Shown here: positions 1 to 64,000 of the stretch, piece after piece
Layout: every line of letters starts with the position of its first letter
How positions within the stretch are numbered: position 1 is the stretch's first letter
Source of the DNA: a virus
Reading direction: 5' to 3' (one strand)
DNA: 64,000 bases
IMG/VR virus record: IMGVR_UViG_3300045988_111260
Notes under the pieces: generated by a model
Database searches by the model: none
Seen by the model: the letters and a program-made list of their open reading frames with translations, nothing else
What the model was told of the DNA's origin: nothing
Translations under genes and position numbers: made by a program

Positions 1-189
1 CTGCAATGATCCATTTTGTCTTCACTGGAACAATTAGCGGATTTGCCAAAATAAAATGTAATAACCAAATAATTAAATTTACGATTGCAAAGTTGATAAC
101 AACCGAAATAACCAATCCTAATATAAATGCTAAAATTGCAACCAGACATCCATTGTCGTTTGTCAATTCCATCAGTAACTTCTTCATCT
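1..189 (-). CDS. Membrane protein, 5' part only (gene runs off left edge); start ATG at 189 with GGGAAA RBS
   Basis: Minus-strand translation MKKLLMELTNDNGCLVAILAFILGLVISVVINFAIVNLIIWLLHF... is open to the window edge and hydrophobic; it overlaps and probably invalidates plus ORF 6..212. Confidence 0.4.
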
Positions 190-218
190 GTTTCCCTTTC
201 ATCAAAGATTAATTTTAT

Positions 219-482
219 CTATTCTACGATCATCCAGTCTTCAGCCAACATATCTGTCTGACTTGCGAGCCAAGGAACTACATTCCCCTGTGCTGTTTTC
301 ATTGCAATATAAGCACCATATTCGACTAATCCGTCTTTATTTACAATGCTTTTAGCAATATCTGTGCATGGCGCATAAGCTCCTGCTGGAACATAATATA
401 AAAACATACCTTTCCCATTCTAACCTTTTCTTGCTACTTTTCTTTTATCTTTCATCGCATCAATTGCTGTTCCAAAATCCAT
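219..482 (-). pseudogene. DUF2829 / Tad2-like small phage protein interrupted by in-frame TAG (420..422) at the conserved Trp position
   Basis: RBS GGAGAA then MDFGTAIDAMKDKRKVARKG-TAG-NGKGMFLYYVPAGAYAPCTD... is one continuous frame; my recollection of the family consensus is ...KVARxGWNGKGMF, so TGG>TAG. Confidence 0.45.
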
Positions 483-495
483 AGTAAATTCTCCT

Positions 496-741
496 TTACT
501 CTTTTTTATATGTGTATTTTACATAAGTCCCTTTGTGGTTTACACTCACAACATCTTTTGACTTCCTCTGTTCTTCTTTTCTTCTAAATTTTTCTAAAAG
601 ATAATCCACTTTGCCATTGCATATTTCGGCATCAGCGCCATTGCAAAAATAGTAAATATCGCACTCTGTACATTTCGTCGTTATAAACTCAAACGCCTGT
701 TGTCGATTGAAATTTGTAACGTCAATAAGTTTACCTATCAT
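496..741 (-). CDS. Hypothetical Cys-rich small protein
   Basis: 81-aa ORF with a C-x2-C ... C-x5-C pattern. Confidence 0.4.
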   Translation of the reverse strand: MIGKLIDVTNFNRQQAFEFITTKCTECDIYYFCNGADAEICNGKVDYLLEKFRRKEEQRKSKDVVSVNHKGTYVKYTYKKE

Positions 742-752
742 GCCACGGCACC

Positions 753-1160
753 TTATTTACTCTCTGTAACTTTAAATGGAACAATTGATTCTGGAATATA
801 ATTAACTTCATATTTATATTTGTTAACTTTAGCCCCACCTAAATCTTCGATCACATACATACTATCTCGGTTCATGTGAATGATATGTTTCTTATATGAA
901 CCATTTGCCGTTTCAACAATAAGTTTTACCTTCTTGCTACCTTCATCTTCTAAGGAAAATGCTCCGACAATTTCAAACTCTACTTTGTCTGTCCTTGTAT
1001 TAATTACAGCAAATCGTCTCAAGACGTTAAAATTGTCTGCTTCTTTAGATACATTAGTAGATACTTTATCTGCCTCTGTGCATCCTGTCACGATACCACC
1101 AATACTGAGACATCCAATTGCAGCAATAATCGCCATTCGTTTTTTAATGTTTAATTTCAT
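753..1160 (-). CDS. Putative lipoprotein
   Basis: N-terminal signal peptide with lipobox-like ...GIVTGC. Confidence 0.5.
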   Translation of the reverse strand: MKLNIKKRMAIIAAIGCLSIGGIVTGCTEADKVSTNVSKEADNFNVLRRFAVINTRTDKVEFEIVGAFSLEDEGSKKVKLIVETANGSYKKHIIHMNRDSMYVIEDLGGAKVNKYKYEVNYIPESIVPFKVTESK

Positions 1161-1190
1161 ATATTCAATTTTCTCCTTTTAAAACTTAGG

Positions 1191-1520
1191 TCATTTAATT
1201 TCTTTTTGTTTTGACCAATCAATTTCTGAAGGTTCTACACCTGTCTGCTGTTTGTAGAATTCATAATCTTCTGTCCAAAACTCTGCATCTTCATCTTTAA
1301 CGAAGTAACTCTCGTCAAAAACTAGATCCATCTCGTCTGGAGTAGCAAGATATTTTACTTTACAACATCTACCATATTTGTATGTTTCTCCGTTATAGCA
1401 AATTGAACACGGCTCCCAGATGCGATATTCTACATAATTGTCTTTTACAACAAACCTTTCGATTTTGCTTTCTGGGATTCCCTGTCTAACAAAACATTCG
1501 TAAATGGTTAGTTTATTCAC
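1191..1520 (-). CDS. Hypothetical protein
   Basis: 109-aa ORF overlapping the ligA start by 8 nt (operon-like). Confidence 0.4.
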   Translation of the reverse strand: MNKLTIYECFVRQGIPESKIERFVVKDNYVEYRIWEPCSICYNGETYKYGRCCKVKYLATPDEMDLVFDESYFVKDEDAEFWTEDYEFYKQQTGVEPSEIDWSKQKEIK

Positions 1521-3504
1521 TCGTATCTCCCTTCAGAATCTTGATTAATCCATCTTCATCAATGATCGGAATGCCTAACTGCTGTGCTTTTTTATTTTTA
1601 CTGCTTGTAGAATTCACATCATTGTTTACAAGATAATTCGTATTTTTTGATACAGATCCTGCGACTTTGCCACCTCTGGACTCAATTTCATCCTTGATAG
1701 CATTACGATTGGTAAACTTGTTTACCTTACCTGTTACAACAAAAGTCATTCCTGTGAGATCAACCATTGATTCTTTTTTGCTTTCTGGCATCTCAAACTC
1801 AAGTTCTTCGGCTAATTTCTCTACCATCTCAAGATTTTCTTTAAAATACCCATCCATTGATAACGAAGTATAGAAACCAATGCCATCAATACGACCAAAG
1901 TATTTTCTTTTTTTGATTCTTTCGATAAACACATTGTATGGATTTTTGTTATTTGATAGAGAAATCTTATCAATAAACTTGCAAATATCCTTTGCTATTG
2001 ACTTACCAATAAGCTCGATACCGAGTGCTGTTACGAAATTAACCAGTTTACACTTACGACTTTTCTCGATGCTATTTAATAAGGAAGAAACACTCTTCAT
2101 TCCAAATCCATCAAGATTCTCCATCTCAGATTTATGTTCTGCTAAATTATAAATATCTGGATAATCTTTTAGCCATCCAAGATCAATAAATCTCTTCAAT
2201 GTTGCCTCAGATAACCCTTGAATATTCATTGCATCTCTGGAAACAAAGTTCACAAACTTGCTAAGTAGTTTTGCTTTACAATCAGGATTCATACATTTCA
2301 GAACTTTACTACCGTTCTCATTGATGATTCTTGCTTCGCCACCACAGGTTGGGCAAGTATCTGGAATCTTGAATGTATTACTTCTTGTCAGATTATCGTG
2401 TACTTTTGGGATAACCATGTTGCTACGATAAACCTGAATCGTATCACCTACGCCAAGTTCCAATCCTTCAATATAACTTATATTATGTAGTGTAGCTCTT
2501 GTGGTTTCTGCGCCATCAAGATCAACTGGATCAAATACCGCAACTGGATTAATCAGTCCTGTGCGAGATGTATTCCATTCAATATCTCTGATTGTGGTTT
2601 CATAGAGATCATCAGCCCATTTGAGAGCCATCATATTGAGTCCGTGGTGTGAAGTTGTTCCGAGAGATTTGCCATACTGATAATCGTTATAGGTGAAAAT
2701 CAAACCATCAACAGGATATTCATATGTCTCTGGATCAAACTTTTCAATATATTCTTCAACATTATCTCGATCAACAATCTGATGCTCAACTACGTCAAAC
2801 CCCTGTACTGCCAGATACTCAAAGCTATCAGCAATGCTCGGCATTTCTTCATCAGATACGCCATCAATCTTAACAAGTTCAAATGCTTTGTAAGCAAGCT
2901 TTCTTTCCTTTGCTACATTTGCATCTAACTGTCTGATTGTACCTGCTGCCAGATTTCTTGCATTTTTATATTTACCATGCAGCACTTCATTGATTTTCTG
3001 GAAGTCTTCGTAACTGATAACTGATTCACCACGAACTTCTAGTCCACGTTTTTCAGGGATCTCAAGAGGTAGATTGAAGATCATACGAGCTGTATGAGTA
3101 ACATCTTCGCCAATTTCACCATTTCCCCTTGTAATTGCTTGTTTTAAGCATCCATTTTCGTAACGAACAACCACCGTCAAACCATCTTCCTTCCACGATA
3201 AAACACCAATTTTATCCGCAAGAAATTTTTTGACCTCATTGACATCCTTCGTCTTCTGAGCTGATAACATTGGGCGTGTATGCTTTACTTTAGCCAGAGA
3301 ATCAATTATAAATCCTTGAACGTGGTGGATGGGCGAATTATTCAAAACAACGCCAGAATCTCTCTCAAGTCGTTCTAAAGCAGTGCATAAATCGTCAAAT
3401 TCTTTATCTGAAATGATCGGATTATCCTCTGCGTAGTACGCATATGAAGCATCATTGATTCTGTCGATCAAGACATTCATTTCTTTCACATATTCAGTTT
3501 TCAT
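1513..3504 (-). CDS. ligA: NAD-dependent DNA ligase
   Basis: Ia domain with YYAEDNPIISDKEFD, adenylation KxDG (WKEDG), TRGNGEIGEDVT, Cys4 zinc finger CPTCGGE...CMNPDC, HhH region and C-terminal BRCT. Confidence 0.9.
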   Translation of the reverse strand: MKTEYVKEMNVLIDRINDASYAYYAEDNPIISDKEFDDLCTALERLERDSGVVLNNSPIHHVQGFIIDSLAKVKHTRPMLSAQKTKDVNEVKKFLADKIGVLSWKEDGLTVVVRYENGCLKQAITRGNGEIGEDVTHTARMIFNLPLEIPEKRGLEVRGESVISYEDFQKINEVLHGKYKNARNLAAGTIRQLDANVAKERKLAYKAFELVKIDGVSDEEMPSIADSFEYLAVQGFDVVEHQIVDRDNVEEYIEKFDPETYEYPVDGLIFTYNDYQYGKSLGTTSHHGLNMMALKWADDLYETTIRDIEWNTSRTGLINPVAVFDPVDLDGAETTRATLHNISYIEGLELGVGDTIQVYRSNMVIPKVHDNLTRSNTFKIPDTCPTCGGEARIINENGSKVLKCMNPDCKAKLLSKFVNFVSRDAMNIQGLSEATLKRFIDLGWLKDYPDIYNLAEHKSEMENLDGFGMKSVSSLLNSIEKSRKCKLVNFVTALGIELIGKSIAKDICKFIDKISLSNNKNPYNVFIERIKKRKYFGRIDGIGFYTSLSMDGYFKENLEMVEKLAEELEFEMPESKKESMVDLTGMTFVVTGKVNKFTNRNAIKDEIESRGGKVAGSVSKNTNYLVNNDVNSTSSKNKKAQQLGIPIIDEDGLIKILKGDTSE

Positions 3505-3587
3505 AATTTTTGGATTTTCCTTTTCTTGTTTATATTGTTTAGTTAATTATTTTAATTTGTGTTTCTATGTCTTTCAGTAACTGCCAA

Positions 3588-4226
3588 TTACTTCACTACA
3601 TATATTTTTCTGTGCTGTTGCACATTGATTGTTTCGGAATGTGTTGATTTGAACACGTCTACATGCATTCCTTTTACTTTGCCTCCACAATCTTCTGCCA
3701 CAAAGATTGTATCACCGTATCCCTCAATCTTAACTCTTGTTCCATAAGGGATAATGTTTTTATCAACCGCAATCGTATGATACGGTCGAGCAAATCTATG
3801 CCCTGCATGATTCCAAGCAATCTTAGATCCATATCCTTCAGAACATTCATAACATGGACAATATGCCGTGATCAAAAATGTTCCAAGTGAACTCTTTTCA
3901 AGTTCTTGCTTTCGCTTCAACCGTTGTCGTTTAATTCGCAATCGTTTCTTTCGAAGTTTTTCTAATCGAATCTGCCTTGCTTTCTCCTCATCAGCTTGCT
4001 TACATTTCTGATAATGCTCATGAACGTCTCTTAATTCAACGCTTTGACTGATTGGATTGTTTGAAATCACATTGCCTTGCTTATTTTCCGCAACAGTTGT
4101 CTCTGTTGATAAGGTTGAAGTCTCCACCGAGGGTCGCTCCTCTGCTTTAACTGTGTGAGTCATAAAGCCTGAACACATTGCTAAAAAACTAAACGAAATA
4201 ACTTTCATTAAAAATCTTTTTCTCAT
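3588..4226 (-). CDS. Secreted 3D-domain protein (MltA/YuiC-like cell-wall-binding or lytic-transglycosylase-like) with KR-rich coiled coil
   Basis: Signal peptide from internal start MRKRFLMKVISFSFLA (RBS AAAGGAG); C-terminal GTFLITAYCPCYECSEG...GTRVKIEGYGDTIFVAEDCGG...VDVF matches the 3D domain. Confidence 0.6.
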   Translation of the reverse strand: MRKRFLMKVISFSFLAMCSGFMTHTVKAEERPSVETSTLSTETTVAENKQGNVISNNPISQSVELRDVHEHYQKCKQADEEKARQIRLEKLRKKRLRIKRQRLKRKQELEKSSLGTFLITAYCPCYECSEGYGSKIAWNHAGHRFARPYHTIAVDKNIIPYGTRVKIEGYGDTIFVAEDCGGKVKGMHVDVFKSTHSETINVQQHRKIYVVK

Positions 4227-4256
4227 TTTTGCATCTCCTTTCATTAACATATTGGT

Positions 4257-4300
4257 ATCTTATCATACTTCTTGCACCCTGTCAATAGGTGCAAAGAATA
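4257..4300 (-). promoter_or_regulatory. Sigma-A-like promoter (TTGACA-17-TAAGAT) embedded in a 23-bp palindromic operator TTGCACC-N8-GGTGCAA; copy 1 of 2
   Basis: Minus strand TTGCACCTATTGACAGGGTGCAAGAAGTATGATAAGAT directly upstream of the 3D-domain gene; a near-identical 50-bp block recurs at 45055..45115. Confidence 0.5.
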
Positions 4301-4303
4301 AAG

Positions 4304-6556
4304 TTAATTTTTTAAGCTTAACCAGGTGCGCCTCTTATTATGATTTGTTACGATACATCTCTTAAACGCTTCTGGCTCTGCAAGGAGCGCAAATCTTTTC
4401 TTAGCTCGTGTTAACATCGTATATAGCATACAGTTATCAAGCAATTTGTAATGTGTGTTGTCAATGATACCAATTACAGTTTGAGCAGCCGATCCTTGAA
4501 GCTTATGCGTTGTTAATGCATATGCCAATTGAAGTTGTCCTAACTGAGCAAAAGAATATTCGATCATCTTCTTATCCATGTCTGGATTCATCATGGCGTG
4601 AACAACTTTCTTATCATAATCAATGCCAGTAATGTATCCAATATCTCCATTAAATGTGTTTCTTTCATAGTCATTACTGGTTTGAAGCACTTTATCTCCC
4701 ACATAAAACTTCTTTGTTTTGCCATATGTAACAAACCTTGCATTGGATTTATTTTTATACAATTCTTTCTGAATTGCTACATTAAGTTCTTCTGTAGAGT
4801 TTATGCAACCTGACTTACGAGGAGAGATTACAACCACATTATCCATACCGTCTTGTTTAACACACGTCATGAACTGCTTTACAACCAAATTAAAAATATT
4901 CTCACGATTATTTCTGAAAATGTAAAACATATCATGTAGCTCTCCATGAACTTGTTTAGCACTAAAATCCTCAATTGGAGAAATTGCTCTACGCACTTTT
5001 CTAGCATCACTAAGAATACCAGACTTTTCTGCTTGTCTCATTGGCTTCGTTAATTGCACTGAATCTAACTCATCCATTTTGAGTAGATCAGAGAAAATGT
5101 TACCATATCCAATTGGTGGTAACTGCATATGATCTCCGCTAATAATAATCTTTGTACCTGGACGAATTGCCAAAAGTAATTGATAGAACAACCCTGCATT
5201 AACCATACTTGCTTCGTCTAAAAGAACTACATCAATTGGTAATGGATTGTTAGCATCGTGCATAAACGAGTCTACGCCTTGTGCTTCAAGTAATCGATGA
5301 ATAGTTCTCGCTTCTAATCCTGTTGCTTCTTGGATTCTCTGTGCTGCTTTCGCAGATAATGCACATGCAGCAATGCTGTAATTTCTTTTCTTATAACATC
5401 TGATGATCGGCTTTAATAAAGTAGTTTTACCAGTTCCAGCTTCACCACTGATCAAGACAACATTTGTTTGTAATGCAGTATAGATACCTTTGTTTTGTTC
5501 TTCACTAAAAGTAAATCCTTCTTCTTTTTCAACTTCAGCAATAACTTGTCCAATTTCGTTTACAGTGATTATCTCTTTCTTCTTGGTAGAATTAGTATCT
5601 CTGCGTTCTTGCAACAATGCCATTATATTCATTTCTGTGTCATGGTACTTTTTCAAACCAATTAGTTCGCCACTAACATAGATGTCTGGAGGAAAATCAT
5701 TTTCAACATAATCGTCAAATATATGCAGACACTCTCCAACTGTTGTACTAACTTCTGATCGCAATGTGGCAATCGCCATATATGTATGTCCGTCACTTTC
5801 GCCAAGATTCGTTAAATAATACGTCATAAAATAATCAAGTCGATACTTAGAATCTCTCAACTCTGGACGGATCTTTAAAGCAATATCATCAACTTTCTTA
5901 AATCCAAGACCTCTGATCTTAGTTAAAATGTAAGGATTTGTGTTGATTTTATACTTTAACTTTTCTGGATCTGGCTCAGCTTCTACCAATTTCTTAATCA
6001 TATTAAAAGTAATGCCATGAGGCTGTAGCATAACTACAACCTCGGAAATCACATAATTATTAATGATCTTCTCTCTGAGCTTCGCCCATGTCTTATTGCC
6101 AAGTCCTTTAATCATAGATGTATCAATCGTCTTGCATTTGCCTGCCATAACATCTTCAATGATATTTGGATATTCAGCAAGTAAACCTTCAGCAATTGAT
6201 TCTTTCGCTTGTGTTTTTAAGAACATTAGCTGATCAGTCTGTGTTTTTGGAACATCTGCAACAACCGAAATCGGTTTATATTGATATTCATGATATTTTT
6301 GAGAATAAATACATGTCGCTTTTACATTATACTTTGTCCCAATATATAACTGTTGAACTTCTCCAACAAGTTTACTTGCAACATATTCTTTATCTCCTGA
6401 GTCATCAAATTTATTATCATTGTATGGACTGAATTGTGGTATCTGGTCTTTTGTACAAAACGCATAGATACCAAACATTGATTCTTCATTATAAAATATC
6501 TGATATGTAGGAATCATTTCAAACTCGCATACCTTTCCGCATGTCTGACTCTCCAT
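4304..6556 (-). CDS. RecD-like SF1 DNA helicase with about 350-aa N-terminal region of unknown function
   Basis: Walker A GEAGTGKTT, Walker B VVLLDEASMV, IISGDHMQLPPIG, C-terminal LTTHKLQGSAAQTV. Confidence 0.75.
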   Translation of the reverse strand: MESQTCGKVCEFEMIPTYQIFYNEESMFGIYAFCTKDQIPQFSPYNDNKFDDSGDKEYVASKLVGEVQQLYIGTKYNVKATCIYSQKYHEYQYKPISVVADVPKTQTDQLMFLKTQAKESIAEGLLAEYPNIIEDVMAGKCKTIDTSMIKGLGNKTWAKLREKIINNYVISEVVVMLQPHGITFNMIKKLVEAEPDPEKLKYKINTNPYILTKIRGLGFKKVDDIALKIRPELRDSKYRLDYFMTYYLTNLGESDGHTYMAIATLRSEVSTTVGECLHIFDDYVENDFPPDIYVSGELIGLKKYHDTEMNIMALLQERRDTNSTKKKEIITVNEIGQVIAEVEKEEGFTFSEEQNKGIYTALQTNVVLISGEAGTGKTTLLKPIIRCYKKRNYSIAACALSAKAAQRIQEATGLEARTIHRLLEAQGVDSFMHDANNPLPIDVVLLDEASMVNAGLFYQLLLAIRPGTKIIISGDHMQLPPIGYGNIFSDLLKMDELDSVQLTKPMRQAEKSGILSDARKVRRAISPIEDFSAKQVHGELHDMFYIFRNNRENIFNLVVKQFMTCVKQDGMDNVVVISPRKSGCINSTEELNVAIQKELYKNKSNARFVTYGKTKKFYVGDKVLQTSNDYERNTFNGDIGYITGIDYDKKVVHAMMNPDMDKKMIEYSFAQLGQLQLAYALTTHKLQGSAAQTVIGIIDNTHYKLLDNCMLYTMLTRAKKRFALLAEPEAFKRCIVTNHNKRRTWLSLKN

Positions 6557-6571
6557 TGTTTAGGCAGCACC

Positions 6572-7054
6572 TCATTTCCCTTTTAAATAATTTTTAAAGT
6601 AATACTCAAAATATAATCTAATAAACAGCCCAGAATATTTATTATCTGGCATGAAGAATATCGGCACATTGTATTTAAACCAAAAGCTGTGCAATGATCC
6701 AATGAATGATTTCTTGTTATACTGCGTGTTGTAATTGCCATCTGCAATATCTGAGTAATTGGCGTTTTCAAGCAGAATAACTTTTGTCTCTGGTGCAAGA
6801 CTTAACTCTTTTTCAAATCTGGCACGATCTTTTGATAAATTGCCACTGATTTCTTCAAGACTTCCTTTTCGCTCAACACATACTTTGCTGTCAAAATACA
6901 TATCTCTCTGAATACCAAGCTTCTCATTTGCAGGAATCATGAAGCTGTAGTCCCCATAATTCAATGCTTTCTTTTTATGATTTACGCTTTTTCTATCGAA
7001 GTAACCTATGATATGATCAGCCTTTTGCTCCCTTGTGTCGACAAGGATTGTCAT
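6572..7054 (-). CDS. ERCC4-type (XPF/Mus81/Hef-like) nuclease domain protein
   Basis: ILVDTREQ ... YGDYSF ... VCVERKGSLEEISGNL, resembling the ERCC4 GDY...ERKxxxD signature. Confidence 0.5.
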   Translation of the reverse strand: MTILVDTREQKADHIIGYFDRKSVNHKKKALNYGDYSFMIPANEKLGIQRDMYFDSKVCVERKGSLEEISGNLSKDRARFEKELSLAPETKVILLENANYSDIADGNYNTQYNKKSFIGSLHSFWFKYNVPIFFMPDNKYSGLFIRLYFEYYFKNYLKGK

Positions 7055-7104
7055 CGAGCTGACGAGTTCTTTGATTTCCTTGTCGGTATATTTGTAAAAT
7101 TGAA

Positions 7105-9132
7105 TTATACTAATTCCTCCTTTGCGTCATTTTTAATAGTGAAATTCTTAAGCCAAAACTCAAATTTATCTGGTACATCTTTGTAGATTTTCTTTCCTGT
7201 TTTTGTATTGATCTCCCCAGTTGGTTCTTTTTTATGTTTCTTCTCAACTGATTTCAGATATAGAATATCTCCTTCATCGAATGGGTTCTTCTTATATTGG
7301 TTTGTCCACATTTTTACTTTCTGTGTTTTTCCAGAGTAAATTTCATATAACTGAATGTTAACGATGGATTTTTTAACATCAAGATCTGAAACATAATATA
7401 ATCGTTTATTAACTTTTACGTTAGCATAGCTTACAATTCCGAGAACATTTCTCTGATTGTCTAATTTTTCTTTCAAAGACAATTCTCTGTATGGAATATT
7501 TTTTATAGATTCAATAAGTAATTGTTCTGAATCTAATTGATTATAAAGTGTTTTTGTCTCATGACCATACTTCAAAAGTAAATCAGAAGAAATGTGATAT
7601 TCTATCGCCTTTTCTTTGGACAATTGCTTTTTCCCATTTAATAATTCATAATATTTAACTGTTTCTAATAAGGTATTCGCATCTCCGAACTCTACAAAAT
7701 AATTAATTTTAATTAATTTGTCTATCACTGTTTTATTGAGATGATTCTGCTTTAATACATTGATTACTTCTATGAATGAGCTGTATTTAGCCTGTCCTAA
7801 ATCATATAGTGAATTGGCGACACCTTCTCCAAATCCTTTAATGCTTGATAAATTGGGATATATAATTTTATGTTCTTCATCAATCGTGACTTTTCTATTG
7901 TCTGCTCCAAACCGATAATCTCCCAATTTATATCCCCAAAATTTAATGGCTTCTTTTACTAGAGCATCAATTTTATCTTTCTTATTTTTTTCTTGGTAAT
8001 GATTAATTGCTACTTCATAGAACATTTTCGTATAATGAGCTTTAAACCATGCCTGATAGGCAGAATCCTCAGCCATCGACCAAGCATGCGGAGAGTTGAA
8101 GGCGTACGAAGCTGATGAGTCTATAACTTCCCATATATTATTGAAATTATTAAGTTCTCCAATTTCAATTTGCCAACCATCTTTTAATCTTTCTTTCAGT
8201 TCTTTTAACTTTTCAGGATGAGCTTTATATTTTTTTTTCGAGATATTTTTAATAACTCCATACGTTTCGCCCATCTTCAATTGCAGGAAAGATAATACCT
8301 TCATAATTGACTCTTGATAAATCATAAAATGTGCTGTATCTTGTAACAACTCATCAATTTTCTTTTCGCCTGTTGAATATGGTTCACGATTTAAAAAAGT
8401 ATTTAATAAAGATGCAAATCCTGGTCTAATTGCAGCAATGAAACTACTTAATTCTGCTAAATTTTGTGGCTTATATTTCTTTGCTCTATTTGTTGTCGCT
8501 TCTTTTTCACATTGGTTAACACAACAAGTAATTCCTTTTGCATAAATATCCCATGTTTTATGATCTCCTTCTATCATCTCTCTCAGTTCTTCAGATGTAG
8601 GAACCTCCATTCCTATACTGTGAAAAAATTTATATGTAAGATAAACACTATCTACAATAAGAAAATCTTCTTTTACATATCCAAATTCATCAAGATAGCC
8701 ACCTTCAATGGCGGCACAAATTGTTCTTTTCCCAGTCGTTTCTGAAACAGCACTAATTAATCCTACTTCTCTACGAATATCTCCGTCGAATATAAAATGC
8801 CCACAAGCATGTACTTTTAGATTGATAGTAATTCCTTGATATTCGTTGCTTTGTTTAAATAAATCAACGTATTCTTCTGGAATATAATCTTCAACATGAA
8901 TAAAATCTTTATCTTCTTCATCAGCATATTTTAATGCTTTATTATAGTCATCAAGATATTTTGAAATTCTGTTTGCATCTTCTGGACTAACATCGTTAGC
9001 TCCAGCATATAATTGCCATGCTGCTTTCTCTTTTAACTTTTCTATAGCCATTAACGGATAACATCCATGCTCTCCAAGAAGTTTTTTTGCAGCTTTCACA
9101 AATGGTTCCTGAGTAGCTACATTTAGGTCAAT
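7105..9132 (-). CDS. dnaE: DNA polymerase III alpha (DnaE-type), exon 2; the frame is open upstream of the annotated GTG and begins IDLNVATQEPFVKAAKK
   Basis: IAAIRPGFASL and MIYQESIMKV match the DnaE palm/fingers RPGPM and YQEQ motifs; IDLN completes the catalytic PDIDLN when joined to exon 1. Confidence 0.7.
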   Translation of the reverse strand: MDLNVATQEPFVKAAKKLLGEHGCYPLMAIEKLKEKAAWQLYAGANDVSPEDANRISKYLDDYNKALKYADEEDKDFIHVEDYIPEEYVDLFKQSNEYQGITINLKVHACGHFIFDGDIRREVGLISAVSETTGKRTICAAIEGGYLDEFGYVKEDFLIVDSVYLTYKFFHSIGMEVPTSEELREMIEGDHKTWDIYAKGITCCVNQCEKEATTNRAKKYKPQNLAELSSFIAAIRPGFASLLNTFLNREPYSTGEKKIDELLQDTAHFMIYQESIMKVLSFLQLKMGETYGVIKNISKKKYKAHPEKLKELKERLKDGWQIEIGELNNFNNIWEVIDSSASYAFNSPHAWSMAEDSAYQAWFKAHYTKMFYEVAINHYQEKNKKDKIDALVKEAIKFWGYKLGDYRFGADNRKVTIDEEHKIIYPNLSSIKGFGEGVANSLYDLGQAKYSSFIEVINVLKQNHLNKTVIDKLIKINYFVEFGDANTLLETVKYYELLNGKKQLSKEKAIEYHISSDLLLKYGHETKTLYNQLDSEQLLIESIKNIPYRELSLKEKLDNQRNVLGIVSYANVKVNKRLYYVSDLDVKKSIVNIQLYEIYSGKTQKVKMWTNQYKKNPFDEGDILYLKSVEKKHKKEPTGEINTKTGKKIYKDVPDKFEFWLKNFTIKNDAKEELV

Positions 9133-10274
9133 CCTTGATACCCTCGGTTTCCCGATATTTTAATAGGGGAGTAGACTATACCATAATCGTCGATATTATC
9201 TCGGATTCCCATTGGTAGTCGTTGCGAGCTTCCCATATTGTATATTTAAACAACTTAGGGCTATCTCTCAGGATTATCCAATCCTTGCCGCTGTTACCAT
9301 ATCATTGCAGTTAACAATGCCACATTTTGATTTCTCTAATGCTTGGTGGACAAGGTTTTAGGACTTCCCCTGATATTCTGGGTTTTCTATATATATCACT
9401 ACATATAGCGACTATTATAACAGTACATATTCTACGTTATTTACATTGAACTTTTCTTGTTTAAGAAATTGTTTTAGTTCTCGTTGAGTGCAATTTAGTA
9501 GTGGATACAATTTTTTCATCATATCTTTCAACAAATAAAATCTTTTATTAGTCATATCTGCATAGATTTTTCGTCCGACATTACATTCGCACAAATACTC
9601 GAATTGATTGTTTAATAAATATTCATACATTTCTTTTGTATATAAAACAAAATGATAACCATAAGCTAAATTTTGTTTATTTAATAAGCACCTTGATATT
9701 GATGATGTATTTTTAATATGTAATTCTTTTGCAGCATCCTTTTGTGTCTTATATATTTTTAGAGTTTCAACACATATTACAGACTTGGCATTTGGGTTAT
9801 TTTCATTTAAATTTTTCCCAATCTTTTTTTGAGATAAATTTCTTTTCATTTCTTCAGTCCATTTATGCCCATAATTTGGGTTATTCGTCCCCATAACCAT
9901 TCTTCGCATTTTTTCTCTATATTCATCTGTAGGATTTGGGATATAACATCCAGATCCACCACCATTCATATTGTAGCCATTTTTATATGTGTTTAATTTT
10001 TTAATCCAACTCTTCTCTTTCTCATCAAGATCTTCTCTTTTACACTCTTCTAAAATATAATGTTTAAAACTTTCTTCACCATATTTATTAAAACTACGTT
10101 GCAAATAACAATTTGCATGATCGTTTCTTCTTAAACTATTTAGATGATGTTTCCATCGATCATTTATATCTACACTTTGTCCAACATATTTTTTATGATT
10201 TACAATATTTTCAATACAGTAAATACCTGTAATAAAAATTCCTCCTTTACTGGTTTATATGCACTATTGTTTTA
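9133..10274 (-). mobile_element. Group I intron (about 1.14 kb) interrupting dnaE, carrying a GIY-YIG homing endonuclease ORF
   Basis: Exon 1 ends ...AGQMPD then TAA; exon 2 frame opens at IDLN; intron 3' part contains a P7-like GACUA...(P8)...GGUAUAGUC and ends in G. Confidence 0.65.
9415..10233 (-). CDS. GIY-YIG homing endonuclease (I-TevI-like), intron-encoded; probable non-AUG (ATT) start 7 nt after GGAGG
   Basis: ITGIYCIENIVNHKKYVGQSVDINDRWKHH...NCYLQRSFNKYGEESF lies in frame upstream of the track's TTG start; C-terminal NUMOD-like region. Confidence 0.7.
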   Translation of the reverse strand: MTGIYCIENIVNHKKYVGQSVDINDRWKHHLNSLRRNDHANCYLQRSFNKYGEESFKHYILEECKREDLDEKEKSWIKKLNTYKNGYNMNGGGSGCYIPNPTDEYREKMRRMVMGTNNPNYGHKWTEEMKRNLSQKKIGKNLNENNPNAKSVICVETLKIYKTQKDAAKELHIKNTSSISRCLLNKQNLAYGYHFVLYTKEMYEYLLNNQFEYLCECNVGRKIYADMTNKRFYLLKDMMKKLYPLLNCTQRELKQFLKQEKFNVNNVEYVLL

Positions 10275-11546
10275 ATCGGGCATCTGACCTGCTAAAACAC
10301 GGTCTTTTGTTAAAAAGCGTTCTGGATAAATAGGAATATCTGCATTGAATCTATCTACCGTTGTTAATCCTAGCAACTTATTTGTAATGAATGATGCAGC
10401 GCTACCTCTTGACGTAGTAGTTAATATTCCACCTTCGCAATTTACTGCATCATCTACAATTGCTTTACTTGTTAAAAAGTAATCTACAACTCCTGAATCC
10501 ATGACTTGTTTTGCTTCATACCTAATTCCATCTGCTTTTTCTTTTGATTTTTCTTTTTCTTTAGCATAGGCTTTGTTTAATATTTTCTTATAAATAGCAC
10601 ATTTACCTTCATATGTTTTATCTTTATGAACGCTTGGAATTTTAAATTTTCTGTCAAAAACAATTTCTTCGCATTCTGACATGAACACATTTGTGTTCAT
10701 AATAGCAGTTAAGACTTCTTCCTCAGAAAGAACTCCTTGCTCTTGAAATCGCTCTATAACCGTTGTTGTGTCTGGATAATCCATATACCATCCAAATTCT
10801 TCTGGATATTCAATATGCTTGTACTTTAAAATCTGATCCCTTTTTACTGCCGTCTTATCATCAATGTAATGACTATCAAGCCCACAAATGATCTGAATAT
10901 TGTGTTCTTTTGCAAGTTTTAAGATTTTTCTGTTAAGTCTTTTTTGTGGATCAGTATTATGAGCCTGCACTTCTAAAAAGAAATTATCGCCAAAATAGTC
11001 ATGTATTTTTAACCAAATGTCCTCTGCATCTTTATAATGCCAACCAGATAAGCAAGCCGATGTAACAATTACATTCTCTTTTGGAATATTAAAAAGTAAT
11101 TCTAAGTCAATTCTTGGTTTGTAATAATATCCATCAATATTTGCCATAGAAAGGGCGAAGTTAATATCTTCTCTCCCTTCAGCATTTTTCGCAAGTATCA
11201 TCATATGACAGTTTGCTTTGTCTTTTTCTTTTCTATCTTTCACCCAGTAGGCTTCAGCAGAATGAATATATTTCAAATGCTCCTTTTCAGCCACTTTATA
11301 TACTTCAAACTGGTTTCCTTGTGACCCATGCTCCCCTGAATAAAGACATTTTGCACCAAATTCATGAATACGTTTTGCATAATTTTCAATTGATTCTGCA
11401 CAATCTGGAGTTGATGTATTACTAAAATCTTTATGACAATGGTAGTTTTCAAGATATAGATTTCTTCCATAATCTTCAACAGAATATGGAAATTTAAATT
11501 TTAATGTTGGGATAATTTTTGCAATTAAATCTTCATACATAATCAT
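10275..11546 (-). CDS. dnaE: DNA polymerase III alpha (DnaE-type), exon 1 (PHP domain through catalytic-site Asp)
   Basis: PHP YLENYHCHKDFS; RGSAASFITNKLLGLTTVD...ERFLTKDRV...MPD matches DnaE GRGSAAGSLVAY...ERFLNPER...MPD(IDxxF). Confidence 0.75.
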
Positions 11547-13162
11547 CCCACCTCTTCAAGTGAATCACACACTGCTTTCAGCACAAACTTTCTGCCAAAG
11601 AACCCACAATCAAGAGTAGTTACAGCACAAAACTCATCATTCATCATAGAATGGTCTTCCATATCCTCAAACGATCCATCATAGTTCCATTTAATGATCC
11701 ACAATTTATCATTGTTACATGGTTTCAGGACAAGATGTTTATAATTGCTCATCTGACCAATGTCATAGTCGTCAATCTCTTCAATATAAACTCTTACAGG
11801 TTTAAATCCTTGTCCAGAAATACGATCAATTTTCTTAATCATGTCAACCATTTTTCTTGTGATGTCTGAAATATCAAGCATAATATCGACATCAACTGTT
11901 GTATCTTCTGGCTTATCTGGAAGAGTTTCTTCTATATAAGAGGTGAACTCAGCAAAGTTCTTTCTAGGAATTTCAATACCACTGGCAAGTTCATGTCCAT
12001 TTGCTTCAGCCAACTGACTGTTATTACACATCTGTCGGAAGTCTTTTACACCAACTGCTCGCATAGATCCTGCATATGTATCTTCATTTTTCTTTAGCAC
12101 AAGAATCGGCTTCTGGTATTTTTCAAGCAATTTGTTTCCAATTAACCCAGAAATACCATAATCAGTGTCGATAAAAGTTGTGATCATCTTTTTATCACTC
12201 TGAGCTTCACACTGTTCCGCAATCATTGGCATCAGCTGTGCGACCTCTGCATTTTGGTCTTCTTTGCATTGCTTTAACTGTTTAATATATCCTCGTAACT
12301 TTTTATTGTCATCTTCAAGGAAAGCATTTAGAGCAATTTCATTCTGATCCATTCTGTTTGCAGCATTAACCAACGGTGCAATACTAAAAGCAACTGCTGT
12401 GCTGTTGAATTCAAATCCACCAATAATCTTCTTAATCGCAGGATTTCTAATTTCTTTCAAAGCTTCGGATACAATGTAACGATTCTCCATTACTCTCATA
12501 TCCATCATATCTGCAATCAGCCCAACGCCTGCTAGATCGACCAAATCATCTGCATAATCTGTACCATTCTGCTCATCAATATACTTGCAAAACTTCCAAA
12601 CAACACCTGCGCCAGATAGCTGTGGATTTTCATATTCTCTCTGAGAAGAAACTAATGTGCAATAGTTGTCATAAGGAACATCTGGATCGATGGCATGGTG
12701 GTCTAACACAATCACATCAACTCCTGTTTCTTTTAAATCCTTATACTGAGTCTCGTCTTTATCTAAACTATCAACGACAATCAGTAAATCATACCCATAA
12801 AACTTAGCAATGTCCTGATTTACTAATCCATGCTGTTTGCCTCGGTTAATGTATACATCTACTGGATTTTCTGTCATGTTTTTTAAATATCGTGTCATAA
12901 TGGCACCAGATGTGATGCCGTCAGTATCTGTGTCAAAATGTACTGCAATACGTTTATCTTTGTATACTGCATCTACCAGAAGCTTATATGCTTTATCAAT
13001 ATTTTTTAAGTCATCAAGAGGAAGTAAATCATCTTCCGTAGGATTTAGAAAATGCTCTGGATCGTCAATACCACGCTCCTGCATGATAATTTCAAATACC
13101 TCATCTTCAAAAAGTCCTCTGCAATCGTTCAAAATGTTATATTTCTTCTTCGACGTCTTCAT
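11543..13162 (-). CDS. RecJ-like DHH/DHHA1 single-strand DNA exonuclease
   Basis: VHFDTDTDGITSG, VIVLDHHAID, C-terminal DHHA1-like ...EANGHELASG. Confidence 0.7.
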   Translation of the reverse strand: MKTSKKKYNILNDCRGLFEDEVFEIIMQERGIDDPEHFLNPTEDDLLPLDDLKNIDKAYKLLVDAVYKDKRIAVHFDTDTDGITSGAIMTRYLKNMTENPVDVYINRGKQHGLVNQDIAKFYGYDLLIVVDSLDKDETQYKDLKETGVDVIVLDHHAIDPDVPYDNYCTLVSSQREYENPQLSGAGVVWKFCKYIDEQNGTDYADDLVDLAGVGLIADMMDMRVMENRYIVSEALKEIRNPAIKKIIGGFEFNSTAVAFSIAPLVNAANRMDQNEIALNAFLEDDNKKLRGYIKQLKQCKEDQNAEVAQLMPMIAEQCEAQSDKKMITTFIDTDYGISGLIGNKLLEKYQKPILVLKKNEDTYAGSMRAVGVKDFRQMCNNSQLAEANGHELASGIEIPRKNFAEFTSYIEETLPDKPEDTTVDVDIMLDISDITRKMVDMIKKIDRISGQGFKPVRVYIEEIDDYDIGQMSNYKHLVLKPCNNDKLWIIKWNYDGSFEDMEDHSMMNDEFCAVTTLDCGFFGRKFVLKAVCDSLEEVG

Positions 13163-14165
13163 CCCCTATCATTTTTATTTCGTTTTCTAATATGTAATTT
13201 AACTTTTCTTTTCCCATATCGGACGGTGATGCCTTATTGGAATACTCACTTAATTTAAAGTCCCAGTATCCTAACTCAATCTCAGCAAATCTTGAATATC
13301 CTTTTACCATGTCAATATTTCTCATGATATTCTTAATATCATAGCCAACGTCATGCATAAATATTACTTTTTTAGGATTTAATTCCAATAATAATTGCAC
13401 CTGTTTCTTGCTGATTGTTCCACTGCCAAGTGCCACACAGTTTCTAATTCCATATGTAAAACACTGCATTACAGATTTCTCTGCCTCAAATATTAACACA
13501 ACACCGTTGGCTAAATACTGATAATTCTGAGAATATCCATATAATGTTTGAGACATTTGACACGGAACATCGTAGAAATATTTCATTTCACCATCTTCAA
13601 CGTCATAGTTAAATCTTTCTTTTACACCAATTAATTGTCCTAATTGATTTCTAATCGGAATTGCGATCCCTTGAGATGATGTATCAAACCGAATGCCAAA
13701 AGTTCTTTGTGCTTCAAGTGATATATTATCTTTAAGGAATCTTAAATTCCCTACATTATTGTATTTATCTAATATAGATTCATCATAAGTTTGGATTCGA
13801 ACTACATTGTGATTTCTAATCCTTTCATAAAATCCGCCAAAAATACCTTGTCTATCAAAGAAATCATAGTAATCAGTAATCCCTAAGATGTTTTTAACAA
13901 CTCCTAAAACCTCTGCAAAATCAACTCCACGTTGCTGCATAATATATGAGAACAAATCTTTTTGGATTGCTCTAGCATAATCATGCACAAACAACGCTTT
14001 GTTATTTTTCAGATTGATTACTATGGACTTCTTTGAAGAGACCTCATCTCGACCAAATGACATATATGTGTTTCTGATCACTACATGACAATAATCAAAA
14101 TGCTCCAAGACTTCTCTTATTTTTTCAGGATTAGACAATAGTTCTTTTTTTATATTGTCTAACAT
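13137..14165 (-). CDS. TOPRIM-domain primase (DnaG-like, no obvious zinc finger)
   Basis: VVLIFEAEKSVMQ and KVIFMHDVGYD resemble the TOPRIM E and DxD motifs; it sits between the dnaB-like and recJ-like genes as in SPbeta yorI-yorJ-yorK-yorL. Confidence 0.5.
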   Translation of the reverse strand: MLDNIKKELLSNPEKIREVLEHFDYCHVVIRNTYMSFGRDEVSSKKSIVINLKNNKALFVHDYARAIQKDLFSYIMQQRGVDFAEVLGVVKNILGITDYYDFFDRQGIFGGFYERIRNHNVVRIQTYDESILDKYNNVGNLRFLKDNISLEAQRTFGIRFDTSSQGIAIPIRNQLGQLIGVKERFNYDVEDGEMKYFYDVPCQMSQTLYGYSQNYQYLANGVVLIFEAEKSVMQCFTYGIRNCVALGSGTISKKQVQLLLELNPKKVIFMHDVGYDIKNIMRNIDMVKGYSRFAEIELGYWDFKLSEYSNKASPSDMGKEKLNYILENEIKMIGDEDVEEEI

Positions 14166-14186
14166 ATATCACACCGCACATTTTAA

Positions 14187-15677
14187 TTATTTGATCTCTC
14201 CATGTTTAAATCTTGCCTGCGCAACCTCTCTAAAGATACAATGATCACCATCGAATTTAAGTAGATAACCAACTCCTGTATCTGATGAGTTTGAACCGCT
14301 TCGACATTTCTCAACAAATAAAGCTCTCCATACCGCAGTGCGGTCAGGATGATATTCTTCCTCAATCCATTTATCGTTAACTTTTTTTAGCCTAAATGGA
14401 CGGCAATAGAATTTGCTCTTTTCGTCAAGCTCTTCATCATACACGGTTCTCATTAAGAAAAGATTTTCTAATACTTCTTTGATCTGCTTAGAGTTTGAAA
14501 GAACAGAGCTATCAAGAAATAGCCTTCCTCTCATATACTCTGCTAACTGCACAGATGCCAGCATGATAATGTTGTATTTTTTTGCAAGTTTATCTAACTC
14601 TCGACTGTCATGAACCAAAGATAAATCAGTACGATTACCTTTAAAATCTCCTTCTTGAATCTTAAAAGTGTCATACAACACTGTGTCATATCCGTAGCGA
14701 AGTACATGTTCTCTAATTTTCTTCTTGACAACAGTCATATCAGCATCGTTGATAAGTAAGAATTTCACTCTACCCTTATACTGTTCTCGCCATAACTGTT
14801 GCACGTCTTTTAGTTCTCTTCGGCTTGCATCATCAATCTGTCCAGACATCATTTTCTTTTTTGTCAACTTAAAATAACGATTATGCTTCGCCAAAAGCCA
14901 AATCATAAACTTGACTTTAAATTTCTTTACTTTTTCTTCGTTTGAAATGATCAATACTTTCCTATCATAATTCAGCAATGCCATAAGCAAAGTGATAAAC
15001 CATGTTGATTTACCTGCACTACTGAATCCACCCATCATAGTAAGTGTTCCCTCAAGAATACCCATGATCTGTCTGGATAAGAACGGAAAGCAGTTCATTT
15101 CTTCGCCATTAATATCAATCCCTGCCACATCAAATGGAACTCCATTTTCTTCACCTTCCACGCAGGAATCAATAAAATCATCATCAAAATCAATTTCTTC
15201 TTCTTCCAGAATCTTACTGGAATATCCCGTACCATATGTACTTAGTCTTGCATCATACCAATCCGTAACTTCCTCGGCAGTCATTCTTCTGAAAAGTGTT
15301 ACTGGTACGATTTTCTTGCCGTCAATGTCTATCTCTTTGAACAGGTTAAATCCATCATCATACATCTTCAGCATAGTGTTTTCTCTATACAGAATGTCGA
15401 TATACACATCAAAATTCTGTGTGTTGATAATATCTATCTGATGTTGAATAGAATCCCATCCTCCCATGTCAGTGTATCTTTTTATAGCGTTCTCAGACAG
15501 ATTGGATAAAATCGTGATTTCATCCAGAGAATAGAATCCCTGTTCACGTAATTTTTTGAGCATAGAAAAGTAAAAAAGTCCATCTTTTGTAATGAAATCG
15601 TGCTGTTCGAATATCGTGTCATCCAAAAGCAACATATCTTTAAAGAAACAACTAATTACATTTCCCTCTGCCTCCAT
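14187..15677 (-). CDS. dnaB: DnaB-family replicative helicase
   Basis: DnaB N-terminal domain; Walker A MMGGFSSAGKST; RecA-like core. Confidence 0.8.
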   Translation of the reverse strand: MEAEGNVISCFFKDMLLLDDTIFEQHDFITKDGLFYFSMLKKLREQGFYSLDEITILSNLSENAIKRYTDMGGWDSIQHQIDIINTQNFDVYIDILYRENTMLKMYDDGFNLFKEIDIDGKKIVPVTLFRRMTAEEVTDWYDARLSTYGTGYSSKILEEEEIDFDDDFIDSCVEGEENGVPFDVAGIDINGEEMNCFPFLSRQIMGILEGTLTMMGGFSSAGKSTWFITLLMALLNYDRKVLIISNEEKVKKFKVKFMIWLLAKHNRYFKLTKKKMMSGQIDDASRRELKDVQQLWREQYKGRVKFLLINDADMTVVKKKIREHVLRYGYDTVLYDTFKIQEGDFKGNRTDLSLVHDSRELDKLAKKYNIIMLASVQLAEYMRGRLFLDSSVLSNSKQIKEVLENLFLMRTVYDEELDEKSKFYCRPFRLKKVNDKWIEEEYHPDRTAVWRALFVEKCRSGSNSSDTGVGYLLKFDGDHCIFREVAQARFKHGEIK

Positions 15678-15733
15678 ACGACCTTTTAATAATTTTGACG
15701 GATATTTATCTTTAACTCCTGCAACAAAATCCG

Positions 15734-16270
15734 CTATTCTTTCTCACCAACTTCCGTCAAAATATCGTTAATACATCTACGAGATTTCTTTTTCTTCTTG
15801 TATTTAGTTTTTTCAGCTCCGATATTTTCATTGATCTGCTTGCTTACAACATGATGTTTAACAATAGCCTGTTGTCTCTGTGGAACTTCATCGTCTGAGT
15901 CCCTATAATCAATCAGACTATTTTTTAAAATTGCTGAAAAATATTTAATCTTAGCAAATTCGCTATTGTATTCTCTCCCAACAATTCTTGTTAAATATTC
16001 TTGATTGTCATGCAAGTATTCTAATATCAGCTTAAAACCGTAAATCTTGCCAAGAGCATTTACTTCCTTATTTAATACAGTGTTCGTTACCGTATAGCCG
16101 AAAATATCATAAATACAATAATATGTATCATTCCTATTTTTGCGGTTCTCCATCATTTTGTTATACTCAGCTTCTGAGCAGTAGTAGGCATTTGGTTTAC
16201 CTTCTACTGCTACTTTAAAAGCTTCGTTTCTGTCTACTTTTTTGCCGCAAATTCTACATTTTACAAGCAT
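15734..16270 (-). CDS. Hypothetical zinc-ribbon protein with basic C-terminus
   Basis: CRICGKK...YYCSEAEY; KKKKKSRR tail. Confidence 0.4.
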   Translation of the reverse strand: MLVKCRICGKKVDRNEAFKVAVEGKPNAYYCSEAEYNKMMENRKNRNDTYYCIYDIFGYTVTNTVLNKEVNALGKIYGFKLILEYLHDNQEYLTRIVGREYNSEFAKIKYFSAILKNSLIDYRDSDDEVPQRQQAIVKHHVVSKQINENIGAEKTKYKKKKKSRRCINDILTEVGEKE

Positions 16271-16281
16271 TGCTCAGACTC

Positions 16282-17454
16282 CTATTTCAGCAGATCATAC
16301 ATTTCTTTTAATCCATCATCGTCGACTTCACTAAGTTTTCCATACTGCTTAATGATTCCTTTGACTTTTGTTTTTAATTCTGCGTCTTCACAAGTTTTAC
16401 ATAACTCTTTTACATGTTCTCTTAAATCTTCTGGATAGTCGTCTGATGTATCTTCATCAATATCATCAATGACATCTTCCATTAAATCTTCGTCAGCTTC
16501 TGTAATATCGTCTTCAATAACATCATCAATGTCTTCCTCGATCTCATCTTCTAGCTCTGGCTGAGGATTCGGCTTAACAACTGCATTTTTAACAACTTTT
16601 TTCTTCTTTTTAGAATTCTGAATCGCATCTTTTAAAGCTTTGATCAACTCATCAGAATCAAGTGGAATTTCATCAACAATTCCTGAAAATCTTGATTTGC
16701 TATCTACTGAATAAGAATCATCTCTAAATACAATTTTACGTTTTTCATCTTTGATCTTATTTACCGTAATCTCTTTTTTAGTGATAATGTCTTTTCTTCC
16801 TGTTCCTTCTGCCTCAATAGAACGATCAAGGCAGGCTACTCCGACAATATGTACTTTAGTTTTAAAATCATTAAAGTATCTCTGAGCAAGATTAGATGTT
16901 AATGTCGTGTAAGAAGCACTTGTTACTGGATCTACGATATCTTTTGTTTTTGAATGACATGTATACCATACTCTTACTCCGACTTTTCTTAATGCTCTAA
17001 CCTGATCATAGATCATATTAAATACAACATCATATCCTGCTCCGAACCCACCTTCAACACTGTTTAATGTTTTAGCCTTTTTAAAGTTCTTGTTTTTCAT
17101 ATTTTCTCTATTCCAATTTTCAATAGCCTTTTTCTGTGTTAGGTCAATTAACTGATCAAGAGTATCTATAATCATGACCTTTAAATTTGGATATTCTGTT
17201 TTTTTATTTTTAATAATGTCATTACAGATTTCTACAAACTTTTTGAAATTTGGAACATCTTCATATGTAACGTCATCAATAGCGGAAACACCTTCTTCAT
17301 CTCCTGTGTTTAATAATAGATATCCATCTTCTCCAAATTCTTTTTCGCAAACCTCACTAATAACTGTTGTTTTACCGATTCCAGATTCTCCACAGATCAT
17401 AAGTGAATAATCATATAAATTGTCACTAATTTTACTTCTTTTACCGTATGCCAT
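16282..17454 (-). CDS. Phage AAA/RecA-like ATPase with acidic C-terminal tail
   Basis: Walker A ICGESGIGKTT, Walker B-like MIIDTLDQ; D/E-rich C-terminal 100 aa. Confidence 0.6.
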   Translation of the reverse strand: MAYGKRSKISDNLYDYSLMICGESGIGKTTVISEVCEKEFGEDGYLLLNTGDEEGVSAIDDVTYEDVPNFKKFVEICNDIIKNKKTEYPNLKVMIIDTLDQLIDLTQKKAIENWNRENMKNKNFKKAKTLNSVEGGFGAGYDVVFNMIYDQVRALRKVGVRVWYTCHSKTKDIVDPVTSASYTTLTSNLAQRYFNDFKTKVHIVGVACLDRSIEAEGTGRKDIITKKEITVNKIKDEKRKIVFRDDSYSVDSKSRFSGIVDEIPLDSDELIKALKDAIQNSKKKKKVVKNAVVKPNPQPELEDEIEEDIDDVIEDDITEADEDLMEDVIDDIDEDTSDDYPEDLREHVKELCKTCEDAELKTKVKGIIKQYGKLSEVDDDGLKEMYDLLK

Positions 17455-17532
17455 ATGTATAATTTCTCCTTTTAAAGACAGTATTTTGTTTTATAAATCA
17501 TCAAGCGAGTAAAGAGCTAAAAGCTCTAAACT

Positions 17533-18777
17533 CTAATCGAATAAGTCATCATCGTCATCATTATCATTATCGATTGATTCTTCTGAGAATAAATCTTCAT
17601 TCTCATCAATCTCTAATGCAGGCACTTCCATATCTTCTGCTGTATAAACAGTGTCCTGAACGCCTTCTTTGATACCGTTGCGTGATGGTTTAATTAGCTG
17701 ATACTCTTTGACTTTATCCCCATAAGCACTTCCGCCAATCGCCTTTTGAATCTCCTCCATAGTAATGATTCCACATTCAAGGTCATCTCTCTGTTCTTCT
17801 GAGAGCATGTCCTCTGTAAGTTCTACACGCTGAGAACCATTGATCATATCTACGACAATGCCGTATTCCATGTATTTATCTTCGTCTTCAACGATGAATT
17901 TTCTCTTTAATCCATTGGCTTTCTTATATCCGTTTTCGTCTTTTTCTTTATTAGGAACTGGAATAACAATTGTTGTTGGAACGGCTATTTTTTTCTTTCT
18001 GCTCGGAATGTATTCAAAAACAAAACCATTAACATAATATTTACCGTCTTCCTCAACGCTTGTTTCATCTAAACTCTCAGCTCCAAATACAAAACTCATT
18101 GTTGCTGTAGAATATGGTTCATCGTCATCTGCTGCGAGATAAATTCTGTTAGGGATCAGATTCTCATAAAATCTTTCTTTGTCATCAGAATATGAATAAT
18201 CTCCACGTCCTCTAATATGGAAGTTGCAGTCATCATATTTGCCACTATCAATGACTTTTTTGATGAATTCTACGTAATCCCATTCAGAAATAAATTCATG
18301 ATGTCTTTTCTTGCTTTTCTCATACTCTTTTTCAAGTTCGTCTACAGATGTTAATCCAACTTCTGCAAGATCTTTATCTGTAACATCTTTACCTTCTTTG
18401 ATTTTTTCTAAGGCATTTTTTAATTTGTATCTTCTTCCTGGTTTTTCTAGGTCAAAAACAAATTTTCTGAAATCTGATACTTCTGCCAGCTTTGGAGATG
18501 TTAATCTGTCTTTAAAAGGAATCTGAATTTTTTCTCCATCTTTGATTTTCTTACCACTTGAGTCGTATTCTGGTTTGGAATATGTATAGACATCACCGTG
18601 TCCATCTTCGAAACTTCCTGCATCAACAGTTAACATATGTCTACTGTCACCGCATGTCACATTAAATAACAGTCTTCTTCGTACCCAGCCTGACTTTTCA
18701 TATTTTGTCTCGCTGTAAGGGTGAAATTTTTCTGTGTCCTTGCTAATGCTGAGCTTTCCTGTCATTTCAAAATTCAT
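17533..18777 (-). CDS. Putative ssDNA-binding protein (acidic C-terminal tip ...DDDDDLFD)
   Basis: The C-terminus mimics the SSB acidic amphipathic tip; position within the replication module. Confidence 0.35.
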   Translation of the reverse strand: MNFEMTGKLSISKDTEKFHPYSETKYEKSGWVRRRLLFNVTCGDSRHMLTVDAGSFEDGHGDVYTYSKPEYDSSGKKIKDGEKIQIPFKDRLTSPKLAEVSDFRKFVFDLEKPGRRYKLKNALEKIKEGKDVTDKDLAEVGLTSVDELEKEYEKSKKRHHEFISEWDYVEFIKKVIDSGKYDDCNFHIRGRGDYSYSDDKERFYENLIPNRIYLAADDDEPYSTATMSFVFGAESLDETSVEEDGKYYVNGFVFEYIPSRKKKIAVPTTIVIPVPNKEKDENGYKKANGLKRKFIVEDEDKYMEYGIVVDMINGSQRVELTEDMLSEEQRDDLECGIITMEEIQKAIGGSAYGDKVKEYQLIKPSRNGIKEGVQDTVYTAEDMEVPALEIDENEDLFSEESIDNDNDDDDDLFD

Positions 18778-18983
18778 TAAATAGAATTCCTCCTCTTGTT
18801 ATTAAATTTGTTTAGTTAGTTTTTAGTTTGTAGTTTGTAAATAAGTCATCAATTTATATCCACTGTCAACTCTGCCAAAGCTAACAGGAACAAAAAATAA
18901 TTGTATCTGATCGTCTTATATTGTTATAATCGTTCTAGTACATTTATAACAAATGCGTCAAAAAAATAATAAAAGCAAAAAGC

Positions 18984-19529
18984 TTAATTAATATCTGGAA
19001 GTAATTTTGCTTTAAGTCTGTTCATTTTTTGTTGTACTGCTTGTCTAGTAACTCCAAACCTTTTTGCAATTTCATCATATGTATAGCCAGACATTCTTAA
19101 ATCAATCATTTGCTTATCTTTGTTCTTTAGTGTATCCATTCGATCTTTAAAAAGCAACATTGTAATTAAATTTTTTTCAAAATTTTTATCAACCAATAAA
19201 ACATCTTCCATTGTACTTTTGAAATTTGTGTCTGTATTACACAAAATATTATAAGATAAAACATGTTTGTTAAATTGATTAGACGCAGATTTTTCGGATC
19301 TAAATTGTTTATATAATTCGTTTTGGATGCACGAATAAACCAATGTAGATAGTGTAGTATTTTTACTTTCATCATAATATATGGCAGCCTTACATAGTCC
19401 AATTGCTGCCACGTCGTAATAGTCATCAAATTTCTCGTTGCGTACACCAAATTTCCGCATAGCAGAGTAAATCAAATTATGATTTTGTTCCACTAATTTT
19501 CTCTGTTCGTCATTTAATTTCAACGACAT
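18984..19529 (-). CDS. Sigma-70 family sigma factor (phage-encoded), paralogue 1
   Basis: Region 2-like ...YYDVAAIGLCKAAIYYD...; region 4 HTH YTYDEIAKRFGVTRQAVQQKMNRLKAKL. Confidence 0.7.
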   Translation of the reverse strand: MSLKLNDEQRKLVEQNHNLIYSAMRKFGVRNEKFDDYYDVAAIGLCKAAIYYDESKNTTLSTLVYSCIQNELYKQFRSEKSASNQFNKHVLSYNILCNTDTNFKSTMEDVLLVDKNFEKNLITMLLFKDRMDTLKNKDKQMIDLRMSGYTYDEIAKRFGVTRQAVQQKMNRLKAKLLPDIN

Positions 19530-19560
19530 TTTCTCCTTTATTTACTTGTGTTTATGTAAT

Positions 19561-19800
19561 TTATCCTTTGTAAAAAGGTTCCCATTGTTTAGGTGGAAGT
19601 GGATTTAATGCCCATTTTCCAGGACAACCGCATGATACAATTCGACATATTTGTTTTGCTCCTCCATCTTGTAATTCTAAAAATGGACATTCCACTTTAC
19701 ACCCACAAACTCTTTTGTTAAGTATACAAATATCTTGAATTGTTTTTAATGCAACTGCAACCGCTTCATCTGTATACTCTCCATAATTTTTCTCATCCAT
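19561..19800 (-). CDS. Cys-rich small protein, paralogue A (start at internal ATG with GGAGGTG RBS)
   Basis: ALKTIQDICILNKRVCGCKVECPFL...; paralogous to 19812..20045. Confidence 0.45.
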   Translation of the reverse strand: MDEKNYGEYTDEAVAVALKTIQDICILNKRVCGCKVECPFLELQDGGAKQICRIVSCGCPGKWALNPLPPKQWEPFYKG

Positions 19801-19811
19801 ATAAACACCTC

Positions 19812-20045
19812 CTACTTTCCAAATGCTCGCCACGTAGTATCTGGATCATCATCAATCTCCCAAATATAAGGATCAGAATCTCTAATCGTGCAACTTGGCG
19901 CCCTCCCTGTCATTGTACATAATGGGCATTTTTTGCAATCTTCATCATTGCCATGAAGATAATACTCACATGTATCCTGAATTACATGCAATGCATTTAG
20001 AATCTCTTCAGGCGTATGTAATTTACTTTTCTTTTCTTTCTCCAT
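19812..20045 (-). CDS. Cys-rich small protein, paralogue B (start MEKEKK with AAGGAG RBS)
   Basis: ALHVIQDTCEYYLHGNDEDCKKCPLC... shares the AL..IQD.C...C.KCP pattern with paralogue A. Confidence 0.45.
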   Translation of the reverse strand: MEKEKKSKLHTPEEILNALHVIQDTCEYYLHGNDEDCKKCPLCTMTGRAPSCTIRDSDPYIWEIDDDPDTTWRAFGK

Positions 20046-20538
20046 TATATTTCTCCTTGATTGCATCAATTGCAAACTGCAACGCCTCATCTTGAATTGT
20101 TGTATAATCATTTACGGAAATCATATCATTTAATACATGGATGTACTGTGCCGCATTGGTTTTGGTAGATAGTAGCTTTTCAGAATCTCGATTCTCTATG
20201 TCGTTCACAGTCAATGTATCGCACGCATTAATACACGAATTCACCAATTCGTTCCATAGCGAAAAAACAAAATATCTCGCTGCAATCGGCTGACATTTCA
20301 GTTCATCAACTAGTGGTTTAGTCAATTGAAACGCATCAAGTAAACTACATATATCATAATATTTTCGAAGTATATGATCTTGCCTATTTGATCCAACCTC
20401 ACCCATTGGAACTACTAAACTATCTCTTAATTCTTCTAACTGCCAGTATGTAAATACTTTATTATTTTCTTTTTTCACTCTGTCTTTCCCATTCCTTTCT
20501 CCAATAATCATCTTCTTTGATATTGCCAAGTTTAACAT
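20023..20538 (-). CDS. Hypothetical protein
   Basis: 171-aa ORF in co-directional gene train. Confidence 0.4.
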   Translation of the reverse strand: MLNLAISKKMIIGERNGKDRVKKENNKVFTYWQLEELRDSLVVPMGEVGSNRQDHILRKYYDICSLLDAFQLTKPLVDELKCQPIAARYFVFSLWNELVNSCINACDTLTVNDIENRDSEKLLSTKTNAAQYIHVLNDMISVNDYTTIQDEALQFAIDAIKEKYNGERKEK

Positions 20539-20872
20539 ATTGACTGGGCTTGATTTCCCCTAAGTCAATCATATCAGAACCATAAACAGATAACATCTGC
20601 CACGCCAAATCTTCATCACTATAAATAATCAAGTAAGTATCTTCGTCGTTATCAATCAATTGTACTACATCATATTCAAACTCATTTTCTCTGCCTGTTG
20701 ATCTACAGATAGACTCTGGCTTAATTTGACATCCGTATACAGTAGCATTATCTTTTCTTGGGAATAACAACCACTTATTGCCGATATATGTTCCGACAAA
20801 CCATTTATTATCACATTGGTTTTGTGCCCGACAATACATTCCATTGTCTTGATAAAGCTTGTTCATTTTCAA
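20462..20872 (-). CDS. Hypothetical protein
   Basis: 136-aa ORF. Confidence 0.4.
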   Translation of the reverse strand: MKMNKLYQDNGMYCRAQNQCDNKWFVGTYIGNKWLLFPRKDNATVYGCQIKPESICRSTGRENEFEYDVVQLIDNDEDTYLIIYSDEDLAWQMLSVYGSDMIDLGEIKPSQYVKLGNIKEDDYWRKEWERQSEKRK

Positions 20873-20924
20873 TCACTTCCCTAATTCAATCCCACAGATT
20901 TCTTTCTTCATTATGTTTCTCCTT

Positions 20925-21278
20925 TTATTTCATAAAAACTTTTGACCCACTGAACATTGGAATAACACCAAACTCAGTATCATCAAGCCATTTTAATCCA
21001 GATTTATCAGAAAACCATAAGTCGGGCACAAAATATTCTAATTTGCTAGACGGATAATCTTTATTATTATATCTGCGTAATTCTGTGCTCTGATATATTA
21101 GATGCTGAATAATTGGCTTCAGTAGTTCTAAGTCCTCTTTCGATTCTGGATACTCTTCTCTACTTTGAAAATGATAATATAACAAATTACAAACTCCATA
21201 TATATCGTCATAAAAATCGTTATCGCCAACAGTTACTACCAAGTATTTTTCACTTTTATAATCTTTACTTTCATTCAT
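20925..21278 (-). CDS. Hypothetical protein
   Basis: 117-aa ORF. Confidence 0.4.
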   Translation of the reverse strand: MNESKDYKSEKYLVVTVGDNDFYDDIYGVCNLLYYHFQSREEYPESKEDLELLKPIIQHLIYQSTELRRYNNKDYPSSKLEYFVPDLWFSDKSGLKWLDDTEFGVIPMFSGSKVFMK

Positions 21279-21312
21279 ATTTCAATCACTCTCCTAACTC
21301 AATACCGCAAAT

Positions 21313-21684
21313 TTATTTCGCCAATTCTCTTGCAGTAACACGACTTACCCAATCTGTCTGCCAACCATTTATATGTGGCGACGACCAATCTGTAAGATCA
21401 TTGTTATACATAAATTTCAGCAAATCTTCTAAGCTATGAATATCTTTCTTAACTTCATTCACCTTTCCATAAAACTCTCGTTTTAGAACCGCTTTTATTT
21501 CTGATTCAGTGCGATATATCTCATCTAAAAGAACCATATATAAACCATGCGTTATACTGTCTTGTATCATTATATATATTAGATCGCCAAGACATTTAAT
21601 CTCCGTAATGATTCCAGACTTAACAGTATATGGTTCATCATACCAAGCAAAATACATCTTGTCTCCAACCTTAAAATCGCACAT
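21313..21684 (-). CDS. Hypothetical protein
   Basis: 123-aa ORF. Confidence 0.4.
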   Translation of the reverse strand: MCDFKVGDKMYFAWYDEPYTVKSGIITEIKCLGDLIYIMIQDSITHGLYMVLLDEIYRTESEIKAVLKREFYGKVNEVKKDIHSLEDLLKFMYNNDLTDWSSPHINGWQTDWVSRVTARELAK

Positions 21685-21700
21685 TTTACATCACCTCTTT

Positions 21701-21904
21701 CTAGCACCAAGTCCACAAAATTATTCCAATTAAGCATGATACATGGAACATAACCCATAAGAAAAATATCCTACATTCAGTTAAATCCCAATTATATGAA
21801 TCATCACGAGCAGTAATTATGAACCAAACCCAAGCAGCTACATACAACAATACGCACACAGCAATTGAAAATATTCTGATTGTTAATTTAACATTATCTA
21901 TCAT
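21701..21904 (-). CDS. Small two-TM membrane protein
   Basis: 67 aa, two hydrophobic helices. Confidence 0.35.
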   Translation of the reverse strand: MIDNVKLTIRIFSIAVCVLLYVAAWVWFIITARDDSYNWDLTECRIFFLWVMFHVSCLIGIILWTWC

Positions 21905-21913
21905 TGCATCCTA

Positions 21914-22456
21914 CTATTCATTGACTTCAACTGGCTCTAATTTGTCTTTATTTTTAACAAAATCCAACATGACTTCTTCTTGTATATCTTCATATAATTG
22001 ACCATAATATGATTTCTGTAATTTGAAAAAAGCAACCTTTAAATCATCTTCATAAAACTTACCTCTTTGCCCATTTTTAATTTGCCGATAAGGATTTTCA
22101 GGATGACAATACTCCACAGAAATTGTTCCATCATCTCCATCGTATGCAGTCTCCATCAAAATACTACCGTTCTTAAGCGCCCGATATTCAACCTGATATC
22201 CGTCAATAAACCCATATGGATGCCACTCATAATCATCTGGTACAACAGCAGGTTCAATGACATCAAAATATTTTTCTAATTCATCTCCCGACATCACGCC
22301 AATATGCACTCCATTTGCTCCAAATCTAAAATTGATAACATTTTCATCTGTATCAATCTTAACAATCTCACATACCTCACCAAGATTATCGAAACATCCC
22401 ATTGGTTTCTTTAATTTAATCTTATGGTCTGTAGTTAATTCATTAATATTAATCAT
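21914..22456 (-). CDS. Hypothetical protein
   Basis: 180-aa ORF. Confidence 0.4.
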   Translation of the reverse strand: MININELTTDHKIKLKKPMGCFDNLGEVCEIVKIDTDENVINFRFGANGVHIGVMSGDELEKYFDVIEPAVVPDDYEWHPYGFIDGYQVEYRALKNGSILMETAYDGDDGTISVEYCHPENPYRQIKNGQRGKFYEDDLKVAFFKLQKSYYGQLYEDIQEEVMLDFVKNKDKLEPVEVNE

Positions 22457-23484
22457 GCTGCCACCTTACCTTTCTTGCTAAAATGTTCATTCCATGCATC
22501 GACCGCTTCTTGCTGATCAGCGGTTAGAGGATCATTGAATCTTTGCAGCGCTTGTACGATTCGTCCATTTTGTATTTCAATCGTCACTAACGATTTGTTT
22601 GGTTCTTTTACTCTTCTCAAGAACATAATATGGCATTCGCCATCAATGACTCGATCTATGTAACTTGCCACACAATTATTTTGCTGCACCGCTTCGTCTT
22701 TAATGTCTTGAGTGGAATCTGGATAAAAGAATCTCAAACCTTTATATGTAAATTCGTATTCTTTATTAATACGTTTCTTGAAGACTTCTTCCGAAAATTC
22801 CTTTTTCAATCTCTTATAATTTCTTGTAACAATATCCATTGTTGTTTTGAAATGCCTTGGATATCTATCAAATTTATGACTGATTGCGTCCATCATACGA
22901 GCATAATCATATAATTCTTTGAGTAACCAATTCATAGCATCAATTGCTTCAAACGTCATTATCTTATCCATATAAACAAATACATCTGCGAGATTATATT
23001 CATAATCCTTATTCAAAGACGTTAATATATCCATATAATAATCTGTGTTACGATTAGCAAAAAAGAACATCAAGTCGGATTGAATCAAGGTCATATATTG
23101 TGTCTGAAGAATTGTTTGAACATAATCTGGATATTTTTTGTAAAAATCAACAAAATCATTACTTAACAATCGTCTATTCTTCACACCAAGACAATAATTT
23201 CTCAACCATTTTGGTACTTCATTAATTGAATATTTAAAATCTTCTGTGACTTGTTTGTGTGTAAACCCTATAGCAAAGAACTGCTCGCACATAGAATATT
23301 GACTTGCATATTTGAATAATGTTCCCAAATTATAATCAATAAAGCCCCACGTAGTTCTACCACATTCGCAATTTCTTCGCCAGTTTACATATTTTAGAAA
23401 CTCTGCATAATGTGGATCGGACACAAACAATTTATCCAATTCATCAGCTGAATGTCCAGACAGAATATTGTTCAAAGCTTTCAC
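22453..23484 (-). CDS. Hypothetical protein (possibly PcfJ-like)
   Basis: 343 aa; C-terminal ...QQNNCVASYIDRVIDGECHIMFLRR... is reminiscent of PcfJ-family C-terminal region; weak. Confidence 0.3.
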   Translation of the reverse strand: MKALNNILSGHSADELDKLFVSDPHYAEFLKYVNWRRNCECGRTTWGFIDYNLGTLFKYASQYSMCEQFFAIGFTHKQVTEDFKYSINEVPKWLRNYCLGVKNRRLLSNDFVDFYKKYPDYVQTILQTQYMTLIQSDLMFFFANRNTDYYMDILTSLNKDYEYNLADVFVYMDKIMTFEAIDAMNWLLKELYDYARMMDAISHKFDRYPRHFKTTMDIVTRNYKRLKKEFSEEVFKKRINKEYEFTYKGLRFFYPDSTQDIKDEAVQQNNCVASYIDRVIDGECHIMFLRRVKEPNKSLVTIEIQNGRIVQALQRFNDPLTADQQEAVDAWNEHFSKKGKVAA

Positions 23485-23626
23485 TTTCCTGCCACTCTTG
23501 CCATAGCAATCACCATTTGATAAATCATATTTGCAAGTTTTACCATCATCCAGATGGAAAATAATAAACTTACCTTGTTTTTCTGCCGTGATAATGTTTC
23601 AACTCCTTTCATTTCGCCTCAAATTC

Positions 23627-24106
23627 CTATTTTATCAGCACGTTATGTATCACACTATAATGTTCCATTTTGATATAAAAATCCACTACATATGTGCATA
23701 ATGTTTCAAAATCATCAAATACCCTATCTGCCATTTCAGTCCACCAAGGATGCAATTTCCTGGTTCCATCATTTAAAATCAATATAGGAATCCGATGCTC
23801 ATGGGCAATTGCAATCTCCATAGAAGTTCCAATACTTTTAGGGTCGTTTGCATTAACAATAATTAAATCGCTGTTTCGTACAAAATTGGTATCAAAATTC
23901 ATAACTTCTTTTTCTGTCTTATGTAATTTTTTATCAAAATTATAATAATCTACAGGATTGATAATATTAACTGCTTTGGTGTCTACATTAATTTTATAAC
24001 ATTGTATCATGATATTATCGCAGAGTTTTTCTCGCCACTCATTCTGTTCCTCAAAAGATAAATTTTGCATACCACCTGCAAGATAAATCTGAAATACGTC
24101 ACTCAC
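23627..24106 (-). CDS. Nucleoside 2-deoxyribosyltransferase-like / dNMP N-hydrolase-like protein
   Basis: N-terminal IYLAGGM and ...DPKSIGTSMEIAIAHEHRIPILIL match my recollection of that family's YLAGP..F and GT.fElG motifs. Confidence 0.5.
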   Translation of the reverse strand: MSDVFQIYLAGGMQNLSFEEQNEWREKLCDNIMIQCYKINVDTKAVNIINPVDYYNFDKKLHKTEKEVMNFDTNFVRNSDLIIVNANDPKSIGTSMEIAIAHEHRIPILILNDGTRKLHPWWTEMADRVFDDFETLCTYVVDFYIKMEHYSVIHNVLIK

Positions 24107-24618
24107 TGCTTCATTTCTCCTTTCACAACATATGATTCAATCAATCCTTTCCTTAGTCGGTCATTCATATCCTGAATGGCTTCCTCAATTGTTTTAAATT
24201 TACATGAACAAATATGCTCTTTTGTCAAATTAACAAATGAATATGTGCCATCGAATTTGTTCTTAAAAATAACCACCACTGATTCTTCCTCATTTGGTTT
24301 TTTGACAATGAATCGAAGTGAACCTTTTGCTGCTTTATTCGGCTTCTGTTTTTGATATTCAATACAGATATTATAATCCGTTCTTGAGCCTCTACGGACT
24401 GCATATGCCTTTTTAATCTTATGATCTTCATTGTCTGATGCAACATAATATCCTGCCGTATCATATTCTAATTGTTCAATACGCTTCGCATTATCATAAA
24501 TATTGATACATCCCCAATCCCCAACTCTTGTTTGTATCATTTCTTCAATAAATTCTTTAACGGTATATTCCTTGTCAAATTTTACATCACTTTTCAACAA
24601 ATTAAACATCTCTATCAC
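24103..24618 (-). CDS. Hypothetical protein
   Basis: 171-aa ORF. Confidence 0.4.
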   Translation of the reverse strand: MIEMFNLLKSDVKFDKEYTVKEFIEEMIQTRVGDWGCINIYDNAKRIEQLEYDTAGYYVASDNEDHKIKKAYAVRRGSRTDYNICIEYQKQKPNKAAKGSLRFIVKKPNEEESVVVIFKNKFDGTYSFVNLTKEHICSCKFKTIEEAIQDMNDRLRKGLIESYVVKGEMKQ

Positions 24619-24871
24619 CTACTTTCTTATCAAATGTTTCTTGCAAATTTAACCAGAACTGTCCATCATTAACAAACCCATAATGGTCTGCCATTGTTTT
24701 CGCAAATTCTTTTGTAACACTTTGTGATCCGTTAATCAGCCCTTGCACATAATCAACATCTATGCCAATTTTACTCGCAATCTGATAAGGAGTCATCCTG
24801 CAAGATTCAACAAATTCTTCTAAGCATTCGCCAGGATGAAAAGCAATTTCGTCTCCAATCTTTACATACAT
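24602..24871 (-). CDS. HigA/VapI-like HTH (XRE family) antitoxin-type DNA-binding protein
   Basis: HPGECLEEFVESCRMTPYQIASKIGIDVDYVQGLINGSQSVTKEFAKTMADHYGFVNDGQFWLNLQETFD matches the HigA HTH pattern. Confidence 0.6.
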   Translation of the reverse strand: MYVKIGDEIAFHPGECLEEFVESCRMTPYQIASKIGIDVDYVQGLINGSQSVTKEFAKTMADHYGFVNDGQFWLNLQETFDKKVGDRDV

Positions 24872-24873
24872 TT

Positions 24874-25703
24874 TTACACCATTCCTCTCACAATTCGTTC
24901 ATTTGTTGTCATCAAGAAGTTATTGATACGATCCCAGTCTGGTTCGTCTGGCAAAGTTGTAGTTTTAAATGCGTTTTCAAAAGCTTGATAAAAGCAATCA
25001 AATAGCTCCCCAAAATCATTAGATGGAACAAATCGTTTGATTATATCATCAGTCGCTCTTCCTTTGATCACCATACTACTACAATAAGCTCCGTCTCTCA
25101 GTAATAATAAACTTTGCCTGAGAAGCTCGAAGTTGTAAGTTTGCATTGTAGATGTTGTCAATAACGCTGTTCCATTGTGTATTACTCTAATTACATGCAT
25201 CATCGCCTTACAAACCTTCTTCTTTACTAAATTAATCTGATCTTCTGTTAAGATAGTTTCGTCATACAATCTGATTGTTTGTTCTTCTAAAGCCTGTGAA
25301 TATCCGTTAAATGCATACCAAATTTTCTTTGATAAAAACATGTCTCGATTTTTAATCAACTCCATACCAATATCGGATACATATAAATAGCATTCTGGAC
25401 GATTATACAACAACTCTAATGCTGTAGGATTCCCTTTGGCACATAAGTCAATATATTTTTTTAATGCATACATTACAGTATCAGTGTCTTTGCTGGCGTC
25501 TACCGATTTCATACTATTATTCAACAAAATCTCTCTTTTATCACTAAGGAAAACACCACGTAAATCAATGTCAGAATCCTCTGTATTTGTTCCGTAGGCA
25601 TAACTTCCACCTAACGTGAGAAAAGCGATTTTGTGCGGATAATCTCGCAAAAAGTCATACTCTGTAGACGAGTTTATGTAATCCTTTACTTCTTCAATTG
25701 TCA
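24874..25703 (-). CDS. Pol-beta-superfamily nucleotidyltransferase with alpha-helical C-terminal domain (start at MTIEEV, RBS AGAGGTGA)
   Basis: GSYAYGTNTEDSDIDLRGVF resembles my recollection of the minimal NTase G[SG]x(9-13)DxD motif; stop is 3 nt before the HigA-like gene. Confidence 0.55.
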
Positions 25704-25717
25704 TGATCTCACCTCTT

Positions 25718-26251
25718 TTATCCACATAATGCTTTCTTAAACTGTACAATATTTTGACTAACCCACTGATGAGTGATTCCAAGCTGACTTGCAATTTGTC
25801 TTTGTGTTAAACCTTTCTGCTTTAACGTGATAATCTTTTTATTTCTTGGTGCCAATTTATCAAACTCATTTTGAAAATGTACCTTTGTAAGCACCTCATC
25901 CTCTACATTATCTTTACTCATCAGTGTTGTTCCGATTGTAATATCATCTTCTGGTTCGTATCCTGCCAATGGCGTATCTAACGATTCGGCATTTCTATTC
26001 ATTTTTTCTGTTAGTCTATGCCATTTTGCATAATATTGATTCACCTCTGTTTGCAATACCCACCGAAAGAAAGTACCAAAAGTTCCTTTTGACTCATCCC
26101 ATTTTAATGCTGCTTTGCAGATTGCCATACGACCAAGATCCATATATGTATCAAAATCTTTAAATTTTGTAAAATACTTTTCATGTAAATGCCAAATCAA
26201 AGAATAATTATCTTCAATCAGCTTTCGCTGTTCATCATTTAGTTTCTTCAC
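25718..26251 (-). CDS. Sigma-70 family sigma factor (phage-encoded), paralogue 2
   Basis: MKKLNDEQRKLIEDN... parallels the N-terminus of paralogue 1 (MSLKLNDEQRKLVEQN); region 4 LTQRQIASQLGITHQWVSQNI. Confidence 0.65.
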   Translation of the reverse strand: MKKLNDEQRKLIEDNYSLIWHLHEKYFTKFKDFDTYMDLGRMAICKAALKWDESKGTFGTFFRWVLQTEVNQYYAKWHRLTEKMNRNAESLDTPLAGYEPEDDITIGTTLMSKDNVEDEVLTKVHFQNEFDKLAPRNKKIITLKQKGLTQRQIASQLGITHQWVSQNIVQFKKALCG

Positions 26252-26765
26252 ATTTCTTAGCCTCCTGTTCTTTAATAAAGTTATCCATATGTTGTTTTAA
26301 TCTTTTATTAAAATCATCCATATTGGGTTCGCCTACTATATCTCTTTCTCCAATTAATCCACAACGAATTCTAATGTTTGAAATCTTTTCGTCCCATTCC
26401 ATTCTCATTGTTTGATTAAATTCTTCCAATGAGTCCTCTAAATATTCTTCTGAAACATAAAAATTATCTCTTTTATATATATCTTTCACTAATATGTCGT
26501 AAACAATATCTGCATTTTTACTAATCTTTGGAACAACTTTTTTAATTTCATATTGATAACCAAGAACATTAATTGTAGTAATATCTTTGGTTAATATAGA
26601 ATTCAATAAATTTACTGGCATACAATAATTTTGAAAAATATAATTTATTTTATCCGTTTCAACGTATCCAATTTGTAAGTTGTGCGTAAAATAATTAACG
26701 TAATTCATATAGTTATACACTTTATACATCTGTTTATGTATAAAATTCACTTTACAAGATTCCAT
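26235..26765 (-). CDS. Hypothetical protein
   Basis: 176-aa ORF. Confidence 0.4.
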   Translation of the reverse strand: MESCKVNFIHKQMYKVYNYMNYVNYFTHNLQIGYVETDKINYIFQNYCMPVNLLNSILTKDITTINVLGYQYEIKKVVPKISKNADIVYDILVKDIYKRDNFYVSEEYLEDSLEEFNQTMRMEWDEKISNIRIRCGLIGERDIVGEPNMDDFNKRLKQHMDNFIKEQEAKKCEETK

Positions 26766-26768
26766 ACA

Positions 26769-27716
26769 TCACACTCCTAACACATATTGTTCACTTCTGA
26801 ACCCAGCTGCATTTGGGTGACCGCCACCACCATATCCCACAGCAAGTTCATACACATTAACCTTGTCTTGTTCTGCGGATCGTAGCTGATATTCCCACAT
26901 ACTTCCGTTAAAAGAGAAACCAATAAACATATCGTATTTAGAAGCATCAATAGATTCAAAGAAATCAGAATTGATTAAAGCTCGGTTGATCGCATAGACT
27001 TTATATCCCTCAAATGTGGTTTCAAATCCATATGCTCTAAGATACTGTTTTGCATTTGCTGCTAAATACTCAATAATTGATAATCCATCTTTTATCATAT
27101 CGTCAATGAATTTTACTGCTTCATAAATTCCTTCATCTCCGTTTAATGTATTTAACAGTGGACTTAACGCATCAAAATCATATGACTCAAACGCATAATG
27201 GAACGCCTTGATATATTCTTCCGATTTTTTACTCCACGAGAACGTATCCCACAGAGCTGTATATTTTGCCAACTGAGGAGTATTTTTAGAGAATTCTCGT
27301 AATAAAGACATCACATATTTCTCATCCGTCCTCTCAATTTGCTCCCAATCTTCGTCACATATATATTTGAAGTATAGCCATGTCAAATTCGCTCCTGAAA
27401 TACCTTCTCCAGTGATTCGAATTCCTTTTACATCGCACTTAAAATCTTCATACGCTTCAATCGTAGATTGGTGATGATCAATCCAAAACACATTCTTTGT
27501 GATACTTAGCAGTTGCCACATTTCTTCTGGCTCAATACTGTAGTCTACAATAAATACAAATTCATCCTGTTCAATATCATGAAACGGGAATTTCATGCCG
27601 TAATTAATTTTTCGGAAGTCCTCTGGTTCAAATGATAAACCTCGCTGTTCACAAGCTTTTCTAACGTAAAAACCAGATACAATTCCGTCTTGATCAACGT
27701 GATAAAAACATTTCAT
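26769..27716 (-). CDS. NrnA-like DHH-DHHA1 phosphoesterase (nanoRNase / pAp-phosphatase-like)
   Basis: FYHVDQDGIVSG, WIDHHQS (DHH), C-terminal GGGGHPNAAGF (DHHA1); about 315 aa as in NrnA. Confidence 0.65.
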   Translation of the reverse strand: MKCFYHVDQDGIVSGFYVRKACEQRGLSFEPEDFRKINYGMKFPFHDIEQDEFVFIVDYSIEPEEMWQLLSITKNVFWIDHHQSTIEAYEDFKCDVKGIRITGEGISGANLTWLYFKYICDEDWEQIERTDEKYVMSLLREFSKNTPQLAKYTALWDTFSWSKKSEEYIKAFHYAFESYDFDALSPLLNTLNGDEGIYEAVKFIDDMIKDGLSIIEYLAANAKQYLRAYGFETTFEGYKVYAINRALINSDFFESIDASKYDMFIGFSFNGSMWEYQLRSAEQDKVNVYELAVGYGGGGHPNAAGFRSEQYVLGV

Positions 27717-28024
27717 TCTTCTTTCTCCTCTACAATTTTTACTTTATGACCGAGTTCTTTTTCGATTTCTTCAATCGTCATTTCTTTTGGCGGGGATAAA
27801 CTCATATTTAAACCATCGATATCAGATTCCATATTCCAAACGCTTCTGTAGATCAATCGTCCTGTCAAAATACAAATTGCTTTCTTAACTTCGTCTGCCG
27901 TCGGTGGATAATGATCTAATGATGAAATAATATGTTTGTAATTTTCTTCATTCAATAAAACACGTTTAGAATCGATGGATGTATTCTCTTCTTCCCGTGA
28001 TTCAATATATAAGAAGTGGTTCAT
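27713..28024 (-). CDS. Hypothetical protein
   Basis: 103-aa ORF. Confidence 0.35.
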   Translation of the reverse strand: MNHFLYIESREEENTSIDSKRVLLNEENYKHIISSLDHYPPTADEVKKAICILTGRLIYRSVWNMESDIDGLNMSLSPPKEMTIEEIEKELGHKVKIVEEKEE

Positions 28025-28199
28025 TATATCTCTCCTTTCTCAATTTCTTCTTTAATAATTCTATATGAAAGAGCCTCTTTGGACTCTTTATCATTGATTC
28101 CATTTCTTTCTAACAGTGCGTCCAATTCCTGCGGACTCAACCGATCAAAGAATCGTTTTATCTCTTGTTTTCGTTGTTGTCGCGATTTCATTTTTTTGT

Positions 28200-28450
28200 T
28201 TAAATTCCTTTAGTTCTGTTATTTTTTATAGTTGCCAAACATTACATGAAGCATAGAAAAATACCATATAGTTTTGTACCCATGTTATTTTTGATAGTTG
28301 TCAAACCCCCAAATAACATAAATCCGACAAAATAACATAGATTTTAGTGAGTGCTATAACAAACCTCACTTTTGGCGTACTCAAAAACTATTTGAGCAGA
28401 ATATTTTTATATTCCCAAAACACACCAAATATTTTAAAATTTTTATTTTG
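28200..28450 (-). promoter_or_regulatory. Intergenic regulatory region with repeated ATAGTTGYCAAAC and AAATAACATA motifs
   Basis: 250-bp non-coding gap upstream (minus sense) of the 27713..28024 gene with two or three copies of each motif. Confidence 0.35.
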
Positions 28451-28464
28451 TTTCTTAGCCATAT

Positions 28465-28650
28465 CTACTTCACTACCTTACCATCTGGCATTATAAATTC
28501 CCAATACCCATCACTATTTTCAACTTCTTTTGGCTCTTCTTTATCTATTTTCTCCATCAACTTCTGCGCTCGTTCAATATCTTCTTTTGTCCAATTTTCT
28601 ACTTCGTCAATCAAACCTTGCAAAAACTTCAATGATTCTTGTTTACTCAT
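28465..28650 (-). CDS. Hypothetical small protein
   Basis: 61-aa ORF. Confidence 0.35.
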   Translation of the reverse strand: MSKQESLKFLQGLIDEVENWTKEDIERAQKLMEKIDKEEPKEVENSDGYWEFIMPDGKVVK

Positions 28651-28655
28651 GAGTC

Positions 28656-28937
28656 TTATTCCTCACATTTTCTACCATATAGTAAGAATCCAAGATCTCG
28701 TATTCTACCTATCTTACGATCATCCTTGTTTTCAAAAAATTCTAAAGAGTAAATATCACGATTAGAGATGTTTACTGGTTTGTCAAATTTAACGGTCATA
28801 TATCTATACCCATATCTACGACCAATCTCATCTGTTCCGATGCGAGTAATTGTACCTTTGTCGTTATTTCTAACCAAACCTCCTTTAGCCGCTGGCTTCA
28901 TTCTATAAATATAAACTCTATCTCCGACCTTTAGCAT
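28656..28937 (-). CDS. Hypothetical protein
   Basis: 93-aa ORF. Confidence 0.4.
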   Translation of the reverse strand: MLKVGDRVYIYRMKPAAKGGLVRNNDKGTITRIGTDEIGRRYGYRYMTVKFDKPVNISNRDIYSLEFFENKDDRKIGRIRDLGFLLYGRKCEE

Positions 28938-37874: not shown

Positions 37875-39944
37875 TTAAAATTTAATTTTAAGAACTCTTT
37901 CAGTAGCGCCTTTGACCTTGACGATCATATCATCTCGTTTTGTAGAACTAAATCCAATTCCTGATAACTGGTTCGGATCATCTGCGACATGCATCTTACT
38001 TCCTAAAGCCTCGAATACTCTCTTATGCTGTACTAATTCCTGCTTCAAAAATTCATTGAAGAATCCGTTTGGAGTATCTTCATTTACACATCCATTTAGC
38101 ATGAACAGATAATGTTTGTGTCCAATTCCTGTCTGTTCATCCCAATAGTTAGGCGAATAACACATCACTGTTACTGGAACAAACTGATTTGTATTGATAC
38201 CCCAGATTTCTCTTGAAGATGTTGTTGATGGAAGTTTTTCTTTGATTGTGAATACTCCATCTTTTAATGTAACTGTAGCCACTGGTACATTTTCATCCTG
38301 TCTTAAAAGTTTGTCGTACTCAAATTCGTAAATCTGACCATCAAATTCAATCTCTGCTGTAAATCCAGATGTACCGTTCACATGATGATAATTGTGTACA
38401 AAAAATTCATAGTCTCCATCAACCATCTTGGATTTGTCTGCCCATGTGATATTTTCTACGGCTGGTTTCCCTTTAATCGGATCAATTACATCAACATCAA
38501 GTCTGCCTCCTGTTTTTCTATCTAGCATATGACTAAAGAAAATATGCTCACAAGGTGTTTTGCAATGTGCATCAAAATCATCTCTGTTCCAATCTTTTCC
38601 TGCATTCCACTGAATTGAAAATCTTAAAACTCCATCAACTGCACCACCTGCGTTCTTAACTCTTTCTTTCATTTCACTGTCTGTCATATTTCCTGAGTAT
38701 GCCCAACTGAAAGGATTTCCCCATTTCATCATATTCTTAGCATCTTTATTTACAGGTGCGATCAGTGAAACCATATTCTTCTTGTGACGATTTTCAAACA
38801 GAACTTCTAATTCTTTTGCCGTTGGTAGAACATCTGATACAAATTTCTCTGCACTAATCTCTTCTACTTTAGAAAATTTCTTAGGATTTACAGCGACTTC
38901 TTTACTCATCTCGTCAAAAATATCTAAGCCACCCTGAATACGTGGTGCTGCATCACGATTACAAAATAGAATGTTATTTACAGTAATGTCATCAAGTCTT
39001 GCAAATCTACGCTGTAATGAATCCATATATCCTAAATCGGTTACAGTTTTCTTTGCATCCTCAAGCATTTTCTTTGTAAAGATTGCTTTTGGTCGTTTGT
39101 AATTAGCAGGAGCTACAACATTTTCATAAGCTTTTACTGCATTATCTAAATCCATACCTTCGCTGATATTCACAAGTAATGTACCGATGCTATGGTTTCT
39201 AATACGACCAATTACATCTCCGATTGTCATGGCTTTTGCCCATGTGTATGTATCTTTCTTTTCATCGGATAAACCATTGTATTCTCGCTGATATTTTCTA
39301 AAGTCCTTTAAGACTCTCTCCCATTCCTGTCCTCTATAAAGAGTATTTGAAGCGATCAACTCTAATACTGTATCAACAGCTTCTTCTGTGATTTCATCAA
39401 GTGATCTTTTAAATACATTTTTTCGATCTCTGACTTTTGCTTTTGCTGTAGGAATATCAGATTTTCTCTCTAGTAATCTCTCTGGAATTGGCGTATACAT
39501 ATGAGTCCATTTAATAATCTGCTTATCTTCTGTATACTCATTTGTACTTTTTACTCCAACTGTATTTGTGAAATGTCTCCAAATATCTTTGATTGGTTTT
39601 GATTCTACATATGTTCTTAAAGCATCAACTACTGGCTGAAATACAGCATCCTCAGTGTCGATCTCCCAGACTGTATGAATCTTGCCATCAACAATTGTGA
39701 CAGCTCCACCGATTGTTTTAATGAAGTTTCGGCAATGCCCACAATCGTACTCTCGTCGCTTGCGATACATTTTGTTGGTTCCTTCGAGAAAACTACTCAA
39801 ATATACTTCCCAAAGCTCATCCTTATCAATGTCGGTTTCATACAATGTAGAATTGTTTCTCTCTACATAGTCGAGCATTTTATTTAAACGCTCTGATAAT
39901 TTGTTTAAAAAGTTGCTCCAATTTTCATTCATTGGTGTGCACAT
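37875..39944 (-). CDS. Large hypothetical protein (689 aa)
   Basis: Long uninterrupted ORF; no motif I can assign with confidence (contains YDCGHCRNF, HNYHHVNG). Confidence 0.45.
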   Translation of the reverse strand: MCTPMNENWSNFLNKLSERLNKMLDYVERNNSTLYETDIDKDELWEVYLSSFLEGTNKMYRKRREYDCGHCRNFIKTIGGAVTIVDGKIHTVWEIDTEDAVFQPVVDALRTYVESKPIKDIWRHFTNTVGVKSTNEYTEDKQIIKWTHMYTPIPERLLERKSDIPTAKAKVRDRKNVFKRSLDEITEEAVDTVLELIASNTLYRGQEWERVLKDFRKYQREYNGLSDEKKDTYTWAKAMTIGDVIGRIRNHSIGTLLVNISEGMDLDNAVKAYENVVAPANYKRPKAIFTKKMLEDAKKTVTDLGYMDSLQRRFARLDDITVNNILFCNRDAAPRIQGGLDIFDEMSKEVAVNPKKFSKVEEISAEKFVSDVLPTAKELEVLFENRHKKNMVSLIAPVNKDAKNMMKWGNPFSWAYSGNMTDSEMKERVKNAGGAVDGVLRFSIQWNAGKDWNRDDFDAHCKTPCEHIFFSHMLDRKTGGRLDVDVIDPIKGKPAVENITWADKSKMVDGDYEFFVHNYHHVNGTSGFTAEIEFDGQIYEFEYDKLLRQDENVPVATVTLKDGVFTIKEKLPSTTSSREIWGINTNQFVPVTVMCYSPNYWDEQTGIGHKHYLFMLNGCVNEDTPNGFFNEFLKQELVQHKRVFEALGSKMHVADDPNQLSGIGFSSTKRDDMIVKVKGATERVLKIKF

Positions 39945-39966
39945 AATTTATCTCCTTTTCATTTTG

Positions 39967-41349
39967 TTATTTAATTGCAACAAAAACTTCACCATTCTTA
40001 TTGTCATTAATATAAATTTCCTTGCCTTTAAGCTCTGGGAAATATTTCTTTACAAGTTTTTTAAACTCATTTGCAAGTTTAGAATCACTTGGAGTGTAGT
40101 GTACTTTGTCACTTGAGAACTCAGCAATACAATCTACTGTTGTTCTTCTTAAGAACTTCGCATGAAGTAAACCTTTTCTTTCCTCTTCTCTCCGCTTGTC
40201 CTTCTCAAGAATCTCTTCCAATTTACATAAGTTTTCTGTGACCTCAATACAGCTGCTTGGATATTTCACATATTTGTTTGTCCAAAAATCAACTGCATCA
40301 TGAGTGTCTGCATTACCAAACAGGTATTTTAATACACAAGTCTTGAAACCTTCTTCTCTGTTAAATCTGTCGAACCTGCTTGTATAAGCAACAGTTTCAG
40401 TACCGCAGTTCCAAACCACCTTAACCATACCTCTGTAAAATTTAGCCTTAGTTACTGGTTTACCACCTCTTTCGAGTGGCTTACCATTACTATCTAAAAC
40501 AGGTTCCCTAACTGTCATCTCTTTGTCTACATAAATAACTTTTTTGATTTTGTCTTTTAATTTTTCTGTATACATATCTTTCTCCTCTTCGTTTCCTGCA
40601 AGTTTATTCATGATTTCATCAATTTTTTTTGGCGAGAATGTTAAAGTTGCACTCATTTCACCATTCCAATCAATATGTGTTGGTGCGTCTGCTCGTAATC
40701 CACGTTCAGTTTCGGATCCTCCACAACATTCTTTCCACCAATTCTTTTCTGCTTCTGACGTTGCAGTAATTGGTTTTTGCTGATAGTGTGGCAGAGTAGA
40801 CACTCTTCTTTCTGAAAGTGGTGGTGGGGCTAATGTTCCAATTTTTATTTCGTCAGCTAAAATCGTACCTGTATGAATCTCAAGATCCTCGTTCATTGTT
40901 TGAAGTGGATAGGTCTTCCATGCTGTCGGTTCACCAAACAAGATCGTTTCCATCTTATTCTGATTTTGTTCATAAAAGGTAATCATTGCTTCATCTGAAG
41001 AAATGCTTTTTGTTCTATACTGACTTTTATCATAATCAAACGGAACAATAATCACTGCTGTACCGTCTCTCAGAAACATCTCTATTGGTTTGGCATCGCT
41101 GCAATCATACGATTTCCATATATAGTTATCCTTCTTTCCAAAATACATTGGCTTAATTTGGTAATTGATCATTGTAAATGGAAGTTTTTGGTACGATATA
41201 TTTTCAATTCTAAATGTAGCAATCATACTAGACGTACCAACAATAACTGCGTCTCCTACAATTCCTTTATATGTACCATCTGCTTCTTTATAAGTGTACG
41301 TTCTACCTTCTAAGTCCTGTATCCAAACGCCCGTTTTATTTTCATCCAT
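39967..41349 (-). CDS. Large hypothetical protein (460 aa)
   Basis: Long ORF, no recognisable motif. Confidence 0.45.
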   Translation of the reverse strand: MDENKTGVWIQDLEGRTYTYKEADGTYKGIVGDAVIVGTSSMIATFRIENISYQKLPFTMINYQIKPMYFGKKDNYIWKSYDCSDAKPIEMFLRDGTAVIIVPFDYDKSQYRTKSISSDEAMITFYEQNQNKMETILFGEPTAWKTYPLQTMNEDLEIHTGTILADEIKIGTLAPPPLSERRVSTLPHYQQKPITATSEAEKNWWKECCGGSETERGLRADAPTHIDWNGEMSATLTFSPKKIDEIMNKLAGNEEEKDMYTEKLKDKIKKVIYVDKEMTVREPVLDSNGKPLERGGKPVTKAKFYRGMVKVVWNCGTETVAYTSRFDRFNREEGFKTCVLKYLFGNADTHDAVDFWTNKYVKYPSSCIEVTENLCKLEEILEKDKRREEERKGLLHAKFLRRTTVDCIAEFSSDKVHYTPSDSKLANEFKKLVKKYFPELKGKEIYINDNKNGEVFVAIK

Positions 41350-41363
41350 TCTTTATCTCCTCT

Positions 41364-42221
41364 CTAAGCTGACGCACTCTGTGAGGCAAAATATTCTGCT
41401 AATTTCTTTGCCAGATATAACTGTCCTTTGCCAGTCACATATGTCTTAGTGATCAACTTGCTTCCATTCTTAGTTTCTACTTCGCTTTCTGTTAACTTGA
41501 AGATGCCCTGCTTAACATATCTTTCATATGGTGTGTTATCTGACATGAGATACCCTTCTTTTCTTAACCACGCAAACAATTTGTTTCTACCCATATGAAT
41601 ATCTTGATTTTCTTTCTCAAGAAGCTTTGCCATTGTTTTCATATCAACCATTGTTGGTGTGGCACTGACCGTATTGGCAAAATCGACAAGTGGCTTCTGT
41701 TGACTGATAACTTCTTCTTTCTGAGCTAATAACTCGTCCTTTTGTGCCAAAGTGTTTTGCATAATATTCAGTGCTTTCGCCATGATGGTTAAATCATCAT
41801 CTTCTTTTTCAATCGGAATATATCCACCTGTTTTGCGTATCTGCGGAAGAACCTCGGATGTAACCCAGCGTTTAAACCGATGAAGCTTCTCGATTCTTTC
41901 TTCAATAAGGGGGTCATTTTGTGACACCCCCTTTGCTTTTGCAGGTTGCATCATAAATAGTAATGCATATAATCCAGATTCATTAATCACAGTCATCGTC
42001 TGCTTTCCACCAGCTGTCTGAATTTTGATCATCATCTTATCTGAACTATCAATTCTACTTAAACTACGTTTATGATTCGTGTCTCCAAATTGTCCGCAAA
42101 TATCTTTCCCGACAAACCAAGGTTTCCCATCAATTGATACACCTCTAATATTGTTAAACTCATCGTTGTTAAAAATAATTGTGTCTAACACTGTTTGTAA
42201 TTCATTCTTTTCTTCTGTCAT
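41364..42221 (-). CDS. Phage antirepressor (Bro-N domain plus KilA-C-like C-terminus)
   Basis: FNNIRGVSIDGKPWFVGKDICGQFG...ESGLYALLFMMQPAKAKGVSQ...FKRWVTSEVLPQIRKTGGY matches the Bro-N consensus. Confidence 0.65.
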   Translation of the reverse strand: MTEEKNELQTVLDTIIFNNDEFNNIRGVSIDGKPWFVGKDICGQFGDTNHKRSLSRIDSSDKMMIKIQTAGGKQTMTVINESGLYALLFMMQPAKAKGVSQNDPLIEERIEKLHRFKRWVTSEVLPQIRKTGGYIPIEKEDDDLTIMAKALNIMQNTLAQKDELLAQKEEVISQQKPLVDFANTVSATPTMVDMKTMAKLLEKENQDIHMGRNKLFAWLRKEGYLMSDNTPYERYVKQGIFKLTESEVETKNGSKLITKTYVTGKGQLYLAKKLAEYFASQSASA

Positions 42222-42304
42222 TCAATACCTCCTAAGTTATAATTTTACATTTTAATTTTGCACAAATGCCTGTGCAAGTCATCATATATAATAATGAAGA
42301 AACT

Positions 42305-42955
42305 CTACCCAATTATATTCTGGATCAGCTCATAATACTTTGTCCTGCCGACATACGACTTATGTTCTGCATCTTTTAATTCTTTCTTCAAAGTACATAT
42401 GTCTTTCTGATTATCCATGCAATTCTGCATCACTTCTATGTATCGAATACAATTCTTGATCTTTCTATGCAATTCTTGTAAGGTTTTAAGATACCCAACA
42501 ATCACTGCACGTTTCGCAGCATCAATCTTTTTAAACTCAATCGCATGAAGAATATCACTTCTGGCAGAATCGGCATATGATAATGCCTGTTCTAACTCAA
42601 ACTTCTTTTCTCCTAATTGATCTGAGTCATATGCTAAAAGCCCTACTATAGCTCTTTCCTCAGTCTCTATGTTGTCGATCAATGTATTATCACATTCCCA
42701 ATCCATAAAGCAATTTCCATTACCTTTACGCATTATTTCACTAGATTCCATAGGTTTTCCAACTTTACCTAGCTCAATTTCTCTGGCATGAAATCCGTCT
42801 TTCATCCACGTATATTTATGCTTCAAACCTAAAATGTGCTTTGCTTGCTTAGAGGTAAATTGAGTAGCTTCAGACTTACGATTATCACGAACGTATTTAT
42901 TTCTTGCATGATCTCTTTTCACATAGAACTCTCCATTCGTAATTATGTATTTCAT
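42305..42955 (-). CDS. Hypothetical protein
   Basis: 216-aa ORF. Confidence 0.4.
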   Translation of the reverse strand: MKYIITNGEFYVKRDHARNKYVRDNRKSEATQFTSKQAKHILGLKHKYTWMKDGFHAREIELGKVGKPMESSEIMRKGNGNCFMDWECDNTLIDNIETEERAIVGLLAYDSDQLGEKKFELEQALSYADSARSDILHAIEFKKIDAAKRAVIVGYLKTLQELHRKIKNCIRYIEVMQNCMDNQKDICTLKKELKDAEHKSYVGRTKYYELIQNIIG

Positions 42956-43148
42956 ACATCACTCCTGTATTTAATTGTAGTTTTTTGGAAAAATTTTCAT
43001 ATTGACGAACATATTTAGAATTGTTATAATGATTTTAAGGATAATAATATCCTTATCTCTTAAACAATTCTAAATATCAAATTCGATTTTCTATCGTGCT
43101 GCCAACACGGTAGATTCAAAAAATCTTTTTTTGTTATCTATGATTTGT

Positions 43149-43514
43149 TTAGTTGAAATTTTTAGTTTGTGTGAAAGTAGAAGTTTTACCAAAGACTTCT
43201 GCTTTCTTTTTTATTGTCTGTATTTTTATTCCAACATTGTATCTCTCTTTGTATGTAAATTGCAGGCATTTGATTATGTCAAATATGTCGTCCTGCCTAA
43301 TATGAGAGAACAAATTCTCATCTTGAATAAATTCGATCCAATGATATGAAAGATCTTTATCTTTGCCATAGATCTTCATCTTTCTATCATCTGCTCGAAT
43401 CTTATATTCACTCAGAAACCACGATGACATTTCTGATGAGTGTAAATCAAGTACATCAATATGCATTTGATTTGATTGATTCGCTACCAATGTTTTTAAT
43501 ATTTGATTGTCCAT
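43149..43514 (-). CDS. Hypothetical protein
   Basis: 121-aa ORF. Confidence 0.35.
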   Translation of the reverse strand: MDNQILKTLVANQSNQMHIDVLDLHSSEMSSWFLSEYKIRADDRKMKIYGKDKDLSYHWIEFIQDENLFSHIRQDDIFDIIKCLQFTYKERYNVGIKIQTIKKKAEVFGKTSTFTQTKNFN

Positions 43515-43528
43515 ACATATACCTTCCT

Positions 43529-44557
43529 TTATTCTGTCATAATTTGATGTACACGATAATTCTTATAGTCCTCATCTTTATATAAATAACCAATAGTTTT
43601 ACCAATTACAGTTTGACGATCACTAAATTGTTTCTTTTTTAATCTATATGATATATAATAATTATAATAAAATTCAATTGCAATTTCACTAAATTGACGT
43701 GCGATTATAGATCGTGCGATTCCTTCTTTTGATTTAATATAATATAAATCTGCAATTGCCTTGATATCCATTTTAGATTTTAAATATTGTATAAAACCAG
43801 AATTAATAACATCAATGGTTGTCAATTTCTCATAAGATAAAGTGTTACCAGTTAATTCTAATTGAGACTGCACATTATTATATATCCTCTTTTGCTCTGC
43901 TTGATATTCTTCTATATTATTACATTTTTTTCGTGGTATTAATACAAAATCATGATATATATTCGTATCTCCCATTTTCAATTTATATTCATTCAATGTC
44001 TCGATAAAATCTTTGGAGACTGGTTTTCCAAAAATTGTTAAATCATTTTGATTAATATCTGAGAATTTTAGATTTCTTAACTCCTTTCCATTTATCCCAT
44101 TATATAAACTCACAATATGAAATCTAGTATTCAATTTGGTATCGGCTGATGCATTGCACGACATCAGATTCGAAATAAACGCATTTATTTTATCTGGTGT
44201 AACATAATTAACATTAACTCTATTTGAAAAATATATATCAACTGCTAATTGCAAGTTTATAAATTTATCATTAACAAATGGATTATATTTAATGTAATTT
44301 TGTTCATATGCATAAGTATATAGTTTAACGAGCTGGTCATATCTTTTTTTAATAGAATTCATACTTTTGGTTTTTTTACCTCTAGTATCTGATAATATAG
44401 CCTCTTGGATTGTACCTGGTGCATACGTTAACCCAGATTCATTGTCGTCCGCAATATCAGAATCTAACAACCAATTCCATGTTGGGCGACGTGATTCTGA
44501 TACGTGAGAATCTATATAATTTTGTATCAATTCTTTATTATTCATAATATTCTCCAT
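43529..44557 (-). CDS. Hypothetical 342-aa protein co-transcribed immediately downstream of the MazF-like gene
   Basis: Start is 3 nt after the toxin-like stop; no recognisable catalytic motif. Confidence 0.4.
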   Translation of the reverse strand: MENIMNNKELIQNYIDSHVSESRRPTWNWLLDSDIADDNESGLTYAPGTIQEAILSDTRGKKTKSMNSIKKRYDQLVKLYTYAYEQNYIKYNPFVNDKFINLQLAVDIYFSNRVNVNYVTPDKINAFISNLMSCNASADTKLNTRFHIVSLYNGINGKELRNLKFSDINQNDLTIFGKPVSKDFIETLNEYKLKMGDTNIYHDFVLIPRKKCNNIEEYQAEQKRIYNNVQSQLELTGNTLSYEKLTTIDVINSGFIQYLKSKMDIKAIADLYYIKSKEGIARSIIARQFSEIAIEFYYNYYISYRLKKKQFSDRQTVIGKTIGYLYKDEDYKNYRVHQIMTE

Positions 44558-44559
44558 TT

Positions 44560-45009
44560 CTAGGATGCCATTGCATTCATGTACGATAACATGCCGTTTT
44601 GTATTAAAATGCCATGTCCTATTTTTAACATTAAAGATAGATCAGATATTCTTCCCCAATACTCTAAAAGATTATTCTTTGGAATTGTTCTTCCTTGCTC
44701 TAAATACACCTGTGATACCATTTTTAATCCATTACTGGTATTTGGATAAATGGTTACATGTGTCGGTATCCAGTTCCTTAATTTTTTTGTAATTGGATAC
44801 ACGTTAATCTCTGTGCTCGTATTATTACAAATATTATTAGAATATACGATGACTGGTCTTTTCCCATGCAAGATATGACTACCTTCAATTTTCGGCAAAT
44901 CTGCAAAATATATTCCCCAAACTTGAGGATTTTGATATTTGCCATATACATATTCTTTTCTTTTTCTGTTATCGTTTCCTTTTCTTTCTTTGTTAGTATA
45001 TCCGTTCAT
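44560..45009 (-). CDS. MazF/PemK-family endoribonuclease toxin-like protein with basic N-terminal extension (start MNGYT, RBS GAGGGA)
   Basis: GIYFADLPKIEGSHILHGKRPVIVYSNN...VYPITKKL...QVYLEQGRTIPKNNLLEYWGRISDL resembles the PemK/Kid core (GEIWLVSLDPTAGHEQQGTRPVLIV...VVPVTS...CDQPRTIDMK...LGRLS). Confidence 0.6.
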   Translation of the reverse strand: MNGYTNKERKGNDNRKRKEYVYGKYQNPQVWGIYFADLPKIEGSHILHGKRPVIVYSNNICNNTSTEINVYPITKKLRNWIPTHVTIYPNTSNGLKMVSQVYLEQGRTIPKNNLLEYWGRISDLSLMLKIGHGILIQNGMLSYMNAMAS

Positions 45010-45054
45010 TTTTACGTCCCTCAACTTTCCCCAGTTGCATTTTTTGTTTTCATG

Positions 45055-45115
45055 AATTAAATATACCATACTTTTTGCACCCTGTCAATAGGTGCAAGAA
45101 AGAAAGTTAATTTTT
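45055..45115 (-). promoter_or_regulatory. Sigma-A-like promoter (TTGACA-17-TATATT) within the same palindromic operator TTGCACC-N8-GGTGCAA; copy 2
   Basis: About 50-bp block near-identical to 4262..4315; -35 lies inside the palindrome spacer; drives the MazF-like gene. Confidence 0.5.
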
Positions 45116-45169
45116 GTTGTGAACAAAGAATCTCTACATTTCTTATTATAATGCTACCATAGAACAAAA

Positions 45170-45490
45170 TCAAGATATTTTTCGAACAGATGTTCTCTTT
45201 TTGTTCGAACACTTTACTTTGTGCTTACTTGGAAGGGGGAAATACTGTCTAACTTTATGAGGCTTACTCAGTTTCCACTTCTTTTCCTCAAAGTCATAGT
45301 CGCAAAAATCAAGCACTTCGCCCACACATCCATCATTATATTGGTAATCCACGATAACAGGATATGTTTTATATCTCATATAACGTGATGCATTATCTGG
45401 TTTTAGTGGTGGAATCTCTGCTGAAATCCACATAAGATTCTGGTTTGCTTTCTTTTCTTCCTTATTTTGTCTAATCGTATTTATCTTCAT
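45170..45490 (-). CDS. Hypothetical protein
   Basis: 106-aa ORF. Confidence 0.4.
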   Translation of the reverse strand: MKINTIRQNKEEKKANQNLMWISAEIPPLKPDNASRYMRYKTYPVIVDYQYNDGCVGEVLDFCDYDFEEKKWKLSKPHKVRQYFPLPSKHKVKCSNKKRTSVRKIS

Positions 45491-45501
45491 ACAAAATTCT
45501 C

Positions 45502-46248
45502 CTATAAAATCCTAATAATTTGTTCGTAAATTGCAATCGCATTATCTTCTGGAAAGTTCTGGTTCACATGCATATGCCCAAAGAACCATTTTTGATAAAT
45601 CACTTTGCCTTTTATTTGCTGTAAATAATCCGTTAACTTGTCAGATTTGTACACTCCTGATCCTTGATCCATTTGTCTTAAAACAGATGTGTATGGACTA
45701 TGTGTAATAACGTAATCTACTTGGAAGTCATTTTTCTCTAAATTCATCACACCTTCTGCCATCTCTTTATCAGATGGCAATTCTTCTTTCCACCAGCTCA
45801 CATGATTAATCCTAAACATTTTGTCATAATCTCTGTACCATTCATTAATTCTTGGATCGTCTGGCTCTAAAATTCCATCTTGCACATCATGGGAACTGGC
45901 ACCGCCAAATGTAAAGAATTTCTTTCCTTGAATTTCAAACACCTGTCCACGCATAAGATGAAATACAGAGTCTTTGATCTTGTGAATCTTTCCGCCACAC
46001 CATTTCTCTACAGGATATTGATATAAGCGGTCGTAATTTTCATGATTCCCACATACAAACAATGTAGTAAATGGCTTGTTATCTAACCATTCCAGATTAT
46101 ATCGTTCTTCTTTTGTGTCATGCCACAGTCCAAAATCTCCGCAGATAATCACATAATCATCTTTGGTTAACTCAACTCCCTCTGGGAAAGAACGACTGTT
46201 TAATCGAGTCATCCAATCCCCATGTGTATCTCCTGTTACAAATATCAT
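45502..46248 (-). CDS. Calcineurin-like metallophosphoesterase
   Basis: GDTHGD, GDFGLW, GNHENYD, GHMH motifs in canonical order. Confidence 0.7.
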   Translation of the reverse strand: MIFVTGDTHGDWMTRLNSRSFPEGVELTKDDYVIICGDFGLWHDTKEERYNLEWLDNKPFTTLFVCGNHENYDRLYQYPVEKWCGGKIHKIKDSVFHLMRGQVFEIQGKKFFTFGGASSHDVQDGILEPDDPRINEWYRDYDKMFRINHVSWWKEELPSDKEMAEGVMNLEKNDFQVDYVITHSPYTSVLRQMDQGSGVYKSDKLTDYLQQIKGKVIYQKWFFGHMHVNQNFPEDNAIAIYEQIIRIL

Positions 46249-47195
46249 ACAATTACTCCTTCCAATAACTCTTCTAATGCCTGCATATTATCTTCATGTA
46301 CTCTATCATCTTGATCTGCATCATCTTTGCCAGTCTTATAAGCAAACTTGATAATCTCCATAACTCTATCATAACTCACATTAACAACATTTTCCTTCAA
46401 TCCGTTAAAAGCCCCACTGATAATTTCCTTGTATGTCTGCGCAATATCATCAAACAATACATGAGTTTCTTCCTCTGTGATTGTTGCATACAGAAATGTC
46501 ATTGCAGGGCTACTATGATTCAATAATCTCATAAGTGTATACAATACGTTCTGATCATCTTTATGATCGACAAGTGTCCAATACACAAAGTTCTTTCGTA
46601 ATGTATGCGTACCAATATTGTCCTCAATTCCAACTGCTTTAGCACCTTTTTTAACAAAATCCAAAGCATTTGCTTCAGTCATGTGTCCTGATCCAGACTT
46701 ACATGTTCCAAAAACATAATCATCCATTGGCACTTCGCCATCAATCTTGACATCATATTTAGTTCCTGCAACAGCTTCAAAGAAAATATCCACTGCTTCA
46801 GTTACCAAATCGTTAAAGTATACAGTTCTGAATTTCTTTGTTTTCTTTTCCTGCTTACGAGTCTTATCGTCTAATAAATCGCCCCATTTGAGTCTAACAA
46901 TATCAGAGATACGATATGCTGTATTGTTTCCAACTGTAACCAAAAGATTGTTTCTGGCAGCTACATATCGTTTGTACTCTGTGTACGATTTATCAATCTG
47001 GTCTCTAAAATATGCATTAAAGGCTGCAAATTGTTTTCTGTCCTTGATCGGATACACTAAAGATGATACGCCTTTTTGTTTGTTAGATCGAGTCCATTTA
47101 GGACTTCCATCCTTACGTCTTTTAATCTTTGTTTCAGATTCTTCTGCGTTATTATTGTTTACTGTTTCAATAACTTCAAACTGTGTTGCTGCCAT
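46245..47195 (-). CDS. Tyrosine site-specific recombinase / integrase
   Basis: Box I RISDIVRLKWGDL, box II GTHTLRKNF (HxxR), C-terminal LNHSSPAMTFLYATI with catalytic Tyr. Confidence 0.65.
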   Translation of the reverse strand: MAATQFEVIETVNNNNAEESETKIKRRKDGSPKWTRSNKQKGVSSLVYPIKDRKQFAAFNAYFRDQIDKSYTEYKRYVAARNNLLVTVGNNTAYRISDIVRLKWGDLLDDKTRKQEKKTKKFRTVYFNDLVTEAVDIFFEAVAGTKYDVKIDGEVPMDDYVFGTCKSGSGHMTEANALDFVKKGAKAVGIEDNIGTHTLRKNFVYWTLVDHKDDQNVLYTLMRLLNHSSPAMTFLYATITEEETHVLFDDIAQTYKEIISGAFNGLKENVVNVSYDRVMEIIKFAYKTGKDDADQDDRVHEDNMQALEELLEGVIV

Positions 47196-47221
47196 AATAA
47201 TCTCACCTCTCTTAGTTATTC

Positions 47222-47554
47222 TTACACTCTCTTAATTACTTTTTCTATTTCCTGTGCCAGCAGAAAATCATTTATTGCATTTTCATCGTCAGTAATCAAT
47301 GTATATTTCCATACTGGTGAACCATGATATGATATATCTTCAACCTTAAATAATCCTCTTTTACCAGTGTTATTTTCTCTATGATCTGACTCCAATAACT
47401 CTGTATGAATTCCCCAACTATCATATAGATGTCCATCGTATAGTATTTGAGCCGCAGCTATTAATATATTATATTTACTCACATCAACCTCTGTATTCAC
47501 TGTTCCGTATAATTTCATTGTTCCAATCTCCTCTCTAATTATTGCACTGTTCAC
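47222..47554 (-). CDS. Hypothetical protein
   Basis: 110-aa ORF. Confidence 0.4.
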   Translation of the reverse strand: MNSAIIREEIGTMKLYGTVNTEVDVSKYNILIAAAQILYDGHLYDSWGIHTELLESDHRENNTGKRGLFKVEDISYHGSPVWKYTLITDDENAINDFLLAQEIEKVIKRV

Positions 47555-47672
47555 GTACTTCTGGTCTAATTTCTACTTCGATTAATTCCATAATTCTCAC
47601 TCCTATTCTCTAAATTTAGGCAAAACAAAAAGAAGCCCATAAGCTTCTCAATCTCATTCTGTTATTCAATTT

Positions 47673-48137
47673 CTACAATGGTCTAATAATATCAGGATTC
47701 ATGATCAGAATACTATCACAATCCCAACCGTAAAGCTCATAATATAACTCGTAATCACCTTTTGATAAATTAAGCTTAATTGCATCAACTCCACCTTCGA
47801 CCATCTTCTCAAAATCTGGCACAACGCCCATTTTATCAAATAAATATTTTGGGAGATAACCCGATAGATCTTGAGTTGGAACCTGCTTTAAATCGGCTTT
47901 CTCTGTCCATTCAACAATATTTGCCGAATCATCCAATGTAAATTTAAAGTTTTTGTCCAGTTTATCAATTCTAAAATCATTATCAATACACCATTTCTCC
48001 CACGGCTGATCCGCCTTTATATCCGATGCCCATAAACCGCCAAATGGTTTGTTAATCATGTTTCTGTTCACAATTGACATAAACAACTCTTTCTCAAACT
48101 TATCACTGCCGTAGTGAATATAAATATTTTCTGACAT
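47673..48137 (-). CDS. Hypothetical protein
   Basis: 154-aa ORF. Confidence 0.4.
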   Translation of the reverse strand: MSENIYIHYGSDKFEKELFMSIVNRNMINKPFGGLWASDIKADQPWEKWCIDNDFRIDKLDKNFKFTLDDSANIVEWTEKADLKQVPTQDLSGYLPKYLFDKMGVVPDFEKMVEGGVDAIKLNLSKGDYELYYELYGWDCDSILIMNPDIIRPL

Positions 48138-48158
48138 TTTTCCATCCTTTCGTCAAAC

Positions 48159-48881
48159 TTATCCCGTCATCTGCTTTTCAAAAAGCTGTCTTTCCAACGC
48201 ACCGAAATCATAGTCACGATCACACTCCAAACGTGCAAGGTTTGTTACCTTGGACTTTTGTTTAGCGTTCTTCTTAGCCTGATTACGTTCCCAGTTTCGT
48301 ACTGCTGCCTTCCAGTCTTGCATTTTGCTATTGCCCATCATCCAGTCTTTGGCTGTGTAATAATCCACAAACTCTTCTGGATCAATTCCATTGTGTCTCT
48401 GCTGGCAATATCTGGAGACTTGCTCGCAATCAGGCGGTGTGAATCGCTTTATATTATTATTATTATATTTATTATTATTTTTTACTTTCTTTTTATGTGT
48501 CGCTTCTGTGTCGTTTTGGTGTCGTTTCTGTGTAGCTTTTTTATCCACAAAACCTTGATAAACACTGTAATTTACTATGGTTATGACTGTCTTTTTAGTG
48601 TCGCTTTTTACATGTATGATACTGTCGTTTTTCAGTGTCTTTAAAAATTTGACAACCTTTGAATTACTCCATCCCCATCGATCACACAATCTTCTGATCG
48701 AAGTAACTACCGATCCTAGCTCAACTGTTTCTAAATTTCCATCAATGTATTTCGATTGATCATTATATCCTGCGAGAATCAGTAAGTCAATCATTGCTTG
48801 CCCTCTGGCAAATGGTTTATCTTCCCATAACCAGTGATCTGTAATTTTTCGATGGAGCTTAATCCATCCTGTGTTACTCAT
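48159..48881 (-). CDS. Phage replisome organiser / replication initiator (DnaD-like N-terminal domain)
   Basis: GWIKLHRKITDHWLW... is the hallmark opening of phage replisome-organiser N-domains; C-terminal conserved phage domain. Confidence 0.5.
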   Translation of the reverse strand: MSNTGWIKLHRKITDHWLWEDKPFARGQAMIDLLILAGYNDQSKYIDGNLETVELGSVVTSIRRLCDRWGWSNSKVVKFLKTLKNDSIIHVKSDTKKTVITIVNYSVYQGFVDKKATQKRHQNDTEATHKKKVKNNNKYNNNNIKRFTPPDCEQVSRYCQQRHNGIDPEEFVDYYTAKDWMMGNSKMQDWKAAVRNWERNQAKKNAKQKSKVTNLARLECDRDYDFGALERQLFEKQMTG

Positions 48882-48940
48882 GGCATCACTCCCATCTATA
48901 TGTGGAGATAAAATTCTCCTTTAATACCTGCATATATTTA

Positions 48941-49156
48941 TTAATCTTCAACACAATAATCACGTTTAAATTCTTCATAAGTCATGACATGTTTCCTGCA
49001 ATTGACACAAACCATATATTTGTTATGCTTATAAAGGCTTGTAATGTCTTCTCCATCTTCTTTTCCATTAAATTTGTAGAATTCTCTTCCTGATACATTA
49101 AAATCATTATATAATCCATCAGAACTCCCACAATATGGGCATTTTGTTATTACCAT
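48941..49156 (-). CDS. Small zinc-ribbon protein
   Basis: CPYCGSS...CVNCRKH. Confidence 0.4.
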   Translation of the reverse strand: MVITKCPYCGSSDGLYNDFNVSGREFYKFNGKEDGEDITSLYKHNKYMVCVNCRKHVMTYEEFKRDYCVED

Positions 49157-49184
49157 TCATTCCACCACCTATCAGATTTTCGTT

Positions 49185-49913
49185 TTATTCTTCATCAAGT
49201 TCCATATGATTTACGTCAACAGGATTCTCTAATTTCAGAATATCTTCCTTCTGTTCTACTAAAGCCTGTTGAGCAATTGCATTAATTTTATTCTGGGCAA
49301 AGGCTTCGATTTCGCCTTTTGCTTCTGTGATTGTTTTATCCATTTGTTCTTGAAACTGGTCGAAAATAAATTTTGATTCAGACTCCATTGATTTAGTGAT
49401 TCTTCCTAATTTTTCCAGAATCATTTCTTTATCGCCCTTACTAATAGATTTCTTTGTGCTAAAAAGTTCCTTTAGTTCATTGTAAAATTCCTGTGCATCG
49501 TTCATATGCTCGTTCATAGAATCTTTAAATTCATTAGTAATCTGCTGCCTTTTATTAATAAAATCCGCTTCGTTAATACGTCCTTTGCCTTGTATGTATT
49601 TAATAGTACAAGGCACACCAGTTCCTGTATTCATTGATGTAATAACTTCTGCAAATTGAGACTGAGACATTGCAACTTCAACAATTTCATGTCCACCAAC
49701 ATACCAGTCCTCATTTAATCCTCTAATGACCTTTCCTTCTCTCAACACCATATGAATTGTATCATTATGCTGAATACTACTACCAAATAAATTACTATGC
49801 CCACCATGAGTACGCCTAAATGACAACATGCCAAATGATGGGTGTTTATATGATGTTCCAAGTGCATTTTCTGAGATTTCATAATCTCCTTCTTTTTTGA
49901 TATTTTCTTCCAT
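49185..49913 (-). CDS. Hypothetical protein
   Basis: 242-aa ORF. Confidence 0.4.
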   Translation of the reverse strand: MEENIKKEGDYEISENALGTSYKHPSFGMLSFRRTHGGHSNLFGSSIQHNDTIHMVLREGKVIRGLNEDWYVGGHEIVEVAMSQSQFAEVITSMNTGTGVPCTIKYIQGKGRINEADFINKRQQITNEFKDSMNEHMNDAQEFYNELKELFSTKKSISKGDKEMILEKLGRITKSMESESKFIFDQFQEQMDKTITEAKGEIEAFAQNKINAIAQQALVEQKEDILKLENPVDVNHMELDEE

Positions 49914-50007
49914 TTATTTCCGTTTCCTTTCTATCAAAGTTTCATTTTATTCTTTGCAAGCTACAATACAAGTTGGAGCGTTATACTTTCCAATATCCGC
50001 ATAAAAA

Positions 50008-50349
50008 TTATCCAATACAGATTCTAATTTCGTATACACCCCCGTCCCTTCTCATTCCATTTTCTGTCTTTACATTAGAGTATACAACAATATAATCAAT
50101 AGGTTCATACACAACTGTCTCCATGTGTTTAATATACTGTCTAACACTACTTTCTACAGATTTAATATCGTCTGTTTCTGCACAAATACAACCATACGGA
50201 ATCCAACTTTTAGAAACATTCTGTCCTTTATAAATAATCATTAAAGCTCGCTTTGATTCACATTCATTCATTAACTGCATTAACAGTTTAGATTTTCCGT
50301 TACCCTTTAATGTTAATATATTCATTTTTCCATCACTCCTTCTGATCAA
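50008..50349 (-). CDS. Hypothetical protein
   Basis: 113-aa ORF. Confidence 0.35.
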   Translation of the reverse strand: MIRRSDGKMNILTLKGNGKSKLLMQLMNECESKRALMIIYKGQNVSKSWIPYGCICAETDDIKSVESSVRQYIKHMETVVYEPIDYIVVYSNVKTENGMRRDGGVYEIRICIG

Positions 50350-50596
50350 ATATTTGTTTCATTACTGCATCAGTTTTAGCCATTGATTCATCAATATCTG
50401 TGTCACACATAAGTTGGAACAAATCTTCATAACATTTTGAGCACAAATAAACTGTATGAGTTACAACATTAAACCCTAACTCATGTTCAAATAAAATTCT
50501 TTTCATACATCTATCGTCCTCAAAATGCTTTCCACATTCAACACACGAACAAAATTTATCACTTTCTCTAAGTTCTGCTACATTGTCAATTTTCAT
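50333..50596 (-). CDS. Small Cys-rich protein
   Basis: CSCVECGKHF...CSKCYEDL. Confidence 0.35.
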   Translation of the reverse strand: MKIDNVAELRESDKFCSCVECGKHFEDDRCMKRILFEHELGFNVVTHTVYLCSKCYEDLFQLMCDTDIDESMAKTDAVMKQIFDQKE

Positions 50597-50613
50597 AATT
50601 ATACCACACCTCT

Positions 50614-51708
50614 CTATTCTTCTGAAATAATTTCCACCGCAGCTTCATAAAATCTGTTGTATAAAGTTGCATTAGTTTTAATAAGCTGAGATTTAGGAAT
50701 GCCATGAGCATATTCATCCCAGTTAACGCCATTCTCTGTCATCTTAGTGTAGATTTTCCGATAAACAGACGTTCCACCTTTAGATTTATTTCCAATATGA
50801 TTAGCATAGTTAGTAATCTTGATCTTCATTTCTTCCCAATCAGGCTGTGCGTTCTCTTTACGGAACTGTCGCAGAAGTTTTTCCAATGAATTAACTAACA
50901 GATCAGGATACTTGTCATAGCAAAGATCAATCGTTGGCACATTACCTCTCTCGCTAATATTATACTTCTCTTTGTATTCTTTTCGATCCTGTTCCCACAC
51001 AATCCCATATGTGTTAGTAAGATACCTATATGCCTCTCTAAGAATATCTCTAGTAGTGGTTCCTAGTTCGTCAGATTCTTTTAGAATATCATCAATGATA
51101 GAGTAGACATTAGATTTCCATTCATTAAGTTTGTATTCTGCGATAACACTTTCCGTATCCACTACTGGAATATCTTTCGTAGGTTTACCAATCTGCTTAT
51201 ACAGTTCTTTCCGCTCAGCTTTCATTTCTTTAACAATATCTGCCAACTGATTAAATCCCTTGATAGTAACCTTATACAGGCGTTCGTTGTTTCTTTCCAT
51301 CTGCTTCATAAGTTCTGTCTGCTCTGTAAGAAATCGTTCTACTGTCGTTACAGGAGTTCTTGTTCTTAAATTTCCATGACGATAAACTTTGATAACATCC
51401 CATACCCAGTCTATAAAGGCGTTTGCCTTCGGTTGCCTGCTCCATCTACAAATTTCCATCACACCACGTTCGTTATAGAGAACTACTTGCCTAGTCTTAT
51501 TATCAAGGGTTACCAAATCGGTAACCTTTGATAATTTATCTAGCCTATCTTTGTGTGCTGTGTGAATTTTGCTAAGTGCGATTTTAGGATCACTGTATTC
51601 CAGTGCCTCTCCGATCTGCTTTCTTGTCATCCAAATCTCGTCCTCAGCACTATAAAAATCACACGCTATATCGTTAAATTTTTCCGTTTTAACTAACTGT
51701 AGGTTCAT
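50614..51708 (-). CDS. Ant-type antirepressor (ORF6N/AntA-like N-terminal domain)
   Basis: EIWMTRKQIGEALEYSDPKIALSKIHTAHKDRL...VLYNERGVMEICRWSRQPKANAFIDWVWDV matches the ORF6N pattern. Confidence 0.55.
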   Translation of the reverse strand: MNLQLVKTEKFNDIACDFYSAEDEIWMTRKQIGEALEYSDPKIALSKIHTAHKDRLDKLSKVTDLVTLDNKTRQVVLYNERGVMEICRWSRQPKANAFIDWVWDVIKVYRHGNLRTRTPVTTVERFLTEQTELMKQMERNNERLYKVTIKGFNQLADIVKEMKAERKELYKQIGKPTKDIPVVDTESVIAEYKLNEWKSNVYSIIDDILKESDELGTTTRDILREAYRYLTNTYGIVWEQDRKEYKEKYNISERGNVPTIDLCYDKYPDLLVNSLEKLLRQFRKENAQPDWEEMKIKITNYANHIGNKSKGGTSVYRKIYTKMTENGVNWDEYAHGIPKSQLIKTNATLYNRFYEAAVEIISEE

Positions 51709-52030
51709 TCTTCATCTTCCTTTCTAAACTGTCTTATTTTTCTCTACACTCATTATTTTTGTATAACTGTATTCCGTAAACCAATAGAAATAAAATCAAC
51801 ATTTAATTCCAACTATTAGTGTGCCAATCCTAATAGAAACCTATTCTATTCCTATTAGCTCTCTATGTATTAACACCCTATCCTATTAACAATTCTATGT
51901 CTAGTTAGTTATTAGTTTGTGTATAATAAATTTGACAAAGAACCGACCTGCCAAATCGGTTCTCGTCAAATATTTCCGTAAAATAAAAAGAACCTTCCGT
52001 TCGGTTCTTTGCCAAAATTATTACATGAAA
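51709..52030. repeat. Repeat-rich intergenic region (CCTATT / CTAATAG iterations) with two hairpins near 51945..52016
   Basis: CCTAATAGAAACCTATTCTATTCCTATTAGCTCTCTATGTATTAACACCCTATCCTATTAAC; then AAGAACC...GGTTCTT hairpin flanked by A/T runs. Confidence 0.4.
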
Positions 52031-52276
52031 TTAAATCAGTTGGTAAATGAGCATTCCGAAACCCACAATAACCCATAATGTCGTAATTACTTTCATAGGC
52101 TTCATAATAGCTTCTAATATTTCCTCTAATACGTCTATATATTTGCTTAAATATACCTTATTATGTTCACGATTAATTTTTCTTAGCGATAACCAAGCTA
52201 GGAAAATAATCACATATAACACAAAAGATATTCCGCAGAACTGTTCAAAGAAATGAACAACCTGTTCTAATTCCAT
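52031..52276 (-). CDS. Small membrane protein
   Basis: 81 aa, two TM helices. Confidence 0.4.
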   Translation of the reverse strand: MELEQVVHFFEQFCGISFVLYVIIFLAWLSLRKINREHNKVYLSKYIDVLEEILEAIMKPMKVITTLWVIVGFGMLIYQLI

Positions 52277-53631
52277 ACTTCATCATCCTCATCTTCATTA
52301 TCATATAAATTTTCCACTGGTGCTGTCTGCTGAAACATATCCGTTGGAGATAAGTTTCTTGCTTCGCACATTGCACAAAAGACTTTTAATACCTTATCCC
52401 ACTCATGCTCCTGAATCCACTGAAGGAATGGTTTCTTTCCACGTTTCTTAACATCAATCTGGTATTTGTATTGTAAGTTCTTATATAATTCATTCCACAT
52501 AACAGAGAATTGTGTTCCTGTTACAGCAGCCAACTTCCTAATTCCAGCGTTCATCTTATTGCGATCATCCCATGTTAAAATTTCCGCTGCTAATAGCTTA
52601 TTATCATTCTGTAACTTTTGATTCTCTTCTTTGAGTTCTTTGTTTTGTGTTCGCAGATCTGTTACCATAGCAAGCTTGACATCTTCAGAGAATGATGGAA
52701 AATAGTGTTCAATGAACTGTGACTCTTTCCCAAAATCAACTGCACCGCCTGTCTTACGAATGTTTCTAAGATATTCTTTAATCTGTTTCTTCATCTGTTT
52801 TGCAATCGGCTTGCGTGACTGCATACACACTTCATAGAGTCCATCTTCTGTAAGAAACCAAAACACTGTTTTTGTCTTTCCATTACTATCTAACTGACCT
52901 AAATTTTGAGTGCTAACATTATTAGCACTTAGAATTTTAGTCTTATATTTTTCTTCAGAATCAATTGTTTCTAACATTTTATCTGTACGATATTTTCCAT
53001 TATCTCTCTTACTATAATCAATCCATTCTGCGACATCTCTTGCTAAAAATAACGGATCTTCAATACTTCTATACAGATCAATTCGTCTGCCTAAAATTTC
53101 CGTTGTGTCAACAAGCTGCACACCTGCATCTACCTGTTCTTGTTCTCTCTGTTCTTCTATCGTGATATAATCGTTGATAAAAACATAATATCTAACACTC
53201 TCAGCAAGGCTTGAAGTTTCCATCAGCAAAGATAATCTGATTAAACATTTAAGTGTGAATACCTTAGCACCCTTATAACCGAATGAGATATTCAATCCGT
53301 TCGGATACGTTACCATGATTCTTCCCTTCTGTTTTTCCGTTGTTGCGTTCTGACCGTCAATGATCTCCTGTACTGTCTTAACTTCCATTCCATCTTCCAA
53401 AAATTCTTTACGATACTTCGTACACAATCGTTTGACTTCCTCAACATCTCCATCAAAGAATCGTGCTACCTGTTCTGTAGTGATATAATCTCGTCCAGGA
53501 AGCCACGGAATCGGCTTGATCGTAACCTGTTTCAAAAGTTCTGTGTTCTGTACCAGTTCATCTCTCTTTGCTTTATCCAAAATTGGATCGCAAGGGATTT
53601 CCATTTCGTTTAGATTCATAATTAATTCCAC
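52267..53631 (-). CDS. Composite antirepressor (ORF6N-like N-terminal domain plus internal Bro-N domain)
   Basis: IPWLPGRDYITTEQVARFF (ORF6N-like) and FLTEDGLYEVCMQSRKPIAKQMKKQIKEYLRNIRKTGG (Bro-N-like). Confidence 0.55.
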   Translation of the reverse strand: MELIMNLNEMEIPCDPILDKAKRDELVQNTELLKQVTIKPIPWLPGRDYITTEQVARFFDGDVEEVKRLCTKYRKEFLEDGMEVKTVQEIIDGQNATTEKQKGRIMVTYPNGLNISFGYKGAKVFTLKCLIRLSLLMETSSLAESVRYYVFINDYITIEEQREQEQVDAGVQLVDTTEILGRRIDLYRSIEDPLFLARDVAEWIDYSKRDNGKYRTDKMLETIDSEEKYKTKILSANNVSTQNLGQLDSNGKTKTVFWFLTEDGLYEVCMQSRKPIAKQMKKQIKEYLRNIRKTGGAVDFGKESQFIEHYFPSFSEDVKLAMVTDLRTQNKELKEENQKLQNDNKLLAAEILTWDDRNKMNAGIRKLAAVTGTQFSVMWNELYKNLQYKYQIDVKKRGKKPFLQWIQEHEWDKVLKVFCAMCEARNLSPTDMFQQTAPVENLYDNEDEDDEVWN

Positions 53632-53778
53632 CTTTCTTATGTAAAAATTGTATTAAAAAAGACACTCTGGAATTTTCCATAAGTGTCTTAGTTACCTATA
53701 TTAATTTGTATTCACTCTGATTCTAGTTCATCAATTTCTGGCGTATCGGAATGATCCATATCAAATAATATTTTCCAT

Positions 53779-53949
53779 TCTATCTTCCATTCCAAAGATC
53801 GGAAAAGAACTTATAAATCCCATACAGAATAGCAACAAATGCTATAACCATTAAAATTCCATAACCACCACCTAAAATAGCTCCTAACATATATTCCAAA
53901 GTGTCCTCTGGAACGATAAATATAATTATTAATAATAAAACCAATGGCA
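53779..53949 (-). CDS. Small hydrophobic protein (56 aa, below cutoff), followed by intrinsic terminator at 53670..53715
   Basis: RBS GGAGAG then MPLVLLLIIIFIVPEDTLEYMLGAILGGGYGILMVIAFVAILYGIYKFF...; hairpin AAGACACT...AGTGTCTT plus U-run. Confidence 0.35.
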
Positions 53950-54057
53950 TAATTTACTCTCCTTTGCTCTGTTCTTTAAGTTTTTTGTTTGTCTTGTATC
54001 TCAACTAATATGTATATATTATCATCTTCTCTGACTGTAGTAAACAGTCCATAAAAA

Positions 54058-54264
54058 TTACACTTCGCTTTCCTCTACCTCACTTGCAAATAACTCGTAC
54101 TCATAGTCGTAACCACCGCCATCACAAGGAATATCAATATCTCCTGTATTAATCTTTTCCGCTACAATATTTCTTGCTTCATCCTCTGTTTCTGCTTTAA
54201 TTTCAACTGATCTCTTATATGTTTCTACAACATCTATTATATATTTTTTCATGTAAATTTCCAT
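54058..54264 (-). CDS. Hypothetical small acidic protein
   Basis: 68-aa ORF. Confidence 0.35.
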   Translation of the reverse strand: MEIYMKKYIIDVVETYKRSVEIKAETEDEARNIVAEKINTGDIDIPCDGGGYDYEYELFASEVEESEV

Positions 54265-54269
54265 CCTTC

Positions 54270-54623
54270 CTATTGTTTTTCTAGTGCTTCAATAAAAGTC
54301 TTATACATAAGAATATCTTGCTTAAGACAGTTCTCAAAGACCACTTTGCCTTTTTGATTAAGAAATAAATCAGAAGAAAGATTTTGTAATCGTATTTCAT
54401 AATTTTTCTTTCGTCTATTTAATTTTTCCAACAATTCTTCTCGTGTTCCACATTGTCGGATGTCGGGACCTAAGCTACTATTTAATTCCATATCATTTCC
54501 ATACCAATAGAAATTTCTTTTTGAGTCTGGGCTGCATACCAATTTACATACTACACCAAGACCATCTGGTTTGGTCGTTGTTCCATAATTTGATTCTACT
54601 AAAACTCTCATGATTATTTCCAT
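54270..54623 (-). CDS. Hypothetical protein
   Basis: 117-aa ORF. Confidence 0.4.
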   Translation of the reverse strand: MEIIMRVLVESNYGTTTKPDGLGVVCKLVCSPDSKRNFYWYGNDMELNSSLGPDIRQCGTREELLEKLNRRKKNYEIRLQNLSSDLFLNQKGKVVFENCLKQDILMYKTFIEALEKQ

Positions 54624-54650
54624 CCTTCCTACGATAAAATTGACATTTAA

Positions 54651-54881
54651 TTAGTTAATAGATCCATCTGCATTGACTAATCTATTTTCCATTTCTGTAT
54701 TGTTATCTGCGATATTCTGCAACACGTAAAACAGTGAATCATCTTCTTTGGCTAATTTTCCACCGCTTTCGGATAACATTTCCATATCGTCTTTGTAATC
54801 ATCTGCAAACGTGTCATAGTCCATTCCTAAAGACATATTAAATAAAATGTTTGCGATTCTTTTTACTTCATTATTTTCCAT
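54651..54881 (-). CDS. Hypothetical small protein
   Basis: 76-aa ORF. Confidence 0.35.
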   Translation of the reverse strand: MENNEVKRIANILFNMSLGMDYDTFADDYKDDMEMLSESGGKLAKEDDSLFYVLQNIADNNTEMENRLVNADGSIN

Positions 54882-54895
54882 AACTAATCACTCTC

Positions 54896-55090
54896 CTATT
54901 CCTTAATCTCGTTTGCAATGTCGTTTCTTGTGCCTCTAATAGAGCATCCTTCTGTATCATGTCTCATCAGGATCTCGTAAATCTGTTCTTCCTCTTCCTC
55001 TGTTAAGGAAAAGCCTTCCCAGTATCCATAATCATTCTCTCCGTGGCACATAACAATTCCGATAATTTCTTGTCTTATTTCTGTATTCAT
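54896..55090 (-). CDS. Hypothetical small protein
   Basis: 64-aa ORF. Confidence 0.35.
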   Translation of the reverse strand: MNTEIRQEIIGIVMCHGENDYGYWEGFSLTEEEEEQIYEILMRHDTEGCSIRGTRNDIANEIKE

Positions 55091-55170
55091 AATTTCCGCT
55101 CCTATTCTGTCATAAAACTTTTCTTTTAACTCAAAAAGCGGTATCTATATCAGACACCGCTTTATACTAT

Positions 55171-56319
55171 TTATTCCATTGACTGTCTTAAAGTTTCAAT
55201 ATTTTCTAACACCTCATTTAATGTATCAATCAAATTAATATTCACTGGCAAAAGTACAATAGCGTACCCATTATCAATAATTTTACATGGTGCTTTATTA
55301 CTCATAATTTCCAGTATAAACGTGTCATTCTGAATAACTTTTAAGGCATCCAACATGAAGTTAGGATTAAATCCAATCATAAAATCTTCTGTTAAAACAT
55401 TGTTCTTTGCATCAAGAAAATCCATTGATGATTCCTTATCTTTATTTTCACAATAAGACACTAATTTATTTTCTTTGTTATGTAAAAGCATTGGAAATCT
55501 TGAACTTTTAACATGATTTACATTATACTTTGTAATTTCCATTAACTCTTTTGTTGTAAGCTCTACTGATCCAGTCGGTTCAATTCCTTTTAAAATTGCA
55601 TCTACATCAAAATACTTTCCAGTAACCATCTCTACAAAGAAATAAAAATCATTTCCAACAAACTGTACATAATCTTCATTTGCTTCGATCTCAACATTAT
55701 CTTTATTCCCTTTTAGGCAATTTTTAAGCATATCATATGCTTTTAACGGAATATTAATTTCCGTAAATATTGTATCTCCAAACATATATTCAGATAAATC
55801 TTTCTGTAGGAATCTATACCCATCTAACACTGTCATTGTCTTGTTTTCAACATTCAGGTTGAAACAGTTCATCATTGGCTTTGCATCTGACCGTTCTTTA
55901 TTAAATAATGAAAGATTTTCCATCATTTCAAAAAGATCGTTTCCTGGAATAATAGCAACGTGTTGTAATTTTTTCAGTCCATTGTACGTTACGTTGACTT
56001 CTGATCCAATAATACTCTGTACCTTCTTATCGGCTTTTACAATAAGCTTTCCATCATGTCTATGAAAATCAAAAGTAAAATCTTTTGCTTTCAATTTTGA
56101 TATCTGTTTTAATTTAGCAAATGGCACAACGAATTTTCCAACATCGTCACAAGCACTATCTTTTACGACAATCATTCGTGCATCTGCTGTATTTGCAATA
56201 AACACTACCACGTTTCCACCCATAGATACAATACAATCATCTGTTACGCTATTCTTAATTGTTTTTTCCAGTTTGTTTACCACGTCTTTAAAATCCTTTG
56301 CATTTAATGTAAATTTCAT
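55171..56319 (-). CDS. dnaN: DNA polymerase III beta sliding clamp-like protein
   Basis: 382 aa; N-terminal MKFTLNAKDFKDVVNKL... mirrors the DnaN opening; three-domain length. Confidence 0.55.
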   Translation of the reverse strand: MKFTLNAKDFKDVVNKLEKTIKNSVTDDCIVSMGGNVVVFIANTADARMIVVKDSACDDVGKFVVPFAKLKQISKLKAKDFTFDFHRHDGKLIVKADKKVQSIIGSEVNVTYNGLKKLQHVAIIPGNDLFEMMENLSLFNKERSDAKPMMNCFNLNVENKTMTVLDGYRFLQKDLSEYMFGDTIFTEINIPLKAYDMLKNCLKGNKDNVEIEANEDYVQFVGNDFYFFVEMVTGKYFDVDAILKGIEPTGSVELTTKELMEITKYNVNHVKSSRFPMLLHNKENKLVSYCENKDKESSMDFLDAKNNVLTEDFMIGFNPNFMLDALKVIQNDTFILEIMSNKAPCKIIDNGYAIVLLPVNINLIDTLNEVLENIETLRQSME

Positions 56320-56360
56320 AATCTATATACCTCATATCTTTCTATTAAATCTGCATTTTA

Positions 56361-56648
56361 TTATCCAACTAATTCTAAGTATCCAGCTTTCACAAGATCT
56401 TCTTTTTGTGACAGTGGCTGCGGTACATACTGCATACCCTTTTCTCGATCATAGTCGTAATACCACACACCGTATTCTTCAATCGGTTCCAGGATATGAA
56501 TTGCAAGGCTAACTTCCATCACGTTTACCGCCTGAACGCAAGCGTTCTTCATATCTTCTAAGCTACATAATGTACTGTATTGTGGTTTTAATTTTTCCAC
56601 AAAATCTTCAAAGTCTAATCTTTCATATTCTTCTCTACTAACTTTCAT
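56361..56648 (-). CDS. Small acidic protein, tandem paralogue 1
   Basis: ...AIHILEPIEEYGVWYYDYD...KEDLVKAGYLELVG parallels the next gene. Confidence 0.4.
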   Translation of the reverse strand: MKVSREEYERLDFEDFVEKLKPQYSTLCSLEDMKNACVQAVNVMEVSLAIHILEPIEEYGVWYYDYDREKGMQYVPQPLSQKEDLVKAGYLELVG

Positions 56649-56735
56649 TCGTTCTTACCTCGTTTCTTTCCATTAAAAAAGGAAGATACATTTCTGCATC
56701 TTCCTAGATTACTTTGTTTTATATTAAATTTTCCG

Positions 56736-57038
56736 TTAGTCAATCAATTCGATATAATCTGTGTCGATTAAATCTTCTTTATCTCTAATCGGATTCGGTT
56801 CATTTAATGTTCCCATTGTATAATCATAGTCATAATACTCTGCAAAACAATCTCTTAATGTTTCCAATAAATGAATTGCTAAATTATGATCTGCATTATT
56901 AACTGCATCAATTACATAATTTTGTAAATCATCTGCGGTACAAATACAATCATGTTCCATTGCTATTTCCATTACTTCTTCAAAACTTTTTGTTTCAAAA
57001 TCCTTCTTATTAATTTTTAATACCATATTTTCCACCAT
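56736..57038 (-). CDS. Small acidic protein, tandem paralogue 2
   Basis: ...AIHLLETLRDCFAEYYDYD...KEDLIDTDYIELID. Confidence 0.4.
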   Translation of the reverse strand: MVENMVLKINKKDFETKSFEEVMEIAMEHDCICTADDLQNYVIDAVNNADHNLAIHLLETLRDCFAEYYDYDYTMGTLNEPNPIRDKEDLIDTDYIELID

Positions 57039-57040
57039 CC

Positions 57041-57403
57041 TTATTCACATTCTTTTTTTCCGATAAGCTGAATAATGCAACCAAAATCTCCAGCACGATA
57101 TACTCTAATTTTGTCTGCCTTATAATCTGCCATCAATCCTACATCGTCATAGATTTTTAGCCATGCCCTGAATCCTGATGATGTTTCAAATTCCATCTCT
57201 AAGGTATAGTGATCTCCGATCTTTGCGTTCTCATCCACAATATAAGCATTATATCTTCCATCGGAGCCAAAATTTAAGATGTTCGCCTTCAATCCATCTT
57301 TTGTTGTACCTACAAAAATTAAAGCTGCAATATCACTATCCCCAATAAATTCTCTATCGTATTCTTTATATGATTTCATAATTTCCACCTTCCTATTCTT
57401 CAT
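57041..57403 (-). CDS. Hypothetical protein
   Basis: 120-aa ORF. Confidence 0.4.
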   Translation of the reverse strand: MKNRKVEIMKSYKEYDREFIGDSDIAALIFVGTTKDGLKANILNFGSDGRYNAYIVDENAKIGDHYTLEMEFETSSGFRAWLKIYDDVGLMADYKADKIRVYRAGDFGCIIQLIGKKECE

Positions 57404-57854
57404 AATTTTCTAAATCCCAATGTTCTTTTAAAAGCTGGATCGCAAACTCAGGATATCCCATAAAATAATAACTATCGTATGCTGATTCTATCTGATCTTC
57501 ATCCCAGCTTTCGTCATCATATCCATTTTCGTCTGCCCACGTTTCAAAATCCATTGCCGTTTTCTGAAAATCTTTAACCTTATTACTAATCCGTTGCAAG
57601 TCATTCTCTTCAATCGTGATTAAAGGTTTTCCATAATCATCGTAAAGATCTTCCCATAAGTCGTTGTTCCATTGTGACTTTGGCTCGTGTTGGATATAAA
57701 TGTTTGTTAATCCATTTACATTCCAGCCCGTTGTAGCAACTAATTTTCCAGTTTCTTTTTCCACTCCATAAAACATTCCAGGTTTTACACAAAAACCACC
57801 ATATGAAGCGTGTCTGAAATGTTCTGGAAGAATCATTTCCTTAAATTCATACAT
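57393..57854 (-). CDS. Hypothetical acidic protein
   Basis: 153-aa ORF. Confidence 0.4.
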   Translation of the reverse strand: MYEFKEMILPEHFRHASYGGFCVKPGMFYGVEKETGKLVATTGWNVNGLTNIYIQHEPKSQWNNDLWEDLYDDYGKPLITIEENDLQRISNKVKDFQKTAMDFETWADENGYDDESWDEDQIESAYDSYYFMGYPEFAIQLLKEHWDLENYEE

Positions 57855-57939
57855 AATTTTATCAACTGCCTTTCTTCCTATTTAGGACTTTAAATATTAC
57901 TTGTTACTTTTTTAATTATACACGATAATTTCCATCGTG

Positions 57940-58004
57940 TGAAGTGGTGTGGTAGGAATTGAACCTACCAATAAAAGCACTCTTTTGTCTACCATACGCC
58001 ACCG
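57940..58004 (-). ncRNA. tRNA-like fragment (canonical T arm plus imperfect acceptor; no D or anticodon arm)
   Basis: Minus strand GGTGGCGTATGGTAGACAAAAGAGTGCTTTTATTGGTAGGTTCAATTCCTACCACACCAC: T arm GTAGG-TTCAATT-CCTAC; acceptor pairs 6/7. Confidence 0.35.
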
Positions 58005-58130
58005 TTTTTCCGTTCCAATACGTCACTACTAGCAATCAGTAGTACAGTTTTTCCGTTCATTTAAAGTAACTATTAGCTTCAATAGTCGAGTCTTTCCGTT
58101 AGGGTGTATACTCATATCATCATGAGTAGT
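58005..58130. repeat. Three tandem units of about 43 nt, each a different short hairpin followed by a conserved TTTCCGTT (plus sense)
   Basis: TTTTTCCGTT at 58005, 58049, 58093; hairpins ACTACT/AGTAGT, CTATTAG/CTAATAG-like, TACTCAT/ATGAGTA. Confidence 0.5.
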
Positions 58131-58138
58131 AAAAGCCT

Positions 58139-58396
58139 TTAATTGGCTATGTAACTAAATAATTCTGACGGATCTTCTTTTAAAATTTCCGTCATGCCGT
58201 TAATTGCTTCTTCTTGCGTTTTGTACTTCCGAAAAACTCCGAACGTATTCTTGAATAGCAAGAAGTATTTACAACCATGTAAGCTATCATCAATTCCAGC
58301 GTTCGGAGGATTTTCCGTGTAGTACAGTGTGTTGTACTTTCGTTCAATGTGACACGCTAATGCTTCCATAGTCGTTCTGCGACTCATTCTTTCCAC
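58139..58396 (-). CDS. Hypothetical protein
   Basis: 85-aa ORF. Confidence 0.4.
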   Translation of the reverse strand: MERMSRRTTMEALACHIERKYNTLYYTENPPNAGIDDSLHGCKYFLLFKNTFGVFRKYKTQEEAINGMTEILKEDPSELFSYIAN

Positions 58397-58403
58397 CTAC
58401 TTT

Positions 58404-59075
58404 CTATGCCATTGCAAGCTGTCTACTTCCGATAGCATTTTTTCCACTACGTTTACCTTCTTCCCATGATTCTTTTGCGTAGTAACTTCTTGTGTTTAGT
58501 CTGTTTTTTGTAGTTTTACAATCTTTTGTTCTTTCCTTAAAGGCTTCTTCTACTTCTTTTGGTGTCACGATCATCAATGCTGTACATTGTTTTTCCAAAA
58601 TTTCTGCAATACCATCTAAAAATCCAATAAGAAAACAGTTCTTAATGCCTTTCCCGTAAAAACTGATTCCAATTTCTTTACATTCCTTTTTCTTCTTATT
58701 GTAAAATTTAGTTGCTAATTTATTACCCATATTAAAAAGATACTTGAAAGTTTCTGTTGCAATTTCTGCATCTGTTTTGTATCCATAAAATACAACAGTG
58801 GATTTTCCATAATAAAAATGTTGGCATCTAAAGTTTCTTGCAATGATCGTAGATAATCTATATTTCCATTTGTTCCCAGTTCCTACATTAGTACATTCTT
58901 CTGAAATATTTTCAGAATCTTCAATACCGCTGACTTCTTCCATAGAAATATGGTACTCTGCCATCAATTTCTGTGCCTTTAAGGCTGCCGCCTGGGCTTC
59001 TTTTTCCGATGGATTGTTCTTTGATAGTTCCAGTACATTCTTAATTTTATTGATAATCTTTTCTGTGTTTTCCAT
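58404..59075 (-). CDS. Hypothetical protein (DUF2786-like N-terminus)
   Basis: KIKNVLELSKNNPSEKEAQAAALKAQKLMAEYHI resembles the DUF2786 N-terminal helix. Confidence 0.4.
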   Translation of the reverse strand: MENTEKIINKIKNVLELSKNNPSEKEAQAAALKAQKLMAEYHISMEEVSGIEDSENISEECTNVGTGNKWKYRLSTIIARNFRCQHFYYGKSTVVFYGYKTDAEIATETFKYLFNMGNKLATKFYNKKKKECKEIGISFYGKGIKNCFLIGFLDGIAEILEKQCTALMIVTPKEVEEAFKERTKDCKTTKNRLNTRSYYAKESWEEGKRSGKNAIGSRQLAMA

Positions 59076-59091
59076 GATTCTCTATTCCTTT

Positions 59092-59277
59092 CTATTTATA
59101 ATAAACATCTACATTGTTCTTATCATCGTGTGACCAACTAGATCCAACGTATTTTCCACTGTTACCGCAATCTTCAAGATCGTATTCACAACATAAGTCA
59201 TTGTATTCATCGGGCGTATTACAAAAAATTTCTGTTCTACCATCGGAATAAGTATTTTTTACTATTATAATTTCCAC
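59092..59277 (-). CDS. Hypothetical small protein
   Basis: 61-aa ORF. Confidence 0.3.
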   Translation of the reverse strand: MEIIIVKNTYSDGRTEIFCNTPDEYNDLCCEYDLEDCGNSGKYVGSSWSHDDKNNVDVYYK

Positions 59278-59284
59278 CTTCCTT

Positions 59285-59557
59285 CTATAATCTTTCCATC
59301 AGTTCTACAGCTAAGATGTACGCTACATACTTCCACACATTCACGTAGCCGTTCAGATCCTCCAATCTACATTGTAAAACTGTATGAATCATTCCATCAC
59401 AGAATCCTTTACTTTTAAGTTCTGCGATAAGATCTTTCTTTGCGATCGGTGGCAAGGCTGCGACTCTGATTTTTCCAATGTCAAAAGTGTTACGTTCTTC
59501 CTTTTCTACTGTCTGAATCACTACCATGTTTGTTCTTGTCATCTTTAAAATTTCCAT
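59285..59557 (-). CDS. Hypothetical protein
   Basis: 90-aa ORF. Confidence 0.4.
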   Translation of the reverse strand: MEILKMTRTNMVVIQTVEKEERNTFDIGKIRVAALPPIAKKDLIAELKSKGFCDGMIHTVLQCRLEDLNGYVNVWKYVAYILAVELMERL

Positions 59558-59558
59558 T

Positions 59559-60062
59559 CTAGTGTTCCTCCTGGTTATCTTTTTTTGTAATTGTTATGTC
59601 GTAGCCTAACTTTTTCCACCATTCTTTTGTTCTTTGTCGAATATCATTTAAGTTATCCCACCACATATCGTTCAATTCTGGTACAATTTCTGCATAATCG
59701 TTTATATCTTGAATGACACCATATGATTCGCAAATAATAATATCGGGATATGATTTTACAGAAGGTATTGCCATATTTTCTATATTGAAAACATCAACCA
59801 ATAATCCTACATCTTCATTATTTTCTACTTTAAAATAGGTGTACGTTCTATCACTGCTCGTATCTTCTACCATTGGCACAAGATCAAAATTTATTATCAT
59901 TTTGTTTACAATGCTTTTCTTATCTTCCCACTGTTTTGCACGTTTCAATCGTTCTTCGTATTGCAAACAATGACTTTTTGTCGTAAATCGTTTTCCATCT
60001 TCTGCGATATATACAGTGTCTTTGATGATTCTTTCTTTCGTTTCAATCTTCATAATTTCCAC
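59559..60062 (-). CDS. Hypothetical protein
   Basis: 167-aa ORF. Confidence 0.4.
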   Translation of the reverse strand: MEIMKIETKERIIKDTVYIAEDGKRFTTKSHCLQYEERLKRAKQWEDKKSIVNKMIINFDLVPMVEDTSSDRTYTYFKVENNEDVGLLVDVFNIENMAIPSVKSYPDIIICESYGVIQDINDYAEIVPELNDMWWDNLNDIRQRTKEWWKKLGYDITITKKDNQEEH

Positions 60063-60071
60063 ACTTCCTTT

Positions 60072-60380
60072 CTATGCCGTTTCTTCTTCTTTTTCGTACT
60101 CTTCACGATCCTTATAGTACATATCTAACAGTTCTCTATACTTCTTTTCGCTGTCTGTCATGTACAGTTCGTTGACACTAGACCATTCATTCAAGCCCTT
60201 TTCTAAGATCATCACGTACTTTCTTAGCTTGATTCTGCCCCATCTCATGTTATTATTTCCAACATCAAAGAAATAGTTATCTAACATACAGCCTTCAAAA
60301 CTATCTGCTAAGTAATCATCTAAAGTCATGCAAAACATTTCTACTGTATCATTATCAATAATCGTTCTATAATCTTTCAT
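60072..60380 (-). CDS. Hypothetical protein
   Basis: 102-aa ORF. Confidence 0.4.
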   Translation of the reverse strand: MKDYRTIIDNDTVEMFCMTLDDYLADSFEGCMLDNYFFDVGNNNMRWGRIKLRKYVMILEKGLNEWSSVNELYMTDSEKKYRELLDMYYKDREEYEKEEETA

Positions 60381-60659
60381 TTACGCCACCCCCATTGATT
60401 CTAATGCAAACATAAAAGCTACAACTTCTCTATCACTAGAAAGAATATCACCCCTATAATTATTAAACTCTTTAACAAAATCTAAATGACTTTCTATAAA
60501 AGAATCACCAGCTTCAAGTGCTTCTATATAACCAGCTACTCGATCATAGTTATCATATAAAAAGTCGTATTCTTCATTGAATTTTTCCAAAAATACCTTG
60601 ATATTAATATTAATTTCTTTTCTCATAGTTCCAACCTTCTTTCTATCTGATTTTCCCAT
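60381..60659 (-). CDS. Hypothetical protein
   Basis: 92-aa ORF. Confidence 0.4.
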   Translation of the reverse strand: MGKSDRKKVGTMRKEININIKVFLEKFNEEYDFLYDNYDRVAGYIEALEAGDSFIESHLDFVKEFNNYRGDILSSDREVVAFMFALESMGVA

Positions 60660-61248
60660 TATCTGCGATCGCTTCTACGTCATCACAGTAACTATTACAA
60701 GGATTCCATACACAATAGCTTGTTACGTGCTTTCCCTTGCGTACACGTTTGTTATACGCAAGGTAGTAACCTTTTCCATACGTTCCATGTTTACCTCCGG
60801 CAGAAACACTTTTAATAATTTCCACGTAAATAGTATGCTTTACAGCACGTTCACGGATCATTTTATCCGTTAGTTTTCCAGTGCTGATATACTTTACATT
60901 ATAGGCGTTTAGATCGTATTCATGCCGTATATAATCGTTTATAAGCTGGATATTTCTATTCTTTGCCGTGATTTTTACGATCGAATCATCGAGCTTATTT
61001 CTAGTGCCGTGAGTATTAAATTTTACAGTGACAACGGTAGTCCCTGGATAGGCATATGATTCCTTGCGAACTTTCCAACAATAGCCGTCAACCGTGTCAA
61101 TTGTGCCGTCACTGTTATAAATACCTTTAATTGTTCTGTACTTGCTTCTTTTTGTCTTTGCATACACTGTATTTTCCAGCATTAAAAAAGCCGTAAACAT
61201 AATTACTACGGTTAATAAGATCTTAATTGTTTTGTTTTTTGTTTTCAT
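60643..61248 (-). CDS. Secreted protein (signal peptide); function unknown
   Basis: N-terminal KILLTVVIMFTAFLMLENTVYA signal peptide. Confidence 0.45.
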   Translation of the reverse strand: MKTKNKTIKILLTVVIMFTAFLMLENTVYAKTKRSKYRTIKGIYNSDGTIDTVDGYCWKVRKESYAYPGTTVVTVKFNTHGTRNKLDDSIVKITAKNRNIQLINDYIRHEYDLNAYNVKYISTGKLTDKMIRERAVKHTIYVEIIKSVSAGGKHGTYGKGYYLAYNKRVRKGKHVTSYCVWNPCNSYCDDVEAIADNGKIR

Positions 61249-61268
61249 TGCGTTCTGTACCTTCTTTC

Positions 61269-61664
61269 TTAATATTCAAAATTCGGAAATAGTTCGTATA
61301 AATCTTCTTCATCTATGTATTTTCCATTAATTGTGATACTAACGACATAGGATACAAAATATTTTCCATTATCATCTTCTAAACCATCATCATCTTCTTG
61401 TTTCCAAAAAGAAAAGCAACTACCACAAATACAAATATCTTTTGCTTCTAAATTGTTAATAAAATGCTGATTGATTTCATTAAGAACGAATTGTTCAAAA
61501 TTGAAATTTTTTGCTTTTGCTAATGTGGATTTTCCCGTTAACCAGTCTGCATCTTTTCCACGTAAAGGATCAATAAGTTCTCCATGTTTATTCTCTTGAA
61601 ATATGTCGGCAGAAATCCCATACAATTTAATTGTGTCAAGTTCTCTATATTTTTCAAAATTCAT
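61269..61664 (-). CDS. Hypothetical protein
   Basis: 131-aa ORF. Confidence 0.4.
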   Translation of the reverse strand: MNFEKYRELDTIKLYGISADIFQENKHGELIDPLRGKDADWLTGKSTLAKAKNFNFEQFVLNEINQHFINNLEAKDICICGSCFSFWKQEDDDGLEDDNGKYFVSYVVSITINGKYIDEEDLYELFPNFEY

Positions 61665-61689
61665 AATCGTTTACCTTCTTTCTATTTTC

Positions 61690-61878
61690 TTATTCTATAT
61701 CTGTATCATCAAATCCAACGCAAGCAAGCATATAGACAGCGGTAATCATTAATAATAACGCTTCTAATATAAAGGCTTGCGGTATCTTGATAAATGTAAT
61801 AATAGCCGTTACAATCCATACAATCGCAACGGCTATATCTGTTATAGCTGGTTTATGTAGTTGTGTCTTATTTTCCAT
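61690..61878 (-). CDS. Small two-TM membrane protein
   Basis: 62 aa, hydrophobic. Confidence 0.35.
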   Translation of the reverse strand: MENKTQLHKPAITDIAVAIVWIVTAIITFIKIPQAFILEALLLMITAVYMLACVGFDDTDIE

Positions 61879-62203
61879 TGTTCTTTCCTCCTGGTTTATT
61901 TAAATCAATAATAATCGTATTATTTTCGTCAACAAAACTTCCATAAGAAAATCCATTTCCCTTTATATCGTGACATTTTCTACCATTGGAAAGTATAGTA
62001 AGTTGATACGTTGCCTTTTGTAATCTGCGGATTAACTCGGTTATATTGTTTTGGCTCGCTGGAAATCCCATTTTCTCACAAATTTCTTTAGCTAAGCCCA
62101 CTGTTTTATTTTTCTTTTCTGTTTTAACAAAAACATCTTTGCAACCCATCAAAAAGTAAAATCCATTCATTGTATTCATATCTTTCCACCTCCTACTCGT
62201 CAA
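61868..62203 (-). CDS. Hypothetical protein
   Basis: 111-aa ORF. Confidence 0.4.
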   Translation of the reverse strand: MTSRRWKDMNTMNGFYFLMGCKDVFVKTEKKNKTVGLAKEICEKMGFPASQNNITELIRRLQKATYQLTILSNGRKCHDIKGNGFSYGSFVDENNTIIIDLNKPGGKNNGK

Positions 62204-62444
62204 CTCTTTCTATCATGAAATTACCACCATGATATAAATTAAGTCCGTGATTTCCAGCAGTAATATACATATCATCATTGATTCCATCACGTTCTATGTC
62301 ATCATCTGAAACAAATACACCCATATTTCCATCAGATTCTAGTTGATCGATCGCAAGATCTAAGATTGCACAGTAGTCCGTTGTAGGTTCATCAACTGTT
62401 ACAAGTTCGCTAAAATAACTATAAATCACTCTGTATTTTGTCAT
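62193..62444 (-). CDS. Hypothetical small acidic protein
   Basis: 83-aa ORF. Confidence 0.35.
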   Translation of the reverse strand: MTKYRVIYSYFSELVTVDEPTTDYCAILDLAIDQLESDGNMGVFVSDDDIERDGINDDMYITAGNHGLNLYHGGNFMIERVDE

Positions 62445-62502
62445 AATATCTTTCCTTCTTTCTGCCCTTTACGGGACTTTATTTTTCTTTATAAGTTCAA
62501 CA

Positions 62503-62533
62503 AAATAGACAAGCCGTGTTTTGACTTGTCTAT
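62503..62533 (-). terminator. Intrinsic terminator after gene 62580..62978
   Basis: Minus strand ATAGACAAGTCAAAACACGGCTTGTCTATTTTGTTG: 8-bp stem plus U-run. Confidence 0.45.
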
Positions 62534-62579
62534 ATATTCATCAGCATATAAATATTGTTCCATCGTTCAAACACTCCTT

Positions 62580-62978
62580 TTATAACATTTCTTTTAACTG
62601 TGCAACGATAATTGCGTTCGTTGCTTCAGTTGCTAGATAATTCCAATTATCATTGAATTCTTCAATTTCATACATATCAGAAATGACATCGTATCCGATA
62701 ATATAGTAAAGCATATTGGCAAGTTTTTCGGGATCTGAAATGTCGGTTGTTACTTCTCCGAAGTTTAATTCTTCGTAGTCCTTGACTTTCTCAATCGCTT
62801 TAAATACGTCATATTGTTTTAGTGCTTCTTTTGCTTCATAAGTACCGATAATATAATAATCAGTGTTAAATACTTCATCGTGTAAGTCGCAGTAATAACC
62901 GTCGTAACCACCTTCTAAACACTCAATAATATCGTTCATTGCTTCTTCTCTTGTAAAATATTTTTTTGTTGCTGTCAT
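62580..62978 (-). CDS. Hypothetical acidic protein
   Basis: 132-aa ORF. Confidence 0.4.
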   Translation of the reverse strand: MTATKKYFTREEAMNDIIECLEGGYDGYYCDLHDEVFNTDYYIIGTYEAKEALKQYDVFKAIEKVKDYEELNFGEVTTDISDPEKLANMLYYIIGYDVISDMYEIEEFNDNWNYLATEATNAIIVAQLKEML

Positions 62979-63045
62979 AATAATATACCTTCTTTCTTGA
63001 AATACCCGACTTATAAAAGCGGGATTTTATAGCTACAATAAAAAA

Positions 63046-63070
63046 GACACAATCTTTTTTTAGATCGTGC
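63046..63070 (-). terminator. Intrinsic terminator (repeated at 63334..63357 and 63732..63756)
   Basis: Minus strand GCACGAUCU-AAAAAAA-AGAUUGUGUC then UUUUUUAUUG; three near-identical copies, each just downstream of a small gene. Confidence 0.45.
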
Positions 63071-63079
63071 CTTTATGGT

Positions 63080-63265
63080 TTACGCTATTCCTTCACTAAA
63101 AAACCAATCAAGGAAATCACTTGTATATGGTTTTTTCGTCAAGTGAATATCCTTTTCATTCTTTCGAATAAAAGCCCAACATTCAATTTTTGTTTCAAAA
63201 CTAGTTGAATGTTCCATATTTGTTTTTTTATCGACATAGTCAATATAGTACTTCATTCTTTTCAT
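63080..63265 (-). CDS. Small protein, cassette copy A (identical to 63766..63951)
   Basis: 61 aa MKRMKYYIDYVDKKTNMEHSTSF...; RBS AAGGAGG; flanked by conserved leader hairpin and terminator. Confidence 0.5.
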   Translation of the reverse strand: MKRMKYYIDYVDKKTNMEHSTSFETKIECWAFIRKNEKDIHLTKKPYTSDFLDWFFSEGIA

Positions 63266-63366
63266 AGTTGTTTACCTCCTTAATACTACGACCAGCTTTT
63301 CAAGGCTGGATTTTCAATAGTTACAATAAAAAAGACACAATCTTTTTTAGATCGTGCCTTTATGGT

Positions 63367-63549
63367 TTAGAATAGCCCGATATATCCATATTCTCCATCG
63401 TACCATTCTTCTAAATCTGCGACTCTTAAGTCGTAGTTATAACCCGTGCTAGGGTATCCTTCTTCCATACATTCATATGAAATTTCTTCACATTCAGCTA
63501 AAAACTGATTGTGGATTGTTTCTTTTAATCTTTCAATTGCTTCTTTCAT
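63367..63549 (-). CDS. Small acidic protein, cassette B (different ORF, same leader and terminator)
   Basis: 60 aa MKEAIERLKETIHNQFLAECEE...; identical 5' leader GTAGTATTAAGGAGGTAAACAACTATG. Confidence 0.45.
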   Translation of the reverse strand: MKEAIERLKETIHNQFLAECEEISYECMEEGYPSTGYNYDLRVADLEEWYDGEYGYIGLF

Positions 63550-63765
63550 AGTTGTTTACCTCCTTAATACTACGACCAGCTTTTCAAGGCTGGATTTTTC
63601 AGTTATAAGTTCATGAATGACTATAAATAGCGGTGTCTTAGACAGTGGCATGGCGTAAAGCGTACATACTAAGCAAAGTGTTATTTATAGCCCATCATCG
63701 ACCTATAAAAGAATATAGTTACAATAAAAAAGACACAATCTTTTTTTAGATCGTGCCTTTATGGT

Positions 63766-63951
63766 TTACGCTATTCCTTCACTAAAAAACCAATCAAGGA
63801 AATCACTTGTATATGGTTTTTTCGTCAAGTGAATATCCTTTTCATTCTTTCGAATAAAAGCCCAACATTCAATTTTTGTTTCAAAACTAGTTGAATGTTC
63901 CATATTTGTTTTTTTATCGACATAGTCAATATAGTACTTCATTCTTTTCAT
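63766..63951 (-). CDS. Small protein, cassette copy C (identical to 63080..63265)
   Basis: Exact duplicate including flanks. Confidence 0.5.
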   Translation of the reverse strand: MKRMKYYIDYVDKKTNMEHSTSFETKIECWAFIRKNEKDIHLTKKPYTSDFLDWFFSEGIA

Positions 63952-64000
63952 AGTTGTTTACCTCCTTAATACTACGACCAGCTTTTCAAGGCTGGATTTT

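Follow-up and report, generated by a model that had tools for sequence, protein, structure and literature searches.

A circulating amber allele of a Tad2-like sponge gene in an uncultured human-gut phage, probably a recent loss of function

Results

The Tad2-like gene and its interruption

The window analysed here, a stretch of 64,000 nucleotides from an uncultured phage (IMG/VR record IMGVR_UViG_3300045988_111260), carries on its minus strand a gene of the Tad2 family that is interrupted by an in-frame amber codon. The locus is laid out as follows.

496..741, minus strand: 81-aa Cys-rich ORF, the upstream neighbour, whose stop overlaps the Tad2 ribosome-binding site (RBS)
491..496, minus strand: Shine-Dalgarno sequence AAGGAG, 8 nt 5' of the ATG and kept in all aligned alleles
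219..482, minus strand: Tad2-like (PF11195) gene, 87 codons plus stop, interrupted at codon 21
482..480, minus strand: start codon ATG of the Tad2-like ORF, as read from the sequence
423..482, minus strand: the 20-aa product actually encoded, MDFGTAIDAMKDKRKVARKG, comprising helix alpha1 and strand beta1 only
420..422, minus strand: amber TAG in place of TGG (Trp21), a G>A change at window position 421
219..407, minus strand: 62-aa internal ORF from Met26, a possible restart product

Past the amber codon the frame stays open for 66 more codons, NGKGMFLYYVPAGAY...LAEDWMIVE, a segment that begins NGKGMFLYY and ends at the natural TAG at 221..219. An uninterrupted ORF for the whole domain of ~85-105 aa would be expected of a Tad2 family member; the window allele has a TAG at codon 21, and gene callers annotate the 62-aa ORF from Met26 instead of the 87-codon ORF. 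The TGG and TAG alleles are 1 nt apart over 264 nt, so the two ORF pieces are not a chance juxtaposition. The initial annotation of this locus had described the minus-strand frame, the RBS and the position of the amber codon accurately, including coordinates and family, and its proposal that the stop sits on a conserved Trp, a single G>A away from TGG, is borne out by an intact allele (on contig L015) that differs exactly there.

The N-terminal context of the gene varies among relatives. In some of them (P0003, P0004 and P0006; 148 aa) Tad2 forms one in-frame fusion with the Cys-rich 81-aa ORF that lies upstream, while the Tad2 of others (P0009 etc., 152 aa) has an unrelated N-terminal domain of ~65 aa. 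P0008 has the ligand loop GWKWEC instead of GWNGKG.

Family, fold and the role of Trp21

With a Trp at codon 21, the read-through product matches PF11195 over the full domain (97.2 bits, E 8e-28, profile positions 1-73 of 73; gathering cut-off 25 bits), which confirms the DUF2829/Tad2 assignment by profile search. The 62-aa ORF from Met26 scores 50.9 bits on its own. The N-terminus that the initial annotation had given for the family agrees with the family consensus, KKVARxGWNGKGMF. The Trp-restored product is 100% identical to one database protein (P0001) and 98% identical to another (P0002).

Among Tad2 proteins in the PDB, the best sequence match is ModTad2 from a Myroides odoratus prophage (8V3E, 9EIB; 90 bits), followed by SptTad2 (70 bits), HgmTad2/AcrIIA7 (69 bits) and SPO1 Tad2 (55 bits). 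For the intact allele P0002, which is 98% identical, AlphaFold2 gives a confident model (pLDDT 93.9) in which residues 3-11 form alpha1, 15-18 beta1, 19-26 the ligand loop and 27-31 beta2. All of the top 24 Foldseek matches of this model in the PDB are Tad2 proteins (TM 0.65-0.80), and the top one is His-ADPR-bound ModTad2 (TM 0.79, 48% identity).

Codon 21 aligns with W21 of HgmTad2, for which the SPO1 Tad2 equivalent is W25. A Trp stands at this position in all 80 homologous loci from IMG/VR and in 35 of 36 aligned homologs. SPO1 Tad2 contacts 1''-3' gcADPR chiefly through W25 and N26, by van der Waals and polar interactions, and its helix alpha1 locks two dimers together into the pocket-forming tetramer (doi 10.1101/2023.05.01.538930). 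The HgmTad2 substitutions W21A/N22A cause a marked loss of gcADPR binding and of ThsA inhibition (PMC10680739). Of the ligand-pocket residues (W21, N22, G23, W71, S74, T76 and D77) the window allele keeps all except W21 in its frame, and the intact sister alleles have the complete set.

Genome neighbourhood and host

Tad2 lies within a variable block downstream of replication genes (PolIII-alpha, a RecD-like helicase and an NAD-ligase), in the order small ORFs, Tad2, an optional methyltransferase plus SNF2, ADP-ribosylglycohydrolase, a kinase-like protein, NrdD and NrdG. The relatives of this phage come from human-gut metagenomes. A megablast of the region against INPHARED gave no match, a tblastn search with PolIII-alpha for a cultured relative gave identities of at most 36%, none of them close, and a contig scan of 185,579 species genomes gave no close match. 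The nearest matches in bacterial genomes are fragments in MAGs of uncultured Bacilli or Clostridia, at no more than 82% identity.

Distribution, origin and age of the amber allele

By look-up, 15 contigs have the 62-aa product among their called proteins, and ten of them were examined. Seven of these (L005, L006 and L008-L012), from different ENA/Logan run or analysis accessions, carry an identical 264-nt allele including the TAG; two of the other three are cut by the contig end, and the third, L014, has a different lesion. L005 and L231 (ERZ1742802 NODE_20_length_183945) show 100% identity with the window across 10.4 kb, and by coordinates the window is approximately the reverse complement of 92,929..156,928 in NODE_20_length_183945. 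Since L005 comes from the contig of the window's own strain, at least six further independent assemblies carry the amber allele.

The amber allele was derived from TGG by a single step, as L015 has the same haplotype with TGG and differs from it by this one base (G>A). Within the same 30-nt context TGG is found in L015 and in 58 other contigs from two other collections (38 of 38 from IMG/VR and 20 of 20 from JGI/ENA metagenomes), and a search of IMG/VR for the amber 30-mer returned nothing. Comparison with related phages, which the initial annotation had called for, thus shows that close relatives have TGG and an uninterrupted gene: the Tad2 ORF is continuous in 138 related loci (80 IMG/VR homologs and 58 clade members). 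A sequencing or assembly error, with TGG as the true sequence, had been among the readings offered at first, and the single-base difference from an intact allele would suit it. It is rejected because the same TAG allele, identical over 264 of 264 nt, was recovered in several independent assemblies under seven ENA/Logan accessions; the TAG carriers moreover differ in what lies downstream (two gene contexts) and at position 484 (two sub-haplotypes), and the chance of an error is practically nil.

The amber carriers differ from the window only by a module swap, an 18-nt indel, one recombination tract and SNPs. Isolated SNPs among them number 0-3 per 2-4 kb, and it is a SNP at window position 484 that defines the two sub-haplotypes. 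The module swap starts ~20 nt past the Tad2 stop and exchanges a 73-aa ORF plus ADP-ribosylglycohydrolase for an N6/N4 methyltransferase plus SNF2 helicase, or the reverse. The amber lineage is therefore young and near-clonal, yet old enough for structural diversification. Having outlasted at least one module swap, an indel, a recombination tract and a SNP, the amber allele was not instantly purged, and such persistence could mean that it is advantageous rather than merely tolerated.

The junction of the swap is a conserved intergenic sequence of ~22 nt, ATAAAATTAATCTTTGATGAAA, 3' of the Tad2 stop (window 165..218; also in L008, L010 and L011). Past it stands either the methyltransferase and SNF2 helicase module or, directly, the small membrane-like ORF and ADP-ribosylglycohydrolase.

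Selection on Tad2 and the internal ORF

Intact Tad2 alleles are under strong purifying selection, with pS 0.18, pN 0.014 and pN/pS 0.079 among 20 distinct alleles of the clade; by region, pN/pS is 0.13 for the first 25 codons and 0.065 for the rest. The amber carriers are 100% identical within the gene, and given the youth of the allele its 62 intact downstream codons are uninformative rather than evidence against a loss. A second, independent N-terminal lesion occurs in L014, a single contig of 674 nt, where a 7-nt deletion produces GAT AAA TAG at codons 12-14. The deletion junction was absent from IMG/VR, and as a lesion on one short contig it gives only a hint of recurrent selection.

Could the truncated gene still act through the internal ORF? 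Translation that terminates at the amber codon might reinitiate at Met26, whose ATG lies 12 nt further on behind the purine-rich GGGAAAGG, to give a 62-aa protein with some activity, for instance at the cyclic-dinucleotide site, or with a modulating role. The ORF is intact and scores 51 bits on PF11195, and in HgmTad2 cyclic dinucleotides bind at a site separate from, and independent of, W21/N22 (PMC10680739). However, the 62-aa product would lack alpha1, which builds the tetramer interface, as well as beta1 and the whole beta1-beta2 loop with W21, N22 and G23 that lines both ligand pockets. The full N-terminus is kept in all 80 IMG/VR homologs and in the 58 clade members, and its 25 codons are themselves purified by selection (pN/pS 0.13). 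We consider a functional short product highly improbable.

Stop-codon usage, tRNAs and recoding

The genome has 33% GC and is coded almost wholly on the minus strand, and the standard code gives 85% coding. TAG terminates 21 of 75 long minus-strand ORFs (28%). Among 14 same-frame TAG junctions Tad2 is the sole split gene, the remaining junctions being ordinary ends of genes with an RBS and ATG behind them, or lying in non-coding frames. Global recoding of TAG is ruled out by this stop-codon usage together with the inspection of every same-frame TAG junction.

Full-length Tad2 would still be made if a suppressor tRNA or a recoding signal led to the decoding of this one TAG, ideally with insertion of Trp, and regulated read-through had been put forward in the initial annotation, which also pointed to odd tRNA-like elements in the phage. 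Related IMG/VR contigs measure 140-170 kb, so that the window covers ~40% of the genome, and the tRNA search was widened accordingly. ARAGORN found no tRNA in the window, and none was found in the same strain beyond it, either in the 9.8 kb downstream (L005) or in the 9 kb past the far end (L231). One tRNA-like element does exist in the window, and it is the only one:

34575..34716, minus strand: tRNA-like element, Rfam tRNA 44.9 bits, the sole tRNA-type Rfam match in the window

In this element the anticodon stem and the acceptor, D and T arms are canonical, and ~78 nt of AT-rich sequence take the place of the 7-nt anticodon loop. ARAGORN run with -i gives the anticodon 'ata'; the possible anticodons are AUA or ACA, and CUA is impossible. 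As an amber suppressor it is ruled out by the interrupted loop and the lack of any CUA reading.

The search for a CUA tRNA asked for at the outset was thus carried through 83 kb of the amber strain, out of a genome of ~160 kb, and through the tRNA clusters of ten related genomes (L234-L243), with no CUA anticodon in the former or among ~90 tRNAs in the latter. Each of these clusters holds 7-10 canonical tRNAs and lies ~4-6 kb past a CoiA_N gene; they comprise Ser-GCU, Tyr, Arg-ACG, Asn, Gln-UUG and Met plus strain-variable slots (Trp-CCA or Pro-UGG; Lys, Thr or Arg-UCU; Leu-CAG or Leu-AAG; Ser-UGA or Glu). The corresponding site in the amber strain is ~5 kb past L231, and the nearest relative with a cluster, L234, is ~90-95% identical to the window's strain.

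That the content of the cluster varies between strains speaks for suppression, as does the presence in four relatives of a tRNA-Trp(CCA), one anticodon mutation away from an amber suppressor that inserts Trp; in a more exotic variant, a strain-specific change of this tRNA from CCA to CUA would make Tad2 conditionally expressed. Against suppression stand the use of TAG as a normal terminator with no other gene split by it, the 83 kb of the amber strain that hold no tRNA except the interrupted element, and the tRNAs of the relatives. Nor is there a stimulatory RNA structure 3' of the stop (360..440, minus strand; fold z = -0.61 against shuffles), and the sequence flanking the amber codon is identical to that of the TGG alleles, which argues that no read-through signal has co-evolved with it. 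Near-cognate read-through of UAG is not known to insert Trp. Phage-encoded suppression is very unlikely, and regulated read-through finds no support.

Discussion

Here, we describe what is probably a genuine and recent loss-of-function allele of a Tad2 sponge, in a near-clonal lineage of an uncultured human-gut phage of ~160 kb. Among the readings that the initial annotation had left side by side, that of a recently inactivated anti-defence gene is the one favoured by the evidence. Ribosomes would start at the ATG at 482 behind its strong RBS and terminate at the TAG at 422..420, releasing a 20-residue peptide with alpha1 and beta1 only. The stop would remove Trp21, Asn22 and Gly23, the loop that in solved Tad2 structures lines the pocket for the TIR-derived Thoeris signal, and re-initiation at Met26 would yield a fragment that has neither this ligand loop nor the tetramer-building alpha1. 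As both products would miss parts that are needed, no functional sponge is expected to be made, a loss of function that we infer from homologous structures and mutants. Since the amber lineage has spread among human gut samples, Tad2 seems to be dispensable in its current host or hosts.

Is the loss neutral, or is it favoured? A refinement of the knock-out explanation holds that the loss is adaptive: a functional sponge may have become harmful to the phage in its present host, as it would where a guard of the Panoptes type fires on sequestration of its decoy nucleotides, so that a Panoptes-like system or a Thoeris-linked equivalent in gut Bacillota would punish sequestration and confront the phage with a 'sponge dilemma'. 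Under Panoptes, phages with a frameshift or a premature stop in the sponge gene acb2 are selected, the wild phage PaMx41 carries a premature stop in acb2, and SptTad2 triggers Panoptes weakly (PMC12657218). The occurrence of the structurally diversified amber lineage in at least seven assemblies and the second N-terminal lesion in L014, both against a background otherwise of strong purifying selection, would also fit an adaptive loss. However, the amber allele is absent from the 58 contigs of the two other collections, its carriers are near-clonal so that their recurrence is accounted for just as well by hitch-hiking on a successful strain, the L014 lesion is a singleton on a 674-nt contig, and the Panoptes precedent comes from the literature only. 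We regard an adaptive, circulating knock-out of Tad2 as rather unlikely.

The Tad2 family, its mechanism and null alleles of sponge genes are already known; the gene described here is an uncharacterised member with a natural null allele. Its closest known counterpart is the His-ADPR sponge ModTad2, with which it shares the length class (87-89 aa) and the motifs GWNGKGMF and W..S.TD. In type II Thoeris the signal is His-ADPR; ModTad2 sequesters it and leaves type I unblocked (doi 10.1101/2024.01.03.573942). Unlike ModTad2, the window allele has a stop at the Trp, and the candidate ligands of the gut-phage clade are His-ADPR or gcADPR. SPO1 Tad2 (Gp34.65; 8SME/8SMF/8SMG) and HgmTad2/AcrIIA7 (8KBI and related) belong to the same Pfam family and fold, and their contact residues, W25/N26 and W21/N22 respectively, correspond to codons 21-22 here. 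Both are gcADPR sponges, and HgmTad2 binds cyclic dinucleotides too. They lie further off (55-69 bits), HgmTad2 carries insertions not seen in the window gene, and the window gene is interrupted.

The acb2 nulls of Pseudomonas phage PaMx41 and of T4 escapers on Panoptes resemble the amber allele as premature stops in a small nucleotide-sponge anti-defence gene. However, the sponge family is Acb2 there and Tad2 here. A likeness also exists to stop-codon-recoded gut phages, in that this phage too is large, comes from the human gut, has an amber codon within the frame of a conserved gene and belongs to a group with a tRNA cluster. In contrast to TAG-recoded phages, the amber codon splits a single gene, TAG often serves as a genuine terminator, the search for a CUA tRNA in 83 kb of the strain and in ten relatives was negative, and all close relatives have TGG at this codon.

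A nonsense allele alone is ordinary, and this one is mildly interesting as the loss of a sponge gene in the wild. Its value lies at the population level, as a null at the ligand-binding Trp circulates in several human-gut metagenomes amid strong purifying selection. The natural pair of TGG and TAG alleles, one base apart, is suited to asking whether an anti-Thoeris sponge carries a fitness cost or triggers a guard in gut Bacillota, and also whether the Thoeris signal met by this clade is gcADPR or His-ADPR. For annotation, a 62-aa "Tad2-like" ORF in public data should be read as a fragment.

Possible mobile elements and other features of the phage group

The interrupted form of the tRNA-like element is common to ~49 related IMG/VR contigs of 140-170 kb. 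The length of its AT-rich insert, 63-71 nt, varies by homopolymer indels, and a few copies have changes that break the acceptor. The element could be a pseudo-tRNA, a tRNA with an unusual intron or a target site. In one relative (L044, ~1..1267, minus strand; IMGVR_UViG_3300045988_108264), the same tRNA-like site holds, right after GGCAATAC, a HEARO/IscB omega-RNA (RF02033, 98.9 bits), followed by an RBS and an ORF that starts MVYVISQDGKPLMPC...GVDTGSGTIG, a putative IscB by its motifs. The 5' half of the tRNA-like element stands there at the expected place of the guide, which suggests that the site may be a homing target.

The phage group appears to be rich in mobile introns or homing endonucleases. 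PolIII-alpha (window 7105..11546, minus strand) is split into ORFs of 424 aa and 664 aa with ~1.2 kb between them, which holds a 229-aa NUMOD3-endonuclease ORF (~9415..10104); in the relatives L001 and L003 PolIII-alpha is one gene of 1077 aa. A group I intron was considered for this interruption and set aside, as it has no Rfam match. The nrdD gene (L005 13066..15640, with equivalents in L001 and L017-L021) consists of two or three ORFs in many strains and of a single 745-aa ORF in L007 and L016. A LAGLIDADG-like ORF precedes the ligase in L018-L021.

Past the window end in the same strain (L231 1..2100 and upstream) lies a divergently transcribed block that encodes a 698-aa protein with a CoiA_N domain and a 964-aa protein with a weak match to PF05183 (RdRP). 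Beside it is a stretch of ~3 kb (L231 4923..7961) in which no genes were called and neither the Rfam nor the tRNA search gave a match.

Follow-up and report, generated by a model that had tools for sequence, protein, structure and literature searches.

Related introns and inteins

The td intron of phage T4 is a group I intron which interrupts a phage DNA-metabolism gene and which, as with the element described here, presents an in-frame stop codon early within the intron. Its ORF is found in the P6 region, begins with AUG, and is regulated via a hidden Shine-Dalgarno (SD) sequence. The catalytic domain of the td endonuclease, I-TevI, is homologous to that of the endonuclease considered here, the ORF of which instead fills the loop of P1 (L1), has AUU as its probable start, and is associated with a different host gene and a different target sequence. 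By 'window' is meant the whole 64-kb stretch of viral DNA that was analyzed, and all window features are found on its minus strand (-).

In phages SPO1, SP82, and Bastille the polymerases are of PolA type and the intron endonucleases are nicking HNH enzymes. The group I introns of these family-A DNA polymerase genes (I-HmuI, I-BasI; Landthaler and Shub, as cited in passages of PMC7685451 and PMC2504315) resemble that of the window in being mobile and in occupying, at conserved motifs, a replicative polymerase gene of Firmicute phages, but the polymerase of the window is C-family and its enzyme GIY-YIG. Selfish elements with homing endonucleases are known as well from conserved sites of the same enzyme as here, that is, as DnaE inteins, including the cyanobacterial split DnaE intein (PMC4760082). 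These involve protein splicing rather than RNA splicing, however, and the window insert is without a Hint domain.

A precedent for dnaE as intron host is Bacillus phage G (gp329 / gp330 homing endonuclease / gp331, NC_023719). There too the host gene is of PolIII-alpha type, the same catalytic motif is interrupted, and the endonuclease combines GIY-YIG with NUMOD3. The 3' part of the phage G intron (3' strand of P7, P9 with its GAAA loop, and a GAGGGU tail) clearly is of the same clade as the intron of the window, its P9 having undergone compensatory change (UCAG/CUGA); RF00028 gave no match at E <= 0.01 on the phage G dnaE intron region. The two nevertheless differ. The phage G site is apparently LP|DIDIDF, which precedes MPD|IDLN by one codon, as read from frames rather than from an intron-less reference. 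J6/7-P7 there comes immediately after the endonuclease ORF, which hence lies within the ribozyme (probably in the loop of P6) rather than in L1. Phage G dnaE also possesses an intein. The sequence-only reading from which this analysis started had supposed DnaE to be a less common target, and the host indeed is unusual, but, with a related intron and GIY-YIG gene about one codon away in phage G, it is not unprecedented.

Other related introns are found in phiCD211 tape-measure genes, in SPbeta-like yonO genes, and in a very divergent dnaE. The phiCD211 tape-measure intron (annotated as Intron_gpI) has a core that is 76% identical to that of the window, shares its helices, and is the source of many of the compensatory changes considered below, but is ORF-less, is 275 nt in length (splice sites as set here), has a P1 loop of 8 nt, and resides in a tail gene with its own matching guide. 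The yonO (RNA polymerase) intron, e.g., that of vB_BsuS-Goe11, likewise interrupts the gene of an essential nucleic-acid enzyme, and its 3'-end 54 nt are 89% identical to those of the window (L010 is similar). It differs in its upstream core and host gene, with Goe11 having another ORF.

Host gene and point of insertion

The element in question, 9133..10274 (-), is in our view, and with high confidence, a mobile group I intron in the dnaE gene (PolIII-alpha type) of a temperate phage infecting gut Clostridia. What comparisons show is a precise insertion of 1142 nt that combines a covariation-supported group I fold with an intact I-TevI-type GIY-YIG endonuclease gene. It is flanked by dnaE exon 1 (10275..11546, -; 424 codons), which encodes the PHP domain and first part of the PolIII-alpha palm, and by exon 2 (7105..9132, -; 675 codons plus stop), which encodes the remainder of the palm along with the fingers and HhH domain. 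Exon 1 has the C-terminus ...VLAGQMPD and the RNA end ...CAG AUG CCC GAU, with final base U, and TAA follows directly. The frame of exon 2 is open from 9132 down to 7105 and starts AUU GAC CUA AAU (IDLN, i.e., of IDLNVATQEPF...).

Joined conceptually, these exons yield a product of 1099 aa whose sole stop is terminal. The Pfam profile DNA_pol3_alpha runs from positions 11-103 in exon 1 and then 106-259 in exon 2, and the two halves of dnaE therefore abut. Across the junction the spliced product aligns with Thermus aquaticus DnaE (3e0d), MPDIDLN versus MPDIDTD, an alignment which places the element within the catalytic PDID motif, between the codon for the first catalytic Asp and that for the next Ile. 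The initial claims that the two ORFs constitute one DnaE of about 1100 aa, that exon 1 is cut short by an immediate TAA while exon 2 is open upstream to IDLNVATQEPF, and that splicing would restore MPD-IDLN within a catalytic motif are thus borne out.

A phage contig that is 97-99% identical (L003) lacks the intron and has its dnaE uninterrupted. Exon 1 is collinear with 4541..7266 of that contig (98.6% identity) and exon 2 with 7267..10399 (97.3% identity), with the blastn alignment breaking precisely at 10275/9132, that is, at MPD|IDLN. Because this near-identical contig has the gene whole, with alignment breaking at just that point, the interruption of dnaE is far beyond chance. Among the matches listed, more than 100 homologues are uninterrupted, at 1075-1109 aa and 79-98% identity and with 97-100% of the spliced product covered.

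Ribozyme and splice sites

At 9133..9414 (-) is a group I ribozyme that is complete from P2 to P9, P3/P7 pseudoknot included, with its core at 9133..9408 (-) as based on RF00028, covariation, and MFE fold. Scanned alone, 9120..9430 gives an RF00028 match at 9151..9428 of 50.1 bits (gathering score 50; E 4.6e-12; model positions 1-253). With default filters, RF00028 is unreported on the whole window, on the whole intron or 1.3 kb, and on related loci, and the match is best described as borderline and filter-sensitive, i.e., as one that barely attains the gathering score and does so only if the search space is small. The check that had originally been suggested, an Infernal search with RF00028 of 9133..10274, consequently gives a false negative with those filters, but a match if the shorter segment is supplied. 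The group I assignment itself, also proposed at that time, stands on this match plus strong covariation. Over 11 relatives, 97.3% of cells are paired for 68 pairs in 15 helices, and double changes are seen in 33 of those 68 pairs, with 0 of 500 shuffles as high and slid controls only 26-43% paired. Several pairs, those of P7 among them, show no variation and are therefore uninformative for covariation, P7 being consistent with the model. The nested helices also appear in the MFE fold (z = -2.15).

Going from 5' to 3' along this strand, P2 pairs 9408-9400 / 9395-9387 (loop GUGA), P3 9382-9379 / 9211-9208, P4 9373-9368 / 9273-9268, and P5 9363-9361 / 9279-9277, with a three-way extension of P5 made up of P5a (9355-9349 / 9289-9283), P5b (9342-9338 / 9326-9322), and P5c (9319-9315 / 9307-9303). 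P6 (9267-9265 / 9228-9226) is continued by P6a (9260-9258 / 9234-9232) and P6b (9254-9250 / 9241-9237). P7 (9220-9216 / 9178-9174) is the GACUA...UAUAGUC element that had been picked out by eye, and is joined by P8 (9206-9204 / 9188-9186 and 9200-9198 / 9194-9192), by a P9.0-like helix (9168-9166 / 9143-9141), and by a short P9 (9155-9152 / 9147-9144) with loop GAAA. On both sides of P6b, over 9233..9259 (-), are CCUAAG (9259-9254) and UAUGG (9237-9233), which we take to match the classical 11-nt receptor of GAAA tetraloops; L9, a putative partner, is GAAA.

The predicted 5' splice site, together with the 5' strand of P1, is CGAU|UA (10273..10278, -), with cleavage between 10275 and 10274, and the first three bases of the intron are the in-frame stop UAA (10274..10272). 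This CGAU|UA pairs with the internal guide sequence UAGUCG (9409..9414, -), i.e., the 3' strand of P1, with U.G at the cleavage site. The guide is found directly 3' of the stop codon of the endonuclease (9417..9415) and is kept as AGUCG in all dnaE introns. As the 5' exon changes, so too does the guide, with GGAU / AGUCC in an ORF-less copy (L011) and GGU / AGCC in phiCD211. The terminal intron G (omega G; 9133, -), correctly called from the start as the last intron base, is invariant in 11 relatives and sets the 3' splice site between 9133 and 9132. Pairing at P10 is weak, amounting to no more than AAU/AUU, and that with a gap.

The endonuclease gene

The homing endonuclease ORF (9415..10233, -) consists of 272 codons plus UAA and, because it is located in the loop of P1, the whole of the ribozyme is found 3' of it. 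Its frame differs from that of dnaE, and it encodes, in order, a GIY-YIG catalytic domain, a linker of NUMOD3 type, and a putative DNA-binding region at the C-terminus. GIY-YIG matches are to PF01541 (E 2e-11), to PDB 1mk0/1ln0 (E 2e-17), and to TIGR01453 (107.6 bits, cut-off 56). The NUMOD3 match is significant (E 1.3e-6), and over the C-terminal 138 aa the only matches, NUMOD1 and I-HmuI NUMOD-like, fall below threshold (E 0.07-0.1). Residues Y16, R26, H30, H39, E73, and N88, corresponding to I-TevI Y17, R27, H31, H40, E75, and N90, do not vary among 12 homologues, and all homologues at 51-63% identity are found at this same site, flanked by the two halves of a split dnaE. Judged by its sequence, this is an intact I-TevI-like GIY-YIG/NUMOD3 gene.

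Ahead of the ORF is a strong SD, AAAGGAGG (10241..10248, -), whose position is conserved in four relatives (L097, L014, L015, L020). Upstream of the GIY motif the ORF has no ATG, GTG, or TTG, and the ATT at 10233..10231, 7 nt after the SD, is the only start-like codon properly spaced from it, hence the probable start. In L097 the ATT must be the start, because the frame there opens only at that codon. That a GIY-YIG ORF was present in a different frame with a ribosome-binding site of its own had been recognized initially; that its start is non-canonical had been missed.

Distribution and a linked exon codon

The intron is sporadic, being present in 3 of 80 alleles from viral contigs (L094, L096, L097), and one contig of a Eubacterium segne genome carries it as well, that contig probably being a prophage. 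At exon -4 the Pro codon is CCC in 6/6 independent intron lineages versus 4/74 intron-less alleles (Fisher p = 7e-7, relatedness uncorrected). The C in question pairs with the guide sequence and is carried by every intron-bearing allele, though selection for P1 need not be the cause of this linkage, as CCC could instead have hitch-hiked from a shared donor. Patchiness among near-identical phages, along with a shared site in all carriers, lends indirect support to the proposed cleavage of intron-less alleles by the endonuclease and to homing.

Alternative explanations

An intron that splices but whose endonuclease is silent or decaying would be an immobile element, inherited only vertically. 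This we consider fairly unlikely. Because a canonical start codon (AUG, GUG, or UUG) is absent before the GIY motif, the endonuclease could indeed be poorly expressed or silent, gene callers shorten the ORF to 229 aa (cluster P0121), and the Eubacterium segne locus gives a single continuous alignment over both intron and exons (75.7% identity), as long co-residence predicts. The ORF, however, is full length, aligns end-to-end with homologues, and has all of its catalytic columns conserved, while the SD-ATT arrangement recurs in diverged lineages, which, in combination with the opening of the L097 frame at ATT, favors selection on an AUU start over decay. The patchy occurrence of the intron among close relatives, too, is contrary to vertical inheritance only.

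That the ribozyme is a non-splicing relic, with polymerase made as two assembling polypeptides or the gene simply dead, is very improbable. There are known cases of split replication genes whose separate pieces assemble, e.g., fragmented RNR (PMC3045599) and fractured genes (PMC2677866), and the GTG at 9099 has AGGA upstream at a plausible distance. But a product from that GTG would be without IDLNVATQEPF, including the second catalytic Asp, and AGGA..GTG is simply coding sequence, since it is found also inside uninterrupted dnaE alleles. Homologues naturally split at this point, which had been named as a scenario contrary to an intron, fail to materialize, as intron-less homologues are single polypeptides of ~1100 aa. 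Against a relic as well, compensatory changes have preserved all ribozyme helices even between lineages with endonucleases just ~50% identical, both dnaE exons are frameshift- and stop-free at 97-99% identity to the intact allele, and Hint or intein residues are absent at the dnaE junction. Fracturing of the gene by a free-standing endonuclease gene was rejected, the ribozyme being present and exon 2 being without a start at IDLN. An intein or split intein, lastly, has next to no probability. PolIII-alpha is a frequent intein host, with 116 inteins listed (PMC4760082), and both L014 and phage G have inteins elsewhere in dnaE. Sequence nonetheless refutes the idea here: TAA comes at once after exon 1, the insert gives no Hint match, its endonuclease is read in a different frame from an SD of its own, and the exon ends are precisely contiguous with the intron-less allele.

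Proposed mechanism

A mobile group I intron at this position would join the dnaE exons by guanosine-initiated self-splicing, consistent with the exact in-frame restoration of an essential dnaE upon conceptual splicing. The gene and intron would be transcribed as a single pre-mRNA, with ribosomes on exon 1 halting at the UAA with which the intron begins. CGAU together with intron UA would pair with the guide ~860 nt downstream, giving rise to P1 and its U.G wobble at the cleavage site. Free guanosine in P7 would then attack after U10275, and the freed exon would in turn attack after terminal G9133, with exons joining as ...AUG CCC GAU AUU GAC..., that is, ...AUGCCCGAU to AUUGACCUA, such that one 1099-aa polymerase could be made.

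The endonuclease, in turn, would be made in small amounts, with translation starting at AUU 10233. Since the stop codon of its ORF lies immediately next to the guide, any one RNA should permit either endonuclease translation or P1 formation, but not both. In a cell possessing an intron-less relative as well, the endonuclease would cut that allele near the insertion site, with repair copying the intron along with a little of the flanking exon. Such homing, with flanking exon co-copied, would account both for the patchiness of the intron and for its linkage to CCC.

Wider implications

The element is a selfish one of a well-known kind, in a less usual host gene. Insertion addresses in dnaE are MPD|IDLN for the window clade, LD|VDFD for the ORF-less L011 copy, and one codon away for phage G. 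In the literature searched, no description was found of P-D-x-D site specialization or of coupling between endonuclease translation and splicing. Tentatively, and with rather more doubt than conviction, one group I clade may have become specialized on PolIII-alpha P-D-x-D DNA across barely alignable phage dnaE genes and, as part of that same reading, endonuclease translation and splicing may in the window clade be mechanically coupled and mutually exclusive, with the endonuclease gene filling the P1 loop, using a conserved, near-cognate AUU, and ending at the guide sequence.

A polymerase gene in two pieces

The interrupted dnaE lies on the minus strand. Exon 1 (10275..11546) consists of 424 codons that end ...VLAGQMPD with TAA directly after, and exon 2 is an open frame which starts IDLNVATQEPF... 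at 9132 and runs to a stop at 7105. Pfam places PHP and DNA_pol3_alpha profile positions 11-103 in exon 1, and DNA_pol3_alpha 106-259, the finger domain, and HHH_6 in exon 2; the two pieces, that is, abut inside one domain. Conceptually spliced, they supply 1099 aa with zero internal stops, with the predicted junction reading ...CAGAUGCCCGAU-AUUGACCUAAAU. This product aligns across the junction with Thermus aquaticus DnaE (3e0d), MPDIDLN versus MPDIDTD, the PolIII-alpha motif holding two of the three catalytic aspartates; the third-aspartate region is found as well (KEDFL versus KMDFL, same alignment). The sequence-only reading, i.e., of one full-length polymerase interrupted within its catalytic PDIDLN motif, is thus borne out on both points. 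Gene callers cut this essential polymerase gene into ‘PHP domain’ and ‘DNA polymerase’ fragments.

A clean insertion

Uninterrupted homologues number more than 100 among the matches listed by protein search, being 1075-1109 aa long, 79-98% identical to the spliced product, and covering 97-100% of it. The closest among the matches listed (protein cluster P0001, 98% identical) is found on a 129.7-kb contig (L003), where the neighbouring genes are of the same kinds as in the window: DnaB, DHH/RecJ-like, ERCC4, RecD2-like helicase, and ligase. By blastn, window 13000..10275 matches L003 4541..7266 (98.6%) and window 9132..6000 matches L003 7267..10399 (97.3%). As these blocks adjoin in L003, window 9133..10274 is 1142 bp cleanly inserted between two neighbouring bases of an intact gene, and, with U the last exon base and G the last inserted base, that boundary cannot slide. 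Within 100 nt of the junction there is a single difference between the two, at exon position -4 (CCC versus CCA). Further along, the RecD2-like helicase (window 4304..6556, minus strand) is one 750-aa ORF, called in L003 (9843..12096) as two overlapping genes (280 + 481 aa), which probably reflects a frameshift or assembly error in L003.

The group I ribozyme and its detection

Scanning of 9120..9430 alone results in a full-length match (model positions 1-253) to the Rfam group I model, RF00028, at 9151..9428, with 50.1 bits and E = 4.6e-12, a borderline match given a gathering score of 50. At gathering score, the whole window gives no group I match, only a tRNA-like one, and group I matches are absent also from 9050..10350 at E <= 10, from nine related loci at gathering score, and from the intron region of phage G at E <= 0.01. 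As the identical sequence reaches 50.1 bits when given alone, these negatives are attributed to speed filters. That is, with default filters RF00028 misses the entire intron clade (the window along with loci L001, L010, L011, L014-L020, and L097), including the copy in phiCD211 (L001) that is annotated as Intron_gpI, the match being seen only if the scan is confined to about 300 nt. The Rfam model that the sequence-only reading had proposed for its group I intron thus recovers that intron from the short segment and misses it in the two longer ones.

Because the RF00028 score is borderline, the fold was tested independently of Rfam. By megablast, the core (9133..9408) is 76% identical to the phiCD211 intron, which interrupts a tail tape-measure gene, and over its final 54 nt it shows 89% identity to sequence interrupting yonO in SPbeta-like phages. 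With more relatives gathered via pattern and protein look-ups, 11 distinct cores were aligned, and a structure was written consisting of P2, P3, P4, P5, P5a/b/c, P6, P6a/b, P7 (crossing P3), P8, a P9.0-like helix, and P9. Standard pairs occupy 97.3% of cells, with changes on both sides in 33 of 68 pairs; none of 500 shuffles matches these values, and sliding 3' partners by 1-3 columns reduces pairing to 26-43% and leaves just 4-6 pairs changed on both sides. The group I claim thus stands on covariation as well as on the Rfam match. The GACUA/UAGUC that the sequence-only reading had singled out as core is present as P7; as P7 never varies across the aligned cores, however, it is neither supported nor contradicted by covariation. 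A thermodynamic (MFE) fold of 9133..9417 gives back all nested helices. Loops L2 and L9, as read directly, are GUGA and GAAA, and to both sides of P6b there is CCUAAG...UAUGG, the sequence of the classical GAAA-tetraloop receptor and a putative receptor here. For P10, the best pairing is AAU/AUU with a one-base gap, which is unconserved among relatives.

Nothing convincing by way of further intron copies was found within the window (blastn at word size 7; a (A/G)(A/T)TA(T/G)AGTC motif search). Nothing at 9000..10500 points to separate transcription: the stretch has no terminator, and 9 promoter-like sites versus 8.1 expected. At a separate locus, 34575..34716 (minus strand), Rfam scores a tRNA at 44.9 bits. 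Its acceptor, D, and T arms are normal, and its anticodon stem (GGCAA/UUGCC) encloses not a 7-nt loop but an approximately 78-nt AT-rich insert. ARAGORN finds zero tRNAs in the window, and this locus may represent a tRNA gene that is interrupted or disabled.

P1 and the exon -4 base

Exon CGAU together with the first two intron bases, UA, pairs with the internal guide sequence, UAGUCG (9414..9409), with the U.G wobble falling at the cleavage site, and AGUCG is found directly 3' of the endonuclease stop codon in all six dnaE intron lineages. In ORF-less relatives 8-35 nt separate the guide position from the 5' splice site, and the guide covaries with the exon, i.e., GGAU|UA with UAGUCC in the viral contig L011 and GGU|U with AGCC in phiCD211; exons joined at these sites result in open frames. 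This placement of P1 means that the endonuclease ORF fills the P1 loop, with the whole of the ribozyme found 3' of that ORF.

The exon base at -4 is C in six of six intron-bearing lineages versus 4 of 74 intron-less viral-contig alleles (A 42, T 26, C 4, G 2; Fisher p = 7e-7, with relatedness ignored). That C pairs with a G of the guide. Co-conversion from a donor allele would give rise to the same linkage, and each of the two is compatible with a homing intron.

The endonuclease and its probable start codon

The ORF at 9415..10233 (minus strand) matches Pfam GIY-YIG (E 2e-11) and NUMOD3, two structures of the catalytic domain of I-TevI (1mk0 and 1ln0, E 2e-17), and TIGR01453, ‘group I intron endonuclease’ (107.6 bits, cut-off 56). 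It aligns end to end with 12 homologues, in all of which the columns for I-TevI Y17, R27, H31, H40, E75, and N90 are invariant; its C-terminal part has sub-threshold NUMOD1-like matches only. No ATG, GTG, or TTG occurs in the stretch from the preceding in-frame stop to the GIY motif, and a mechanical ORF call, likewise database cluster P0121, starts at an internal TTG, dropping the GIY motif. An ATT (10233), two codons ahead of GIY, stands 7 nt past a Shine–Dalgarno sequence, AAAGGAGG (10248..10241), just as the sequence-only reading's endonuclease in a different frame with its own ribosome-binding site would have it. The same layout is seen in loci L014 and L097, with the L097 frame opening at that ATT only; elsewhere this position is ATC or ATA (L020/L096) or ATG (L018). 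I infer initiation at the near-cognate AUU, which would keep endonuclease expression low. A silent endonuclease seems improbable.

In the intron-less allele a CNNNG motif (CCGTG) occupies -28..-24, which differs by one base from the spacing for I-TevI. For that reason, and as such a motif occurs by chance about once in 16 positions, it is given no weight as an I-TevI-style cleavage site.

Proposed splicing and its alternatives

The chemistry of group I splicing is well established and is carried over here by analogy. The in-frame UAA, as first intron codon, would halt ribosomes before they enter the ribozyme, and the P1 strands would have to be brought together across about 860 nt. Ribosomes translating the endonuclease should block P1, as the stop codon of that ORF lies right against the guide sequence.

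Could the polymerase instead be made as two polypeptides? An AGGA does precede the nearest GTG (9099), but this is ordinary coding sequence that is present also within intact alleles, and a start at that GTG would lose the second catalytic aspartate, exon 2 having no start at IDLN itself; two polypeptides are therefore unlikely. An intein, which the same enzyme is elsewhere known to carry, is excluded in this position by the stop codon after exon 1, by the frame shift, and by the lack of a Hint domain. A dead ribozyme relic, for its part, is hard to reconcile with compensatory changes in the helices and with intact exons. Judged from sequence, then, the dnaE intron with its homing endonuclease is real and had been correctly interpreted.

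Phage G and other relatives

Phage DNA-metabolism and polymerase genes are classical hosts of mobile group I introns encoding GIY-YIG or HNH endonucleases, e.g., T4 td/I-TevI. Passages of PMC7685451 and PMC2504315 cite the polymerase introns of SPO1 and Bastille, and PolIII-alpha inteins are well documented (PMC4760082). A full-text literature search found no dnaE group I intron described, except for one sentence stating that the phage G DNA polymerase gene has self-splicing introns, with the same paper assigning phage G to a group whose defining trait is a PolIII-type enzyme (PMC7824862).

This precedent is real, as phage G has a split PolIII-alpha, a GIY-YIG/NUMOD3 endonuclease (gp330), and a shared 3' domain. 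Its gp329 carries PHP, DNA_pol3_alpha profile 2-66, and an intein, with non-homologous sequence following ...NPTRGKLP, and the open frame of gp331 begins at ...K DIDIDFC (profile 117-253). The sequence ahead of gp331, GGTGATATAGTCTATTCCCCTAATAAATATCAGGAAACTGAGGGTGTAAAAAG, clearly belongs to the same 3' domain and carries a compensatory change in P9. The phage G site, however, seems to lie one codon upstream (LP|DID), and its ORF, being followed directly by J6/7-P7, is inside the ribozyme, whereas that of the window is in L1. The gp329 intein is about 50 residues before the gp329 intron, and dnaE exon 2 of L014 (3841..6828), a relative with the same intron and endonuclease, likewise carries an intein (Hint_2, Intein_splicing, LAGLIDADG_3).

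The relative in L011 (IMGVR_UViG_3300035499_000343) differs in being ORF-less and in interrupting a very divergent PolIII-alpha gene, at LD|VDFD. That dnaE (minus strand, ~5160..7257) seems to hold several interruptions: the open frame around the junction extends only 37 aa upstream and 164 aa downstream, a NUMOD3 ORF is upstream, and a gap of ~370 nt separates the palm piece from the finger/HhH piece. The anaerobic ribonucleotide reductase NrdD of this contig (1349..2626, minus strand) is called as two pieces (profile 1-100 and 115-270) ~30 nt apart. In phiCD211 (region L001 4691..4996), an annotated ‘minor tail protein’ CDS ends ~300 nt before the inferred 5' splice site of the tape-measure intron, and a related C. 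difficile prophage (region L008 6052..6194) has a second, partial core copy ~600 nt upstream; the tail gene may carry two tandem introns. Downstream of yonN in Bacillus phage Goe11 (L002 6041..6106) is an Rfam DUF3800-VIII RNA, scoring 52.5 bits against a gathering score of 40.2.

Which phages carry the intron

Homologues of the endonuclease, 51-63% identical to it, are all found between split dnaE halves, ...GQMPD and then IDLN or IDYN. The intron is present in 3 of 80 dnaE loci kept from viral contigs (L094, L096, L097) and in one GTDB genome contig, of Eubacterium segne BX4 (L108, 340 kb), of which a 5.9-kb region including the intron matches the window in one unbroken block at 75.7% identity. 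The scan of genome contigs, with pattern GGNCARATGCCCGATTAR, was too loose: it returned 88 stretches, of which 80 were fetched as loci, with the ribozyme downstream in just one, L108. One intron-less homologue is named by its source as a Coprococcus protein. In a collection of cultured phages, dnaE relatives are at most 41% identical, one faecal contig at 70% excepted, and endonuclease relatives never exceed 35%. Patchy carriage, the L108 block, and the Coprococcus homologue together point to an element that is old within its phage group, sporadic, and found in temperate phages of gut Clostridia.

Implications

To a specialist a dnaE intron is unsurprising, and current understanding of group I introns is unchanged. 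Details worth recording are the location of the ORF in L1, the probable AUU start, the false negative from Rfam, and the preference of the clade for PolIII-alpha active-site codons. As default RF00028 filters miss the whole of this clade, large gut and Firmicute phage genomes are probably under-annotated for introns. The active site of a C-family replicative polymerase joins the targets of phage homing introns, beside inteins of the same enzyme. Natural intron-plus and intron-minus alleles provide material for homing and co-conversion studies, and an I-TevI-like enzyme with a new, highly conserved target may supply a modular nuclease domain.

Follow-up and report, generated by a model that had tools for sequence, protein, structure and literature searches.

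The last 970 bases of the window, that is, of the whole 64-kb stretch of DNA that was analysed, carried three units on the minus strand, each of which consisted of a 55-nt leader, an ORF of 60 or 61 aa and a predicted intrinsic terminator, named T1 (Table 1). The 55-nt leader AAAATCCAGCCTTGAAAAGCTGGTCGTAGTATTAAGGAGGTAAACAACTATGAAA was present in three copies free of mismatches, and 0 matches to it were obtained in dinucleotide shuffles of the window. ORF A and ORF C encoded the same 61-aa protein, while the 60-aa product of ORF B, which was enclosed by the same frame of leader and terminator, was unrelated to it. The exact repeat comprising copies A and C extended over 281 nt (63034-63314 and 63720-64000), and the adjoining base differed, being G at 63033 and A at 63719. 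The three units described in an earlier note on this DNA, the identity of copies A and C including their flanks, and the different ORF of copy B between the same flanks were all recovered in this way. The flanks themselves, which had been called identical, were so in the leaders but not in the terminators, as the T1 loop was A7 in A and C and A6 in B. Both leader and terminator were confined to 63029-64000 within the window, and the GC content was 0.285 for ORF A, 0.344 for ORF B and 0.337 for the window. The window end at 64000 coincided with the 5' boundary of the 55-nt sequence common to all three leaders; the sequence 5' of copy C lies beyond this end, and the number of units was visible only to 64000.

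Table 1. Features at the end of the window, listed in the direction of the minus strand.
Feature	Position	Strand	Remarks
Leader of unit C	63946..64000	-	Hairpin CCAGC-N8-GCTGG (63978-63995), SD AAGGAGG, ATG
ORF C	63766..63951	-	61 aa, same as ORF A
Predicted terminator T1 of unit C	63720..63760	-	13-bp stem-loop 63729-63760, loop A7, then U-tract
Junction of T1 flank and long hairpin	63714..63715	-	...TATTGTAACTAT joined to ATTCTTTTATAGG...; among the loci compared, in the window only
Long imperfect hairpin, 5'-UTR element	63600..63714	-	115 nt, ~107 paired-region nucleotides
Leader of unit B	63544..63598	-	Hairpin 63576-63593
ORF B	63367..63549	-	60 aa, very acidic (net charge ~-11), ORFan, purifying selection
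Predicted terminator T1 of unit B	63331..63361	-	Loop A6
Leader of unit A	63260..63314	-	Hairpin 63292-63309
ORF A	63080..63265	-	61 aa, ORFan, purifying selection; commonest slot occupant among relatives
Predicted terminator T1 of unit A	63043..63074	-	Loop A7
Leader 2	62979..63028	-	AAAATCC, hairpin CCCGC...GTCGGG (63005-63023) and SD AGAAAGAAGG
Second-slot gene	62580..62978	-	132 aa, acidic, phrog_10208 (unknown function)

Position of the locus and occupants of the slot

All window ORFs of at least 100 aa with a family match were located on the minus strand, and a NAD-dependent ligase, a split DNA polymerase, a DnaB-type helicase, a RecJ-like nuclease and a sliding clamp were found among the window ORFs. 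In near and distant BLAST searches of the region against 50,697 phage records, the units were unmatched and only the 132-aa gene had weak relatives, in Lactococcus and Enterococcus phages; the window belongs to a large phage to which none of the deposited phages was closely related. About 90 stretches of related DNA were collected from IMG/VR and human-gut metagenomes by exact-protein look-ups and DNA pattern scans. The locus was carried by IMG/VR viral contigs of 142-166 kb, and several metagenome contigs of 200-547 kb held it internally, which indicated an integrated element. One protein of the window had relatives at 54-60% identity, mainly in Lachnospiraceae genomes, and the anchor sequence was unmatched in 185,579 species genomes. 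The source was a temperate phage of the human gut of about 150-165 kb, with a host probably in Lachnospiraceae.

The context of the slot was read in loci L001-L010 and L016-L025, and a common layout of the relatives was revealed. It started with a divergent HTH gene of 77-84 aa, followed by two tandem consensus promoters, each with a palindrome, and by a non-coding region of 0.8-1.2 kb that ended in an intrinsic terminator (T0) and a CCAG-N8-CTGG hairpin. Next came an invariant 24-mer, a structured element of ~110 nt, the leader, one ORF and T1, and the layout was completed by leader 2 (AAAATCCCGC...GTCGGG hairpin and AGAAAGAAGG) and the remaining early genes. The slot was separated by T0 from the upstream promoters. 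Beyond the control region, the relatives carried a ~960-aa protein with a weak PF05183 hit, which, purely by analogy, may recall YonO of SPbeta (PMC5467207). Judged from this gene order, the locus appears to be the first gene position of the early operon, beside a lysogeny control region marked by the repressor-like HTH gene. The genes called within 10 kb to the left and right of the locus included none with a recorded integrase or recombinase domain. A terminal repeat, the possibility raised in the earlier note, was rejected, since the locus was internal in contigs of 140-550 kb and adjoined the HTH control region.

Among the relatives, the pair of leader and terminator was found nearly always once per genome and always in the first slot of the early operon. 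Across the ~90 related contigs, one frame of leader and T1 enclosed at least five unrelated ORFs, namely A, B, D, F and a 120-aa type. ORF A was the cargo in most loci and ORF B in about a dozen, while D (229 aa, with a Cys-rich tail) occupied the slot in L017, L035 and L045, and F (81 aa) in L072. The 120-aa gene, which is usually located further downstream, filled the slot in L083, and a D::DUF7659 fusion was found there in L088. E (84 aa), which has a leader of its own, was the occupant in L027, L030, L033 and L036, and the slot of L046 was empty, with no gene between the UTR element and a terminator. The upstream part of the shared flanks reached ATGAA and the downstream part restarted at the TAA stop codon, which indicated a replacement precise to the ORF. 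Moreover, the small leader variants GTAGTATTAAGG, GTAGTGTTAGG and GTAGTATCAAGG and variants of the loop were reassorted relative to the cargo, and their occurrence with different cargos suggested exchange within or beside the leader. The relatives were close to each other (~90-99% identical), so that the conservation of the flanks by itself is weak proof.

The unrelated ORFs at one locus and the reassorted leader variants agreed with the modular shuffling between conserved flanks that had been proposed, and a survey of relatives for the leader/terminator pair around other small ORFs found the pair present with differing cargos. The idea of a cassette-like array as a general design was not upheld, as nearly all relatives carried the pair once per genome and at one operon position. 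From these comparisons, the locus is best read as one slot, or two neighbouring slots, with exchangeable contents rather than as a general cassette array. As for the second of these positions, leader 2 was always found 3' of T1 in the relatives and preceded at least four unrelated genes, including ArdA (two types), the 132-aa gene, the DUF7659 gene and the 120-aa gene. The logic of a constant frame and a variable cargo thus appears, from sequence comparison, to hold also one position downstream.

No Pfam or PHROGs match was obtained for A, B and D. Homologues of A and B were found only within the lineage, all at 72% identity or more, and A formed a single cluster among 1.8 billion representatives in an exhaustive HMMER search. 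The pN/pS was 0.14 for A and 0.07 for B, with polymorphism concentrated at third codon positions, which together indicated that A and B are real translated genes. The AlphaFold models were weak (pLDDT of 77 for A in one of five models, and 66 for B), and a Foldseek search of PDB and BFVD with the A model returned no match at E ≤ 0.001. Strong acidity was not confined to B, as the net charge was -19 for the 132-aa protein and -14 for the 83-aa protein, both of them neighbours. A and B are ORFans under selection, and to assign them a role in counter-defence or host takeover from the first position, the ArdA neighbour and the acidity would be a reasonable guess, but no more than that.

Terminator, leader and 5'-UTR hairpin

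The T1 hairpin, GGCACGATCT-A(n)-GATTGTGTC followed by a T-run, began nine bases past the TAA of each ORF. Two G.U pairs were contained in its stem (GGCACGATCT/AGATTGTGTC), which was lengthened to 13 bp by AAA/UUU. The folding energy was -15.6 kcal/mol on the sense strand (z -6.3) and only -8.1 kcal/mol on the antisense strand, because two of the stem pairs are G.U. From this fold, T1 is predicted to be a sense-strand intrinsic terminator. The 3' arm of the terminator, GTTGTGTCT, was retained by E-type and empty-slot loci, and the 5' arm was replaced there by AGACACAAC or AGACATAAC with pairing preserved, which supported the hairpin itself as the selected feature.

The leader was folded into a 5-bp hairpin, CCAGC/GCUGG, and a 7-bp stem, UCGUAGU/ACUAUGA, which covered the start codon and held the SD in its loop. 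The energy of this fold was unremarkable (z -1.6 to -1.9). The hairpin and the stem over SD and AUG showed no variation in the alignment and hence no covariation signal, so that the alignment was uninformative on the leader structures. On the plus strand, where no gene was located at this place, the leader hairpin formed 7 bp with a U-rich tail and resembled an antisense terminator; natural variants of the hairpin were evenly split between those favouring sense and those favouring antisense pairing. Promoters were scanned for with a sigma-70-type consensus, other promoter types being outside the scope of the scan, and no sense-strand hexamer pair of this type was detected in 62979-63079, 63266-63366 or 63550-63765, nor in the equivalent T1-leader spacers of the related contig L016.

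The segment between copy C and ORF B (63600-63714) corresponded to the UTR element which precedes the first gene in the relatives, where this long hairpin lay directly 5' of the first-gene leader. Three sequence types shared one fold, with energies of -29 to -34 kcal/mol and z of -3.6 to -4.0. In an alignment of 13 sequences, 98.8-100% of the cells in the helices were paired, compared with 28-45% in slid controls, and compensatory double changes were identified at four pairs, e.g. CAUGG/CCAUG, CUUAG/CUAAG and CGUAG/CUACG; a fifth compensatory pair of the tested structure belonged to a separate upstream hairpin. Several G.U pairs in the long hairpin indicated that the structure is specific to the sense strand. 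Rfam searches of the window end and the upstream UTR, at gathering and permissive thresholds, gave noise only and no family for the long hairpin, and a covariance model of it found no second copy in the window. The long hairpin is an undescribed structured UTR element supported by covariation; its candidate roles are processing of the RNase III type, stabilisation and antitermination.

Stacked units and the copy at the window edge

Apart from the window, L016 and L011 were the only stretches with more than one leader. The SPAdes contig L016, which measured 184 kb and was 98.5% identical to the window over 1.7 kb, had the order UTR-hairpin-leader-B-T1-leader-A-T1-132 aa with a normal UTR upstream, and the order in L011 was UTR-hairpin-leader-B-T1-leader-A-T1-partial hairpin-E. 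B was located ahead of A in all three stretches, whereas in most relatives the UTR was followed directly by A. Corroborated by the two independent assemblies L016 and L011, the B-A tandem is real and recurrent.

The evidence for copy C was of a different kind. The invariant 24-mer was preceded by the CCAG hairpin of the UTR in 45 other loci and by T1 of gene A in the window only. The junction TATTGTAACTAT/ATTCTTTTATAGG at 63715/63714 matched what is expected for a head-to-tail duplication of a 686-bp block, composed of long hairpin-leader-B-T1-leader-A-T1, and its overlap with either parental context was limited to one to three bases. Scans of 46 related loci, IMG/VR and JGI metagenomes did not recover this junction, and the look-up of a 34-aa ORF spanning it gave no match. 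Such a unique junction could mean that copy C was created during assembly; the genome would then contain B-A only, as in L016, and the assembler would have looped at the contig end. In line with this, the end of the window coincides with the boundary of the 55-nt leader, which is typical of a vertex in a k=55 graph, L024, which is 99.8% identical to the window, starts inside the same leader, and both L016 and L011 have a normal UTR 5' of B. However, the junction TTGTAACTAT/ATTCTTTTATAGG had no k-mer of assembly length in common with either parental context; a de Bruijn graph is unable to invent a junction, so reads carrying it must exist, and L011 contains an independent join of T1 to the hairpin with another breakpoint. 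An artefact was judged unlikely, though it keeps appreciable weight. A 686-bp tandem duplication that includes copy C and at least part of a second block is likely, with the edge copy itself lacking outside support, and in our reading a T1-to-hairpin duplication or rearrangement was present in the sampled population.

Explanations and comparison with known systems

It seems probable to us that the first-gene slot of the early (lytic) operon constitutes a fixed expression frame in which ORFs are exchanged and units are stacked. In order, the frame would comprise the structured 5'-UTR hairpin, the 55-nt leader with its small hairpin, strong SD and ATG, the ORF, and the sense-specific T1. The phage population keeps this frame, and the ORF is swapped from start to stop for small genes of unrelated sequence. 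Units would also be stacked by recombination within these conserved flanks or next to them, here the alternatives B and A in tandem, and an additional illegitimate joining of T1 with the UTR hairpin would have added at least part of the second 686-bp block with copy C. The sequences show the anatomy, the replacement of cargos, the tandem of B and A, the fold of the long hairpin and the coding status of A and B, and the points that follow go beyond them. The exchange may proceed through homologous or microhomology recombination among relatives that co-infect or reside in one host, and selection would presumably keep only the joints at gene boundaries. Any cargo would obtain immediate-early expression from the frame by read-through from the operator-controlled promoters ~1 kb upstream, and the cargos may be host-takeover or counter-defence proteins.

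The closest described system is the PeSLs of T4-type phages, composite promoter and stem-loop motifs which flank ORFans, mediate replacement, insertion and mini-circle formation, and reach ~50 copies in a PeSL-bearing genome (Arbiol et al. 2010, PMC2839356; Comeau et al. 2014, PMC4122927). In both systems, ORFans are flanked by a conserved intergenic motif with a stem-loop terminator, an SD and a start codon, single genes are inserted, deleted or replaced between close relatives, and tandem or direct repeats can recombine. The stem-loop is stable in both (here a 13-bp stem with a U-tract, predicted as a terminator from its fold), and the motifs bound the replacements and indels, here represented by the unrelated ORFs, the one empty slot and the stacking. 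In contrast to PeSLs, no sigma-70-type promoter was detected in the present motif, the motif occurred only at the head of one operon, in its first position or its first two, and the frame included a long covarying 5'-UTR hairpin in a temperate phage of a Firmicute host.

Given these likenesses, the units themselves might be PeSL-type mobile regulatory cassettes, in which a promoter and stem-loop in the spacer accompany the excision and insertion of genes, possibly through mini-circles. The composite intergenic motif around the ORFans (stop codon, stem-loop terminator, AT-rich stretch, SD and ATG) and the indels and replacements between close relatives (PMC2839356) fit this explanation, which is nevertheless quite improbable, as no T1-leader spacer contained a sense-strand sigma-70-like hexamer pair, the motif occupied only the first two slots instead of ~50 dispersed places, and the phage is not T4-type. 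A short ORF followed by a terminator at the operon head, after a long structured UTR, is also what a cis-regulatory attenuator of the leader-peptide type would look like, with the small ORF acting on the downstream early genes and not being a cargo. This reading was rejected as very improbable, because the ORFs measure 60-229 aa, bear no relation to one another and are subject to purifying selection on their proteins; in addition, no alternative anti-terminator pairing overlapped the end of the ORF, and the slot can be empty. Finally, imperfect hairpins bound each unit and the number and order of units vary, as they would if the hairpins were attC-like sites of a site-specific recombinase and the units true mobile cassettes. 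Such a design is scarcely tenable here, and the integron reading was rejected, as no integrase or recombinase domain was recorded for the genes called within 10 kb, the breakpoints differed between events without a fixed crossover, and the boundaries were translation signals and not a core site.

The exchange of ORFs within a fixed frame also shares traits with other known systems. Classical morons of lambdoid and other temperate phages carry their own promoter and often a distinct base composition (Juhala et al. 2000; Hendrix). As in morons, a small additional gene that brings its own terminator occurs in some genomes, is missing from others and is inserted precisely between neighbours; a sigma-70-type promoter was not detected for it and, unlike in morons, the GC content of B was that of the window and the same flanks were reused for different cargos. 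The comparison with moron-like or hypervariable loci in the earlier note was sound as regards the swapping of cargo between conserved regulatory flanks, but did not extend to a compositional difference. Counter-defence genes that are expressed first include T7 gene 0.3/ocr, from RNase III-processed early mRNAs, and ArdA, and such genes are also known from plasmid leading regions. The start of an early transcription unit, small and very acidic products, and long RNA hairpins between cistrons are common to these genes and the present locus, and ArdA adjoins the slot in many relatives, whereas no homology to known anti-defence proteins was found for A, B, D and F. Tandem amplification of a host-range gene reportedly occurs in the gene "accordions" of poxviruses (Elde et al. 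2012). An early accessory-gene block repeated head to tail over 686 bp would, if the repeat is real, belong to events of this kind, although only a partial second unit is visible here. The repeat was not at the physical genome ends, which differs from the terminal redundancy and host-takeover module of the SPO1 type. With regard to a lambda-type nut/N system, three CCAG-N8-CTGG hairpins precede terminators here, but their stems showed no covariation and no antiterminator was identified.

A bolder version of the slot model can be put forward, in which the frame is a "plug-in dock" for immediate-early counter-defence genes, the RNA hairpin is a new cis-acting processing or stabilising element, the 686-bp repeat is an adaptive B-A "gene accordion", and A, B, D, E and F are five new anti-defence or host-takeover proteins. 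We regard this version as speculative and improbable, and our confidence in any specific RNA mechanism or protein function for the locus is low.

The locus is a further instance of the known mosaicism of phages, and it represents a clean natural case of ORF-precise replacement at regulatory linkers outside T4-type phages. It also adds a covariation-supported 5'-UTR RNA element to those for which Rfam has no family. Stacked units break short-read contigs, and copy number at such loci is consequently subject to systematic uncertainty. If the slot works as we infer, the leader and terminator would provide a searchable address for immediate-early genes in abundant uncultured gut prophages, and the genes so addressed would likely serve counter-defence or host takeover, for which the five ORFan families A, B, D, E and F are nominated as candidates.

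A second swappable slot behind a conserved leader

In the window and the related loci, a second conserved leader (leader 2) was always preceded by T1, the intrinsic terminator closing each first-slot unit; the hairpin loop of leader 2 varied from 4 to 16 nt across the related loci. The gene following leader 2 differed by strain: ArdA in either of two types, the 132-aa gene, a DUF7659 gene of 312 aa or a 120-aa gene. Since leader 2 was conserved while at least four unrelated genes alternated behind it, this position is a second swappable slot.

In the related contig L011, a fragment following gene A, a small first-slot cargo, was chimeric for the long hairpin, the structured 5'-UTR element of about 115 nt ahead of the first-gene leader: its 5' part was type 1 and its 3' part was type 2. 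The fragment abutted a degenerate T1, and gene E, an alternative cargo, came next. This arrangement is a separate, independent T1-to-hairpin recombination, by which three different cargos were stacked in one genome.

Features located in the window and in related contigs (L001, L011, L016)
Feature	Location	Strand	Details
Group I intron	window 9151-9428	-	Rfam RF00028, 50.1 bits (gathering score 50)
tRNA-like gene	window 34575-34716	-	142 nt; Rfam tRNA, 44.9 bits
Strong intrinsic terminator	window 62505-62533	-	3' of 132-aa gene
Leader 2	window 62979-63028; also related loci	-	AAAATCCCGC...GTCGGG hairpin + SD AGAAAGAAGG
Non-coding region (0.8-1.2 kb)	L016 4215-5265; L001 9060-9840; L011 8990-9835
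Chimeric long-hairpin fragment	L011 10469-10620		after gene A

Interrupted genes elsewhere in the window

The group I intron was flanked by the two DNA-polymerase ORFs (7105-9099 and 9415-10104). At the DNA level it was 76% similar to the Intron_gpI annotated in Clostridium phage phiCD211, and SPbeta-like Bacillus phages gave short matches. The tRNA-like gene was not detected by ARAGORN. Because its canonical 5' and 3' halves are separated near the anticodon by about 73 nt of inserted AT-rich sequence, it is an interrupted or intron-bearing tRNA.

Terminators and the upstream control region

The early region (window 58000-63000, minus strand) was a dense series of small ORFan proteins, mostly very acidic, with net charges of -19 and -14 for the 132-aa and 83-aa proteins; in relatives it held ArdA, HicAB, Bro-N/ORF6N anti-repressor-like genes and DpnD-PcfM. 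Past the terminator behind the 132-aa gene, a AAAGTCCC-GTAA-GGG hairpin with an SD preceded the 83-aa gene. Several predicted terminators thus broke the early operon, which implies that its expression would involve read-through or antitermination.

The non-coding control region, known from relatives and positioned past the window end, separated the divergent repressor-like HTH gene from the first early gene. It contained two tandem consensus promoters, each with one GTATTGACATA(G/A)CAATAC palindrome, together with T0, an intrinsic terminator before the slot, and three CCAG-N8-CTGG hairpins; L016 carried a 270-nt insertion. An Rfam search of this region gave no match. It may code for a regulatory RNA or for an antitermination system.
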